Below, piece by piece: positions 1 through 64,000 of a DNA stretch of 64,000 nt (positions are counted from its first letter, which is position 1; every line of letters begins with the position of its first letter). The translations under genes were made by a program, and so were the position numbers. This DNA is from an uncultured Spirochaetota bacterium (GTDB lineage: Bacteria; Spirochaetota; Brevinematia; Brevinematales; JAOACQ01): positions 192,001 through 256,000 of the forward strand of contig CAWIGG010000005.1 in NCBI GenBank assembly GCA_963835575.1. The letters are read 5' to 3'. Below the pieces are notes generated by a model. The model searched no databases, was not told the DNA's origin, and worked only from the letters and a program-made list of their open reading frames with translations.

Positions 1-1147
1 TGACGATCAGGCTGACTATGACGGCCCTGAAAATGGCGCCGGTATCCCAGCCTGCCTTGACAACGCCCATGACCTTGTATCCTAAGTCCAAATTGGACGA
101 ACCTATTAAGGCAGTTATATCCATTCCGTAAACCGCAAAATAAAGATTGAGCAGAATGCCAGCGGCCAGCCCAATGAGGTTCCCCAGGACCCCGATCAAA
201 AGGCCTTCGAAGACGAATACGGTCTTTATTTCGCCGTCGGTCATTCCCAGCGCCTTCATGGTCCCGATTTCTCTTTTCTTCTCGAATACCGACATCAGCA
301 TTGTGTTGATGATGCCGATAACCGCTATGATGGCTATGAAAAACAGGAGAAACCCGATGGCCTTCGCTTTTGCCTGGCCGATAGCCAGGAAATCCTGGCC
401 GAGCCTCTCCCAGTCATATACTTTCATGCCCGGGAAGCTTTTGACAAGATCGGGCTCATATTTTTTGAATTCCCTGTAATCCTCCGTTTTCAATACCAGT
501 TCCGTGACCCTGTCGGTGTTGAGAATACGCTGGGCGTCGGTTATATTTATATATATGCTGGAATTATTGACCTGAGGGTCAGGCGAATTTATGATGCCGG
601 CGACATTGAGCTCAACAGAGTCGTACGTGCCCTGCGCGTTCCGGAAGGTAACGAATACCTGGTCCCCTATCGTTACATTCATGTCTTTCGCCAGGTTCTG
701 TCCCAGGACCGCCCCATCCTTTTCAAGCCCGCCTTTAATTATGAAGTTTGTAGTTGTGAATACGGAATCCTCCCGTTCGGGATTTATCGCAATAACGATG
801 ATGGGGGAAGTTGACTTGCCGTTATCAAGGTCGGCGGTAAAACTCAGGCGTTCAGTGTAGCTTTTTACATAAGGTTTCGTTTTCAATATATTTTCAGCCG
901 CCATGTAGTTTTTTATAAAATTGCTGATTTCAAGGGGACTGTCTTCGTCAAAAACACCGCTCCTGATCTTGAAATCCCCCGTCTCGAACTGGATCTGGTT
1001 CTCAAACGATTTATCATCGAACCCCTTTAAAAGGCCGGCCATGACGATGAAGATCATAATGCCGAACAACAGGACCAGGGCTGTCAGCGCCGTTCTTCTT
1101 TTATATCGTATAACGTTTTTAAACGCGATCGAAAAAAGATACTTCAT
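1..1147 (-). CDS. ABC transporter permease (FtsX/LolE-like), 3' end runs off the window
   Basis: Read manually on the minus strand: MKYLFSIAFKNVIRYKRRTALTAL... and later GIINTMLMSVFEKKREIGTMKALGM, the FtsX-permease signature; directly follows the ABC ATPase. Confidence 0.9.
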   Translation of the reverse strand, partial: MKYLFSIAFKNVIRYKRRTALTALVLLFGIMIFIVMAGLLKGFDDKSFENQIQFETGDFKIRSGVFDEDSPLEISNFIKNYMAAENILKTKPYVKSYTERLSFTADLDNGKSTSPIIVIAINPEREDSVFTTTNFIIKGGLEKDGAVLGQNLAKDMNVTIGDQVFVTFRNAQGTYDSVELNVAGIINSPDPQVNNSSIYINITDAQRILNTDRVTELVLKTEDYREFKKYEPDLVKSFPGMKVYDWERLGQDFLAIGQAKAKAIGFLLFFIAIIAVIGIINTMLMSVFEKKREIGTMKALGMTDGEIKTVFVFEGLLIGVLGNLIGLAAGILLNLYFAVYGMDITALIGSSNLDLGYKVMGVVKAGWDTGAIFRAVIVSLIV

Positions 1148-1160
1148 GGAAGACCTCCTT

Positions 1161-1868
1161 CTATTCGCCTTTACCCTTCACATCGCTTTCAATATGCCCG
1201 TCGCGGATATTGATCAGGCGCCTGGCATGCTTCATGATCATCTGATCATGCGTGGAAAAGACAAAGGTGACGGCTTCCTTGCCGTTCATCTCCTGCATCA
1301 GATGAACAATGGCTTCCCCGTTGACCGTGTCCAGGTTCGCCGTCGGCTCGTCCGCCAGGATCATCTTGGGTTTTTTCACGAGCGCCCGCGCGATCGAGAC
1401 CCGCTGCTGCTGTCCGCCGGAAAGCTCAAGAGGCTTCCGGTTATCGAGGCCTGTCAGGCCGACTTCGTCCAGGACTTCCATCACTCTTTTTTTTATTTCG
1501 GCATCGCTGTATTTTTTCAAAAGCTTCAGCGGCAGTTCGATATTCTCATAGGCCGTCAGGACCGGAATAAGGTTATAAGTCTGAAAAATGAACCCGAAAT
1601 ATTCCCTCCGGAGATGCGCCAGCTCATCGGAAGTTTTGCCCATCAGGCTCACATTATCCAGGAGCACCTCACCTCCGTCGGCCCTATCGATGCAGCCGAT
1701 GATATTCAGCAGCGTAGTCTTGCCGGAGCCGGACGGCCCGCAGATAGCGGTGAACTCGCCCTTGCCGATCTCCACATTTATATCGTGTAAAGCTTGAAAA
1801 TCGACCTTGCCGGTATGGTAGACCTTGTTCAGTTTTTTAACCTCTAAAAGCATAAATGACCTCCTCAT
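1161..1868 (-). CDS. ABC transporter ATP-binding protein (LolD/MacB-like)
   Basis: Walker A GPSGSGKT, signature [20 protein letters not shown]. Confidence 0.95.
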
Positions 1869-1927
1869 TTAACTTTATTGTTTCATGCAAAGACTTGGCA
1901 GTCTTTGCGTATTCACATGCATTTTAT

Positions 1928-3035
1928 TTACAATTTCGCTTCCAGCCTTAAATCGACTGCGTATTCCCCAAGAGTGTCGCGCGAAAACTCCTGGCTCTCC
2001 TTTCCCGTAATAAACATAAAAAGAAAAGTCAAATCCAAACCGTCAGACAGCGTATATGTAACAGACGGCATAATAAGACTGCTCAGATCAATCAGATTCC
2101 AGAAGATGTTCAGCTGGAAATTGAGAAATTCATCATATGTATACATGATATTTCCGTACAGATAATGTTTGGCTGAAAAATAAACATCCTCCTGATTCAT
2201 GGACTTGTAATCATTGGTTTTTTCCGCGCCTCTTTCATCATAATAATAAGTCAGCGCCGTTATCAATTTTCCGTCCAGAAAGTTATAGTCTATTCCGATG
2301 CTCGCTTCATTAAAACGATTTGTGAAATAATCATCAAAGTGATAGGCATAGGACACATTGACGCCGACTTCCATATCCCCTTTGAGATAGAAGCCGATAA
2401 CATTCGTGTTTAATCCTTTGCGGTTATAAACAATGCCTTCGTCAAAGTGCATCCAGTTTCCGAAAAGGCTTCCGCCGACGGCGCTATTAGTCAAACCTCC
2501 CTGAGGAGCGGTATAAATTTTTAATCCCGACAGGTCATTGATACTAGCCTCATAGAGTACGGCAAGCATTCCTTCCTTGTCATATGACAGATCGTTAAAA
2601 TTGATCGACTTTGACATCTCAAAAGGATTAAAAATCCCGAAATTCCCGAAGTTCACGTATGTCTTGCCGACTGTCCAGATCCCGATATGCGAAATCATAT
2701 CGTATAAATGCCCTGAGAAGATCCAGCCCGTAGTTCAGCGGTATATTTGAGGGAATTCCCGCATTTGTCCCGGGAGACCCCGCGCCAGCATTGGCAAGAC
2801 CGGCCGCTATATCACCATAATAAGCGTATATCCTCAAATCCGCGTAAAACCGCCAATCATCCGTTTTCCGGGAAAAGACAAGCTTATTCTCCAGGATATC
2901 GGAAAAGGAATACGCATTGGTTGTTTTTAATACAATCGCGTCATTCCTGATCCCGCCTGAAAGATCAATTGTCCCATATAAACCCGGCGCGGCAGCGGCA
3001 AACACCAGGATCATGATTAATATTTTCAGCTTCAT
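1928..3035 (-). pseudogene. Exported/outer-membrane protein split by a 1-nt frameshift near 2692
   Basis: ORF 2628-3035 has a signal peptide; ORF 1928-2698 looks beta-barrel-like; removing one T from TAT GAT TTC GCA gives continuous RYDSHIGIWTVGK. Confidence 0.7.
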
Positions 3036-3061
3036 ATTAAACTCCTGTTTTTAAATATCCC

Positions 3062-3796
3062 TTATTTTTTCAAATTCTGCCTGGTAAATACGCCCTTTGA
3101 AATCGGTATGTCAAACTCAAGGTTGGACAATTCCACAGTTGTGACTGAATTTTCCCTTTTCATATCCCTGATGGTCATTTTTGTCGGATAGTACCGCCCC
3201 TTGAAAGTCTGTATCTCACTCTGGGCGAATTTCTTTAACAGCCTTCCGCTTTTCGCGTAAAGGTCCCTTTCAACCGCCACCATTCTTTCCTCATCCACCA
3301 GTATTCTTTCCTTAAAATAAGTCACATCTTCAACTTTGGCGATCAATTCAATATCATAGCACTTGATCCCGTCCACATTTGTTTCCGCTATGATTGTGGA
3401 TTTATATTTAGACTGGTAATCCTCGTCCCGCATCATATCCTCATAAGAAATATCGCTTCCCATCATTCCCTGCCGGAGCATATGCCCCGATATTTTCATA
3501 ACATCATCCGCGTCGGGCAGATAAATCCACAGCTCATTATCCAGTTTTAGATACTTAACACCCTTATCCTCAGGGTTTGTAAATTCCACAAAAAATTTAT
3601 TTCCCGCTTTCATCCCATACATGATCATTTTCTTTGTCATTTTTTTCCCGTCCCTGTCGATGGTCATCATGGCCGTTGTTTTCTGCGTATCAAACACCTG
3701 ATTTTTATCCACCATTTTAATAATCTCATCCGCCGTCAGTGAAAAAGCTAATACAGGCAGTAAAAAAGCCAGTAAAAGCAACCCTATTTTCCTCAT
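3062..3796 (-). CDS. Outer membrane lipoprotein-sorting protein (LolA-like)
   Basis: Signal peptide, WIYLP and MMGSDISYEDM motifs, context of ABC permease/ATPase. Confidence 0.85.
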   Translation of the reverse strand: MRKIGLLLLAFLLPVLAFSLTADEIIKMVDKNQVFDTQKTTAMMTIDRDGKKMTKKMIMYGMKAGNKFFVEFTNPEDKGVKYLKLDNELWIYLPDADDVMKISGHMLRQGMMGSDISYEDMMRDEDYQSKYKSTIIAETNVDGIKCYDIELIAKVEDVTYFKERILVDEERMVAVERDLYAKSGRLLKKFAQSEIQTFKGRYYPTKMTIRDMKRENSVTTVELSNLEFDIPISKGVFTRQNLKK

Positions 3797-3805
3797 ATAT
3801 GCCTC

Positions 3806-4126
3806 CTATTTTTTCAAAGATTTGATGATCTGTTCCATATCATTTAAATATTCCTCAAGCGCCTTGATCCCTTCCTCGTTTTCAGAAACCGTTGTCAGCG
3901 GTTTATTGTTCTCAAACTTTTTCCTGATGGAAATATAACCCGCTTCCTCCAGATTTTTCAGCTGGATCGAGAGGTTCCCGGAAGTAAACCCGAGAGATTC
4001 CTTTAAATCTGAAAAACTCATCGTTTTTAATGGATGGCTTGCCAGTTTTGTCAGGATCATAAGCCTGGATCGTTCATGAATGATCTTATTATAATCAAAG
4101 ACTTTATTCCCTTCACTCAAGGCCAC
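3806..4126 (-). CDS. Winged-helix transcriptional regulator (HTH_34/ArsR-like)
   Basis: IHERSRLMIL...FSDLKESLGFTSGNLSIQLKNLEEAGYI. Confidence 0.9.
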   Translation of the reverse strand: MALSEGNKVFDYNKIIHERSRLMILTKLASHPLKTMSFSDLKESLGFTSGNLSIQLKNLEEAGYISIRKKFENNKPLTTVSENEEGIKALEEYLNDMEQIIKSLKK

Positions 4127-4129
4127 AAA

Positions 4130-4813
4130 TCACTCCTTTCTGTTTTTTTTTAAAAGAAGTTTGATCTCTACAACCGCCCCGAGAGTAAAAAAGGCCAATC
4201 CAACCGTGCCGCTTGTCCATATCCATACGCTCACCGGGTCTCTACCGAGAAACAAAACCGATAAAACGCCTGGAATAATAGATAATAGACCGCTGAGCGA
4301 GAGTTCAAACAAAGCAAACTGGTTTCCTATAATAACAAATAAAATCCCGACGCCGATCGTTACTACTGGAAAAATAAAATGAGCCTGTCCGCCCAGGATA
4401 AAATAGACAGAAAAACAAATCATGAGCGCGCCTATGACCATATAAGTCATGAGCAGCGGGCGGCCGATCAACTTTATGACCATGTTCACTATCGACGCAT
4501 CCGGGTAGAGCTTTTTTAGAAACCCGAGACTACTCGATTTTATCAGCCCTGAAATGATAAAAAGCGCCGCCGCAGTACCGATTAGTATAATCCTGATTTC
4601 AGACGGCATTTTATCAAAAGAGCCGTACATCCGGCTGAAATAATAAATAAGGAATGATAATAGAAGTATACCGATTCCTCCAAACCAGAATAGTATCCTG
4701 TATGGCCGGGTATATATAACCTGCCTGAGTTTATCGCCATTCTGCTCTATGGCGGAACGGATATATTTAATATCCTTAAGTATTACATTAAAATTCTCAG
4801 GGATTGGTTTCAT
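4130..4813 (-). CDS. Integral membrane protein, typical partner of HTH_34 regulators
   Basis: About 6 hydrophobic segments; SD GGAGG upstream. Confidence 0.75.
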   Translation of the reverse strand: MKPIPENFNVILKDIKYIRSAIEQNGDKLRQVIYTRPYRILFWFGGIGILLLSFLIYYFSRMYGSFDKMPSEIRIILIGTAAALFIISGLIKSSSLGFLKKLYPDASIVNMVIKLIGRPLLMTYMVIGALMICFSVYFILGGQAHFIFPVVTIGVGILFVIIGNQFALFELSLSGLLSIIPGVLSVLFLGRDPVSVWIWTSGTVGLAFFTLGAVVEIKLLLKKNRKE

Positions 4814-4828
4814 ACTTCCTCCTAATTT

Positions 4829-4859
4829 ATAAACAAGTTTATAATATAAACTTGTTTAT
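4829..4859. promoter_or_regulatory. Perfect 15-1-15 inverted repeat, candidate operator of the HTH_34 regulator
   Basis: ATAAACAAGTTTATA-A-TATAAACTTGTTTAT just upstream of the operon's first gene. Confidence 0.6.
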
Positions 4860-4975
4860 TATACCAAGTTTTTTTATCCTTGTCAATACTTATTTTAATA
4901 ATTTTAATTTAAATATAATAAAACTCATTATTATGCCTTTTTAATTTTATATATAGATTTACAATACCCATCATA

Positions 4976-5022
4976 TGACCAACCGGTCATATATGAATCA
5001 AAAAATAATGACCAGATGGTCA
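4976..5022. promoter_or_regulatory. Two TetR-type operators TGACC-N4-GGTCA
   Basis: TGACCAACCGGTCA (4976-4989) and TGACCAGATGGTCA (5009-5022). Confidence 0.7.
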
Positions 5023-5046
5023 TTTCATAAAATTATAAATAAATTT

Positions 5047-5469
5047 TTACTGCCTGTCAAGACCTTTTAAAAATTTTTTTCCAACTTTAAAAATATCCGA
5101 AAGCCTCTTCAATGCCTCCTTCTCTTCTTCAAGAACCGTTCCGTCGGCTTTTACCAGATTTACGGCAAAGCCGATTAATCCGTTTTTCTGATCTTTAGAC
5201 GACTTTTCATTATAATAAGAAACGGCTCTTTCATATCTTTTTTTCAGCTCTTCTTCTTTGAGGGAAGAAAGCAGGCCTATTTCCAGTGAAAGGCTGGTAA
5301 AATCCGGTTGATAAGAAAAAATTCTCTTTTCAGTTTTCTTTCGCACATCCGTCTCGGCTTGAAGCAAATACTTAACGATTTCCTGAATTTCACTGCTTTC
5401 TATCACTCCATCTAACGTCATGAGGTAATACAAAATATCAAGGCCTGCATCCACCAGATTCATACGCAT
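5047..5469 (-). CDS. TerB-like (tellurite resistance/DjlA N-terminal) protein
   Basis: LDGVIESSE and ADGTVLEEE metal-binding motifs of the TerB family. Confidence 0.75.
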   Translation of the reverse strand: MRMNLVDAGLDILYYLMTLDGVIESSEIQEIVKYLLQAETDVRKKTEKRIFSYQPDFTSLSLEIGLLSSLKEEELKKRYERAVSYYNEKSSKDQKNGLIGFAVNLVKADGTVLEEEKEALKRLSDIFKVGKKFLKGLDRQ

Positions 5470-5478
5470 TTCCTTTAA

Positions 5479-6099
5479 TTATTTATATATCCCTTCTGAA
5501 AGAACTTTTAAAGCCTGATCCAGTTTTTCCAGATATTTTTGCTTAAACTTTTCATCATCCGTCTGAATATCATATTCCACCAGCATATCCGTCCTGATGC
5601 CGTTTAAAAGCCACTTTATGATTTCTATTGTTGTTTCCAATCCCCATTTGAGATTTTGAGTATCAATACCGCGGCTGAGGATATGAATAAACGATTCTAT
5701 ATCCCTTGAAAAAATCAAAACCAGTTTTTCCTGGAAAAGAAGGTTTTTTTGTCCCAACAGACTGAAAAAAAGCTTAAAAAGCTTCGGCTGCTTTGAATAA
5801 ATATCAATAGATGTTTCGCCGAATTTTTTTACCCTTTCCAGGACATCCGGTGATAAATCCCTCATCTGCATCTGCAGCTGTTTGAGGATCCCCCCGATGG
5901 CGACTTCCATAACATAAATATAAAGATTTTCTTTTGTTTTGAAATATTGAAAAAGGCTACCTTTTGATATGCCGATTTTTCTAACCATTCTGTTTGTTGA
6001 TGCATTTTCAAAACCGTACTCTGCAAATTCATCGATACATGCATCAATAATAATCTTCTGCTTTTCATCAGGAAGGTTTTTAAAGGCATCCAATTTCAA
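5479..6099 (-). CDS. TetR/AcrR family regulator
   Basis: EFAEYGFENASTNRMVRKIGISKGSLFQYFKTKENLY HTH. Confidence 0.93.
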   Translation of the reverse strand: MKLDAFKNLPDEKQKIIIDACIDEFAEYGFENASTNRMVRKIGISKGSLFQYFKTKENLYIYVMEVAIGGILKQLQMQMRDLSPDVLERVKKFGETSIDIYSKQPKLFKLFFSLLGQKNLLFQEKLVLIFSRDIESFIHILSRGIDTQNLKWGLETTIEIIKWLLNGIRTDMLVEYDIQTDDEKFKQKYLEKLDQALKVLSEGIYK

Positions 6100-6124
6100 T
6101 GTTTTTACCCCAATAGATTAAAAT

Positions 6125-6138
6125 TGACCAACTGGTCA
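6125..6138. promoter_or_regulatory. TetR operator upstream of tetR (autoregulation)
   Basis: TGACCAACTGGTCA, same motif as at 4976 and 5009. Confidence 0.7.
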
Positions 6139-6234
6139 TTATTATTGTATAAAAAAAAGCGTCTTTTGTCAATAAAATATTTCATAAAATGAGCGATTTG
6201 TTTTTTATTTATATATAACATATATAAATGCAAC

Positions 6235-6297
6235 TTTCCACCCCGCGCCGGTTCCTGAGTAGCCCGACAGGGCGTATCGAAGGACGCGGGGTGGAAA
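6235..6297. repeat. REP-like hairpin / possible terminator containing a dispersed repeat core
   Basis: TTTCCACCCCGCG...CGCGGGGTGGAAA encloses CCTGAGTAGCCCGACAGGGCGTATCGAAGG, also at 45907-45935 and inverted at 48485-48513. Confidence 0.75.
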
Positions 6298-6341
6298 ACT
6301 GCCTATTTTATAAAAGAATCGCTCAATTTAGATAATATCTT

Positions 6342-7100
6342 TTACTGCTGAGGCATAATAAATGGAATGACAGTATTGCTGGATGTTGTGTTCTTCCCGG
6401 CCGTATCAGAATAAAAATATATCTTGCCTTTCGCAAAACGGACCCATTCTGAATTTGGATAATCTTTTATCAGCTGTTTGTAATAACCCAGCGCATGCTC
6501 GGTATCCGACATCTGCTCGCGGCAGCGGGCCAGGCCGACAAGGGCAAGCGGGGCAAAACCTTCATTTGTATATTTCTGTACAATAATAGTATAATCCTCA
6601 AAGGCTTTATCATATTTATTTCCCTGTTCTGAACACTGCGCTCTTCCCAGTAATGCCAGAACCTTATAAAAATCCGAACCGGCTGCCAGGTAAGCGCTGT
6701 TGTAATAATTCTGGGCTTTCTGGATAGAATCCGCTTTTCCTGTCTGAAAAAAATCATTATAAAATATCCTTCCAAGTAAAAGACGCGCCCTGATGGAAGC
6801 CACTGTTTTAGGATAAAGCTGAACGAGGCTTTCCAGGCTCTGGACCTGTTGATTATATATATTAAGCCGCTCTGTCTCATTTGTCGTAAAAGCAGGATTA
6901 TTGATATAACTGAGATAGTTCTGAGCCATATCATATTGCTTATTTGCTTTTTCATTATTCGACGAACTGATATAATTCGATACAGTAATAATAACAATAA
7001 TCAGCACAACCGCTCCGAATATTACGCTGAGCGCCATTCTGTATTTAAAAACCAGCTCTACTATCTGATCAAATTGAGTTTTTTGCTTTTGCGGATTCAT
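6342..7100 (-). CDS. Membrane-anchored TPR protein
   Basis: N-terminal TM helix, TPR-like helices (ALLGRAQCSEQ, ALVGLARCREQ, LIKDYPNS). Confidence 0.85.
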   Translation of the reverse strand: MNPQKQKTQFDQIVELVFKYRMALSVIFGAVVLIIVIITVSNYISSSNNEKANKQYDMAQNYLSYINNPAFTTNETERLNIYNQQVQSLESLVQLYPKTVASIRARLLLGRIFYNDFFQTGKADSIQKAQNYYNSAYLAAGSDFYKVLALLGRAQCSEQGNKYDKAFEDYTIIVQKYTNEGFAPLALVGLARCREQMSDTEHALGYYKQLIKDYPNSEWVRFAKGKIYFYSDTAGKNTTSSNTVIPFIMPQQ

Positions 7101-8802
7101 CAGTATTCTCCAATTTTATATTTGCAAACTGTTCCTTTAGTAAAGACCCGATACTCAGAGTATTCGCCTGGGATTTATCGCCTGCTATATACTTTGAAAA
7201 TTCAAATTTTTCCTCATTATAGAGATAATCCTTAATACTGAGCTCAATTTTATTCTTATTAACATCCACATACCTGACCAGCGCCTTGACTTCTTCCCCA
7301 ACCTTTAAAACATCCTGGACTTTTTCAACCTTGTCTTTTGATATCTGGGAGATATGGACAAAACCCTCCAGGTTATTTTCCAGTGATAAAACCGCGCCGG
7401 TTTCCTGGATCTGCTTTACAACCGCCGTAACAACAGATCCTTTCGGGTAGTTCATTGAATAAGACTTATAAGGATTATCAGAAAGCTGTTTATAGCCCAG
7501 CCTGAGCTTTTCATTTTCCTTATCCAGCGAAAGAACTATTACCCGGACTTTCTCTCCTTTCCTGAATTTCTTTTTTGGGTCCACACCGCTGTCAAGCCAG
7601 TCAACATCTTCACGGCGCATAAGGCCTTCAATGCCATCGTCGAATTTTACAAATAAGCCGAAATCCAGAATCGAAGAAACGACTCCTTCAACTTTGCGCC
7701 CGTAGCTGTAGTTTAATTCGGCCTTTTCCCATGGATTTTCCTGAATATCCCTCAGGGACACATCCATGCGCCTTTTTTCCGGCTCGAAATTTCTGATCTT
7801 GACTTCCACAATTGTTCCATGGCTCAAGAATTTCTTGGCATCATGGATTCTTTCTGTCCAGGACATTTCCGCGACGGACAAAAAGGCCTCCACTCCATCT
7901 TCAATCTCTATAATAGCGCCGTCTTTTCTATAGCTGACGACTTTGCCTTTAACAACATCACCCGGCGAATATTTTTTCGGCACTGAAAGCCAGGGGTCCT
8001 GTGTCAGCTGTTTTCTCCCGACCTTAATGGAATTTCTCGCCTTTTCCATCCTGGTTATTATGACATCCATCTCATCGCCAAGCTTGACAACTTTACGCAT
8101 ATCATCAAGATACTTCCATGAAAAATCGGAAACATGCATAAAAACTCGGATGCCTTCAGCGGTCAGCACAATAAAATCCTCTTCTATCCTGTCCGCCTTG
8201 CCATGAATAACATCACCGACTTTATACTTTTCAAAAAATGTGACATAAAGCTTTTTTATTGTCTTTTGAAGGAATTCCCGGCGGGAAACCGTATAACTGT
8301 TCCTTTTCGCTTCAATTACAGCAAAATCAGTAACCAAGCCTTTTAATGTTTCAAGCTTTTCATCTTTTTTCACATCAATCTGCGACAATGGAAGAAAAGC
8401 TTTGATCCCAAACCCTAATTCTACTGTAAAACCCTTCGGTACATTATCTTTATATATTGGTTCCTCAATGGTCCCGCTGACAGGCAGACCTGAATTAAGG
8501 GCATTATTCAAATCCTCAATTTTCCTGATTTTTTCCGCTTCTGTTTTTGAGCCTATATTAACGCCGTCTTTTGCTTCTTTTAAAATAACATCGGTCTCAT
8601 CGCCGATTGAGGGAAGCTGTGAAAACTCGGATAAGGGAACAACACATTCCGATTTGCCTCCCATATCCAGAAACACATCGCCGCTGTTGACAGCGACAAC
8701 TTTGCCCTTCCTGACCCGGCTCTGGTATTCTGCTGAAGCCGCAGGCGCATTATCCTGTTTCATCGCCTCAAGAAAAATATCACTCATCACATCTACACCC
8801 AT
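7069..8802 (-). CDS. rpsA: 30S ribosomal protein S1 / multi-S1-domain protein
   Basis: Six S1-like repeats (GLFVKFDDGIEGL, LEGFVHISQIS, AFLPLSQID). Confidence 0.8.
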   Translation of the reverse strand: MGVDVMSDIFLEAMKQDNAPAASAEYQSRVRKGKVVAVNSGDVFLDMGGKSECVVPLSEFSQLPSIGDETDVILKEAKDGVNIGSKTEAEKIRKIEDLNNALNSGLPVSGTIEEPIYKDNVPKGFTVELGFGIKAFLPLSQIDVKKDEKLETLKGLVTDFAVIEAKRNSYTVSRREFLQKTIKKLYVTFFEKYKVGDVIHGKADRIEEDFIVLTAEGIRVFMHVSDFSWKYLDDMRKVVKLGDEMDVIITRMEKARNSIKVGRKQLTQDPWLSVPKKYSPGDVVKGKVVSYRKDGAIIEIEDGVEAFLSVAEMSWTERIHDAKKFLSHGTIVEVKIRNFEPEKRRMDVSLRDIQENPWEKAELNYSYGRKVEGVVSSILDFGLFVKFDDGIEGLMRREDVDWLDSGVDPKKKFRKGEKVRVIVLSLDKENEKLRLGYKQLSDNPYKSYSMNYPKGSVVTAVVKQIQETGAVLSLENNLEGFVHISQISKDKVEKVQDVLKVGEEVKALVRYVDVNKNKIELSIKDYLYNEEKFEFSKYIAGDKSQANTLSIGSLLKEQFANIKLENTDESAKAKNSI

Positions 8803-8905
8803 ATGAACCTCATCAATAAAAATACAGGTATATATTTTAATTGGTTTATTCTGTTTGTCAATTTTTTAGGCAAGTTTCAATTACCTAAATAATGATCAAA
8901 CAGCT

Positions 8906-9583
8906 TTATTTCAAGCGAAGATTGTCCATTTCAAATAAATCGGGACGGGAATCATTTTTATTGGCAAATATTTTAGAAATAAATCTTACCGGAATTGAAT
9001 AGTTTTTCCCTTCTGAAGAATAATCGTTATATGAAATAATCGTGGAACTCATTATATCTTCTCCCAGCAGGTAATCCAGCCTCTGGATCTGCTTATTATC
9101 CATATTAACATATAATAAAAGGGTGTTTTCAGCATCTTTAATGCGCAGTTTTAAAATAATAAGATTATTTTCTTTTAATTGATAAGAAATATTATATTTT
9201 TTTAAAAAAGCATCGGTTTCATGTCTTGACAAAAGAATGTCAAACGCGAAAAACTGCCTCGGCAGGTCCTGATAAAGATTCCGGTAAAGGTCGTCAACAT
9301 TCTGCACTATTATAGTGATCCCTTTCTCCTTTGAATAAATAACAGCCGCAGTAACATTTTTATTTTTATCCAGATAAGAATCCCTGGGAATACTGGCAAG
9401 CTTTTTTTCTATTGATCTGCCTTTAAGGTCGGCGCTGAATGAAGGCGGCAGTTTTTCAAGAGAAGCGTTCCTGATATCTTTAAAGTATACTTCAGCCGGC
9501 ACATCCTGATTCTGCTGGGAAAAACCTAATACTGCCGGCAAAAGAAACGCAAAAAATAATATGATGGATTTTCTCTTTTCCAT
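8906..9583 (-). CDS. Exported hypothetical protein
   Basis: 225-aa ORF with signal peptide and SD AAGGAG. Confidence 0.7.
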   Translation of the reverse strand: MEKRKSIILFFAFLLPAVLGFSQQNQDVPAEVYFKDIRNASLEKLPPSFSADLKGRSIEKKLASIPRDSYLDKNKNVTAAVIYSKEKGITIIVQNVDDLYRNLYQDLPRQFFAFDILLSRHETDAFLKKYNISYQLKENNLIILKLRIKDAENTLLLYVNMDNKQIQRLDYLLGEDIMSSTIISYNDYSSEGKNYSIPVRFISKIFANKNDSRPDLFEMDNLRLK

Positions 9584-9673
9584 AAAATACTCCTTTATTC
9601 TAATATTAATTTACATAGTTATCATTTTTTTCAACATTTCATTTCGGGTTCTTATAAAAATTCAATAAGATTT

Positions 9674-10441
9674 TCATAAATAATCAAGGCGTACCGGCAC
9701 TTTATTTCTCTTAAGATGCTCTTTTACCTGATTAATTGTCATCTCCCTGAAATGAAACAGCGAAGCGGCCAGCGCGGCGCTTGCCTTGCCTATAGTAAAA
9801 GCCTCAAGAAAATGCTCTAATGTTCCGGCGCCGCCGGAAGCAATGACCGGAATGGAAACCTTCCCGCTGATAATGGACGTGATTTCATTATCATACCCGT
9901 CTTTTGTCCCGTCCCTGTCCATCGAGGTCAGTAATATTTCCCCTGCTCCCAGCCCGCAGACTTTAACCGCCCATTCTACTCCATCCAGCCCGGTATCAAT
10001 CCGGCCTCCATTTATAAAAACATGCCATTTACCTGTTTCCACTTTCTTAACATCAATCGCCACAACGATTGTCGAACTGCCGAAAACCCGGGCGGCTTCT
10101 TTTACAAAGGCGGGATTCTTAACGGCGGCCGAGTTAATGGACACTTTGTCCGCACCGGTCTGGAGCATGGTGCGGATATCCTTGATTGTCCTGATGCCGC
10201 CCCCTATTGTAAAGGGAATAAAAATTTCCCGTGCCACCCTTCTGGCGACATCAACCATTGTATCCCGGTTTTCATGGCTTGCCGTAATATCCAGGAAAAC
10301 AATTTCATCAGCCCCTTCATCATTATAATAAACCGCGTTTTCCACAGGATCGCCGGCGTCTTTTATATTGACAAAATTTACCCCTTTTACAACCCGGCCT
10401 TTGTCTATATCAAGGCAGGGTATAATCCGTTTAGCAAGCAT
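9674..10441 (-). CDS. hisF: Imidazole glycerol phosphate synthase cyclase subunit
   Basis: [39 protein letters not shown]. Confidence 0.97.
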
Positions 10442-10454
10442 GAAGCTTCCGTCC

Positions 10455-10973
10455 TTAAATTTTTTCTACAATAAAAAGCGCTTCTCCAGACTGGACAGGG
10501 CTTGAGTTGGTTTTTAATATTTCCACAACTTTACCCTGAATATCGGCTTTAATTTCATTCATGATCTTCATGGCTTCAACTATGCAGACAGTTGTATCCT
10601 TCGAAACCGTATCCCCGGTTTTAACATAGGGAGGCGATTGAGGCGAAGGCGCTTCATAAAAAGTACCGATAACAGGAGATTTAATCTTAAAGTACTTATT
10701 CTCATCCTCATAAGCGGCTTTTTGAGACGGTTTCTGTTCTTTTGCCGGAGCCGGCGCTTTCGGCATGATGTCGTCATGCTGTGATGGCTCTGCCGGTTCA
10801 TACAGCACCGCTGGCGCGCAGCCTGAAGGCATAACCCGGGCCTTTTTTTTTGATATCCGGAGATAAAGAGAGTCCCCTTCCTCCAATTCTAATTCCTGAA
10901 TATTTGAATCTTCCAATAGGCTTTTTACCTGTTTTAAGAATGCAATATCAAACCCGCAAACATTCTTTTCCAT
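10455..10973 (-). CDS. accB: Acetyl-CoA carboxylase biotin carboxyl carrier protein
   Basis: [10 protein letters not shown] and [10 protein letters not shown] biotinylation motif. Confidence 0.95.
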
Positions 10974-11025
10974 ACAAAATGTACCTCCGCAATTTTAAAT
11001 TTTAAATGAGGGCATGGCTGAACCA

Positions 11026-12219
11026 TTATTTATCCAATAAAGAGCGAATTCTTTTGACTGCTTCCTCCAACCGGCTGATAGGCTGAGTATAGGAAAGCCG
11101 TATATATCCTTCCAGACCAAAGGCGCTGCCTGGAACAACAGAAACATGGGCCTTTTCCAGCAATATGCGGGAAAACTCCGCTGAATTTATCGGTACCGTA
11201 TCACCCACTTCTTTAGCCAGGTAATACTGGATATTCGGGAAAATATAAAAAGCGCCGTCAGGGACCTGGCATCTGACACCATGAATGGCATTCAAAGCAT
11301 TGGCTATATAATCCCTTCTTTCTTTAAATTCAGACACCATTTTTTCCACATAACTTTTAGAATTCTTTAAGCATGCTATACATGCCATCTGGGCTATGGT
11401 ATTGGGATTGGATGTTGAGTGGCTCTGGATTTCATCAAATTTTTTAACTATTCCTTCCCGTGCGGCGGCATAACCGACCCGCCAGCCGGGCATGGAATAA
11501 GCCTTTGAAAAACCGTTTATCGTTATTGTATTTTCGAAAATGGCCGGGGATAATGAAGCGATGGAAGTATGTGCTCCTGTATAATTAAAATACTCGTAGA
11601 TTTCATCCGCTATTATAAAAATATCTTTTTTTAAGGCCAGATCCCCGATAAATTGAAGCTCTTCAGGTGTATAACATACTCCCGTCGGGTTAGAAGGATA
11701 ATTCAGTATCAAGCCTTTAACCCTGGCGGTGATATGCTTTTCCAGTCCATCCAGATCAATTTTAAAACCATCGTCTTCTGTTGCCGGTACCGCTCTCGGC
11801 ACACCGCCGGCAAGCCTTATCTGCTCCACATAGCTTACCCAGTAGGGAACAGGCACCAATACCTCATCTCCTTCATCCACAAGCGCCTGCATTGCCAGAT
11901 ACAAGGCGAATTTAGCGCCCGGCGTCACGATAATATTCTTCGTTTCCAGCGATATATTGTTTTCTTCCTTTAATTTGCCGACAATCAGCTGCTTTAATTC
12001 AATTAATCCGGAATTTTCCGTGTAATGAGCGTTGCCTTCCTGAACCGCTGCCATTGAAGCTTCCTTGGCCTCAAAGGGCGGTTCCCAATCAGGTTCTCCC
12101 GCGGCAAGAGAAATCACATCAATCCCGTTTTTCTTCATTTCTTTAGCTTTGGAGGCTATTGAAAGAGTCGCCGAAGCTTCCAGCTGCCTGACCCGTCTGG
12201 AAAATTCTATCATATTCAA
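11026..12219 (-). CDS. Class I PLP-dependent (aspartate) aminotransferase
   Basis: YPSNPTG, DEIYE, NGFSKAYSMPGWRVGY. Confidence 0.93.
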   Translation of the reverse strand: MNMIEFSRRVRQLEASATLSIASKAKEMKKNGIDVISLAAGEPDWEPPFEAKEASMAAVQEGNAHYTENSGLIELKQLIVGKLKEENNISLETKNIIVTPGAKFALYLAMQALVDEGDEVLVPVPYWVSYVEQIRLAGGVPRAVPATEDDGFKIDLDGLEKHITARVKGLILNYPSNPTGVCYTPEELQFIGDLALKKDIFIIADEIYEYFNYTGAHTSIASLSPAIFENTITINGFSKAYSMPGWRVGYAAAREGIVKKFDEIQSHSTSNPNTIAQMACIACLKNSKSYVEKMVSEFKERRDYIANALNAIHGVRCQVPDGAFYIFPNIQYYLAKEVGDTVPINSAEFSRILLEKAHVSVVPGSAFGLEGYIRLSYTQPISRLEEAVKRIRSLLDK

Positions 12220-12414
12220 TCCTCTTGATCATAATCCCGATTCGAATCATTTTAAAGGCAAGAAGAACCGATGTCAAAACTTTATTGAAAATATTTACCC
12301 GCTGGAAACGCGCTCAAATCCCCGGACGGTGTTCCGGGCTCACCGGGGTATAATACCGTTATAACAGAATAATATCAATGGGAAGCAAGTCCCTGTCAGG
12401 AATAAACAATCCGT

Positions 12415-14823
12415 TCAGTTTTTTATTTTGATAGGGCCAGCCAGCCTTTTAAAAGCTTTTTCCTTATAAAGCTCCTGATCTGCCTGCGAAAGCAGCTCGT
12501 CAAAAGACCTGGGATCCGAATAGTTAAAATAGGCGCAACCCATGCTGAGCGAGAGTTGATAATGTTTATGAGGGGAAGCGTTATATTTGGCGAGATTTTC
12601 ATAAATACGGGATTTGAAAGTATCTTTATCTTCGAGAGTGGAATCCAGAACCAGTATAACAAATTCATCGCCTCCCAGCCGCCCTATAATATCGCCGTCA
12701 CGGAATGATTTCTGAAGAATACCCGCTACTTTCCTGATGGCAAAATCACCTTCCTTATGTCCAAAATTATCATTAATTAATTTAAGTTTGTCCATATCGC
12801 AGAATACCAGCAGGAAATTCTTCTTCGATCTGATCGCATATTTATAATGCTGTTCGCTCAGTAAAATAAAGCCTCTTCTATTATAAAGACCTGTCAGTTC
12901 ATCATGCAGGCTCTGCTTATGCAGTTTGGAGTTTGTCCTGTTTAACTGCGACAGAACCCTTTTAAGCCGTTCCTCAATTTTTTTTCTTTCTGTAATTTCA
13001 CCTTTCAGGTTTTTGTTTGCCAGAGTCAAATCGGCCGTTCTGGCTTTAACTTCTTCCTCAAGGGTCTGGGCCTGCATTTTTATCTGCTCAATAAGCATCG
13101 CGCCCTTTAAAGCGACGCTGAGTTTATGCCTGAGTATTTCATATGTTTTGGCCTCTCCCGCGCCTAATGAAAAAAGAACAAGCCCAATTTGATCATACCC
13201 CTGAAAAAGACTTTCGACTAAAAAACTATATCGTGTCTTTTGCGGCATGAATTCCGGATGGATCAGGTTTTTAGTCGGGAATCTTTTACCTTTCTTATCA
13301 AGCCAGAGCAGCTTTTCATTATTATAAGCTAAAAGCATTCTTGAATAAGTCAGCGGTTTTTTATTATTTTCATAAATTGACAGGAAGCATGAGCGGATCC
13401 CGATTGACGGAAATTCATTAAAAGCGACTTTCAATTCGTCTTCTATTTTAAGAGATGTGATCAGCCGTTCTCCGATATCATTCATGTCTTCCAGCCTGTA
13501 ATCAAAAAGGGCCTGATTGAATGCCTCGCTTCTTTCAGCGGCTTCAACAAGCATAACTTCCGCCTGCTTGAACAAAGCATTCAGATAGTTCAACATTTTC
13601 GCGTCCGGATGACCGGAAAAAATATGCATCCGCATAGCATGAAGCATTTCTCCAAGGAGCGTTAAATTGATATTTTCAGCGACCGCCTGAAATATAATTT
13701 TATTCCATTTTTGAATGAAGGAGAATTGGGATTTGCCGTTTAGATCTTCCGCAAGAGTCTTCAATAGAGTATTGACCCACTTTATAAACAATTTTTCACT
13801 TTTATCGTCAATTGCCTTGTTATGAAGAATATCCAGCAGAATAGACTCCTTATACCGGGACGCAATATAATCAAAATAGTTTTTGGGGAGAACCGGCTTT
13901 TCACGCGCAACAGCGGCCGCATCCGCCCGGGTCATAAAACAACCGCATGAATTTCGGATGACAAGTTTCGTGGAGATATAGGTCACCGGCGGAATATCTT
14001 CCCCATTAATATATTTGGCAAACACCTCGGCTGTTTTCTGCCCGTATAGATAAAAAGGCTGGTTAACCGTTGTTATCTTCAGATACTGGCTGATTTCAGC
14101 ATCATCAAAGCCGACCACGGGAATATCCTCGGGAACATTTATTTTCCGCTCTTTAAGTTCCTCAAGCACGCCAAGAGCCATTGTGTCATTTGATGAAACA
14201 ATCACGTCAAATTTGACTTTTCTTTTATCCAGAAGGGTCTCCACAGCTTTTTTCCCGGAAGAAATGAGAAAATCCCCATGAATAATCAAATCATTTTTCA
14301 GAGGTATATGATGCTTTCCCAGCACCTTCTGGTATGCTTTAAAACGCGCTTCCGCCTCATGATTACCCCTGGGCCCGCTGATAAAAGCGATTTTTTTATA
14401 ACCATGAACATGGATCAGATGTTCCAGCAGCTCGCTCATCCCTTTCTCATTATCAATAGTCAGGCAGGGATAATTGTCGATCTTTTCGCCGACCGTGACC
14501 ACCGGCAGATTGTTATATTTTTTCAAATAATTTTTCAGCCGGTCAATCCCCACCAGATTGGCAATCGAAGGCGCCATGACAATAAGCCCGTCCACATTGC
14601 CCGGATCAACAGCGTCGAACAGAATATTCCGGCATTTTTCCCATTCCAGCTGAGAATCCAGTCTGCCTGTAACAAAACAAAGAAGATTATAATCATTCTT
14701 CCCGGCATAATCCGCGATCCCTTCCATCATATTGACATGATAGGAAGTCCCCAGCCAATCCATGAGAAGCCCTATTGTTTTACGCTTTGAAAGAGATTTG
14801 CCTGATTTACCGTCCCTGTTCAT
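12415..14823 (-). CDS. LacI-type sugar-binding domain fused to diguanylate cyclase (GGDEF)
   Basis: N-terminal periplasmic-binding fold (HGYKKIAFISGP, SNDTMALG, VVGFDD) without HTH; coiled coil; DELTGLYNRR and intact RLGGDEF. Confidence 0.9.
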   Translation of the reverse strand: MNRDGKSGKSLSKRKTIGLLMDWLGTSYHVNMMEGIADYAGKNDYNLLCFVTGRLDSQLEWEKCRNILFDAVDPGNVDGLIVMAPSIANLVGIDRLKNYLKKYNNLPVVTVGEKIDNYPCLTIDNEKGMSELLEHLIHVHGYKKIAFISGPRGNHEAEARFKAYQKVLGKHHIPLKNDLIIHGDFLISSGKKAVETLLDKRKVKFDVIVSSNDTMALGVLEELKERKINVPEDIPVVGFDDAEISQYLKITTVNQPFYLYGQKTAEVFAKYINGEDIPPVTYISTKLVIRNSCGCFMTRADAAAVAREKPVLPKNYFDYIASRYKESILLDILHNKAIDDKSEKLFIKWVNTLLKTLAEDLNGKSQFSFIQKWNKIIFQAVAENINLTLLGEMLHAMRMHIFSGHPDAKMLNYLNALFKQAEVMLVEAAERSEAFNQALFDYRLEDMNDIGERLITSLKIEDELKVAFNEFPSIGIRSCFLSIYENNKKPLTYSRMLLAYNNEKLLWLDKKGKRFPTKNLIHPEFMPQKTRYSFLVESLFQGYDQIGLVLFSLGAGEAKTYEILRHKLSVALKGAMLIEQIKMQAQTLEEEVKARTADLTLANKNLKGEITERKKIEERLKRVLSQLNRTNSKLHKQSLHDELTGLYNRRGFILLSEQHYKYAIRSKKNFLLVFCDMDKLKLINDNFGHKEGDFAIRKVAGILQKSFRDGDIIGRLGGDEFVILVLDSTLEDKDTFKSRIYENLAKYNASPHKHYQLSLSMGCAYFNYSDPRSFDELLSQADQELYKEKAFKRLAGPIKIKN

Positions 14824-15078
14824 TTCCCCATCACCTTCCTTTTAGCCTTCTATAATATATCTGTCTTATCAATACTTTTCAAATTTTTCATATATTGTCT
14901 TATAGAAAAATTCATATGCCCTCCTGCAATTATTATTAAGAAATGAAAACAAACCTGAATATAACCGTTTTTATCGCAAAAGTTCAGGATGAATTGGACT
15001 TAATAATTAACCTGATATATAGAATAATCGATCGGCCGGGAACATACTCTCAGGAAAAAAATCTCAGGAAAAAAATAC

Positions 15079-15107
15079 TTGACCGTACAAAAAGATGTCA
15101 TTATAAT
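15079..15107 (+). promoter_or_regulatory. Sigma70-type promoter for the cellodextrin phosphorylase gene
   Basis: TTGACC-17 nt-TATAAT. Confidence 0.7.
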
Positions 15108-15109
15108 AG

Positions 15110-15143
15110 GGCAGTTCTAAAAATGTGACTTTTTAGAACTGCC
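15110..15143. repeat. Short palindromic element copy 1 (GGCAGTTC...GAACTGCC)
   Basis: GGCAGTTCTAAAAA-TGTGAC-TTTTTAGAACTGCC. Confidence 0.8.
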
Positions 15144-15231
15144 AATATTGTTCCGAACCATGCAGCCGCTAAGTTTGCTTCGCAAACTCCTCGCGGCAGC
15201 AGTTTTTTATTAACCAAAAGTTTTTATAATT

Positions 15232-15268
15232 AGGCAGTTCCAAAAACTTCAGGTTTTTGGAACTGCCT
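15232..15268. repeat. Short palindromic element copy 2
   Basis: AGGCAGTTCCAAAAAC-TTCAG-GTTTTTGGAACTGCCT flanked by AATT on both sides. Confidence 0.8.
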
Positions 15269-15302
15269 AATTAAAACCGCTTTGTTTACAGGATGGATTA
15301 TC

Positions 15303-18281
15303 ATGAAAAAGGAAATTCTCACCGCCCGTTCTTTTAAAATCAGCCCTGAAGATATTTTAAGGGAACTATTTAAGAAATTAATACAACCGGGCCATCTTGC
15401 TGATGCCGTATTTACGAACAGCCGTTTTAAAAATGTCATAGGCATTGCCCCTCTGCCTGTCAAAGCGCCATTTCTGATTATTCTTCTTAAAAATACTTCC
15501 ATAACGGATTTTATCTATAAAAATATATCAGATTTTAAATCCTTATTATTTTTACTCTCAGAAAGCCTTAAAAATATTCAGTGTTTCTGCCGCGAAGGTA
15601 AAATAGTCAAGGAACTTGATATCCCGCTTAAAATAAAAAAATCGGTTATTGCCGAGATTACGCAGGCGCTTCAGAATGCCGGCAGTCTTAATCAGAACGG
15701 GGCTCATGAAATCGATTTAAAATTACAGTCTCCCGGCCCTCATTTTTCCGTAAACCTCTTGATCGGCAACCGGACCGGCTTCCCAAACGCGCTTCAAACA
15801 ACCCCTAAAAGCGTAGTGGATAAATTCGGGCGCGGCAGTTTCCGTTCGCATGCCGCCGTCCAGATCCTCGCCACGCGTTATGATATGCGGCAGGAAGAAA
15901 ACGGATTCCCTGCAAACCGGCAGTTTTATATTCTGGAAAATTCAAAAAAAATATTTTATTCGGCGAATATCCAGGATGAGAATTTCGAATCGGGCACCTG
16001 CATTCATTCTCAGAATTACACTCAGATCAAATACCGGACCCGCTGCGCCCTTGATATAGAGAGGACCATCTTTCTGCTGCCTCAGTACAACGGGCTCCCG
16101 ATGGCGACAGAGGTCCAGGAGATAGAAATTAAAAACATGAGCCGGAAAATCAGACGCCTTAAAATTATTACCACTGGCATGTTCGGTTCTGCAAAACCTG
16201 TCGCCTTACAGGAAGATGTGCTCTACAGCAATATTATTGTTCAATCCAAAATCCTCAGGGGCGACGACGGTTCCATTCTTGCCGTCGGAGATGACTATTA
16301 TCCTGAAGAAGACCGGAGCGATCTCCGTTTCCACACAATGATCATCCATAACGGAAAATCCACCCATCTGGCCAGGGAATTCTGTACTGATTATAATGAA
16401 TTTGTCGGGAACGGCACTCTTGAAAATCCCGAAGGCGCTTTAATACTCAGCAACAGACTTTCCCGGAAAGGCCCCCCCTTCTTTGCCCTTGCCGGCGAAA
16501 TTAAAATTAAACCCGGCGAAAAGGCCAGGATCGACACGTTTACCGGAATGGTTTCTGAAAAAGCGAACCCCAATTTCTATGCTTCTTCTTATAAGGAAGA
16601 AATATCCCGCCTGATCAATTATTTTTCCAGAAATGATTCACTGGCAAAAGCTTTTCAGGATATAAAAAGATTCCAGTCCAGATACTGCGGTTTCCTACAG
16701 GTTTCCTCCTCAAACGCATTATTTAACTCTTTTTTCAATAAAAATCTTCCTTTTCAGGTTTTCTACCAGACTTTTACTTCACGCTCCTTCTGTCAAACCC
16801 AGAAAGGGTACAGGGAAATCGGGTTCCGTGAAATCCAGGATATTTTCGCTTCCATGTATTATTTTGTAAGTATGGGAATGGAGAATGTCGTCAGGGATTT
16901 ATTATCAGAATGGGCGGCTAATATCTTTGAGTTCGGTTATGCCTATCACAATTTCTTCTGGAAGGGAAAAGAACCCGGTAAATGGTCTGACGATGCCCTC
17001 TGGTTTATCCAGGCTGTTTACCGCTATGTTATTCTGACCGGCGATTTAGGCTTCCTGAATACTGAATGCCCTGTTGCCGGGACTGTGCCGGTGCAGAAAC
17101 GATCGATATATAAAACAATCCAGGCTGTTATTCATTATTCCGGCGTCGTATCAACCGGCAAGCACGGCCTGCCGCTTCTCGACAGCGCCGACTGGAACGA
17201 TACGCTTAAACTGGACGAGGATTATATAAACGGGCCTGAAAAAGAAATAATCTATCAGGAACAAATAAAAAAAGACGGGAATAATAAAGCGCCGTTTAAG
17301 AGCAATTATTCCGAAAGCGTTATGAACGCCTTTCTCCTCAAAGTGGCTGTTGATGAAATGCTCCTTCTTTCAAAAAGGAAAAAAGATACCGCCTATCATG
17401 AATATCTGAAGAATTTTTCAGATAAATTAAAAGGAAACATCCAGAAGCATGCCTGGAAAGGGGATTTTTTTGCTCGGGTGCTTTTTAACCGTTATCCGGA
17501 CGGAGAGTATGCCTACCTGGGAGCTGAAGGGGACGGTTTATCTGCAGACCCTCATTTAAAAGGCGTTTATCTCATCAATTCCTTCAGCTGGGCCATTCTC
17601 AGCGGCACAGCCACAGAGGAACAGGTCCGCATCATGCTGCCGGTTTTTGAAAAAGCGCTTAAAACACCTTACGGCCTGAAGCTCATGACCCCAGCCGCGC
17701 TGGACAAGGTTTCAAAAAGCACAGCTGCGGGACATTATTTCCCCGGCGACCGCGAAAACGGCGGAGTATTCAAGCACGCTTCCATGATGGCAGCGGCAGC
17801 GCTCTTAAAAGCAGCTAAGGAGTCCCTTGATAAGGCCCTGGCCGTAAAACTCAGCTCTCTTGCATACTGGATGATAGACCTGGTCATGCCTTATAAAACC
17901 CTGGAAAATCCATACCAGTTCGGCGGTAATCCCCGCTTCTGCACACAGTATACCAACAGCGAAACAGGTGAAAATATCGGACCGCTCTTGAGCGGGACAG
18001 CGACATGGCTTAGCCTGGCCCTTTTTTCCGCCTTCGGTCTGGAATACACATCACAGGGTATAGATTTCAATCCCATACTCAGGGAAGATGATGAGATACT
18101 TTCTTATAATTTAAAAACCGGCAAATCACAGTATAAATTTATAATAAAAAAACCGAAAGGTTTTTACCGTACTCTGGACAATACCTTCATCATTAAACTG
18201 GACAGAATAAAAAAAGAAAAGAATATCATTCCCCTCTTTAATGACGGGAAAAAACACATTGTCGAATTAGTATTTAATTAA
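15303..18281 (+). CDS. cdp: Cellodextrin phosphorylase (GH94)
   Basis: N-terminus (TAR..KI.P, ADAVFT, PGPHF.VNLLIGNR, TTPKSVVD.FGRGSFRSHAA) matches Clostridium thermocellum cellodextrin phosphorylase as recalled; ADWND catalytic motif, RENGGVFKH. Confidence 0.9.
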   Translation: MKKEILTARSFKISPEDILRELFKKLIQPGHLADAVFTNSRFKNVIGIAPLPVKAPFLIILLKNTSITDFIYKNISDFKSLLFLLSESLKNIQCFCREGKIVKELDIPLKIKKSVIAEITQALQNAGSLNQNGAHEIDLKLQSPGPHFSVNLLIGNRTGFPNALQTTPKSVVDKFGRGSFRSHAAVQILATRYDMRQEENGFPANRQFYILENSKKIFYSANIQDENFESGTCIHSQNYTQIKYRTRCALDIERTIFLLPQYNGLPMATEVQEIEIKNMSRKIRRLKIITTGMFGSAKPVALQEDVLYSNIIVQSKILRGDDGSILAVGDDYYPEEDRSDLRFHTMIIHNGKSTHLAREFCTDYNEFVGNGTLENPEGALILSNRLSRKGPPFFALAGEIKIKPGEKARIDTFTGMVSEKANPNFYASSYKEEISRLINYFSRNDSLAKAFQDIKRFQSRYCGFLQVSSSNALFNSFFNKNLPFQVFYQTFTSRSFCQTQKGYREIGFREIQDIFASMYYFVSMGMENVVRDLLSEWAANIFEFGYAYHNFFWKGKEPGKWSDDALWFIQAVYRYVILTGDLGFLNTECPVAGTVPVQKRSIYKTIQAVIHYSGVVSTGKHGLPLLDSADWNDTLKLDEDYINGPEKEIIYQEQIKKDGNNKAPFKSNYSESVMNAFLLKVAVDEMLLLSKRKKDTAYHEYLKNFSDKLKGNIQKHAWKGDFFARVLFNRYPDGEYAYLGAEGDGLSADPHLKGVYLINSFSWAILSGTATEEQVRIMLPVFEKALKTPYGLKLMTPAALDKVSKSTAAGHYFPGDRENGGVFKHASMMAAAALLKAAKESLDKALAVKLSSLAYWMIDLVMPYKTLENPYQFGGNPRFCTQYTNSETGENIGPLLSGTATWLSLALFSAFGLEYTSQGIDFNPILREDDEILSYNLKTGKSQYKFIIKKPKGFYRTLDNTFIIKLDRIKKEKNIIPLFNDGKKHIVELVFN

Positions 18282-18318
18282 GGGCAGTTCCAAAAACTAA
18301 TGATTTTTAGAACTGCCT
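18282..18318. repeat. Short palindromic element copy 3
   Basis: GGGCAGTTCCAAAAAC...TTTTTAGAACTGCCT flanked by TTAA on both sides. Confidence 0.8.
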
Positions 18319-18505
18319 TTAAGAGTATTTTTATTCCAAGCCAGTTTGTCAGATTCTGCCTGAGAAGCGGACAAACTGCCAAGGGATTGAATAGATATAA
18401 GTGATTTTATCAATTTTTTAAAACCACCGGTCAGGAGACATGAAATGCCGAAACATGATGTTTATGCCTATGGTATGATTGCAGCCAGCGCTCTCTATAT
18501 ATTAA

Positions 18506-19789
18506 GGGCGGTTTGAAAAACCCACGTATCATATACAAATAGTATATAAAAACATATAATCATAGTCAAAGAAAACAGAGGTAAGGCTATGACAAAAATT
18601 AAGCGGAAAGACCGTAACTTGTTTGAATATCAGGAGCGGATGGAAAAGCTAAGCGGCGTAAAAACACCGCTGGATAAGCTTAACAGGGTTGTAGACTTTG
18701 AGATGTTCCGGCCGCTGTTAACAGAGATTTTGGCGCCGAAAGAGCAGAAGGCGCCGGGCGGAGCGCCACATTATGACTATGTTTTCATGTTCAAGATACT
18801 GATATTCCAGAGGTATTACAATCTTTCCGATGAGCAAGCGGAATTTCAGATCAATGACAGGTTATCCGTTCAGCGATATCTTGGGATAACACTTTCGGAC
18901 AAAGTTCCGGACTACAGTAAAATCTGGGAATTCAAGGAAAAACTGACGAAAGCGAAAGCAATAGAGAAACTTTTTAAAATATTCGATGAGAATCTTGAGA
19001 ATAAAGGTGTGATAGGGAAAGCGGGCGTTATGGTAGACGCAAGTTTTGTGGATGTTCCCCGGCAGAGGAACAGCCGCGAAGAAAACAAGAAAATAAAAGA
19101 AGGCGAGGTTCCGGAAGATTGGAAAGATAATACGCATAAGCTTTCCCATAAAGACACGGATGCGCGCTGGATGACCAAGAATAAAGAGAGGCATTACGGA
19201 TACAAAAACCATACAAAGGTTGATGTGAAGTCAAAACTTATTCGTTCTTATGTCACGACAGATGCGAGCGTTCACGATTCACAGGTAGTTGAACCTCTAT
19301 TGAATGAGAAAGACAAAGGGAAGCCGTTTTACGCGGACAGCGCATATGTTGGCCCAACGGTAGCAGGAATATTAGAAAAATTTGAGATGAAAAACCGGAT
19401 TCACGAAAAAGGATACAGAAATAAGCCATTGACGGAGAAGCAGAAAGAAAAAAATAGAAGAAAGAGCCGCATCCGAGTTCGTGTTGAGCATGTTTTTGGT
19501 TTTGTTGAAAATAGTATGAACGGCAGTACAATACGATCGATAGGAAAAGAAAGGGCAGAGAGCCAAATCGGGCTGATGAATCTGGTTTATAATTTAGCAC
19601 GGTATGTTGTGGTAAAAGGTCGAATTGCGTCTTGTGCGGCTTAAAATACAGAAGATATGGATAATATTGCCCGTGTTTGGCTGAATTTTGGTAATAGAAA
19701 CAGTTTTTAACCTGTTGGCAGAAATATTTTGAAAATATTTTCTATTATCAGGGAAGTGTTGATAAATTAGGCGGTTTTTAAAACCGCCC
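18506..19789 (+). mobile_element. IS5-family insertion sequence, copy 1 (1284 bp)
   Basis: IRs GGGCGGTTTGAAAAAC / GTTTTTAAAACCGCCC, 4-bp TSD TTAA. Confidence 0.95.
18589..19644 (+). CDS. IS5-family transposase
   Basis: VDASFV, YGYKNH, YADSAY, RVRVEHVFG DDE motifs. Confidence 0.95.
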   Translation: MTKIKRKDRNLFEYQERMEKLSGVKTPLDKLNRVVDFEMFRPLLTEILAPKEQKAPGGAPHYDYVFMFKILIFQRYYNLSDEQAEFQINDRLSVQRYLGITLSDKVPDYSKIWEFKEKLTKAKAIEKLFKIFDENLENKGVIGKAGVMVDASFVDVPRQRNSREENKKIKEGEVPEDWKDNTHKLSHKDTDARWMTKNKERHYGYKNHTKVDVKSKLIRSYVTTDASVHDSQVVEPLLNEKDKGKPFYADSAYVGPTVAGILEKFEMKNRIHEKGYRNKPLTEKQKEKNRRKSRIRVRVEHVFGFVENSMNGSTIRSIGKERAESQIGLMNLVYNLARYVVVKGRIASCAA

Positions 19790-20658
19790 TTAAAGGACAA
19801 ATATCCTGCGCGCGACACTTATGCAGAGATAAAAAAACAATATAAAATGACCGGCGGCGAAGCGGCCAATTCATCCATAGTCCTGTCCAAACTTGGTGCG
19901 AAAATCAAGATTGACGGCAACTGGCTCGGCCGGGATGAGAACGGGGCAATGACAAGGGCTTTCCTTAAGAGTTATAAAATAGATTGTTCCCGCCTTAAAT
20001 TAAAGAAGGGGTATCATGGCGTGAATGAAAATGTCTTTACCGATGGGGAAAGCAGGACAAACTTCGGGACATATCAGCATCTTCTCTTTACCGAAAAACA
20101 GTGGAATACGCCAAGAAAAGAAGACATCGCTTCAGTAAAGATCGCCTGCATCGATTCTTTTTTCAGCGAAGAATCTCAAACCGCGGCGCGGTATTGCCGG
20201 GAACTGGGCGTACCGTATGTCACCGTCGACGTGAAGTATGACGACCCCATAAGCATGAACGCCGATGCTGTCATTATAGCGGGTGAATTCAGAAAAGAAA
20301 AATATAGAGATTATAAAATAGAAGATTTGTTCAAGGAATATCATGAAAGGACAAAAGGCCTGGTCATTTTTACTTGCGGCGCGGACGATATTATTTACGC
20401 GGAAAAAAGCGGCCCTGTCAGAACATTCAAACCTTACACAATCCAGCCGCTTGACGCGACAGGCGCAGGGGATTCCTTCCGTTCAGGCATTATTTACAGT
20501 TTATTAAAAAAATGGCCGATGGAAAAATCAATCCATTTTGCCTCCGCCCTCGCGGCTTTGATATGTCTATCCTTTCCCGGAGTTATAAATGCTCCTTCAT
20601 TAGAGAACGTATTGGATTTTATCCGGCAGAATAAAAGAGAATTTTAAAAGGAGACTAT

Positions 20659-22005
20659 ATGGACCACTTTACTTTCCCGAAGGATTTTAAATGGGGTGCG
20701 GCAACGGCATCCTATCAGATCGAAGGAGCTTATAATGAAGACGGCAGAGGACTGAGCGTCTGGGATACATTCGCACGGCGGCCCGGCAAGATTTTTAATA
20801 ATGATAACGGCGACAGGGCATGCGATCATTACCATCTTTATAAGGAAGATGTTAAGCTGATGAAGGAACTGGGACTGAACGCCTACCGCTTTTCCATTGC
20901 CTGGCCCAGAATTCTCCCCTCCGGCGAAGGAAAGATCAATAATAAAGGCATTGATTTTTATAATAAGCTTGTGGATGAACTCCTGAAGGCCGGCATAGAG
21001 CCCTATATCACTCTTTATCACTGGGATATGCCTCAGGCGCTGGAAGATAAATACGGAGGCTGGAGAAATAAATCGGTGCCTAAAATCTTTGCTGATTATG
21101 CGGGGCTGATGGTCCGGGAATTATCCGACAGGGTCAAATACTGGACGACAATGAACGAGATTGTCTGTTTTACTAAATTAGCGCATGCCGAGGACAGACA
21201 CGCGCCCGGAAAGATTGAAAAACCGCAGATTGTCAATCAAACAATCCATAATGCGTTATTGGGGCACGGCCTCGCTGTGCAGGCCATACGGTCAAACGCG
21301 AAAAAAGCCGTTCAGGCCGGATTAGTGGAAGTACCGTATAATGTATGGCCTATTTTTGATGATAAAGAACATATTAAAGCCGCATCAAAGGCCTGGAAGG
21401 AAAAAAACCAGCAGATCCTTTTCCCGATTATGACCGGGCAATACAGCAGGGATTTTATTGAATATTTAGGCAATGATATGCCGCAATATACGGATGAGGA
21501 AATGAAAATCATCTCTCAAAAATTGGATTTCATGGGATATAATGTCTATTTCGGCGATCCGGTCCGGGCTAGTGATAATGCAAGCGGTTATGAAATAGTA
21601 CCCCTTCCCCACAGCTATCCAAGAACCGAAATGACCTGGGGAACTTCTCCTAAAGCTCTCTATTACACACTCAAACATTCCCAGGAACATTTTTCCCCTC
21701 TTCCACTTTATATAACAGAAAATGGAATGGCCTGCCAGGATATTGAAACCGCCAAGGGAGAAGTCCTGGATATCGACAGGATGGAATACCTCAGGCAGCA
21801 CCTTGAAATGTGCTCAAAGGCCGTATTGGACGGAATCAATTTAAAAGGATATTTCCTCTGGAGCCTTATGGACAATTTCGAGTGGTCATGGGGTTTTTCC
21901 AAACGCTTCGGCATAGTCCGTACTAACTACGCTAACATGGAAAGAACAGTCAAGCTGAGCGGAAAATATTATTCCGCTGTTATTAAAGCCGGAAAAGTAT
22001 TATAA
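20659..22005 (+). CDS. Beta-glucosidase (GH1)
   Basis: FKWGAATASYQIEG, TMNE, ITENG, WSLMDNFEW. Confidence 0.95.
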   Translation: MDHFTFPKDFKWGAATASYQIEGAYNEDGRGLSVWDTFARRPGKIFNNDNGDRACDHYHLYKEDVKLMKELGLNAYRFSIAWPRILPSGEGKINNKGIDFYNKLVDELLKAGIEPYITLYHWDMPQALEDKYGGWRNKSVPKIFADYAGLMVRELSDRVKYWTTMNEIVCFTKLAHAEDRHAPGKIEKPQIVNQTIHNALLGHGLAVQAIRSNAKKAVQAGLVEVPYNVWPIFDDKEHIKAASKAWKEKNQQILFPIMTGQYSRDFIEYLGNDMPQYTDEEMKIISQKLDFMGYNVYFGDPVRASDNASGYEIVPLPHSYPRTEMTWGTSPKALYYTLKHSQEHFSPLPLYITENGMACQDIETAKGEVLDIDRMEYLRQHLEMCSKAVLDGINLKGYFLWSLMDNFEWSWGFSKRFGIVRTNYANMERTVKLSGKYYSAVIKAGKVL

Positions 22006-22085
22006 TTTCGGCTGAATATTTTGATTATTACCGGTTTTTCTATTAAAATATTTATCTTTTATTATTAATAACGGGAGGATGGTAT

Positions 22086-24524
22086 ATGAAATTCGGCCAT
22101 TTTGATGACGTTAATAAAGAATATGTCATTACAACGCCTCAAACCCCATATCCATGGATAAACTATCTGGGAACACAGGATTTCTTTTCATTGATTTCGA
22201 ATACATCCGGCGGATATTGCTTTTATAAAGATGCGCGTCTCCGGAGGATTACCCGCTTCCGCTACAACAATGTACCGATCGATAACGGCGGGCGATATTT
22301 TTATATTTACGATAACGGCGATTTCTGGTCTCCCGGATGGAAGCCGGTCAAAAAAGAGCTCTCATCATATGAATGCCGCCATGGCCTCGGCTATACAGAG
22401 ATCAGCGGAGAAAGAAACGGCATAAAAGCTGAAACCCTCTTCTTTGTTCCCCTTCACACCAACTGCGAAGTCCACAAGGTTAAAATCAAAAATACTGGAA
22501 AAGCCGATAAAAAGGTCACACTTTTCTCATTTATTGAATTCTGTCTCTGGAACGCATGGGACAATATGACTAATTTCCAGAGAAATTTCAATACCGGCGA
22601 AGTGGAAATCGAAAAATCGGTCATCTATCATAAAACCGAGTATAGAGAAAGACGGAACCATTATTCATTCTATTCCGTCAACGCTGAAATTGACGGCTAT
22701 GACACCGACAGGGACAGTTTTATCGGCCTCTACAACGGGTCTGAAAACCCTCAGGCCGTCATACAGGGCAAGTCGAATAATTCCGTCGCTGACGGATGGT
22801 CTCCCATTGCTTCCCACAGCATTAATCTGAAGTTAAAGGCGGGCGAGGAAAAAGAATTTGTTTTTGTTCTGGGTTATATAGAAAATCCCGACGCTGAAAA
22901 ATGGCAGTCAAAAGGCGTCGTCAATAAAAAGAAGGCCTATGAAATGATCAATCAATTTAAAAGCGGTAAAGATGTCGAAAAAGCTTTTCAGGATTTAAAA
23001 TCATACTGGAACGGCCTTTTATCACGGTATGAGATCCGTCATAAAGACGAGAAACTCAGCCGCATGGTCAATATCTGGAACCAGTACCAGTGCATGGTCA
23101 CATTCAATATGTCGCGGAGCGCTTCTTATTTTGAATCCGGCATCGGCCGCGGCATGGGCTTCCGCGATTCAAACCAGGACCTTCTCGGCTTTATGCACCA
23201 GATCCCTGAAAGGGCAAAAGAAAGGATTCTGGACCTGGCCGCGACCCAGCTGCCCGACGGCGGAGCGTACCACCAGTATCAGCCTCTTACAAAAAAAGGC
23301 AATAATGAGGTCGGCGGCAATTTTAACGACGACCCTCTGTGGATCATACTTTCAACAGGGGCTTATATAAAAGAAACCGGCGATTGGTCAATATTGAAGG
23401 AGTCCGTGCCTTTTGATAATAATGAAAAGGATAAAGCCAGCCTCTTTGAGCATCTCAAGCGCTCGTTTTACCATGTAGTCGACAACCTTGGACCGCATGG
23501 GCTTCCGCTCATCGGCAGGGCCGACTGGAACGACTGCCTCAATCTGAACTGCTTCTCTTCCACGCCCGACGAGCCTTTCCAGACAACAACCGGTAAAGAC
23601 GGCAAAGTGGCGGAATCCGTATTCATCGCCGGCCTGCTTATCTTCAGCGCTCCTGATTATCTCGCGATGTGCGAATATCTGGGCGAAAAAGAAGAGACAA
23701 AAAAGGCGAACGAGTGGGTCAAAAAAATGGATGATACGATTATGAAGCACGGTTGGGACGGCGAATGGTTCCTCCGCGCTTATGATGATTTCAGCAAAAA
23801 AATCGGCAGTAAGGAAAATGAAGAAGGTAAGATTTTTATCGAAACACAGGGAATCTGTACGATTGCCGGTATCGGCCTGGATAACGGCTACGCGGAGAAA
23901 GCCCTCGATGCATGCAGGAAATACCTGGACACAAAATACGGCCTTGTCCTCAATAACCCGGCTTTTACAAAGTATTATATCAATCTGGGCGAGATTTCGA
24001 CATATCCGCCCGGCTATAAGGAAAACGGCGGAGTTTTCTGCCATAGTAACGCCTGGATCATCGCCGGTGAAACAGTGCTCGGCAGGGGCGACAGGGCCTT
24101 TGAATACTACGCCAAGATTGCCCCCGCTTATACGGAAGAATTCAGCGAAATACATAAACTGGAGCCCTATGTTTACGCCCAGATGATAGCCGGAAAAGAA
24201 GCCAAACGGCCCGGCGAGGCGAAGAACTCATGGCTTACCGGGACCGCCGGATGGCAGTTCGCTGTCATTTCCCAGTGGATCCTCGGAATCCAGCCTGATT
24301 ATACCGGCCTGAAAATCAATCCATGCATTCCTTCAAGCTGGGAAGGCTACACCATAGTCCGCCATTACAGAGGCTCAAACTATAAAATCGACATCAAAAA
24401 CCCTTCCTATGTCTCGAAAGGCGTGAAATCGATAACTATCGACGGAAATAAAATAGAGGGTTTGGTCCTCCCTGTTTTCGGCGACGGTAAAACCCATAAT
24501 GTCGAGGTTGTATTGGGCAAATAA
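22086..24524 (+). CDS. cbp: Cellobiose phosphorylase (GH94)
   Basis: [60 protein letters not shown]. Confidence 0.93.
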
Positions 24525-24688
24525 ATGAGTTATAATATAAAAAAAGAATTTTTAAAATAGAGTTAAATCTAAAAATATAAACATTTTATCAAAAAAAATT
24601 AAAAAGAATGAACACTTCGTCCGATAATTCAATTGATTTATGCAGAATTAGATTCCCCTCCCAATTCTGCAAACTCACTGTGTGAGTG

Positions 24689-24720
24689 AAGCGAGGATTT
24701 ATAATCCTCGCTTTTTTTTT
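24689..24720 (+). terminator. Rho-independent terminator (target of the group IIC intron)
   Basis: AAGCGAGGATT-TAT-AATCCTCGCTT followed by a T run. Confidence 0.85.
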
Positions 24721-24721
24721 A

Positions 24722-26643
24722 GTGCGCCCGGCAGGGCGCACGTTCTTGGAGGTTAAAGTCCTCTATGCACCCGGTAAGGGGAATCCCTCACCAGTTTGTG
24801 AACTTCTCCGGGCAGCCGGACAAACTGGTGAGGGACAGACGGCAAGGGTGTCCGCCGTGAGGCGGAATCTGAAGGAAGCCGGAGGCAAAACGCTGGCCTG
24901 ACGAACAGAAACCGCAAATAAGGCGTTTATGTTGGATAAGACGGCCAATATCGTTAAAGTCCGATACTTACACGGAAAACGTAGGCGTAAATGCGGCAGG
25001 TATAAGCGGGAAGGAACGAGCGTATTACCCGGGGAGATCTGGAAATCCGCTACATATTAGCTATTGTCATTGAAAGGTGATGAGAGGGATTTTCAGAAGT
25101 CGGCAGAAGCCATAGTAGCTTCTTGACCGGAAGTGAAGGGCAGAACCAAAATGTAGGAGTACCGCTATGAATCCTGATACGGTAATTTGCGCAGAAGCGA
25201 ATGAAGACCATTTGGCTTTGACAGAAAATAGGGACGGAATCCCGAAGAAGAGTCAAAGTGCGTGTATCCGTACAGAGAGGCAAAGAAGGAGTACACCGGA
25301 TGAAAACAATCTAATCGAGCATCTGGTCAAACGCGAGAACATGCTGGAAGCCTATCACAGAGTGGTAAGCAGCAAAGGCTCGGCGGGAATTGACGGAGTA
25401 ACGGTCGAAAGAATGAAAGATGACGTTAATAACCGGTGGGCTGAAATCAAAGTCAAATTGCTGGAAGGAAGATACAAACCGAAGGCGGTAAAAGGAGTGC
25501 AAATTCCGCAAACGAATGGCGGGGTTCGTCAATTGGGAATCCCGACGGTAATGGATCGACTGATACAGCAAGCATTTTATCAGGTGCTGAGTCCAATCTT
25601 CGAACCGGGATTTTCGGAATTGAGTTATGGCTTTCGTCCCGGAAAAAGGGCACAACAAGCCATAGCGAAGTCAAGAGAATATCAGGAGACCGGGAAACGA
25701 TGGGTTGTAGATATGGATTTAGCGAAATTTTTCGATGAAGTTGACCACGATATCCTAATAGCGAGGATAAAGCGAAAAGTCAGGGATAAGAAAATCCTGA
25801 AACTGATTGCCTCGTTTCTCAAAGCCGGAATGATGACGGATAATAAAATCACGGCGAGGAAAAAGGGAACACCACAAGGTGGAAATCTGTCTCCATTATT
25901 AGCGAATATTATACTGGATGACCTTGACAAGGAATTAGAACAAAGAGGACATAGCTTTTGCCGGTATGCTGATGACTGCAATATATACGTTAAAAGCAGG
26001 AAAGCCGGAGAAAGAGTGATGGACTCGATATCCAGATTTGTTGAGGAAAAGTTGAAGCTGAAAGTGAATCGTGATAAAAGCGCCGCAGCAAGGCCGTGGG
26101 AAAGAAAATTTCTCGGTTACTCATTTACAAGTGAGAAGAAAACAAGGATTCGGGTAGCAATGGAATCGAAAGAAAAACTCAAGAAGAATCTGAAAGAAGT
26201 GTTCAGGAAAGTACAGGGACGAAATCTGAAAGAATTCATCAGGAAAGAATTAAACCCAAAAATTCGCGGATGGATAAATTATTTTATCATTGCGAATGTA
26301 AAAGATTTTACTGACGATATGGATGGATTCGAAGGAAACTACGATGTGCGCTATGGAAACAATGGAAAAGACCCTGGACAAGAAGAAAGCGGCTGATTGA
26401 AGCTGGGCTAAAAGAAGAGCAAGCAGTGGCAAGTACTTTCAACCAGAGAGGCTCGTGGTGGAATTCCGGGGCAAAACATATGAATCTTGTCTTTCCGAAG
26501 AAATACTTTGATAGTATGGGTCTTGTATCAATGCTGGATACGATTTGTAATTATCAGAAATTAAATTTTGGAACCGCCGTATACGGAACCGTACGTACGG
26601 TGGTGTGAGAGGTCGGCGGGTGTGAACCCGCCTCCTACTCGAT
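24722..26643 (+). mobile_element. Group II intron, class IIC
   Basis: 5' GTGCGCCCGG right after a terminator; domain V GAACCGCCGTATACGGAACCGTACGTACGGTGGTG at 26571; domain VI and 3' end CCTACTCGAT. Confidence 0.93.
25167..26608 (+). pseudogene. ltrA: Intron-encoded reverse transcriptase/maturase, frameshifted in domain X near 26330
   Basis: LGIPTVMDRLIQQA, SYGFRPG, GTPQGG, RYADD; the alternative frame continues WIRRKLRCALWKQWKRP...; no endonuclease domain. Confidence 0.88.
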
Positions 26644-26707
26644 TCGAACGAGCGAGTGAAATGACCCAGCGCCATTGGAATGGCGCTGGTCATTTCCGAG
26701 CGAGTAA

Positions 26708-26808
26708 TACCAAGCTGCAATCAATATTAGAGCAACTTTGTTGTGCGGAACTCAGCTATGCTGAGGAGAGAGCACAACAATTAGTTGCTCTTTGATTGCA
26801 GCTTGGTA
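26708..26808. repeat. 101-bp fold-back element (MITE-like)
   Basis: Terminal IR TACCAAGCTGCAATCAA/TTGATTGCAGCTTGGTA with nested stems AGAGCAACT, TTGTTGTGC, CTCAGC. Confidence 0.7.
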
Positions 26809-26986
26809 GAAGACAACAAAGTTGTTTAATACTACCAAGTCTTGCCCCTGATCAGCTCTGGAGCGGAACTCACAGAGTTCTGGAGCTTGCTCCCCATTCA
26901 ACTTTATTGCCCTGATTTTTTGACAATTAGCATTTTCATAGATAAAATGTATGTTATCAACGATTATTATAAGAGGAGATGAAATC

Positions 26987-27184
26987 ATGCCCGTTCCAAA
27001 GCATAAAACAGCCAAATGCAAAAGCAGAATGAGAAAAGCAAACGGCTATTATAAAACTTCAAGCCCCGCGATGTCGGTTTGTCCCAACTGCGGGGCCAAG
27101 AAACTGCCCCACAGGGTCTGCGATTCATGCGGTTTTTATAAAGGCAGGCAGATCATTACCAAAGTCGTTAAAGAAGAGAAATAA
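26987..27184 (+). CDS. rpmF: 50S ribosomal protein L32 (Zn-binding type)
   Basis: MPVPKHKT...CPNCG..KLPHRVCDSCGFYKGR. Confidence 0.96.
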   Translation: MPVPKHKTAKCKSRMRKANGYYKTSSPAMSVCPNCGAKKLPHRVCDSCGFYKGRQIITKVVKEEK

Positions 27185-27186
27185 CC

Positions 27187-28230
27187 TTGGAGAATCTCAT
27201 GAAGATAGGCGTTGATATTATCAGCGGCGAATCGGATATAAAAGATTTGATCCAGGGATGTATTGACGCTGTGAATGACGATCCTACCATTGAGGTGGTC
27301 ATGATCGGCAGGGGTGATGTCTACAAGCCGATCCTGCACAGCAAGGCCAATTTATTAAATAAAAACATCAAGCGCATCAGCATCATTGAAGCATCTGAAG
27401 TCATTACAATGGATGACGATCCCCTTGCCGTGATCAAACAGAAAAAAGATTCCAGCATAGTCAAAGGTCTGCAGGCCCATAAAAAAGGCGAAATCCAGGC
27501 TTTCTTTTCTCCCGGCAATACGGGAGCTGTGGTTGTCGCGTCCGCCCTAATTCTTGGAAGGGTTATGGGCATCAAAAAACCGGCCCTGATCCAGATCATG
27601 CCTACTATGGTAGGTAAAAACAATATTCTTCTGGATGTCGGAGCCAGCGCCGAATGTGAAGCGGAAGATCTTGTCAAATTCGCCGTTATGGGCAGGATTT
27701 TCGCGGAGGAAATTCTCCGCATCCCCAATCCGAAAGTCGGCCTTCTCAATATCGGCGAAGAATCCCACAAAGGGACATCCGCCGCCCGGGAAGCTTTCAA
27801 AAGTCTCTCAAATGCCAACGTCAATTTCAAAGGCAATGTGGAAGGATACCAGATCTTTTCCGATGAAGTGGATGTCATCGTCTGCGACGGATATATCGGC
27901 AATATCACTTTAAAAACGGTTGAAGGCGCCGCGAATACCTTTACCAGCCTTTTAAAAAAGGCGATTTTCAAGCATATTCCGGCTATTCTGACCCTGCCCT
28001 TTTACAGCGGCGCGTTGAAGGAATTAAAAAGAGCGGCCGACGCGGAACAATACGGCGGGGCGCCTCTTCTCGGCGTCAACGGCAACGTTCTGATCGGTCA
28101 TGGAAAATCAGGCAGGACCGCCATTAAATTCGGCATTAAGGCCGCGGCTGACGCTGTCCGGCACGATGTGCTTGGTAAGCTGAACAAGCGGCTTGAAGAA
28201 ATGCATCTTAACGACAGGGAAAACAGCTGA
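27187..28230 (+). CDS. plsX: Phosphate acyltransferase
   Basis: SPGNTGA, VGLLNIGEESHKG, DVIVCDGYIGN, YGGAPLLGVNG; follows rpmF. Confidence 0.95.
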   Translation: MENLMKIGVDIISGESDIKDLIQGCIDAVNDDPTIEVVMIGRGDVYKPILHSKANLLNKNIKRISIIEASEVITMDDDPLAVIKQKKDSSIVKGLQAHKKGEIQAFFSPGNTGAVVVASALILGRVMGIKKPALIQIMPTMVGKNNILLDVGASAECEAEDLVKFAVMGRIFAEEILRIPNPKVGLLNIGEESHKGTSAAREAFKSLSNANVNFKGNVEGYQIFSDEVDVIVCDGYIGNITLKTVEGAANTFTSLLKKAIFKHIPAILTLPFYSGALKELKRAADAEQYGGAPLLGVNGNVLIGHGKSGRTAIKFGIKAAADAVRHDVLGKLNKRLEEMHLNDRENS

Positions 28231-28341
28231 AAAATTAACCGAACATATTTTATTATCAAACTTTTATAAAGCCTCTTTAAAACCGGTTAGAGAGGAAGTA
28301 AGAATTTAATAAAGTAAACAACATTAAACTGGAGGTTTATA

Positions 28342-29088
28342 ATGGGCAGGCTCGCAAATAAGAATGCCATCGTTACAGGATCAGCCAGAGGCATCGGTAA
28401 ATCCATAGCTCTGAAACTCGCGGAAGAAGGGGCTAATGTCGTCATCGTCGATGTCATACAGGACGCCGCGGAGGAAACCGCCAAGGAAATACAGGCACTG
28501 GGCAGAAAAAGTTTCGCCATGAAAGTGGATGTCACAAATTATAAAGAAGTCGAGGAAATGATCAATAAAACTAAAACAGATTTGGGCACACTGGATATTC
28601 TGGTCAATAACGCCGGGATAACCCGGGACAATCTGATACTGCGGATGACGCCCGATGATTTCGACCTGGTATTAAACATCAATCTCAAAGGCGTATTTAA
28701 CGGCATTAAAGCCGCTTTTCCCGTTATGATGAAACAGAGAAGCGGTAAAATCGTTAATATCGCGTCAATTATAGGAATGATCGGCAACGCGGGACAGGCC
28801 AACTATTCCGCCAGCAAAGGAGGCGTCATCGCCCTGACAAAATCAGCCGCCAGGGAACTGGCCGCCAGAGGGGTCTGTGTCAATGCCGTCGCGCCCGGTT
28901 TTATCCAGACTGCCATGACCGATAAGCTGCAGGAATCAGATAAAGAGAAAATTCTCGTTCAGGTGCCGATGGGAAGAATGGGCCAGCCGGAAGATGTGGC
29001 AAAAGCCGTTTTATTTTTAGCCTCTCCGGATTCCGACTATATCACCGGGCAGGTCGTCGTCGTTGACGGCGGCATGGTGATGTCCTAA
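28342..29088 (+). CDS. fabG: 3-oxoacyl-ACP reductase
   Basis: TGSARGIG, NNAGITRD, YSASK. Confidence 0.95.
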   Translation: MGRLANKNAIVTGSARGIGKSIALKLAEEGANVVIVDVIQDAAEETAKEIQALGRKSFAMKVDVTNYKEVEEMINKTKTDLGTLDILVNNAGITRDNLILRMTPDDFDLVLNINLKGVFNGIKAAFPVMMKQRSGKIVNIASIIGMIGNAGQANYSASKGGVIALTKSAARELAARGVCVNAVAPGFIQTAMTDKLQESDKEKILVQVPMGRMGQPEDVAKAVLFLASPDSDYITGQVVVVDGGMVMS

Positions 29089-29103
29089 ATATTGGAGGAT
29101 TTA

Positions 29104-30354
29104 ATGAGTAGTAGAAGAGTTGTTGTCACCGGAATGGGTACCATCAATGCCCTCGGATTAAATGTCAAAGAATACTGGGAAGGATTAAAAGCCGGAAAAA
29201 GCGGCACGACAAGAGTGACAAACATAGATTTAAAGGATTCGCCCAGCCTTGTCGCCGGCGAAGTTAAAAATGATAAATTCAATCCGGAAAATTACATGGA
29301 TAGAAAGCTGACGAAAAGAATGGACCGCTTCTGCCAGTTCGCTTTTACCGCGGCGAAAGAAGCCGTCAATGACAGCGGCATTCTCAATGCTGATATAGAT
29401 AAAACAAGGGTAGGCGTCATCATCGGCTCGGGCATCGGCGGCATCCAGACATTTTATGATAATTCGGTCAAGCTTTATACATCAGGCCATAACCGTGTTT
29501 CGCCTCTGCTCATTCCGATGCTCATCAGCGATATCGCTTCCGGATACGTGTCCATCGAATATGGTTTTATGGGACCCAACTATTGCGTCTCATCGGCCTG
29601 CGCCTCGGCCGGCCACAGCATTACGGCTTCTTTTAACCATATTTTAATGGATGACGCCGACATAATGGTTTCCGGCGGCGCGGAAGCGGCAATCACCAAT
29701 GTCGGCTTTGCCGGATTTACTCAGGCCAAGACGCTCTCGACACATTATAACGACAGGCCTGAAAAGTCTTCGCGCCCCTTTGATAAGGACCGCGACGGAT
29801 TTGTCATGGGCGAGGGATCGGGAATTCTTATCCTGGAAGAGCTCGAACACGCGAAAAAGCGCGGAGCGAAGATATACGCCGAGCTTTTATCTTACGGAGT
29901 CAGCGGCGACGCTTATCATATTACGGCGCCTACTCCCGACGGGAGCGGCGGCGCGCTGGCGGCTAAAAACGCCCTCAGGAAAGCAGGAATCCGCCCCGAA
30001 GATGTTCAGCTGGTAAACGCGCATGGCACCTCGACAGACCTGGGCGATCCGGCTGAAACTAAAGGCATCAAGCAGGTTTTCGGCGAGCATGCCTTCAAGC
30101 TCAAGGTCAACTCGACAAAGTCGATGATAGGGCATTGCCTGGGAGCGGCGGCGGCCGTGGAATCCATCGCCGTCATTAAAATGATTCAAGATAGTATAGT
30201 ACATCCGACGATAAATCTGGATAATCCCGATCCGGAATGCGACCTGGATTATGTTCCCAATAAAGCTGTGCCGTGCGATATTACACACGGCGTCAGTAAT
30301 TCATTTGGATTCGGTGGTCATAATGTTACATTGGTTTTCAAAAAATACCAATAA
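29104..30354 (+). CDS. fabF: Beta-ketoacyl-ACP synthase II
   Basis: SSACAS, NAHGTST, KSMIGH, SNSFGFGGHN. Confidence 0.96.
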   Translation: MSSRRVVVTGMGTINALGLNVKEYWEGLKAGKSGTTRVTNIDLKDSPSLVAGEVKNDKFNPENYMDRKLTKRMDRFCQFAFTAAKEAVNDSGILNADIDKTRVGVIIGSGIGGIQTFYDNSVKLYTSGHNRVSPLLIPMLISDIASGYVSIEYGFMGPNYCVSSACASAGHSITASFNHILMDDADIMVSGGAEAAITNVGFAGFTQAKTLSTHYNDRPEKSSRPFDKDRDGFVMGEGSGILILEELEHAKKRGAKIYAELLSYGVSGDAYHITAPTPDGSGGALAAKNALRKAGIRPEDVQLVNAHGTSTDLGDPAETKGIKQVFGEHAFKLKVNSTKSMIGHCLGAAAAVESIAVIKMIQDSIVHPTINLDNPDPECDLDYVPNKAVPCDITHGVSNSFGFGGHNVTLVFKKYQ

Positions 30355-31084
30355 GCAAAAAGGACGCAAGAACAAAATAAGCAAAATAAGGATGGGGCAA
30401 TTAAAAAAAATATCCGGCAGGCTTTCAATTAATATTAAAGACTATCACCTGCTGGATAAAGCCTTCACGCATTCTTCATGTATTGACAAATCAGGCGGAT
30501 ATAATGAACCCTATGAAAGACTGGAATTTCTGGGTGATTCCATCCTCAATGCGTCTATAGCCTATCTGCTGTATATTAATAATCCCCATCTTTCCGAAGG
30601 CGGGCTCTCCGCTCTCCGTTCCAGCCTGGTTGATGAAAAAACCCTGTCGGAAATTGCTTTTCAGCTTAAGCTCCTTGATTATATCAATCTAGGGAAAGGT
30701 GAAACGCTTTCCGATCCCCGCGCCAGACAAAAAGTCGCTGCGGATATCACCGAATCGATCATCGGCGTCATATTTCTGGAAAGCGGCTTTGAGAAAGCCC
30801 TGGCATTTGTGAAAAGCATACTTGATCCCGAAATTAAAAAAAGAATTAAGACCGGCACCCGCGATTATAAGACACAGCTCCAGAAATGGTCCGTTTCAAA
30901 ATTCAAGGAATATCCCGTTTACAGGATCATCAGGGAAACAGGGCCGGACCATAATAAAATATTCGAGATCCAGGTAACTGTCCATGGCGAATTTACGGCG
31001 AACGCGAAAGGAAGGACAAAGAAGGAAGCGGAGCAGAAGGCCGCGGAACAGGTGATAAAATCAATTAAAATCGAAAATAAATAA
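30323..31084 (+). CDS. rnc: Ribonuclease III
   Basis: YERLEFLGDSIL signature and C-terminal dsRBD; start codon uncertain (overlaps fabF end). Confidence 0.93.
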   Translation: MLHWFSKNTNKQKGRKNKISKIRMGQLKKISGRLSINIKDYHLLDKAFTHSSCIDKSGGYNEPYERLEFLGDSILNASIAYLLYINNPHLSEGGLSALRSSLVDEKTLSEIAFQLKLLDYINLGKGETLSDPRARQKVAADITESIIGVIFLESGFEKALAFVKSILDPEIKKRIKTGTRDYKTQLQKWSVSKFKEYPVYRIIRETGPDHNKIFEIQVTVHGEFTANAKGRTKKEAEQKAAEQVIKSIKIENK

Positions 31085-31105
31085 TGATTAAGAAGGGATG
31101 GTTTT

Positions 31106-31993
31106 ATGATGAGAAGTATGACAGGCTTCGGAAGCGAATTTAAAAGCACAGACCAATATGATATTACCGTGGAACTGAAAAGCCTGAACTCGCGCTATTT
31201 TGATTTCAAGCTCAAGACCAGCGCTTCGATCGACGAATGGGAAAATGATATAAAAAACGCCGTTAATGAAAAATTAAAACGGGGAAAAATCGACCTCTAT
31301 ATTAAAATAGTGGAAAAGGAAGCGAAAAATTACAATATCGTTGTCAACTATGAACTGGCTAATAAATATGAAGATGCCCTCTCAAGCCTTTCCAAACAGC
31401 TGAAAGTCGTTCCGGAACTGACAATGCGCGACTTTGTGACGCTGGGCAATATTCTTCAGATTGAAAGGACCGGCGGTTATGAGGACCTGTACGACATCCT
31501 GATGGGAATGATCGTTTCCGTCATAAAAAAAGTTCTGGATATGATGAACCAGGAGGGAGAAAAAACAAAGGAAGATATTGAGACTTCCCTTTCAATAATG
31601 GAAAAAAGCGTGACTACGATTGAAATCGTTTATCCTCTTAATCTTGAAAAATATAAACAGGCTTTGAAAGAACGCATAATGGAGTTTCTGTCGGAAAGCA
31701 GGGAAGATCTTTTTACAAACAACCGTCTGCTGATTGAAGCGGAGCTTGTCGCATCCCGCACAGCGATCAATGAAGAGCTCGTCAGGCTGAAAAGCCACCT
31801 CATCCAGTTCAAAAACATCCTGAGCGGAAAATCTCCCGGCGACGGCAAAAAACTTGATTTTATCGGTCAGGAAATGAACCGTGAGGCGAATACCATCGCA
31901 TCCAAATCCTCAGACTATCAGATCATTGAAAACACGATCATTATCAAAGGTGAAATTGAAAAAATCCGGGAACAGCTCAGAAACCTGGAGTAA
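31106..31993 (+). CDS. yicC: YicC/YloC family endoribonuclease
   Basis: MRSMTGFG, EELVRLKSH, QEMNREANTIASK; upstream of gmk. Confidence 0.92.
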   Translation: MMRSMTGFGSEFKSTDQYDITVELKSLNSRYFDFKLKTSASIDEWENDIKNAVNEKLKRGKIDLYIKIVEKEAKNYNIVVNYELANKYEDALSSLSKQLKVVPELTMRDFVTLGNILQIERTGGYEDLYDILMGMIVSVIKKVLDMMNQEGEKTKEDIETSLSIMEKSVTTIEIVYPLNLEKYKQALKERIMEFLSESREDLFTNNRLLIEAELVASRTAINEELVRLKSHLIQFKNILSGKSPGDGKKLDFIGQEMNREANTIASKSSDYQIIENTIIIKGEIEKIREQLRNLE

Positions 31994-31995
31994 AA

Positions 31996-32559
31996 ATGAA
32001 AGAAGGCAAGATCATCGTCATATCAGGGCCATCCGGCGTCGGCAAGACAAGCCTTTACAAGCGCCTTCTCAGCGACCTGCCGGATAAACTCCAATTTTCA
32101 GTATCAGCGACGACCCGCAGTCCCCGCTCGAACGAAATAGACGGGATCGATTATTTTTTTATTACAGAAGAAGACTTCCAGAAAAAAATAAAAAACAATG
32201 AATTTGTCGAATGGGCGAAAGTTTATAACAATTACTACGGCACCCTTAAATCGGAGATTACCCGGATCACCCGGGATGGCAAAAACTGCCTCCTGGATGT
32301 GGATGTACAGGGCGGAATGAATATAAAAGAATCACTGCCGGAAAGCACCCTTATTTTCATTATGCCGCCTTCCCCCGAAGAGCTTAAAAACAGGATTACC
32401 GGCAGGCATACCGATGATATAGACACGATCAAGCTGAGGCTTAAAATCGCCGCGAATGAAATGAACTATGCCGATCAATATAAATTCAGGGTCGTAAACG
32501 ACGACATTGAAAGGGCTTATGCGGAACTGAAAAATCTCGTTTTGAAAAACATCGAGTAA
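31996..32559 (+). CDS. gmk: Guanylate kinase
   Basis: SGPSGVGKT, SATTRSPR..EIDGIDYFF, YYGT. Confidence 0.96.
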   Translation: MKEGKIIVISGPSGVGKTSLYKRLLSDLPDKLQFSVSATTRSPRSNEIDGIDYFFITEEDFQKKIKNNEFVEWAKVYNNYYGTLKSEITRITRDGKNCLLDVDVQGGMNIKESLPESTLIFIMPPSPEELKNRITGRHTDDIDTIKLRLKIAANEMNYADQYKFRVVNDDIERAYAELKNLVLKNIE

Positions 32560-33139
32560 ACCGAAATCTCCCGCAGGGCCGCCAAGGTTTTTACAGGAAG
32601 GCACGAAGACGGGAAGAGTATAGGGCGAAAGTTGATTATATATTGTCACCTTATTATATAAAAAAAGTAATTTCATTATTTAAGAAACCAATAAATGGAA
32701 TTGGAAAATAGATGTTTATATAAAAATTCCCAATTGCTTTTTAATGAGTTTACCAATATTATTTCACATTTTATTCGGGTTTTCTTACTTGAAATATTAA
32801 CTTCCCTTTTAAAAAGGGGAATTAAACTATTTAAGCATTTCACTGATCTCTTCCCGCCTTCCTGTGAAATATAAATTTTTTTATAAAAACCTGAGCGGTT
32901 TATTCCACCCTATTCCGACAATTAATTGCAAATTTCCCTATTTAGCTTTAGAATAAAACGCAATATTTTCTTCTGACCCGCTGAGCACATGAGACGCAGA
33001 GGCCTTTTATTTTTCACGCTGAGTCACACACTTTTCCTGATTTTTTTACTTCCCGCCTTTGCACTTATTTATTATATTTAAGCTTGTAATGTTATTTTAA
33101 TAGATATGAAATTGAAGATTAAAATTGGAGGATATAAAT

Positions 33140-36004
33140 ATGGCAAAATCAAAGACAAAGTACGTTTATTTCTTCGGCGGCGGAAAGGCCGAAGGTGACG
33201 GTACGATGAAGGAGCTTCTCGGCGGAAAGGGCGCCGGGCTTGCTGAAATGACCGCTATCGGTCTTCCCGTACCAGGCGGATTTACCATCACAACAGAGGT
33301 CTGCGACCTCTTTTATAAAAACGGCAGAAAATACCCTGACGGCTTAATGGAAGAAGTGGATGGGCATGTGGCCAGGCTGGAAAAGCTCATCGGCAAAAAG
33401 CTGGGCGACCCGAAGGACCCGCTTCTTGTCTCCGTCCGTTCGGGCGCGCCCATTTCCATGCCCGGAATGATGGAAACCATATTGAACCTGGGCCTGAACG
33501 ACAAATCGGTCGAAGGCCTTGCCCAGAAAACCGGGAACAAACGGTTCGCACTCGACGCCTACAGAAGATTTATCATGATGTACGGATCGACGGCCATGGG
33601 CATCGAAAGGGAAAAATTCGACCATGCTTTTGATAAAATCAAGAATGAAAGAACAAGAGGCCGGCTCAATATCCAGTTCGGCAAAAAGGTCAATGACACC
33701 GATGTCAACGCCGCGGAACTGGAAGAGCTCATCAGGAATTTCAAGGAACTCTATAAAAGGGAAATCGGAAAAGATTTTCCGCAGGACCCGAAGGAACAGC
33801 TCTGGGGTTCAGTCAGCGCCGTTTTCGGCAGCTGGATGGCCGATAAGGCCGTGACTTATAGAAGGGTTGAAAAGATCCAGGGCATCGTCGGAACGGCCGT
33901 GAATATCGTGCAGATGGTCTTCGGGAACATGGGCGATACTTCCGGTACGGGAGTCTGCTTTACACGCGACCCGAATAACGGCGATAACACATTTTACGGC
34001 GACTACCTGATCAACGCCCAGGGCGAAGATGTCGTGGCCGGCATCAGGACCCCGATTAAATTATCCGATTTCGAAAAGGCCGATCAGAAAGCCTATAAAC
34101 AGCTGGTTGAAGTGAGAAAGACCCTCGAGAAGCATTATAAGGACATGCAGGACCTGGAATTCACGGTTGAAGAAGGCACTCTTTACATGCTCCAGTGCCG
34201 GACCGGCAAACGTTCTCCTTTCGCGGCGTTCAAGATCGCCGTGGATATGGTGGACGAAAAGCTTATCTCGAAAGAAGACGCTCTTATGAGAATTAAAGAT
34301 AAAGACATCGAAGGCATTTTTTACCCGATCATCGACCCTTCCCAGAAAGAAGCCCTCAAAGCGAATTTCATTGTATCGGGCATCGACGCCGTACCCGGCG
34401 CCGCGGCCGGAAAGGTCGTCTTTAACGCGAAAGACGCCGAGGACTGGGCCGGAAGGGGCGAGAAAGTGATCCTTGTCAGAAAAGAGACAAGCCCCGAAGA
34501 CGTCGGCGGCATGCATGCCGCTGTCGGAATCCTCACCGCCACAGGCGGTAAAACCTCGCACGCCGCTGTTGTCGCGAGAGGCTGGGGGAAATGCTGTATC
34601 GTCGGCTGTGAAAAGCTCGACATCGATTACGGCAGTAAATTATTCAAAGTCGGCGATAAAATCGTCAGGGAAGGCGAAGAGATCACGCTGAACGGCACGA
34701 CCGGTGAAGTTTACAAGACCGCTATGAAGCTCATCAAGCCCACGCTGCCGGCTTCCTACAATACAATCATGACCTGGGCGGATGAAACCCGTAAACTCAA
34801 GGTCAGGACGAACGCCGACACGCCTTACGACGCGGCGCACGCCGTGGAACTGGGCGCCGAAGGCATCGGCCTCTGCAGGACGGAGCATATGTTCTTCGAC
34901 ACGGAGGAAAGACGCGAAGCCATTCAGGAAATGATCGTGGCCGACACCGTGGAAGACAGGAGAAAGGCTCTCTCGAAGCTCCTGCCCTTCCAGAAAGCGG
35001 ACTTCAAAGGCATATTCAAGGCGATGGACGGCAAGCCCGTTACCATCCGCTTGATCGACCCGCCCCTTCACGAGTTCGTGCCGCATGACGAGCCCAAGCA
35101 GAGGGAACTCGCGCTGAAGATCGGCGTTCCTTTTGAAAAGGTCAAACATAGAGTTGAACAGCTCCACGAAGCAAACCCGATGCTCGGCCACAGGGGATGC
35201 CGTTTGTGCATCACCTACCCTGAAATCCTGGAGATGCAGGTCACGGCCATCATCGAAGCGGCATGCGAATGCGCCAAAGAAGGTATCGACGTGGAACCGG
35301 AAATCATGCACCCCCTCGTTATCGATAAAAAAGAACTCAAGATCCTCGAAGTCCAGACAAGGAAGATCGCCGACGCCATCATAGCCCGGAGCGGCAGGCC
35401 GGTGAAATACTTAGTCGGCACGATGATCGAAGTGCCCAGGGCGGCCCTTCTTGCCGACCAGATCGCCGAAGTGGCGGAATTTTTCTCCTTCGGCACCAAC
35501 GACCTCACACAGATGACCCTCGGTATGTCTCGGGACGACGCGGGACGCTTCCTGCCGGATTATGTCGACGAAAAGAAGGCCGGCGTCTTCAAGGACGACC
35601 CCTTCCAGTCTCTCGACCAGTCAGGCGTGGGCCTCCTGGTGAAATGGGGCATCGAAAAGGGCCGGAGCACCAGGCCGAACCTCAAGGTCGGCATCTGCGG
35701 CGAACACGGCGGCGAGCTCAAGTCCGTCAAGTTCTGCCACAGGGTTGGAATGAACTATGTTTCATGTTCGCCCTTCCGCGTACCGATAGCGAGACTCGCA
35801 GCGGCGCAGGCCGTTATTGAAGACAAGAAGGCTGCAAAGCCCACATCCAAACCGGCGGTTAAGAAAGCACCGGTAAAGAAAGCGGCGGCCAAAAAGCCCG
35901 CGGCGAAGAAGCCGGTTGCGAAAAAAGCGACGGTGAGTAAGGCTGTTAGCAAGAGCGCACCGAAGAAGAAGGCTGCTCCGAAAAAGAAGAGCTCTAGAAA
36001 GTAA
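33140..36004 (+). CDS. ppdK: Pyruvate phosphate dikinase with Lys/Ala-rich C-terminal tail
   Basis: LLGGKGAGLAEM, GGKTSHAAVVARG, GIGLCRTEHMF, FSFGTNDLTQ, GICGEHGG. Confidence 0.97.
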   Translation: MAKSKTKYVYFFGGGKAEGDGTMKELLGGKGAGLAEMTAIGLPVPGGFTITTEVCDLFYKNGRKYPDGLMEEVDGHVARLEKLIGKKLGDPKDPLLVSVRSGAPISMPGMMETILNLGLNDKSVEGLAQKTGNKRFALDAYRRFIMMYGSTAMGIEREKFDHAFDKIKNERTRGRLNIQFGKKVNDTDVNAAELEELIRNFKELYKREIGKDFPQDPKEQLWGSVSAVFGSWMADKAVTYRRVEKIQGIVGTAVNIVQMVFGNMGDTSGTGVCFTRDPNNGDNTFYGDYLINAQGEDVVAGIRTPIKLSDFEKADQKAYKQLVEVRKTLEKHYKDMQDLEFTVEEGTLYMLQCRTGKRSPFAAFKIAVDMVDEKLISKEDALMRIKDKDIEGIFYPIIDPSQKEALKANFIVSGIDAVPGAAAGKVVFNAKDAEDWAGRGEKVILVRKETSPEDVGGMHAAVGILTATGGKTSHAAVVARGWGKCCIVGCEKLDIDYGSKLFKVGDKIVREGEEITLNGTTGEVYKTAMKLIKPTLPASYNTIMTWADETRKLKVRTNADTPYDAAHAVELGAEGIGLCRTEHMFFDTEERREAIQEMIVADTVEDRRKALSKLLPFQKADFKGIFKAMDGKPVTIRLIDPPLHEFVPHDEPKQRELALKIGVPFEKVKHRVEQLHEANPMLGHRGCRLCITYPEILEMQVTAIIEAACECAKEGIDVEPEIMHPLVIDKKELKILEVQTRKIADAIIARSGRPVKYLVGTMIEVPRAALLADQIAEVAEFFSFGTNDLTQMTLGMSRDDAGRFLPDYVDEKKAGVFKDDPFQSLDQSGVGLLVKWGIEKGRSTRPNLKVGICGEHGGELKSVKFCHRVGMNYVSCSPFRVPIARLAAAQAVIEDKKAAKPTSKPAVKKAPVKKAAAKKPAAKKPVAKKATVSKAVSKSAPKKKAAPKKKSSRK

Positions 36005-36021
36005 ACTATAGAATTGATTAT

Positions 36022-36055
36022 AAGCCCCGTTTCTGTAAGGGAACGGGGCTTTTTT
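36022..36055 (+). terminator. Rho-independent terminator after ppdK
   Basis: AAGCCCCGTT...AACGGGGCTTTTT. Confidence 0.85.
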
Positions 36056-36325
36056 ATGGCATCTCTTTTTTAATTCATTCGGGGCTTATTGATATCTGAC
36101 TAACCTGGTAATTTTACCACAAGGGCACGGAGGGAGTTCTAAAGGTGGGCTACGCCCGGCAGATAAAAGATTTTGATTGAGAATCCTTTCTTGATTTATT
36201 AAAAGCCTTTTGAACGACACCAATTCCACACGATGTTATGATAAAAAGTCAAAAGAAATATTGACGGGTAAGGGAGATGGCATTATACTGCCTGAAATAC
36301 ACAAGAGGGGGTTAGTGCCGCTGAA

Positions 36326-36895
36326 TTGAGATCAACAAAATATATTATTGAAAGTTTTACTAAAATTTTGAAATATAATCCTCAAATTACTAGTGACTAT
36401 GATATTAAGCATAAATTAGATGTTTCTTTTATTTCAATGGGAGAACCTGTTGGAAATTTTAAATCAGAAAATATAATCATTAATGATGCAAATGAATTAA
36501 TCGTTTTTGATGGCAATGATTTTAAATCAAAATTATCTAATATTAGTATTAAGTTTAAAAAAGAAAGTAATTATGATTATGGAATTATATTAAAGATTAA
36601 TCCAAAACAATTCCCCAATAGAAATTGGTTTCTTTGTGCTGGTCTAGGAGAATATGGAACCTCTGGAGCAGCATGGTTTCTAAGTAATAAATGGAATCAA
36701 TTATATAAAGAATTTAAAAATACTAATTTTGCTACCATTGTTAAAGTTAAACCAGGGCAAGATGAATCTGCACTCATGGTTTTTGCTACAAATGATAAAA
36801 ATGACTATCGATTAAAAAAACCAGAAGATATAGAAATTATTCTTCCTGATATAGATGTTGAAAATTTAATTCCTAAAATTAAAAAGAAAAAATAA
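36326..36895 (+). CDS. Low-GC hypothetical protein, probably N-terminally truncated
   Basis: AT-rich ORF with conserved-looking WFLCAGLGEYGTSGAAWFL; TTG start uncertain. Confidence 0.55.
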   Translation: MRSTKYIIESFTKILKYNPQITSDYDIKHKLDVSFISMGEPVGNFKSENIIINDANELIVFDGNDFKSKLSNISIKFKKESNYDYGIILKINPKQFPNRNWFLCAGLGEYGTSGAAWFLSNKWNQLYKEFKNTNFATIVKVKPGQDESALMVFATNDKNDYRLKKPEDIEIILPDIDVENLIPKIKKKK

Positions 36896-37218
36896 AATTA
36901 AGGAAGATTTCATTAATATTGGCCACCGCATAGCGTTCAATAGCACCTATTACATTGCGGTGCTCGCCGTTAATGACAGATATGGAAAAAACCTTGATTT
37001 TTCCATTAGTATTCGCCCTGCGTCGGGCAGACTGGAGGAGAAAACTCAGGTCAACCACATATGCTTGTCAAGAACTGTGAGCAGTTCTAAGGCTCTCAAA
37101 TGTCGTGTAGCTGCACTGTTAAATGTAATTGGCAAATTTACCTCCCAAAGTGTCCGGCTCATTAGTAATCAAGTTCCCATCATTATTTGCATTCCCGGCA
37201 GTAAATAAATTATAATTC

Positions 37219-38524
37219 AAGACCTTTGCACGGTTACTTCATGGAAACATGAGATTAACTTCAATCTATGCCATAATATATAAGTTAAAGAGGTAAAATT
37301 ATGGCAATAAAAACAAAGCCGGATAGTTGGGCAGATTACGAGATCAGCTGCCGAAAAGAGAAAAAAGTTACATTTTTAGAACAGATTTTAAGACTGATTA
37401 ATTGGACAAGGATAGAAAGAATTATCAGGAAGAAATACAAAAAGTTCTTCAACGCAGTAGGAAGTCCGGCTTAACCGAGTCTGGCTATGTTCAAAATCCT
37501 GTTATTACAAACATGGTATGATCTTTCTGATCCGCAGATGGAAGAGGAATTGATTAATAGAATATCTTTTGTCCGCTTTGCGGGCTTATTACTTACGAGC
37601 GACGTGCCTGATCACAGTACCATCTGCCGGTTCAGGAATGAATTGAAGGATTTGGGAGTTTACGAAAAGCTTTTAAATGAAATCAATATACAGTTAGAGG
37701 GAAATCAAATATTAATCAAGAAAGGCGCAATTGTGGATGCGACAGTGGTGCAATCATCACGCCGTCCGCGCAGGGTTGTGGAAACGGAAAGCATACCGGA
37801 AGATCGCAAAGAGGAAGAAAAGCAGGATGTTTCATATCCGGAAGTCAGCTATTCTGATGATACAGACTCAAAGTGGCTGGTTAAGGGGAAAAAGGTATTT
37901 TATGGATATAAAGTGCATATGGCGGTAGATGACCGGAATGGTTTTATTCTGGGCGGGCATGTCACAGGAGCGAATGTGTCAGACATGAACGAAATCAAAC
38001 AGGTTGTAGAGGAAATCGGATTGAATGAAAAATCATCGGTGGCGGCGGACAAGGGGGAATGCAAGCCAGGATAACCGGGATATGCTTAAAGAGAAGAAGA
38101 TGAAAAGCAGAATAATGAGGAAGGCCGCGCGAGGACGGGAATTGACGGAACGGGAAAAAATTTTCAACCGGTTGATTAGCGGATTTCGTTATCTTGCGGA
38201 GCAGACCATCGGAACACTCAAACATCATTATGGATTTGACCGGATGCGTTATCTGGGATGTGAAAAAGGTGAAATGGAGTTTTATTTAAAAGCGATGGCG
38301 TTCAACTTAAAGAAAGCCGCAAGAATCTGTTTTGAGGTATAGGGCGAACTGCGTTCAGAATCCCTTTTTCAGCGGGTTAAAGCTGAAAAAAGCCCTAAAG
38401 AGGGGACCAAAACCCGTAAGGCCGGGGCATTGGCTATAAATGTTATTATTTTGAGTTTAACCCATCCCAAAAATTTTTAATTTATGTCGGATGGCTGGAA
38501 TTTATATAATTGTGCAAAGGTCTT
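37219..38524 (+). mobile_element. IS5-family element (IS1106-like ends), defective
   Basis: IRs AAGACCTTTGCAC / GTGCAAAGGTCTT. Confidence 0.88.
37301..38342 (+). pseudogene. IS5-family transposase pseudogene
   Basis: In-frame TAA at 37472-37474 (GSPA*P) and frameshift at ADKG near 38055; VPDHSTICRFR, IVDAT, YGYKVH motifs. Confidence 0.88.
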
Positions 38525-38720
38525 GATTTTGATATATCCGTCAAGGAGCTATCTATGAATTTTCTGAACAACTGCTCAATAGAGAAAATCAACGCCGATT
38601 CCTTCAGCATCTCGGACAGCTTTCACCTGTGCCAAGGATTATAAAATTAATATCATAATATTTAAGAAATAGTTATTCTTGTGCCACAGGGAATTTCATT
38701 TTTTTGTCATATCATAAGAT

Positions 38721-38757
38721 AAGCGGCGAATGGTAATATGCCATCCGCCGCTTTTTA
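38721..38757. terminator. Terminator-like hairpin downstream of the GH27 gene
   Basis: AAGCGGCG.ATGG...CCAT.CGCCGCTTTTT. Confidence 0.6.
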
Positions 38758-38775
38758 TTGAATTTTCCCAGGTTT

Positions 38776-40650
38776 TCAATAAGTTGTGCAGGAGCTCCCG
38801 TTCAGGGTGAATACGGCCGGTTTGGAATTCGCGCCGCTGTAGGTCATGTTAAAGCCGAAAGCCTGGGTTCCGCCGTTCGCACCGATGATGTTGTTATAAG
38901 ATAAATTATTTACTGTCACAGTCGCTCCGCTTGATGTCTGTGTGGCGTTCCATATTTGCGTGATCGCCTGATTACCGGCAAAAGTCCAGACCAATGTCCA
39001 TCCATTAACAGCTGTTGCGCTGTTGTTCTTAATGGTCACTGTGCATGTCGCTCCGGCCCCCCAGTCATTATTGACGGTATAGTTTACAGCATAACCGCCG
39101 GATATGCTGGATGCGGAACTCGAAACGGTGCTGCTGGCAGCGGATGATGCGGTACTTGAAGTCATGCTGGAACTCGCTATGGAAGACACGGCGCTGGAAG
39201 AACGGGAGCTCAGCGCTGATGATGCGATGGAAGCAATGCTGCTGGAGCGGCTGGAGCTCGCCGGGGAGGACGCAATACTCGAGACGGCAGAAGAAACAAT
39301 GCTCGACGACCGGCTGGAGCTTGTCGGCACCGATGAGAGCGTGGATGATGCCATACTGGAATTCCTGCTGGAACTAATGGAGGAGGATGCCGGGCTCGAG
39401 GAAGCGATAGAGCTGCTGGAGGCGCCGCCCGTTCCGGTCACCTTTATCATAACCACTCCATGAGAGGGAACTGAGGCCGAGTAGGAACCGTTGAATGAAC
39501 CGAGATCGGCATGCGCCCAGAGATCACGGACTGACGCGCTGCCGGAAAGCCCGATGTCGGTCCAATTGACCGATATTGCGGCGCTCGAGCTTCCGCGGTT
39601 CAATAAAACCACGGCTTTTTCAGCGCCGTTCATGCTTCCCAGGGGCTTCATCCAGACTTCCAGGTTTCCGTTTGTAATGATCTTATGTCCCTGGATGCCG
39701 GCCGTGTCCTGATCGACGACGACCACTTCATTATTCAGGAGGATATTGGTGATAGTATTGGTCATTGTCCGGATATCGTTGCCGGCGATCAGCGGGGCCG
39801 CCATAATGGACCAGAGGCTGAACTGGCTTTTGTATTCGTCGTAAGTGCAGCCGGAATTCCCCACTTCCAGCATATCCGGGTCGTTCCAGTGGCCGGGACC
39901 GGCATTGGAATAGAGCGCCTGATTGACATCGGCGATATTCAGGAAAGAGCCGAAGTTGTCGTTGACATCGCTGGTCGTCCGCCAGAGATTGGCGGCGTCA
40001 ATCATCCAGGGCCCCACATAGTACCAGCAGCAGATGGCGAATACGATGGGGCGGCCGCAATTGGTCAGGCATTGGCTCATCAACTGGTACTGGGTCTGCA
40101 AGTCCAGAGAAGCATTACAGCTGTCTTCCTTCAGGTAATCGACGCCCCAGGAGGCGTATGTCGCAGCATCCTGCGCTTCATGGCCCTGGCTTCCGCTCAG
40201 CGGGATACCGCCGCATGTCGCCGTGCCGCGGTCGCCGTAAATCCCGAACTTGAGCCCCTTGGAGTGGATGTAATCGCCCAGGGCCTTCATGCCGCTCGGA
40301 AAGCGATTGGTATCGCCCATCAGATTGCCGTTCGCATCGCGGGCGGGGTTGTTCATCCAGTTATCGTCCAGGATCAGGTAGATATAGCCGGCGTCTCTCA
40401 TCCCGGAGCTGACCAGTGCGTCGGCTATCTGCTTGATTTTGGATTCGTCGATAGCGTAGCCGAAGCAATTATAGCTGTTCCATCCCATGGGCGGCGTCAG
40501 GGCAAGCCCGTTTGCCATCCTCGTGCTCATGAAATTACCTTTATCCGGCGCTCCGCCCCCGTTTTCCGTAATGATGCTGCAGCCCAGGGCAAAGAAGAGA
40601 AGAAAGCCGATAGAAGCCGTAAGACCGGAATACTTTAACCATTTTCTCAT
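38776..40650 (-). CDS. Lipoprotein alpha-galactosidase (GH27) with Ser-rich linker and C-terminal CBM2
   Basis: Lipobox ALGC; LALTPPMGWNS, LDDNW, WGVDYLK.D, GHWNDPDMLEVG; poly-Ser linker; NDWGAG...GWTLVWTF...QIWNA CBM2. Confidence 0.92.
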   Translation of the reverse strand: MRKWLKYSGLTASIGFLLFFALGCSIITENGGGAPDKGNFMSTRMANGLALTPPMGWNSYNCFGYAIDESKIKQIADALVSSGMRDAGYIYLILDDNWMNNPARDANGNLMGDTNRFPSGMKALGDYIHSKGLKFGIYGDRGTATCGGIPLSGSQGHEAQDAATYASWGVDYLKEDSCNASLDLQTQYQLMSQCLTNCGRPIVFAICCWYYVGPWMIDAANLWRTTSDVNDNFGSFLNIADVNQALYSNAGPGHWNDPDMLEVGNSGCTYDEYKSQFSLWSIMAAPLIAGNDIRTMTNTITNILLNNEVVVVDQDTAGIQGHKIITNGNLEVWMKPLGSMNGAEKAVVLLNRGSSSAAISVNWTDIGLSGSASVRDLWAHADLGSFNGSYSASVPSHGVVMIKVTGTGGASSSSIASSSPASSSISSSRNSSMASSTLSSVPTSSSRSSSIVSSAVSSIASSPASSSRSSSIASIASSALSSRSSSAVSSIASSSMTSSTASSAASSTVSSSASSISGGYAVNYTVNNDWGAGATCTVTIKNNSATAVNGWTLVWTFAGNQAITQIWNATQTSSGATVTVNNLSYNNIIGANGGTQAFGFNMTYSGANSKPAVFTLNGSSCTTY

Positions 40651-40840
40651 AATAACAGTTCCTCCTTTTTAAATATCCGCATAAAAAAGTTTTCTATTTA
40701 TATTATAAATCAGCAGGAAATGAGTCATCCCAGACCTGCGGTGCTAATTTAACAGTACCTTGAGTATGGTTTTGTTTTGATAAAATCTGAAGAGAGATTT
40801 ATTTTTACATCAAATTTGACAGGCGCATCCAAGTAAGGGA

Positions 40841-42088
40841 TTACTCTACTTCATAGGGCCACCGGTTTATGCCGCCCAGGTCATAGACCCTGGTATATCC
40901 CAGTTTGGCCAATAATTCCGCCGCCCAGCGGCTGCGTACGCCGGTGGCGCAATAGACGATGATTTCCCGGTTCCGGTCGGGCACAAGGCTCTGTATTTTG
41001 TCCCGGATGTCGAATGTCGATAATAAAACGCTTCCCTTGATATGCTTTTCCCTGTACTCTTTTTCCGTGCGGACATCGATCAGGAGAGCGCCTTTTTCCA
41101 TCTTTTCCCGAGCGACCTCCGGCGTGACAGAACGGATATCCGGGTTCAGCAAGGCGGTGAAGACAATTCCGTTCATCCCCACAGCCACGATCCGCCTGCC
41201 GTCGCATGCCGCGGCTTTCAGATCGTCTTCCGACAGGGTTTGAAACTGGATGCATTTCCGGCAATCCGGCAATGTAACGATCGAGCCGTGGCTTCCCGCT
41301 GCAACAGGCTGGGTCCCGTCCCATGCCGCTGTGTAAAGGCGGATGTTTTTGAAGTTATTTTTGTGGATGTATTCCAGGACCTGTACGGACCAATTGACGG
41401 CGTCGGCCGATTCGATGATTACCGGATAGGAGGGTTCCTTATTTATATAACCGACTATGAGGAATTTATTACTCATCCATTGAACGTCTTCCAATATTAA
41501 AGGCCGCGTATTATTCTGAATGACAGCCTTCGAAGGGGCCCAGTTTATTCCGTCGGAAGAAGTCAAAATTGTGGAATCATCCCCCACGGCCGCAAACACC
41601 TTCCCGTTAAAAGCCGCCGAATTGAGTCCCGCGGCTGTTCCGGATTCTGCCGCCTTCCAGCCCGTTCCATCCGCCGAAAACAGGACCGTTCCCTTTTCCC
41701 CGACGATGATGGTCCTGCCCTGACCGCCGACAATGTGCCTGAGCGAATAGCGGGTACCGGAAGGGACATCCTTCCACATCATACCGTCGGGAGAGGCCAG
41801 GATTACTCCATTGCCGCCGACCGCCAGGAACCGGCTTCCATCCCAGGCAACCCCGAAGAGCGGCCGGTCCGTTCCGGAAACACCATTGGTCCATATCAGT
41901 CCATCCCCGGAAGTCTTTACCAGGCCGTTTGCCCCAACCGCAACAAAGGTATTATTTCCGCAGACAATGGCGTATAGATCGCCGCTGCCTTTTACGCTTT
42001 GCCAGAATAAGTCATTGAATCCGAATGCGGGTGCCGCCGAGAGGAAAATTATAATAAATGATAGACAAGGCAATATTTTTTTAAACAT
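40841..42088 (-). CDS. Exported beta-propeller (BNR-like repeats) fused to a rhodanese domain
   Basis: Repeats FVAVG..G.I..S.DG..W; LIDVRT..EY...HIKG and YCATGVRS. Confidence 0.85.
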   Translation of the reverse strand: MFKKILPCLSFIIIFLSAAPAFGFNDLFWQSVKGSGDLYAIVCGNNTFVAVGANGLVKTSGDGLIWTNGVSGTDRPLFGVAWDGSRFLAVGGNGVILASPDGMMWKDVPSGTRYSLRHIVGGQGRTIIVGEKGTVLFSADGTGWKAAESGTAAGLNSAAFNGKVFAAVGDDSTILTSSDGINWAPSKAVIQNNTRPLILEDVQWMSNKFLIVGYINKEPSYPVIIESADAVNWSVQVLEYIHKNNFKNIRLYTAAWDGTQPVAAGSHGSIVTLPDCRKCIQFQTLSEDDLKAAACDGRRIVAVGMNGIVFTALLNPDIRSVTPEVAREKMEKGALLIDVRTEKEYREKHIKGSVLLSTFDIRDKIQSLVPDRNREIIVYCATGVRSRWAAELLAKLGYTRVYDLGGINRWPYEVE

Positions 42089-42166
42089 AAATCCTTCCTG
42101 AAAAAATTTGCTCAAGGCTTAGTATAGACAATAAAGTTGTATATTCAATATAGTGAACTGTAAGAA

Positions 42167-43504
42167 TTACAAATTGGATATAATTGTACTGAATATACTG
42201 GTGTTGGTCCAAGGTGCAGCGTCATATCCTGTCCCGGAAGCAGGAATGTGAAGTATGCAGCTGGCGACATTGGAAAAACTGTCAGCTGCAATGACTGCCG
42301 GAGCTGTTATGGCCCTTATATTTAAAGATTTCAGGCTAACACAGTCTTTGAACGCCATGGTATTGATGTTCACGACGTTGCTTGACAGGGTCACATTGGT
42401 CAAACCGGTACAGCTGTCGAAAAGATTAGCGTCTATAGTTACAACTTTACCGGGAATAACCATGCTTTTCAGGTCCATGCACCAATGGAAAGCATTATCC
42501 TGGATTGTTGTAACGCTGCCGGGAATAATCAAGTTTGTAAGGCCGCAGGCATAGAAAGCGGAACTTCCGATTGTAGTCAAGCTGTCGGGGAGTGCCAGGC
42601 TTTTCAGAGCGCCGCACGAACCAAAACCGCCCCAGTCAATTCTGGTAATGCTGCCCGGAAGCTTGATGTTCTTTATTCCGGTGCAGAGATAGAATGCACA
42701 CATGGAGATATTGGAAATACTGCCCGGTATGATTAAATTTGTCAGTCTTTGGCAGTCATAGAACGCATAAGCTCCGATTGCAAGAAGACCTTCCGGAAAA
42801 GCGACATTCAATAAATTTGTGTCATACATGAACGCGCTTCCGCCTATATTTGTGACGTGAGCCGGAATTGCTATGTTCGCGATGCCGACGCAGCAGTAAA
42901 ACGCGAGATCGCCGATGGAAACAAGTGCGGATGGCAGCTTCAGGTTCGTTATACAGCAATTGCTGTAAAAAGCGCCGGGGCCTATATTGGTTACGCAGGA
43001 CGGAATGATAATCCCGGCCATCGCGGTCTGGTTGGAAAAACCGCCGTTTGTAACGGATGTTACCGGCAGTCCCAGGTGGGTTGATGGAATCACCGCCATG
43101 ATTCCCGACGTGACGGCCGTTCCCTTGTCTACACAGTATTCGGTACCGCCGTTGATCAGCGTGAAATTCAATCCGGCGGTCGCGGGCAGCCAATAAGCGA
43201 AAACGGTTATATCCCCGGTCACAGGGGTACTGGCCATAAATTCCGAGCCGCCTCCGTTGGTTTGGGTAAACCATCCTATAAAAGCGTACTCGTTTCTAGT
43301 CGGTTCAGCCGGCAAAGCGTCAACTGTTGTTGATGGAGATGAGACCGTTTTGCTGGGAACAGGCGACCCGCCCTGGCTGTCAAAGGTCACGGAATAAGTG
43401 TATTTTTTATCTGTATTGCCTGGTCCTGAAGAGCAGGCGTAGAACGAAAGAAGTCCGAGAATGGAAAAGATCATAACAATGCCTTGAGATATCTTCTGAG
43501 ACAT
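42167..43504 (-). CDS. Lipoprotein with InlB B-repeat and BspA-type leucine-rich repeats
   Basis: Lipobox FYAC; VTFDSQGGS...FIGWF...YAYW-like repeat; repeated IP..VT.IG..AF. Confidence 0.88.
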   Translation of the reverse strand: MSQKISQGIVMIFSILGLLSFYACSSGPGNTDKKYTYSVTFDSQGGSPVPSKTVSSPSTTVDALPAEPTRNEYAFIGWFTQTNGGGSEFMASTPVTGDITVFAYWLPATAGLNFTLINGGTEYCVDKGTAVTSGIMAVIPSTHLGLPVTSVTNGGFSNQTAMAGIIIPSCVTNIGPGAFYSNCCITNLKLPSALVSIGDLAFYCCVGIANIAIPAHVTNIGGSAFMYDTNLLNVAFPEGLLAIGAYAFYDCQRLTNLIIPGSISNISMCAFYLCTGIKNIKLPGSITRIDWGGFGSCGALKSLALPDSLTTIGSSAFYACGLTNLIIPGSVTTIQDNAFHWCMDLKSMVIPGKVVTIDANLFDSCTGLTNVTLSSNVVNINTMAFKDCVSLKSLNIRAITAPAVIAADSFSNVASCILHIPASGTGYDAAPWTNTSIFSTIISNL

Positions 43505-43894
43505 AATAACCTCCCTACTAATAATTCGAGATTTTCCAAACTGCCTGCCGCTTTTGAAAGCCTCTTCACTTCTTTTACAATTATAATAGTACAAAAACAT
43601 TGTGTCAATCCAGTTTTGATTGTCGGCTCATCAAAAACTTCCTCCCTTCTTTATTTCTTCATTATCGGGGCATTATTCATCCTTTTTTTTCATAAAATCC
43701 AATGTCCCGGGCACTTCGGCCCTGCTCAGTGTAAACTCCGTCGAGGGGAAAAGGATGCCCTCTGAGGTTTTTTTTAATCGCTTGTCTTTGTAATTCCGAT
43801 GGGCATTCTTCAGGATATTTTGTAAGTTACCTTCTCTAATATATACCTTTCTCAGGTCACTGTCCATAGCTTTATTCGAAAGGCGGCCATCCTT

Positions 43895-45710
43895 GATACC
43901 GCTGAAAAATGCATTAACATACATTGCTGTAATTATATTAATGTGTCATAATATTTAACATAATTAATTGCAGGGTAATAAAATGAGTTTAAAAAGACAT
44001 AGCCAGGATGAACTATATTCGGTAACTAATTTGATGTCGGATTTACTTGAAGAAACAAACCCATTAAAGATATTTTCCAGGGAAATATATCCCATATTTC
44101 ATGATGGGGATTTTAAACATTTATACTCCAGGAAAGGACGCAATGGAATATCACCGGCATTTCTATCAATGGTTACCATTCTGCAATATTTTGATTCTCT
44201 GTCAGACTCAGAAGCAGCGGAAGCTGTGTATTTGCGGCTGGATTGGAAATACGCATTACATTTGCCGATCGAGAAAGTTTTCATTTTTGACTCTAGCACA
44301 CTCTGTAATTTCAGAAAGCGTTTTCGGAATAATGGAGAAGAAAATAACGCCTTTAAGAAAATGGTGGAGTTTTGCCGGGAAAAAGGTTTGATTAAAAGTA
44401 ATTCACACCAGCGTATTGACGCGACTCATATTGTAAAACATTTAAACCGGATATCAACGACAGAACTACTCTTCAGAACTGTGCGAGTATTACTGGAAGT
44501 ATTAGAAAGAAATAATCCCGTGTGGTATGAAGAAAATATTCCAGCGGATTTGATTGAACGCTACTCAAAGAAATTCAGTTCATTCGGGATGTCAAAGGGG
44601 AAGAGATCGGACAAGCAGGCGGAGATTGTGGAAGATGGCTATCGAATAACGCGGATGATTGAGGGTTCTAAGATAGAAAATGAAGAAGTCTTGAAACAGC
44701 TAAAAATAATGAAAACCGTATTTCAGGAAAATGTGATCATTCGAGAAAAAGAAGTAGGTGAAAAAGTGTTTATAGAAGTGGATGAAATAGAAAAGCCGAT
44801 GCAGAGCGTAATTGACCCGCGGGATACAACCATTCAATTAGGAAAGAAAGGAAAAACAAGCTGGTCAGGCGAGAAATGCCATATCGTTGAAACAGCAAAC
44901 AAAGGCGAGGTGAATTTCATAGTTGATATGATACCACAATCAAACAAGGAAAATGACAATAAAATATTACCGGAATTGGATAGAAGGAATGAAAATTCAA
45001 AATTAAATCCGAAGAAAATCTTTGCGGATAGCAATTATATCAGCAGCAGCGCGATTAAAGAATATGAAGATAAAGACCAGGTACTGATGGGATATATACA
45101 AAAAACTTCAAACGAAGTTCCGGCAGAATTCAGATTGGATAAATTTTCAATAGATATTCAAAACCGGAAAGCTGTCTGTCCGGCAGGAAAGACGAATGAT
45201 TCCTGGAATTTTAGTGAGAAAAGTAATTCGTATCAAGTGTCCTTTCACATGAAACATGCGGAAATTGTATAAATTATGGGTTATGTGTCAGAAGAACAAG
45301 TAAAAAGTGCGGGGGGCGAAAATTATGTATCACAAAAGAATACACAACTTTGTGCAAGCGGAGAGAAGAACAAAAGACCGATAAATTTAAAGAAGAAATG
45401 AAAGTTCGGGCACAAGTTGAATCGACGATAAGCGCACTGGTTCGATTTCATGGTTTAAGAATGATGAAATATAAAGGAGAATCAGGCCGTTCTCAGCAAT
45501 ATTACATGGCAGCCTGTGCTTTAAATTTAAAGAGATTTGTCAAAAAGTTAGTTTTAGAGATGAATTAAGGGAATTATGAAGTAGAATCATCTACTTTTAT
45601 TTGGATTTGGCGTCATTTTTGTTTTTGTGTCTTCAAGTGTTCAATTTTTTAAATCTTGAAGTTATCTAAGGAAATCGGTTTTTGTAAAGGTGCTATTTTT
45701 CAGCGGTATC
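43895..45710 (+). mobile_element. IS1182-family insertion sequence
   Basis: IRs GATACCGCTGAAAAAT / ATTTTTCAGCGGTATC with flanking duplication ATCCTT (or TCCT if the IR is extended by 1 bp). Confidence 0.85.
43983..45568 (+). pseudogene. IS1182-family transposase, frameshifted near 45245
   Basis: QRIDATH, FADSNY, CPAGK, RAQVESTIS; one extra T would restore SFSHETCGNC. Confidence 0.85.
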
Positions 45711-46074
45711 ATCCTTGGCGGCATGTATCTCTCTTCTATAATATATATAGCAGAATGCCATTGTCGATAGATTCAATCTTTAATAACTATTCTAAAAGCT
45801 GGAAAGGGAAAACCGCAGAGGGTTGCTACGTCTGGTAAACGGCTCTTTTATGATTAATTAGGCTCTTGATTGTATGATTATACTTTTTAGAAGTAGTCGG
45901 CCGGTCCCTGAGTAGCCCGAAGGGCGTATCGAAGGACCGGCTGCGGGCAAAACTACGCCCTCTGTGGGATGCCCTGTGTTTCAATCCATAATTTAGGAAG
46001 TACCGCATCCGGAAAAGTTTATTCTATGCCCCGCCGGGGGACAATATTGAAGGAAAAATAAAAAAAAAGTAGAT

Positions 46075-46140
46075 ACAAAAGCGTCATTGCGAGCGTCATA
46101 CTTGCTCCTTTGCCGCTGACTTCAGCGCGAAGCAATCTGT
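46075..46140 (+). repeat. GTCATTGCGAG...GAAGCAATCT repeat; second copy at about 48089-48155
   Basis: TACAAAAGCGTCATTGCGAGCG...GCGCGAAGCAATCTGT at both sites. Confidence 0.8.
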
Positions 46141-46334
46141 CGAAAAAATAAAGATGTTTTAATAAAAGAGAAGTACAAAAGCCCGGACACCGAGCGATGC
46201 ACTGAGCAACGTCGAAGTGTGATTTCCGAAGGAAATTGTATCGAGGTGTCCGTATTAAATTTCGCCCCATCAATATTTGCCATCCCGGCGTTAAATAAAT
46301 TATTATTTTGATATATTTGTCAAAGAGAAAACAA

Positions 46335-47776
46335 ATGAATTTTTTGAACGGCTGCAAAATCGAGAAAATCGGCGGCGATTCCTTCAGCATCTCAGCCGGC
46401 GCGGAAACCGATTATTTTATCGACAAACTGACCAGCTATGACATGCATAACGCTCCCTTCTATTATAGTGATGTCGAGGGCGGCTTTATCATCCAGGCCC
46501 GGATTGCGCCGGATTTTATGGAGACTTATGACGCTGGCGGTGATGTGGGGGGCGGCGCTGGCTGCCATGCCTGACGGCAGGCAGGCGCCAGCACCGTCCT
46601 ATTAGACCTCATGCAGAATTCGGAAAAATTGTACGCTCAGGTAACCTCAAGAGACAGAGGGTGCCCTTTAAGACATCCCCTTTGCTTGATAACATTGCTG
46701 GTATCATTACAGCAAGGTCAAGCCCATTGAGCTGGAGTTCCTCACTTCTTTATTACTGGCAGATATAAATAGGACTATAATAATTGGCGACGAACGCGAA
46801 ATTTTCAGGATAAATATTACCGTTAACCACCTCATCTTCGGCATAAACCCAAACATAAAACTGATATTCACCCGCCACCGGGATAGTATATGTAACTGTA
46901 AATGTTCCCCCATTTAAACAATAGATGTTATTAGGAGGAAGTATGATAGAATTGTAGGGAGTATTCATCCACGGGATTGAATGCATATTTAAGAAATTTA
47001 TACCGGGCGCGATATAGTTATTGACAGTCCATGTAAAAGAAACTTGAGTTCCCTTTGATTGTAATGGTATACGGATTATCGGGTAGTTGGTATTAATGCC
47101 GGCTTTGTTTGAATTTGGAACAATTGCTTTAGGCTGAGAATCCGGGGAATTACTTATCCCCGGCTGATTGGAGCACCCTATGCACAAAGCGATTAATAAA
47201 CCGGGGACTAACCAGTTTGACTTGATTTTCATAAATCATCTCCTTAAATTTAATTTTTAGGTTAAGAACTGAAATACTTGTATAATAGATGAACAGCAAG
47301 ATATTTTTTACCTCCTTCCCGCCGGGTTTTTAAAAAGTATCCCGTTTATTCTTAACCATTATTATGACTATGTAGAATATCCGCATTCTTTTTTTATATT
47401 ACCTTATCTTGATCCATTCTACTGCCATCGGTCTGAAAAATCTACTTAAGGCCAAAGTAAGGATATATATATTAGTAAAAACCCTTCAAAAAAATGCAAT
47501 TATTTTATAATGAATTGTATTATAATGAATTATGCATAAAATCGGATGCGGGCACGGTGTCCATCCGCGTTTCAAGGAAAGGCGATTACTGGGCCGTTCA
47601 TTACTCCATCAACGGCCTGGATTGGAAAAATGGTGCGGTATTTCCCGCTCGGGCTCAAAAAGAGGGCCGGGGCGGGGGTCTTTGCGCAGTCACCATTGGG
47701 GAAGGGGTGCGGGGTGGTCTTCGAAGGGCTGGTGATAGGGAGGAATGAGTTTAAGGATTTGAGAAAAGTGGTATAA
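46335..47776 (+). pseudogene. DUF1349-like gene broken into 5' (46335-~46545) and 3' (~47530-47776) fragments
   Basis: ISAGAETDYFID...NAPFYY...PDFMETYDAGG and IRVSRKGDYWAVHYSING.DW, VRYF...GVFAQSPLGKG are DUF1349-type motifs. Confidence 0.65.
46753..47232 (-). CDS. Hypothetical lipoprotein
   Basis: Lipobox CIGC, SD AAGGAG. Confidence 0.7.
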   Translation of the reverse strand: MKIKSNWLVPGLLIALCIGCSNQPGISNSPDSQPKAIVPNSNKAGINTNYPIIRIPLQSKGTQVSFTWTVNNYIAPGINFLNMHSIPWMNTPYNSIILPPNNIYCLNGGTFTVTYTIPVAGEYQFYVWVYAEDEVVNGNIYPENFAFVANYYSPIYICQ

Positions 47777-48356
47777 TGTTGCCGCTGGGGTATTAACCAC
47801 GAAGAACACGAAGGACACGAAGACACACCAACGGAAGTGGGGAACGGACGGGGAAATCCGCGAATGTACGCGAAGGGAGGATGAGATATAATACTGAAGA
47901 TTTTATACGATTAAAAATATTGTAAGAGAATTTTTTTCATAATATCCGATTTTTCACACAGATTTTCACGGATGAAGGCGGATTTTTGAGGATTTAGTTA
48001 TTGTTTAAGATAGCTGATTAGTAAAAGTATTATTTCAACGCTGAGCCGCAGGATGCGGAGAACAAAAAAGAATACAAGAGCCATTCCATACAAAAGCGTC
48101 ATTGCGAGCGACATGCTCTCTCCTTTGTCTCTGACTTTAGCGCGAAGCAATCTGTTTGCTTAAAAATGGGCCGTCGGGTCAAGGCCGGGGCCGCGGTGCA
48201 GTCGCCAATGGGGTGGAGTGCGGAGGTGGACTTTTGTTCACTTTCTTTGTCCAAGCGGCGACAATGCCTCGACCAGGCTCGGCAACCGCAATTCCTTTAT
48301 TATGTAATAAAAGCCAAGAAAGCGATGTCCCGAGCGAAGTCGAGGGGAAAACAGGT

Positions 48357-48625
48357 CGAGGCCATTTTCATACGAAGCTGTCTGATCGTATAGAGGTGTG
48401 TCATCCGGCTTTTGAAAAACGATGCCTAATAAAAATAGCCTCCTTATTACGCTGTCCATAGCTTTATGCGTCGGTTGCGGCATCCCTTCGATATGCCCTT
48501 TGGGTTACTCAGGGCAGGCCCTGCCGCAAGCATGTATCTCTCTTCTATTATTATGATAACGGATGACACATCAATAAATTGAGATATTTGATGTGCTGAT
48601 TATGGCCATGAGGAAAATGGCCTCG
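48357..48625. mobile_element. MITE-like element copy A (carries an extra ~34-bp REP insert)
   Basis: TIR CGAGGCCATTTTC/GAAAATGGCCTCG, internal IR GTGTCATCCG/CGGATGACAC; near-identical to 50572-50806. Confidence 0.75.
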
Positions 48626-48916
48626 GGAATGGATATTATTTTAGCACTAGAATAAAATTCCTATTGTGAATAAATTATTTTTTGAATAAAATATTGTAAT
48701 GGAAGGAGGAATACTATATTAATTATACAAATGCTTTTTACGAGGAAGGGATCGCTCAAAAAAATGTAATTATTAATATTTTTTCCGAATTTTGCAAAAT
48801 TAAGGATGTTCAAGCGTATTATTAACAGGAACGGAATTTTACTTTACGGCCGCTCAGATCAGTATTCCAGTAGAAATGAGAGTAAGGATTTAAAGATAAA
48901 TTAGCGAGGTAAAATT

Positions 48917-49849
48917 ATGAAAGGATTTATTTTATTTGTTGCCTTTTTATTCGCGTTCAGTTCTGGAGTTTTTTCCGAGAAATATCATGGCGGGGATTAT
49001 TTCGGCGATCTTTCCGATAATGCGATTCTATACGGGAAGTGTGAAAGCCCGACAAACTTCAAGTGGGGATACCTGGACAAAGATCATAAAACGCTCATCA
49101 GTCCCCAGTATCACGCAGCCTCCTCTTTTTCCAACGGGACTGCCTTGATCGAGATGCCGGAAGGCAAATATTTCACTATCGATAAGAATGGTCAGATCAT
49201 AAAGGAGCATTTTCTCAGCGCCAAGGTAGAATACAGCAAAAACGACGATGATATCTATTATAAAAAGGGCGACATTCTCAATGTTCTGGCCTTATCGGGA
49301 TTGAACCTGAGGGAAGAGCCTTCAGTCGGTTCGAAATCGATCGTGAAGGTGAATTGCGGGGAATCCGTGGAAGTCCTGGAACTGCCCTCGGTAAAGTTTA
49401 CCTTCGAGAAAATAAACGGCTACTGGCTGAAAGTGAAATACAGGGAAAAAGAAGGCTATATTTTCGACGGGTATCTTTCAAAATATCCGGCTCCGGAAAA
49501 CAAGGGGAAAGAATGGGATAAAATCTCAGAATATGTTGAAAAACAAGTACAAGTAGGGAAACCGGTTAATTCCATAAGCTTAATAGTAACCCCCCCTTAT
49601 GATGATTACGATTCCTCTGAAGTAGAATATATAGTCGAATTTAAAGGCAATATTTACATTCATTCTATTTCAGGTTATGAGAACAGAACCGAAAAATTCT
49701 ACCTTCCCGATGTCCGGCTGAGCGAGGCCAGGATCATCGGCCTGTTATGCGGCGGGATTCAGGCCCAGGATAAGACCAAGCCTTATTATTTCTATGTCGA
49801 AAGGGATCAGAACGGACATATCTATATAGAATTTGACGTAGCATATTAA
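48917..49849 (+). CDS. Exported WG-repeat plus SH3 domain protein
   Basis: Signal peptide, KWGYLDK...FSNGTA, GLNLREEPS...GYWLKV...EGYIFDGYL. Confidence 0.82.
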   Translation: MKGFILFVAFLFAFSSGVFSEKYHGGDYFGDLSDNAILYGKCESPTNFKWGYLDKDHKTLISPQYHAASSFSNGTALIEMPEGKYFTIDKNGQIIKEHFLSAKVEYSKNDDDIYYKKGDILNVLALSGLNLREEPSVGSKSIVKVNCGESVEVLELPSVKFTFEKINGYWLKVKYREKEGYIFDGYLSKYPAPENKGKEWDKISEYVEKQVQVGKPVNSISLIVTPPYDDYDSSEVEYIVEFKGNIYIHSISGYENRTEKFYLPDVRLSEARIIGLLCGGIQAQDKTKPYYFYVERDQNGHIYIEFDVAY

Positions 49850-49867
49850 AGCAAAATTAGAGGAATT

Positions 49868-50449
49868 ATGAATAAGAAATTTGTTTTCGGATTTATTTCC
49901 GGACTTATTCTAGGTGCGATTGCGGCATTTATTACTGATTATTTCTTAATACATTATGATCCCCTCGCTGACAAATCATATTACAAGAATCTCACAATTC
50001 AGAATGATTCGACCAATTCCGAGCTGGCCGCTTATACGATAGATGCAAAGTTTTACGATATAAACGGCACAGGTAAGGATAATCTTGCAATTAAGTTTTA
50101 TAAAAATGAGAATAACGGGAAATTTTATTTGCAATTTATCGGAAATAACAACACCAATTCGATTGACAATCCCGGCATACCGATCGATAAAATCCGGGTT
50201 TCCTACGATTCCAATCTTAATATTTATCATCAATATCTCTATGATAAAAACTATGGCTGTGTCGTGACTTTAGAAAGCCATCTGTTTGACGGCATCAGTT
50301 TCTATAAAATATTATCTTATGGAACAGTTCTGAGCAATAATAATTTACTGGATTATTTTGAAACTAATGATTACAACTATTCCAGATATATTTTTAATGA
50401 ATTCAATTTTTCAGATACCAATCGTTACTATATTGAAAACGATAAATAA
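49868..50449 (+). CDS. Membrane-anchored hypothetical protein
   Basis: SD GAGGA, N-terminal TM helix. Confidence 0.65.
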   Translation: MNKKFVFGFISGLILGAIAAFITDYFLIHYDPLADKSYYKNLTIQNDSTNSELAAYTIDAKFYDINGTGKDNLAIKFYKNENNGKFYLQFIGNNNTNSIDNPGIPIDKIRVSYDSNLNIYHQYLYDKNYGCVVTLESHLFDGISFYKILSYGTVLSNNNLLDYFETNDYNYSRYIFNEFNFSDTNRYYIENDK

Positions 50450-50571
50450 AATAATACCGGCAGCTTCCTCATCCCAGGGTAATGTTTTATCCTGACAGGC
50501 TGTTGGGGGTTTTACGATATTTCTTTCTTTTCGAAAAGAAAGAAATATCGCGCTAAAGAAAGAAAACAGGT

Positions 50572-50806
50572 CGAGGCCATTTTCATACGATGCTGTCTGA
50601 TCGTGTGGAGGTGTGTCATCCGGTTTTTGAAAAACAATTCCTAATTAAAATAGCCTCCTTATATCGCCGTCCGATGGCTTTATGCGTCGGTTTTGACATC
50701 CGTGTCAAAAGCATGCGCCTCTCTTCTATTATTATAATAACGGATGACACGTCAATAAATCGAGATATTTGATGTGCTGATTATGGCCAGGAGGAAAATG
50801 GCCTCG
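50572..50806. mobile_element. MITE-like element copy B
   Basis: Same TIRs and body as 48357-48625. Confidence 0.75.
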
Positions 50807-50858
50807 GGAACGGATGGGGTAACCCGATGCACGGAAAATATTTTTTAAAAGAATTCTT

Positions 50859-52378
50859 GTAACTATCCAGCCACTAAAAAATAGTCACATGAAATATTTG
50901 CATTGAGCATGAAACCATGCTATTCTATAGCATGAATGAAGATAGAAGAGAAAAAGACTGTGCGGCCTGCTTAAAACGATTTGAAGGCATCATTGCTGAT
51001 TTACAAAACCAGATAAAGGAGCAGGGTTTAATCATTCAAAGACAAGCGGAAAAGATTAAGAAATTGGAAGAACAGCTTAATAAGGACAGCCATAACAGCA
51101 ATAAACCGCCGTCTTCCGATAATCCATTCCAAAATACAGTAAAGAATTTACGGAAAAAGAGCGGTAAAAAACAAGGCGGCCAGTTTGGACATAAGGGAAA
51201 TACTCTGAAGAAAGTAGAAAGCCCTGATAAGATCATAGAACATCAGGTTGAAAAATGTTCCTGTTGTGGAATTGATTTAAGTTCCGAATCAGTTAAGCGG
51301 ACGGAAAGAAGGCAGGTGTTCGATATACCTCCGATAAAAGTGGAAGTTACCGAACATCGCTCGGAAGTAAAAGATTGTCCGCATTGCGGTGCGAGAGTAA
51401 CGGCGGAGTTTCCGGAAGGCATAACCAATAAGGCACAGTATGGAAAAAACATTAAAGCGCATCTGGTCTATATGAAAACATATGGGTTGATACCCTATGA
51501 AAGGCTTTCGGAATACGCCGAATGTTTATTGGGAGTGCCGCTCAGCAAGGCAACGATTGAAGGATTTATCCGGGAGACCTACAATAAATTAGAAGAGTAT
51601 GAACAGAAAGTCATAGAACTGATACTAAAAGAAGTGGTTCTTCACTGTGATGAAACCGGTATTCGGATAAAAGGGTTATTAAAATGGCTCCATGTTGCCT
51701 CGAATGAACGTTTTACCTATTATTTTTCTCATGACAAACGCGGCACAGAGGCGATGCGTGCGATGGACATTCTCACAAGATTTACCGGTATTATTATCCA
51801 CGATGGATGGAAAAGTTATCTGGAATTCTTATGCCGTCATGGATTGTGTAATGTACACCATTTGAGAGAGCTAATCTGGATACATGAGGAAATGGGTCAG
51901 GAATGGGCTAAGGAGATGGGTAATCTTCTTATAAGGATTAAGAATGATAAAGAGGCAAGTTTTCCAATACCGGCGGAAAGGATTATAGAATATGATACGG
52001 AATATGACCGGATCATCGCGAAAGGATTTGCTGTAAATCCAACGCCTGAAAAGCCGGAAGGACTTGTTAAACGCGGCAGAAAAAAGCGGGGCAAGGTTTT
52101 ATGCCTATTAGACCGATTAAGAAAATATAAAGAATCTGTCCTTTTATTTATGCGGGAAAAAGATGTTCCATTCAGCAACAATTTGGCGGAACGGGATATC
52201 AGAATGATAAAAGTCCAGCAGAAAATATCAGGTACATTCAGAAGCTGGAATGGAGCGGCTGCCTTTTGCAGAATCAGGGGTTATATATCTACAGTAAAAA
52301 AGATGGGCGTCAGTGTTTATCAAGCCCTTATTGACGCGTTGAACGGCTCCGCTATTAAATATGCGGCTGGATAGTTAC
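50859..52378 (+). mobile_element. IS66-family element (single-ORF, ISBst12-like), 1520 bp
   Basis: IRs GTAACTATCCAGCC / GGCTGGATAGTTAC, 8-bp TSD GAATTCTT. Confidence 0.95.
50932..52374 (+). CDS. IS66-family transposase (TnpC)
   Basis: KDSHNSNKPPSSD, Zn finger, HCDETG, IHDGW, FSNNLAERDIR. Confidence 0.95.
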   Translation: MNEDRREKDCAACLKRFEGIIADLQNQIKEQGLIIQRQAEKIKKLEEQLNKDSHNSNKPPSSDNPFQNTVKNLRKKSGKKQGGQFGHKGNTLKKVESPDKIIEHQVEKCSCCGIDLSSESVKRTERRQVFDIPPIKVEVTEHRSEVKDCPHCGARVTAEFPEGITNKAQYGKNIKAHLVYMKTYGLIPYERLSEYAECLLGVPLSKATIEGFIRETYNKLEEYEQKVIELILKEVVLHCDETGIRIKGLLKWLHVASNERFTYYFSHDKRGTEAMRAMDILTRFTGIIIHDGWKSYLEFLCRHGLCNVHHLRELIWIHEEMGQEWAKEMGNLLIRIKNDKEASFPIPAERIIEYDTEYDRIIAKGFAVNPTPEKPEGLVKRGRKKRGKVLCLLDRLRKYKESVLLFMREKDVPFSNNLAERDIRMIKVQQKISGTFRSWNGAAAFCRIRGYISTVKKMGVSVYQALIDALNGSAIKYAAG

Positions 52379-53132
52379 GAATTCTTTTTCATAATATCCG
52401 ATTGTTCACGCGGATTTTCAAGATTACAGCAGATTTTGAGGATTTAGTTTTGTGGGGAGGGTCTTGATGAGAGGAAGATTCCTGGTTGTTTGGAGATAGA
52501 ATCGGGGTTGAAGGTGGCTTCGCCTGATTGACAGTGGATTTTGATTGAGAATCACTTCTTGATTTTATTAAAGCTTATTTATCGACCCCAATTTCACGCG
52601 GATTCCACGGATTTTGGCGGATTTTAAGGATTTAGTTTATTTAAAGATGCATTCTAAAATAAATCGGTTCCTTACTGTTATTAGTGCGTTTCGGGGATTA
52701 ACAGGATGGCACCCTTCGATATTACTCAGGGTAAACTCCGGCGGGAAGGAGAACGGACGAGGTAATCCGCGAAGGCACGCGAAGAGACGCGAAGGGGATG
52801 GATTTTGAATTTCGATTCTTTATAAAAGCATTTCATACCTTTTTTTATTCTGGCGCTTTTTAACGGGGGTTTTGGGGTGGGCTTCGCCCGGCAGACAGAA
52901 GATTTTGATTGAGAATCCCTTCTTGGTTTATTAAAGCCTATTGATCGACCCCAATTTCACGCGGATTTTCGCGGATTAGGACGGATGCTTCGGCTTCGCT
53001 CAGCACAAGTTTTGGAAGATTTAGTTTTATTAACCTGATTTGTTTACTCGATGGCTGGAAATGTTAGGGGAATGAGGAGGGATGGGGGAGCAGACACGAA
53101 TTGGCACAAATTGGAATATTTTCACGTGAATA

Positions 53133-53480
53133 CTAAATCTGATTACGATTACCTCGCTCAAATATACAAGTCATTCCTTTAAACAAATTATTTTTATATA
53201 TAGTAATATTATTTCTTATCTTGAATTGAGATTCATTTATAATAATAGGATGAATCAACATTTTATTATTCTTTGAAATATTATATATCATGGAGATTAT
53301 ATCAACATCATTAATTTCATCATATAAGACCACCAAAATATCTATATCTGAATCTCTTCTATAATAATATGCTTGACTACCAAGTAGATATATTTTTTTT
53401 ATCTCAGACTTTGCTTGTGCACTTTCTTCAATTTCTTTTATTATGCTCTTTAATTCTTCTGGGATATTTTTTGATTTCAT
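53133..53480 (-). CDS. Minimal nucleotidyltransferase (MNT) domain protein
   Basis: IYLLGSQA...DSDIDILVV (GS...DxD). Confidence 0.85.
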   Translation of the reverse strand: MKSKNIPEELKSIIKEIEESAQAKSEIKKIYLLGSQAYYYRRDSDIDILVVLYDEINDVDIISMIYNISKNNKMLIHPIIINESQFKIRNNITIYKNNLFKGMTCIFERGNRNQI

Positions 53481-53769
53481 CCACTAACTCCCTTATTTTA
53501 AGTTGCTGTTCAGACCTGTTTAATTCAAGCCGTTTTTCCAGAGATTTTCTATAATCAATAAATTCTTTAATCGCCTGACTAAAGTAATGATCTTCCATCT
53601 GATTTTTATTCAGATTATCTTTCCGTTTTATTTCTTCCAATTGATTATAGTTTTCTTCAATATTGTTGTATCCAGCCACAATATTTTTCCTTAGCTTAGC
53701 CACGATATTTTTCCAATAATAATAATAAAAAAGACGGGATAAATTTCCCGGCCAATTAGTCATTTCCAT
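53428..53769 (-). CDS. Small helical hypothetical protein
   Basis: Overlaps both the ATPase stop and the MNT start (translational coupling). Confidence 0.55.
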   Translation of the reverse strand: MEMTNWPGNLSRLFYYYYWKNIVAKLRKNIVAGYNNIEENYNQLEEIKRKDNLNKNQMEDHYFSQAIKEFIDYRKSLEKRLELNRSEQQLKIRELVDEIKKYPRRIKEHNKRN

Positions 53770-54557
53770 TCTGATTTTGCTTGATCAAATATAAGATCAT
53801 CTACAATTTTTTTGCCATTTGACATAGCTGCTAAAAGGAGTGTAGTGCAGATTCGATTTATTATTCTTGGAATTCCAGAAGATTCGTCATGTATTTTAGA
53901 TATGACTGAATCCGTGAATATAGCTGCGGTACTTCCTGCTATATTTAAATGATGCCGTATATAACCACAGCTATCTTCTAATAGCATTCCTTCCAAATGA
54001 AACTTTACAGTAATTCGCTGCCTTAATGCTTCATTTTCCAAACCCGCAAACCTTTGCATAAGTAGTTTATGGCCTGAAAAAATAAAGTTAACAAGAGATC
54101 TGGTGTCAAAATCAAAATTTGAAAGTAACCTTATCTCTTCCAAAATAAAACCCGGAAGATTTTGAGCTTCATCCAGAATTATAACCGGCGTTATCTTTTT
54201 GATCATAGCTAATTCCCTAAGTGTTTTTTTTAGAATATTACGACATTCACCAGAGCTATATACCGGTCGAACTTGGAACTCTGACAATATAGTTCGATAG
54301 AAATCTTGTTTTTTATCAAAAGCTATATTCAGATAAACAGACTGATGTGTATTAGGATTCATTGAAGAAGTGAAAAATCGCAGGGCTGTACTCTTACCAC
54401 TTCCAACTGGACCAGTAAGTAGAAAAAAACCTCCTTCCTCCAGGAAATATTTTAACCTATGTCTGAGATTTTCAAAATCTTTCCATAAAAATGCTTCTTT
54501 CTCTGAAATATCTCGAGAGAATGGTGTTCGAATAAATCCATAATATTGGTTAAGCAT
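53760..54557 (-). CDS. ExeA-like AAA ATPase (transposition helper)
   Basis: YYGF.RTPFS, LTGPVGSGKST, IILDEAQNL, LRQRI, GIPRIINRIC. Confidence 0.9.
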   Translation of the reverse strand: MLNQYYGFIRTPFSRDISEKEAFLWKDFENLRHRLKYFLEEGGFFLLTGPVGSGKSTALRFFTSSMNPNTHQSVYLNIAFDKKQDFYRTILSEFQVRPVYSSGECRNILKKTLRELAMIKKITPVIILDEAQNLPGFILEEIRLLSNFDFDTRSLVNFIFSGHKLLMQRFAGLENEALRQRITVKFHLEGMLLEDSCGYIRHHLNIAGSTAAIFTDSVISKIHDESSGIPRIINRICTTLLLAAMSNGKKIVDDLIFDQAKSEWK

Positions 54558-55917
54558 TAGAATCCTCCTTTTTTATTCTGCTGAAATCAATTTGCCGTCT
54601 CTCTTTTCTAGAAATTTCTAATTCTTTTTGTTTCAGCCTCGAAAAGAATTCCATAGATGATTGCCTTATGATAGATACTGCTGTCTTTTTTTCTTCTGGA
54701 ATATTGCGGAAAACAGGATTTTTTAAATCCCGCGGAAGTGCAGTCTCTGAATATTTGTTTTCTGAATATATAAATACTTTCGACATATCGAAGGGATCAT
54801 ATCGAACTTCAACTTCAGTCCCAAGAAACACATGATTATTAAGACAATAAGTATTCCCATTCAACTTAATACTCCCGTCGGAAGGGTGGACTTTCCGTTT
54901 TTCCCTATATAAAAATATTTCTGTAATTTCCTCGATACTTTCTATAGTCCTTAATTTAACGTTCTTCATATCATTTGTATATCTGTCAAGCGGAGTAACA
55001 CCAATCGCTTGATGTTCCACTCTGTGGTATTCTATTTCTATCCAAGTCTGCAAAAATGAATTCAACTCATCCAAAGAAGATATATCAGCAAATCTGGCTT
55101 CAGACATAAATTCTTTTTGAATACGTTGAAAGAAGCGCTCAATTTTCCCTTTAGACTGAGGAGAATATGGGAGATGGTGCATGAGCCGGATACCGAGCAT
55201 TGCACAAATTCTGCTTAAATGATAAGTATCAAAAATCTTACCGTTATCAACATACAACGCTTTAGGAATGCCCCGTTTTAAAATCGATTTTTTCAAAGTA
55301 TCCTCGAGTCTTGGCAGTTTCTCATCAAAATAAAATTGTGCATGGGGAATAATCCTGGAATAATCGTCAATAAAAGCAAATAGATAAGTCATTTTTCCAC
55401 TACTGCGAAGAGGTATTCCGTCTGTTATATCAGCTTGCCACAATTCATTAATATGTTCTTTTTCAAATGCATAATTAATTCTTTTTTGGCATAAGTTTCT
55501 TCGATTAAGGCCATTATTTTTAAGTACTCGTGAAATTGTTCTCTCTTTGAGAGGTATATTCTGGAATTCCAGTGAAGATTTCAGTAGTTTCATAATTTGT
55601 CTTGCGCTTCGTTTCGGATCCTCTTCTTTCAGATGTTTGATCTTTTTGATAATATTATCAGAATGTTTTTTTGATTTACCTTTGTCTTTTCTGATTTTAC
55701 GATTTAATCCTTCAAAGCCTTTGGATTCATAACGCTTGATGTAATTCAACAAAGTTTTTGACGTTAATTTTTTCTTTATTGAACCGGGAATATTCTGTTC
55801 CTCATTAACAATATTCCGAATAATATTCTGACGCTCCTTTTTATCTTCTATGTGAATCAACCGTGAAATAAGACCAAATTTAAATAAAGACTTTCTCATT
55901 TTCTCATCATCTTCCAT
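54550..55917 (-). CDS. DDE integrase/transposase (rve core plus Mu-type C-terminal domain)
   Basis: LWQADIT, FIDDYSR, LYVDNGK, KGKIERFF, VEVRYDPFD. Confidence 0.92.
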   Translation of the reverse strand: MEDDEKMRKSLFKFGLISRLIHIEDKKERQNIIRNIVNEEQNIPGSIKKKLTSKTLLNYIKRYESKGFEGLNRKIRKDKGKSKKHSDNIIKKIKHLKEEDPKRSARQIMKLLKSSLEFQNIPLKERTISRVLKNNGLNRRNLCQKRINYAFEKEHINELWQADITDGIPLRSSGKMTYLFAFIDDYSRIIPHAQFYFDEKLPRLEDTLKKSILKRGIPKALYVDNGKIFDTYHLSRICAMLGIRLMHHLPYSPQSKGKIERFFQRIQKEFMSEARFADISSLDELNSFLQTWIEIEYHRVEHQAIGVTPLDRYTNDMKNVKLRTIESIEEITEIFLYREKRKVHPSDGSIKLNGNTYCLNNHVFLGTEVEVRYDPFDMSKVFIYSENKYSETALPRDLKNPVFRNIPEEKKTAVSIIRQSSMEFFSRLKQKELEISRKERRQIDFSRIKKEDSNA

Positions 55918-55991
55918 AAAACATTCTCCAAATTCATTTTATCCATTATAAAAGAAATGTGATATGGAAAAAATCTAATTTTATGTGAAAA

Positions 55992-56609
55992 TTACCCGGA
56001 ATCCAGACTTAAAAGCTTCTTTCCAGAGCAGAAGCTATAAATATAATTCAAAAAATAGTATTTCTCAGACTCAAGAATAGGACCAAAAAGGTACTTTTTG
56101 TGATATATTACACAGAGTTTATCTAAAATGTTAAATAGGATGTTTAATTTATCTATATTAGAATTCTGATCAGGATAAATGTCAGGAATTTTTGTAGAGC
56201 TATCAAGTTCAATTATAAGTTTTGATAAAGTTTTTATTAAATCATCGCATTGTTTCATTAGACAATTGAAATAATTCCGGAAAGTTGAAAGGTTATTAAA
56301 ATGAGTGTCATAATATTTCCAAATAGTTTCTATTTTTTCAAATTTCATATAATGGTTTTGAATCAACCCCAAAAATATGTTAACACATCTTCTTTTTCTG
56401 GAAAGAAGGTATGGCGGAATTACAGAAATTGTTTCACTTTTTTTCCCTGATTCCAAAGGATAATAGAAACGAATAACATCAGTACTAATAGGATATTTTC
56501 TAGGGTATGTGTCATTATATTTATAACCAGGGTGGTCAATTAAAAATCTTTTTTCAACATTTTCTCTTGTATAATCCTCTGGATAAAAATAAAGGCCAAC
56601 TTCTTGCAT
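55992..56609 (-). CDS. Hypothetical protein in the position of DUF6431-type accessory genes
   Basis: Low-GC ORF upstream of the integrase with YPRK...IRFY...TISVIPPYL resembling DUF6431-type proteins; start MQEV inferred. Confidence 0.6.
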   Translation of the reverse strand: MQEVGLYFYPEDYTRENVEKRFLIDHPGYKYNDTYPRKYPISTDVIRFYYPLESGKKSETISVIPPYLLSRKRRCVNIFLGLIQNHYMKFEKIETIWKYYDTHFNNLSTFRNYFNCLMKQCDDLIKTLSKLIIELDSSTKIPDIYPDQNSNIDKLNILFNILDKLCVIYHKKYLFGPILESEKYYFLNYIYSFCSGKKLLSLDSG

Positions 56610-56646
56610 TGATTCCAATCCATCACTTATATTTCCAGTAGCCCAT

Positions 56647-57232
56647 AATGACTGACATTGACAGTCATTTTTCAAGTATTGCTAGTTTGTGTCCTCTGAG
56701 ATGTGATGGATTTAAATCATTCACAGATAAAATCTGTCTTTTTTAAAGCAACTCTGAAATAACAGAATATGATGCTATTTTCATAAAACAATGAAAAATA
56801 ACAACCATCGCTTTTTTCAGACATAATATTAGACATAATGAGGACACAATACTAGCAGCTAAGGGAAATATAAGGTAGGGAATTGGAAACCAATCCCTAA
56901 TTTTGCCGGCAGCAGAAGCTACCGGATTTTTTTAGAAGAGTTATATAATAACCCTTCTCTAAATGACACGTTTTCATAAGAAAAGTGTCTTAAAAATAAA
57001 ATGAAAGCTAGATTATTAAGCTTCCATTTTGTGCTGCTTATAGCAGCAATGTGTCGTAATGCTCAACCATAAGAAAAAGTGAATCGTTTCATAGGTCATA
57101 TTCATTATTTGCTCAACTCAATGTCAACCCGGCATGATATTGTCAAGCTGATTTAAGGGAACAAGAGTCAAGCATTGCAAAAATAATGAGTAAGAATAAA
57201 ACCTATTCCAACAAACCCGTGATTTTCCCTTA
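56647..57232 (-). ncRNA. Candidate large structured non-coding RNA/leader
   Basis: More than 10 stems including long-range closing helices; most plus-strand mismatches are C.A (G.U on minus). Confidence 0.5.
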
Positions 57233-57370
57233 ATTACACAGGAAACTGACTAACGACGTAATTAAATTATCGGTTTTGACCAAAAGGATTATTAGATCAT
57301 ATTGATTACATTAAAAGTTAAATATCCCGAATAGACATGTTCGACAGAAGTAATAATATGGATTTATATT

Positions 57371-58078
57371 TTAACTTCTAAATAAAGTAATAGATTCACT
57401 AAAGTAATTAGCATTAGGGATTATTTGTTTCCATATTTTATCATTTGTAGATGAAGTTGGTATTGAAAATACACCTGAAGCTCCTATTACATAACTCCAT
57501 TTGTTTGAAGGAAGTTCACCAACACCTCTTATATAGAATACTAAATTTTTCTTAAAACCTAATGCTTTCTTTGTGTCTTTTACTAGAATAGCACTCGGAA
57601 TATTTCTTGTTTTTAGAAGCACAATTGCAGGAAGAGGAGATCTAATTAACAGTTCGCCTATAATAGGAGGAAGGTCTCCTTTTATTTTTACTTTCTTGTC
57701 ATCAATAATAGTATCATTTTCCAATTGTTTTAAAAGATCAAACTTATTAAAATCAGGAGTTCTGCATATATCAAAATCATCAAGATATATTGATCCATCA
57801 ATATTTCTTTCTTCACTCGTTTCCTCTGTCAAGTACTTATTTACCATATCGTAAATCAATTTCAGAGCTGTATCAGTATTATCAGTATTTATATTTACTT
57901 GTAAAAGATTTAAATAATTTTTTAAATCTTCAATATCCCAGATAACACTGTATTTCCTATCCATTACATAACCCGAGGTTTCTCCATAGCTCTTCTTTTG
58001 AACATCTGTCCAAAAAGCCAAAGCGGCGATATCAATAATTAATCTTGGTTCAATTTGAGATTCCATGAATTCCTCCAA
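57371..58078 (-). CDS. Low-GC hypothetical protein
   Basis: ~230-aa ORF, SD GGAGG before MESQ. Confidence 0.65.
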   Translation of the reverse strand: MEEFMESQIEPRLIIDIAALAFWTDVQKKSYGETSGYVMDRKYSVIWDIEDLKNYLNLLQVNINTDNTDTALKLIYDMVNKYLTEETSEERNIDGSIYLDDFDICRTPDFNKFDLLKQLENDTIIDDKKVKIKGDLPPIIGELLIRSPLPAIVLLKTRNIPSAILVKDTKKALGFKKNLVFYIRGVGELPSNKWSYVIGASGVFSIPTSSTNDKIWKQIIPNANYFSESITLFRS

Positions 58079-58562
58079 TTAGAGATTAATTATAATTATA
58101 GCTTAAAATAATGATTTAAATAAATCAATAGTGGATTGTTTTTTGATAAGACACAAAACAGTTAAGACTTGAATTTTTAATTTTACATAAAAGATTGGTT
58201 AAAATTAATGATAATCAATAAATTTCCCATCTTCGAAAATTGTGATTGATTCAATTAATTTTGTATTATCATTAATCTGATTTTCAATATAGATTCTACC
58301 ATTACTCAAATGATATTCAAATATATATTCGATATTATCTTTTAAGCTATATTTATTAGCAATGTTTTTAATACTTTTTTTATTTCAAAAAAATTTCTTT
58401 CCCTTTAAACAGGGCTGTTTCCCCTAATCCTCAATATGTGATTTGCATTTTTGTTGCATCTTATTTGCAATTTTAGAGTAAATATTTTACACTTGAAACA
58501 GCCGTACTGATTCGCTTTAAAATAACAATATGCCTCCCAGGCAGAAATTGGTAAAAAAAAAG

Positions 58563-58964
58563 ATGTCACATTTAAAATTTGTCAGTAAAGTATATAAACC
58601 TGCCCGCAGTTTATTCAAGGTATATTTTAAGAAAATTGTCCTTTTATTTACTTTTATTGCATTTATTTCGATTTCCGTATTTTCACATCACACTCACCAT
58701 AATGAGGATCTTCAAATAAAGAATAACAGCGCCTGTTGTCTTAAAGCGCAAAGCGAGTCTCTTCAAGACAAAGATGGAGATTTTTGTATCGCCTGTTTCT
58801 GGCAGAGCATTGCCCAATCGACAGGCATTTTTGACAAGATCGTGTTAACCTATGAAAATCCTGTCTCAAATATTTTCAAACCGTTACTGAATTTCCATTC
58901 TGAAAAAATTATTTTATCATTCCAGAACAGGGCTCCTCCAACCCGGACTTTTACCGGTTGTTAA
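58563..58964 (+). CDS. DUF2946-like leader peptide (His-rich, CxxC, C-terminal RAPP)
   Basis: TM segment, SHHTHH, CIAC, QNRAPP near the C-terminus. Confidence 0.7.
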   Translation: MSHLKFVSKVYKPARSLFKVYFKKIVLLFTFIAFISISVFSHHTHHNEDLQIKNNSACCLKAQSESLQDKDGDFCIACFWQSIAQSTGIFDKIVLTYENPVSNIFKPLLNFHSEKIILSFQNRAPPTRTFTGC

Positions 58965-59119
58965 AAAAAAATCAATGAATATTTTACTTTTTTGTGTTGT
59001 CTAATGGCTAACTTCAAGATCTTTCAATAGTGTTGGAGGAACACTGAATAAAAAAAGTAATGGATTAAGGCTTTTTTTTAATGGCCTTTCCCTGATAATT
59101 ATTATGGAGGAATAACCCT

Positions 59120-60436
59120 ATGAAAAGAAATATGATCGTTTTTACTGTCGCCGGCATCATGATGTTTTCAGTTCTGTTTACTGGATGCGCCGCAAAAAAG
59201 CAGCCGTTCGGGTTTCATGCCCTAAAAATAAACGGCCGGTTCGTGGAAGTTTCCGTTTTCAGTGAGGAATACGCCCGTTATTACGAAAATAATAAGAGAA
59301 ACGCCCGGGTGATGCGGATGCCGGATAACGAGCGCAGAGCAGCGGTCCTTGATAATGTCATTGAAAGGGAGATTGAAGAAAATTATATCACAAACCGCAG
59401 GGATATAGAAGTTACGGACAATGAAGTGACGGATTTTCTCGACCGTTATGTCAAGCCGGGCATGTTTATGGATATCGATGAGGATGAGCCGGTCCCCTTG
59501 AGTTTTCATGATGCTGCCGTCAGCCAGAAGGTGTTTTCCTCTATAAAACCCTATCTGCTGAGGCTGAAAATCATACCTGAAATAGCCTCAAAGTATAATA
59601 TTAAAGCCGACCCAAAAGAGGTTAGAGAGGAATATAAGCGGCAGCTTAAGAATAATTACCTTGTCTTCGGGAGGCATATAGTCCTGCCGAAGGGGCAGAT
59701 GAAGCTCGCCGGCGAGCTCGCTGAAAAGATGAAGAAAGAATCCGATGTAATGGACCTTGTCAGGAGATATTCCATCGATGCTGACACGAAAGATAAAGGC
59801 GGGGCAATGGGAAATATCGCACAGGCCTTGATAACGCCCGATTTCGCGAAAAAGATGCAGTCCGTCAGGCCCGGCGATGTCATCAAGCCGTTCCAGGCCG
59901 CATACGGAATAGAGATCATCCGGATCGATGATGTCATCCATTTTAATCACCCTGAAAATGAGATTGAAAAAATCATTCTAATGCGAAATTTTCACTCTTC
60001 CCCGGTTTATCATGATTGGATGGATTCTCTGAAAGCTGGTGTTAAAATAGAAATCACCGATCCGGTTTTAAAAGCATACTATCTTTTCAAAACCGGAAAA
60101 TACGCGGATGCCGCTCCGCTGTTCATTAAATTATATCAGTCCGGAAAATCCCGCGATGAACTGGAACTGGCAATAGTCTGCTTTATAAAAGCCGGTAACG
60201 GGAAAGAGCTTGTCCGCTGGAGCGGGGAAGGATTGAGGGTGTTTCCCGGGTTCAGTCTGAACTATTATTTATCCCAGGCTTCCGGTTTCATGATGCTTCA
60301 AAAAACAAACGAGTGCCTCCTGGCCATGAAAAACGCGGAGAAAGCGGCCGGTGATGCAATCCTGAAAGAAATAGCCGATCAATATTTTGATTTAGGATTG
60401 ACTAATGAAGGAAGCAAATATACAAACAGGCGATAA
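59120..60436 (+). CDS. Lipoprotein PpiC/SurA-type peptidyl-prolyl isomerase with TPR-like tail
   Basis: Lipobox FTGC; RHIVL, YSIDADTKDKGGAMG, YGIEIIRI. Confidence 0.78.
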   Translation: MKRNMIVFTVAGIMMFSVLFTGCAAKKQPFGFHALKINGRFVEVSVFSEEYARYYENNKRNARVMRMPDNERRAAVLDNVIEREIEENYITNRRDIEVTDNEVTDFLDRYVKPGMFMDIDEDEPVPLSFHDAAVSQKVFSSIKPYLLRLKIIPEIASKYNIKADPKEVREEYKRQLKNNYLVFGRHIVLPKGQMKLAGELAEKMKKESDVMDLVRRYSIDADTKDKGGAMGNIAQALITPDFAKKMQSVRPGDVIKPFQAAYGIEIIRIDDVIHFNHPENEIEKIILMRNFHSSPVYHDWMDSLKAGVKIEITDPVLKAYYLFKTGKYADAAPLFIKLYQSGKSRDELELAIVCFIKAGNGKELVRWSGEGLRVFPGFSLNYYLSQASGFMMLQKTNECLLAMKNAEKAAGDAILKEIADQYFDLGLTNEGSKYTNRR

Positions 60437-60486
60437 TATCCGGCTGAACTCATGCCGTTCCAAGAGGAGGTCAGGAATGGCGGGTT

Positions 60487-60807
60487 TTAAAACGTTAAAG
60501 TTTTATCCGCCCATTCAACCATTTTTACACAATCTATCATTGTTGATATAGGGCAAGCCTCAGAGCCTTCCATATTTCTTGATTTTAAACATGTACCGCA
60601 AGCTAGTATTTCACCACCCTCCTGGAGAAACTTTTTTAACTGTTCATCAACATTGAATTTTTCATGAGTTAATCCTTCACATTCGACCGCTTCACCCATA
60701 AGAAAGACTTTAACTTCATGCCCGTTCTTTTTTGACGTTACGGCAAAACGGAAAGCATTCCAGGCTTTTTCAAATTCTTTGGTTTCAAGAATAATCCCAA
60801 ATTTCAT
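60487..60807 (-). CDS. DsrE-family protein
   Basis: AWNAFRFA, VFLMGEAV, LACGTCLKSR. Confidence 0.85.
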   Translation of the reverse strand: MKFGIILETKEFEKAWNAFRFAVTSKKNGHEVKVFLMGEAVECEGLTHEKFNVDEQLKKFLQEGGEILACGTCLKSRNMEGSEACPISTMIDCVKMVEWADKTLTF

Positions 60808-60890
60808 ACTTTACTCCTATGCTCATTATAAAATAAGATGCTGTCTTATTGATAGCATCTTAATATGTTAATCTTTCCTGAAATCATTGA

Positions 60891-62165
60891 TCAATAAGCA
60901 GGCGTTGGAACGTTTTCCCAGGCTGTCGCTTTTTTAACAATTTTCAGGTTTATGATTTCACCTGTTCTCGTATCAATATCAGCAAAAAAAGAAGGTGTCT
61001 TAACGGTGTCAAATGCCAACAGCTGCCTTCCTTGAATATGTTTCATGCTGCTATTTTGCACTTCCGTAAAGATCACTCTTCTGTAAGGACAATTATCGCA
61101 ATCCAAAGACGGGTCGTTGATGCCCAGCGGACAATGATGCCTCCTTGCGACTTTGGGATCGACATGATTCATTTGAGCCATATTCAATACCGGCGATGCC
61201 CTTAAATGCTGGAAGGGATGTAAAATCCAGTCGTTTATCAAAGAAACAGTGTGATGCTGTTTGAATAAGTGATAATTTTCCTCGGTATCGGCTATCATGC
61301 CCTGCATGATATAATCAACGGGCATGAGATAGCCCAGGTACTCTTTATTGTTATCCAATGGATCGAGCTTTCCGTTATTATGGTCGTTTTCTATTTCCAG
61401 GGCGACAGCCGGCATTAATGCCGAATCTTCAGGCAGCATCGATACCAGGCTGAAATTATTCTTAACATCGATTGCAATGGAGTTCAAGGTAATATTATAA
61501 AGCGCAAAACCTGAAATCATAACGATAAGTATAAGCAATAAAGAAACACTTATGTTTTTTATGATTTTATTCGGGATCAATGCATCAACAGGCTTGAACC
61601 ATTTATCGATGAACTTTGGGAAAAACATACCCGTATTTTCCATATATTTCATATAGCTGTCCCCGTACTGGCTGAGCATCCGCCGTTCCTCATCTTTCGC
61701 GAGGAAATAATACAGGATAAGCATAATGGATAATGTCGCCAGAACAATAAATCTCGGCCACAATATGCTCATGCCGATCCCCCACAGGGCGAGTGAAAGA
61801 TACTGCGGATGCCGGATTATTTTATATATCCCCTTGTCCGCAATACCCCATTTAAATATTTTTCCCAGATAAACCTGCAGCGCGCAGATTATGAAAGATA
61901 CAAAGCCGAGAACAAATAGAATGGAGCCGCTGACACGGATAATTTTCAAGAAAAGGGTCGGCGGCAATATCATATGAGGCAAAAAGAAGGAAGTAAGCCA
62001 CCTGGTTGCCGGGAATTGCCCCAGCCAGTTAAAAACCGGATTAAACACGGAGTAAAAGAAAAACGCGAACGGACTTATCATGATCATAATTTCAAAAGCC
62101 ATGATAAAAAACACGATTATACCGCCGCGGGCTATAATCCTGGCGATAATCCCTTTGTTGTTCAT
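60891..62165 (-). CDS. ICMT/PEMT-family membrane methyltransferase with C-terminal extension
   Basis: GIYKIIRHPQY, EERRM..QYGDSY..Y. Confidence 0.75.
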   Translation of the reverse strand: MNNKGIIARIIARGGIIVFFIMAFEIMIMISPFAFFFYSVFNPVFNWLGQFPATRWLTSFFLPHMILPPTLFLKIIRVSGSILFVLGFVSFIICALQVYLGKIFKWGIADKGIYKIIRHPQYLSLALWGIGMSILWPRFIVLATLSIMLILYYFLAKDEERRMLSQYGDSYMKYMENTGMFFPKFIDKWFKPVDALIPNKIIKNISVSLLLILIVMISGFALYNITLNSIAIDVKNNFSLVSMLPEDSALMPAVALEIENDHNNGKLDPLDNNKEYLGYLMPVDYIMQGMIADTEENYHLFKQHHTVSLINDWILHPFQHLRASPVLNMAQMNHVDPKVARRHHCPLGINDPSLDCDNCPYRRVIFTEVQNSSMKHIQGRQLLAFDTVKTPSFFADIDTRTGEIINLKIVKKATAWENVPTPAY

Positions 62166-62201
62166 ACGAAACCTCCTGAAATTTAATAACAATATTGCAG
62201 C

Positions 62202-62590
62202 TTATTTTGATAATTTCATGAAAGAAGTCCATGTAATATATATACCCATCATTATTACAAATAAACCGAATGCAAATCTGAGATAATTGGTATTTATTTT
62301 CAAAGCGATCCTGGAAAAAAACCAGGCGGAAATAAGAAGCGTGATCGCTATTATTATTGCGGCCCTAATGTCAACGTTGCCGTTCCGGTAGTATTCAATA
62401 GCGGAAGCAATACTGACCGGCAATAAAAGGATAAAGAGGTTTGTCCCTGTCGCCGTCTGCTGTGAGAAGCCGACAAGTATACCAAAGCCGGTATAATAAT
62501 TAACCCTCCCGCAAGACCAAAGAAACCGGTTACAGCACCCGAGACCGCTCCGATCAGTATAAATAAAGGAATAGACGCTTGAAAACTCAT
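62202..62590 (-). pseudogene. TauE/SafE-family (half-size) permease, frameshifted near 62475
   Basis: GFFGLAGGLIIIPALVY then, in the other frame, GFSQQTATGTNL...LPVSIASAIEYY. Confidence 0.75.
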
Positions 62591-62613
62591 TATTTGCCTC
62601 TATATTATAATAT

Positions 62614-63897
62614 GGGCGGTTTTAAAAACCGCCTAATTTATCAACACTTCCCTGATAATAGAAAATATTTTAAAAATATTTCTGCCAACAGGTTAAAAAC
62701 TGTTTCTATTACCAAAATTCAGCCAAACACGGGCAATATTATCCATATCTTCTGTATTTTAAGCCGCACAAGACGCAATTCGACCTTTTACCACAACATA
62801 CCGTGCTAAATTATAAACCAGATTCATCAGCCCGATTTGGCTCTCTGCCCTTTCTTTTCCTATCGATCGTATTGTACTGCCGTTCATACTATTTTCAACA
62901 AAACCAAAAACATGCTCAACACGAACTCGGATGCGGCTCTTTCTTCTATTTTTTTCTTTCTGCTTCTCCGTCAATGGCTTATTTCTGTATCCTTTTTCGT
63001 GAATCCGGTTTTTCATCTCAAATTTTTCTAATATTCCTGCTACCGTTGGGCCAACATATGCGCTGTCCGCGTAAAACGGCTTCCCTTTGTCTTTCTCATT
63101 CAATAGAGGTTCAACTACCTGTGAATCGTGAACGCTCGCATCTGTCGTGACATAAGAACGAATAAGTTTTGACTTCACATCAACCTTTGTATGGTTTTTG
63201 TATCCGTAATGCCTCTCTTTATTCTTGGTCATCCAGCGCGCATCCGTGTCTTTATGGGAAAGCTTATGCGTATTATCTTTCCAATCTTCCGGAACCTCGC
63301 CTTCTTTTATTTTCTTGTTTTCTTCGCGGCTGTTCCTCTGCCGGGGAACATCCACAAAACTTGCGTCTACCATAACGCCCGCTTTCCCTATCACACCTTT
63401 ATTCTCAAGATTCTCATCGAATATTTTAAAAAGTTTCTCTATTGCTTTCGCTTTCGTCAGTTTTTCCTTGAATTCCCAGATTTTACTGTAGTCCGGAACT
63501 TTGTCCGAAAGTGTTATCCCAAGATATCGCTGAACGGATAACCTGTCATTGATCTGAAATTCCGCTTGCTCATCGGAAAGATTGTAATACCTCTGGAATA
63601 TCAGTATCTTGAACATGAAAACATAGTCATAATGTGGCGCTCCGCCCGGCGCCTTCTGCTCTTTCGGCGCCAAAATCTCTGTTAACAGCGGCCGGAACAT
63701 CTCAAAGTCTACAACCCTGTTAAGCTTATCCAGCGGTGTTTTTACGCCGCTTAGCTTTTCCATCCGCTCCTGATATTCAAACAAGTTACGGTCTTTCCGC
63801 TTAATTTTTGTCATAGCCTTACCTCTGTTTTCTTTGACTATGATTATATGTTTTTATATACTATTTGTATATGATACGTGGGTTTTTCAAACCGCCC
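62614..63897 (-). mobile_element. IS5-family insertion sequence, copy 2 (1284 bp)
   Basis: Same IRs as copy 1, 4-bp TSD ATAT. Confidence 0.95.
62759..63814 (-). CDS. IS5-family transposase
   Basis: Protein identical to 18589-19644. Confidence 0.95.
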   Translation of the reverse strand: MTKIKRKDRNLFEYQERMEKLSGVKTPLDKLNRVVDFEMFRPLLTEILAPKEQKAPGGAPHYDYVFMFKILIFQRYYNLSDEQAEFQINDRLSVQRYLGITLSDKVPDYSKIWEFKEKLTKAKAIEKLFKIFDENLENKGVIGKAGVMVDASFVDVPRQRNSREENKKIKEGEVPEDWKDNTHKLSHKDTDARWMTKNKERHYGYKNHTKVDVKSKLIRSYVTTDASVHDSQVVEPLLNEKDKGKPFYADSAYVGPTVAGILEKFEMKNRIHEKGYRNKPLTEKQKEKNRRKSRIRVRVEHVFGFVENSMNGSTIRSIGKERAESQIGLMNLVYNLARYVVVKGRIASCAA

Positions 63898-64000
63898 ATA
63901 TAATAATATAATCTCAAATAAAGATGCAATATTAAAAATATATATTTAACATATAAAGTATGCCGGGGATTTTAAATTTCGATCGTATTCCCTGTAAAAT

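Follow-up and report, generated by a model that had tools for sequence, protein, structure and literature searches.

A folded region of about 620 nt before the mobility genes of a 52-kb bacterial transposon, tentatively read as a repressive RNA leader

What is the role of a densely folded, apparently non-coding stretch of DNA that lies directly before the mobility genes of a transposon? The question is raised by a locus in a 64,000-nt stretch of DNA from an uncultured Spirochaetota bacterium (the window). A first-pass annotation had described the segment 56647..57232 as the head of the transposon and had suggested a guide or scaffold RNA, a regulatory leader, or a folded single-stranded DNA end. 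The regulatory leader is still the best reading. With a probability of roughly 0.4, we propose that the region is a long repressive RNA leader of the ORF1, transposase and ATPase genes. The features on which the argument depends are collected in Table 1.

Table 1. Coordinates of the structured region, its predicted parts and the surrounding transposon (window positions unless stated otherwise).
Feature	Position	Strand	Remarks
Whole structured non-coding region	56617..57233	-	about 620 nt; occurs once in the genome
ORF1 translation-start leader	56610..56643	-	paired in predicted fold B
Side hairpin	56647..56669	-	8 bp, predicted
Domain 1	56680..56857	-	closed by predicted 7- and 10-bp helices
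Switch segment	56860..56874	-	predicted partner 57224-57232 (fold A) or 56626-56643 (fold B)
Comb of six hairpins	56876..57048	-	most stable part of the region, predicted
Long arm	57084..57214	-	predicted helices 57091-57097/57200-57206, 57102-57109/57182-57189, 57110-57119/57165-57174
Orphan-family gene	57371..58066	-	231 aa; upstream of the region, same strand
ORF1	55992..56609	-	205 aa; DUF6431-like by indirect evidence
DDE transposase	54550..55917	-	455 aa; rve, Mu-transpos_C, HTH_32
AAA_22 (ExeA-like) ATPase	53760..54557	-	265 aa
Transposon right end	53667..53748	+	TGT terminus and three 17-bp sites at 53674, 53698 and 53732
Partner (left) end	G000:C5:297751-297808		beyond the window; two sites
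5-bp target duplication	53662..53666		repeated past the far end
Interrupted host gene, 3' part	53428..53666	-	

The dense structure noted at first sight withstands calculation. Positions 56647..57232 fold with minimum free energies of -161 kcal/mol on the plus strand and -184.9 kcal/mol on the minus strand (z -8.6 and -9.4), and none of 100 dinucleotide shuffles folds as well on either strand. The signal does not extend beyond about 56600-57250 and is strongest in the comb, where a 150-nt window reaches z -8.1. As had also been stated, the region is almost free of open reading frames: the longest stop-to-stop frame entirely within it has 62 aa. The fold is thus real as a prediction, well beyond chance. 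A fold computed with DNA parameters reaches z -8.3, so that RNA and single-stranded DNA are indistinguishable by energy alone. Stem mismatches had been said to favour the strand of the operon. The direction of this lean stands, but its strength does not: 11 single-pair interruptions are G·U on the minus strand and 4 on the plus strand, a weak preference (one-sided binomial p about 0.06) that lends weak support to an RNA on the minus strand, which is that of the operon.

Most of the helices drawn by eye reappear in the predicted fold. Domain 1 closes where expected, by 56680-56686/56851-56857 and 56687-56696/56840-56849. All six hairpins of the comb are predicted at their assigned places, the third of them narrower (56934-56958) than had been thought (~56931-56963), and the three helices of the long arm also form as described. 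The arm helix 57110-57119/57165-57174 contains a tandem G·U, and the arm tip (57120-57164) is mostly open. At 56653-56661, the loop of the side hairpin is complementary to 57118-57126 in this tip; the match is not significant alone, and the two elements may form a pseudoknot. Seven perfect long-range complements of at least 9 nt occur in the region, compared to 1.3 +/- 1.2 in shuffles (one of 300 as high), and 12 of 543 natural AT-rich windows of the genome also reach seven. Of these complements, three cross the nested fold, as one to three do in most such natural windows, and we take them as leads to possible pseudoknots, not as evidence.

The helix that had been assigned to close domain 2 (56860-56868/57224-57232) fared differently. 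It is predicted when the region is folded as first delimited, but its probability drops to about 0 once the ORF1 leader is included. Structure reaches beyond the earlier limit at 56647, to about 56626-56617. In the presence of the leader, a helix 56626-56636/56864-56874 is predicted with a probability of 0.98 and its extension 56639-56643/56857-56861 with 0.90, which excludes the domain-2 closing helix. This displacing helix comprises 11 + 5 bp and stops 17 nt short of the ORF1 start. In snapshots of the growing transcript, the closing helix has probabilities of 0.82-0.98 as long as the 3' end lies between 56855 and 56645, and of 0.02-0.00 past ~56630. Constrained ensembles give -211.3 kcal/mol for the fold with the closing helix (fold A) and -216.9 kcal/mol for the fold with the displacing helix (fold B), a gap of 5.6 kcal/mol. 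The mean unpaired probability of the 21 nt around the start (56625-56605) is 0.41 in fold A versus 0.26-0.29 in fold B. The 30 nt that precede the ORF1 start are matched perfectly by three separate complements of 11, 10 and 7 nt. Over 10 nt, 56703-56712 within domain 1 is complementary to 56617-56626, immediately upstream of this start. These calculations predict two mutually exclusive folds, the later of which would pair the ORF1 leader.

To place the region in its element, we located the right end of the transposon by comparison with L011, the closest relative with DNA among the matches listed. The element extends from 53667 to G000:C5:297808 and measures 52,142 bp, with the same 5 bp flanking both ends. 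The region is therefore not the head of the transposon. It lies inside, between the 231-aa gene and ORF1, with the ends 3 kb and 48.6 kb away. The description as element-encoded holds in the sense of location within these boundaries. An end-site matrix built from nine sites (the five of this element and four of L011) scores the five true sites at 19.7-26.4, first in the element, a ranking that is partly circular; the region scores 0.9 at most, a value that this circularity does not affect. No matching end was found near ORF1. Excision of the 52,142-bp element together with one copy of the duplication restores an open frame of 238 codons; because three of ten tested offsets keep the frame, this is supporting evidence only. 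The 113-aa "ORF" at 53428-53769 is a chimera of the host gene with the transposon end. Two other candidates for ends were rejected: the pair 53062/57240 has a 5-bp duplication and no end-type sites, and by our estimate chance would yield about one pair of this kind; at C4:701579, a 24-mer that resembles an end falls within a gene and lacks a partner.

The mobility module, the structured region, the orphan gene and the 600 nt at the far end share a GC content of 26-34%, compared to 42% for the genome. The 48 kb in the middle are mostly host-like in GC, partly duplicated elsewhere in the genome, and contain nested IS elements; this cargo may have moved with the element or entered it later. By ORF listing, through which the 48-kb cargo is known (family scans cover the window's own ORFs), it contains metal-handling-, redox- and two-component-like genes as well as IS5-like and IS21-like elements. 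Three Rfam models report a group II intron at 24851-26643. Copies of dispersed genome-wide repeats occupy 52400-53030 beside an IS66 element, and a minimal nucleotidyltransferase (PADLOC PDC-S09-like) is encoded at 53133-53480, just outside the element and downstream of the interrupted gene.

The three genes of the module assign the element to a family. ORF1 itself has no Pfam match and no relative in a word-indexed search. DUF6431 occurs in 26-64% of the members of its language-model neighbours, and five of six positional equivalents match DUF6431, two of them above the cut-off; this indirect evidence suggests that ORF1 is DUF6431-like. The genes that follow, rve and then AAA_22, together with paired TGT ends and a target duplication, identify a DUF6431-rve-AAA three-gene transposon. 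The transposase stays below the curated cut-offs for IS481, ISNCY, IS3 and IS21. DUF6431 is barely mentioned in the literature that we searched, and the mapped 52-kb element indicates that this little-described family can bound large cargo.

Relatives of the element are usually compact. Among 94 loci searched for paired ends, we hand-picked 29 with TGT at both predicted ends. ORF1 starts at most 260 nt from the left end in 24 of these, and at 371, 425, 481, 819 and 2681 nt in the rest. L011, with a transposase 66% identical to that of the element and perfect 24-bp ends, is counted among the 29 at 114 nt and carries a frameshift. Another compact relative occurs four times in one genome, flanked by 4-5-bp duplications, at sites unrelated to one another. 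These observations show that the family does not require a 600-nt RNA. The transposases of the compared relatives other than L011 are only 29-37% identical to that of the element. About 45 closer transposases (50-69% identical) are known as proteins, and the DNA of the sub-lineage is represented here almost solely by L011: no transposase of the close clade with DNA was found in GTDB contigs, viral contigs, plasmids or five genome samples.

Structure before ORF1 does recur in the family. Of 26 leaders of relatives that were folded, five reach z -3 or lower; the 819-nt leader has z -0.9. In L011 a stem is predicted over the bases before the ORF1 start, in a leader with z only -1.8. All 13 aligned loci of a distant subfamily have a hairpin immediately upstream of the ORF1 start (alignment A4 columns 341-371, e.g., L032 and L059), with 93.7% of cells paired and two of eleven pairs changed on both sides (slid controls, 26-44%). 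This hairpin has no sequence in common with the region, and since the loci are related and the hairpin was picked by eye, they show a habit of the family, not homology. The 371-nt left-end leader at L056:14-400 contains an insert that folds with z -5.6 and does not match the covariance model of the comb.

How might a repressive leader operate at this locus? The region is probably co-transcribed with ORF1, the transposase and the ATPase genes as a long folded leader that would dampen their expression. During transcription the 5' end of the RNA is predicted to pair with 56860-56868, giving fold A. The emerging ORF1 leader would then capture the same segment and shift the RNA to fold B, predicted to be about 6 kcal/mol better, with a more paired start region. 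Since the left end is 48.6 kb away, rather than 100-260 nt before ORF1 as in compact relatives, we infer that the operon is reached by transcripts arriving from the cargo side. The fold would stop these transcripts from being translated freely, and ORF1 and the genes behind it would be repressed. Hypothetically, a protein, stress or a change in transcription speed that holds fold A would lift the block. The absence of a terminator-like site between the 231-aa gene and ORF1, the 11 to 4 lean of the G·U pairs and the three complements before the start codon count for a leader. Promoter-like sites in the region, present at chance frequency (15 versus 13.8 +/- 3.4), count against it, as does the modest predicted change in accessibility (0.41 versus 0.29). 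Moreover, a many-branched fold of 620 nt is far more than the occlusion of a start codon needs, no role in it is evident for the comb and the arm, and two exclusive helices can occur by chance in one AT-rich sequence, as the 12 of 543 natural windows indicate. If the leader reading is correct, the region illustrates how an insertion sequence, once compact and now expanded to 52 kb, holds its mobility genes in check.

The searches for homologues also weigh against the leader reading. The first-pass annotation had recognised no named RNA family, and a covariance scan with Rfam 15, whose models include OLE, ROOL, GOLLD, group I and II introns and riboswitches, likewise found none at gathering score (best E 0.39 in a permissive scan). 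ARAGORN found no tRNA or tmRNA gene in the window. BLAST against 60 related genomes returned one 28-nt match only, and blastn against phages and plasmids gave best E values of 0.2 and 0.05, respectively. In related transposon loci, blastn and nhmmer detected only the window's own copies and the same 28-nt match. A single-sequence covariance model of the comb had no match in 98 loci. Its two partial matches in 100 related genomes were rejected as chance, one overlapping a coding sequence and the other having several broken helices, and six matches of the closing-helix pattern in viral contigs lay mostly in or across predicted genes and lacked sequence similarity; their large z values, calculated against only 8 mononucleotide shuffles, were discarded. 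Because no homologue was found, no pair in the region is backed by covariation. The literature searched, seen through listings, holds no description of such an RNA, which supplementary lists of candidate RNAs could contain.

The region might instead be an independent large structured RNA, akin to ROOL, GOLLD or OLE in kind and not in family, which we regard as rather unlikely. It would be native cargo, perhaps a partner of the 231-aa protein, with its 5' end at 57225-57233 pseudoknotted with 57153-57161 in the arm tip and fold B as its sole native fold. Its size, nine predicted hairpin loops in one 370-nt window and stems that contain G·U pairs would suit such an RNA, as would the excess of long-range complements over shuffles; the three that cross the nested fold match what natural AT-rich windows contain. 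Among 20 top-folding intergenic loci of the genome that were tested, the region is the only one without another BLAST place. The strongly folding intergenic loci at C4:1065808, C4:1055315, C2:726507 and C2:1110547 have merely short matches elsewhere in the genome. Low GC is common to region, module and orphan gene (27-33% versus 42% for the genome). Opposed to an independent RNA are the negative searches for a homologue, which covered genomes, transposon loci, phages and plasmids, and the lack of a terminator to mark its 3' end.

The orphan gene itself points in both directions. The 231-aa protein matches nothing in Pfam, NCBIfam or PADLOC. Its relatives number 83, itself excluded; searches of 300 genomes of the phylum and of viral contigs did not detect it. 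Fusions to DarT (one) and NucS_C (two) among 27 relatives scanned hint at a defence role of the family. A structure model is confident (pLDDT 94) and has two domains, with no Foldseek match and, at a best VIA Z of 6.3, no clear structural match. Seven of 50 weak VIA rows are Cas12/TnpB/Fanzor chains, aligned to residues 1-94 with Z 4.3-5.5, within noise. An orphan relative (P0150, 43% identical) and a transposase (P0005, 64% identical) both derive from sources whose longest contig has 22,042 nt. Probably the two lie together on a single contig, in which case the link between gene and module would recur. By contrast, two distant plasmid relatives of the orphan gene are followed by another gene after 90 and 203 nt only, so the orphan family does not need such an RNA. 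If it is independent, the RNA is a candidate for a new class of large bacterial non-coding RNA tied to an uncharacterised defence-like protein family. A bolder version is quite doubtful: an undescribed class of pseudoknotted RNA of about 620 nt, carried by a cargo-bearing DUF6431-rve-ATPase sub-lineage, might form an RNA-protein module for defence or mobility control with the 231-aa protein while its 3' helix couples folding to translation of the operon.

It is unlikely, though less so than this combined proposal, that the region is a functionless relic, left by fold-back duplications or decayed miniature elements at the cargo junction, with domain 1 as an imperfect 33-bp inverted repeat. Windows of 370 nt from the region rank 18th and 34th among 2196 intergenic window-strands in the genome, so its fold is strong but not unique; 17 intergenic window-strands fold better, and the other 19 of the 20 top-folding loci tested have further BLAST places in the genome. 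Strong folding on both strands and as DNA, together with the failure to find a homologue, would also fit a relic. On the other side, BLAST, nhmmer and a covariance model found no second copy in the genome, which is 94% complete; a MITE- or REP-type repeat, which requires multiple copies, was rejected on this ground. In addition, inspection of the sequence shows no evident target duplication around domain 1. The sequences of the six hairpins are different, and the mismatches tend towards G·U on one strand.

A guide or scaffold RNA through which ORF1 or the transposase would choose targets, in this sub-lineage only, is very unlikely. The region does lie directly before ORF1 on the same strand, and none of the three module genes was recognised as a target selector, but compact relatives lack room for it and still spread, as L011 with its 114 nt and the four-copy element illustrate. 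Nor does a segment of the region match the insertion target: exact matches to the target flanks do not exceed 10 nt, and 103 of 500 controls reach at least 10. We give next to no credence to the idea that folded single-stranded DNA serves the element as an end or as a substrate for recombination, which the z of -8.3 with DNA parameters would allow, since the true ends lie elsewhere and no end-type sites occur in the region. Double-stranded ends are, moreover, the substrate of DDE transposases whose elements have TGT termini and short duplications.

ISPpu9 reportedly has a structured transposase leader. For its gene content and ends, the element resembles the Tn7-like and IS21/Mu-like cargo transposons, as described in 10.1101/2021.08.23.457393: a DDE transposase with an ATPase, TGT ends, repeated sites and a 5-bp duplication, as well as large cargo, nested IS elements and a defence-like orphan gene. 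What sets it apart is its module, with a DUF6431-like ORF1 and an AAA_22 ATPase around the transposase, and no TniQ/TnsD or TnsA was recognised within these three genes. With ROOL, GOLLD and OLE, as described in PMC12286853, the region shares its size class, a many-branched predicted fold, possible loop-loop contacts and a place in mobile DNA. The resemblance is one of size and complexity only. The region matches no Rfam model, and ROOL and GOLLD are described there as often near tRNA islands, whereas this window contains no tRNA. The closest precedent for a leader is the 5'UTR of IS200 tnpA, whose secondary structure represses the transposase according to PMC4513863. In both cases an RNA structure, predicted in ours, lies over or beside the start codon of a transposition gene and would act by occlusion. 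Unlike the IS200 leader, our region has no known antisense RNA, is predicted to adopt two exclusive long-range folds over some 620 nt, and precedes an accessory gene, not the transposase, inside a large element. If the region is indeed a leader, its switch-like fold is far larger than known transposase leaders.
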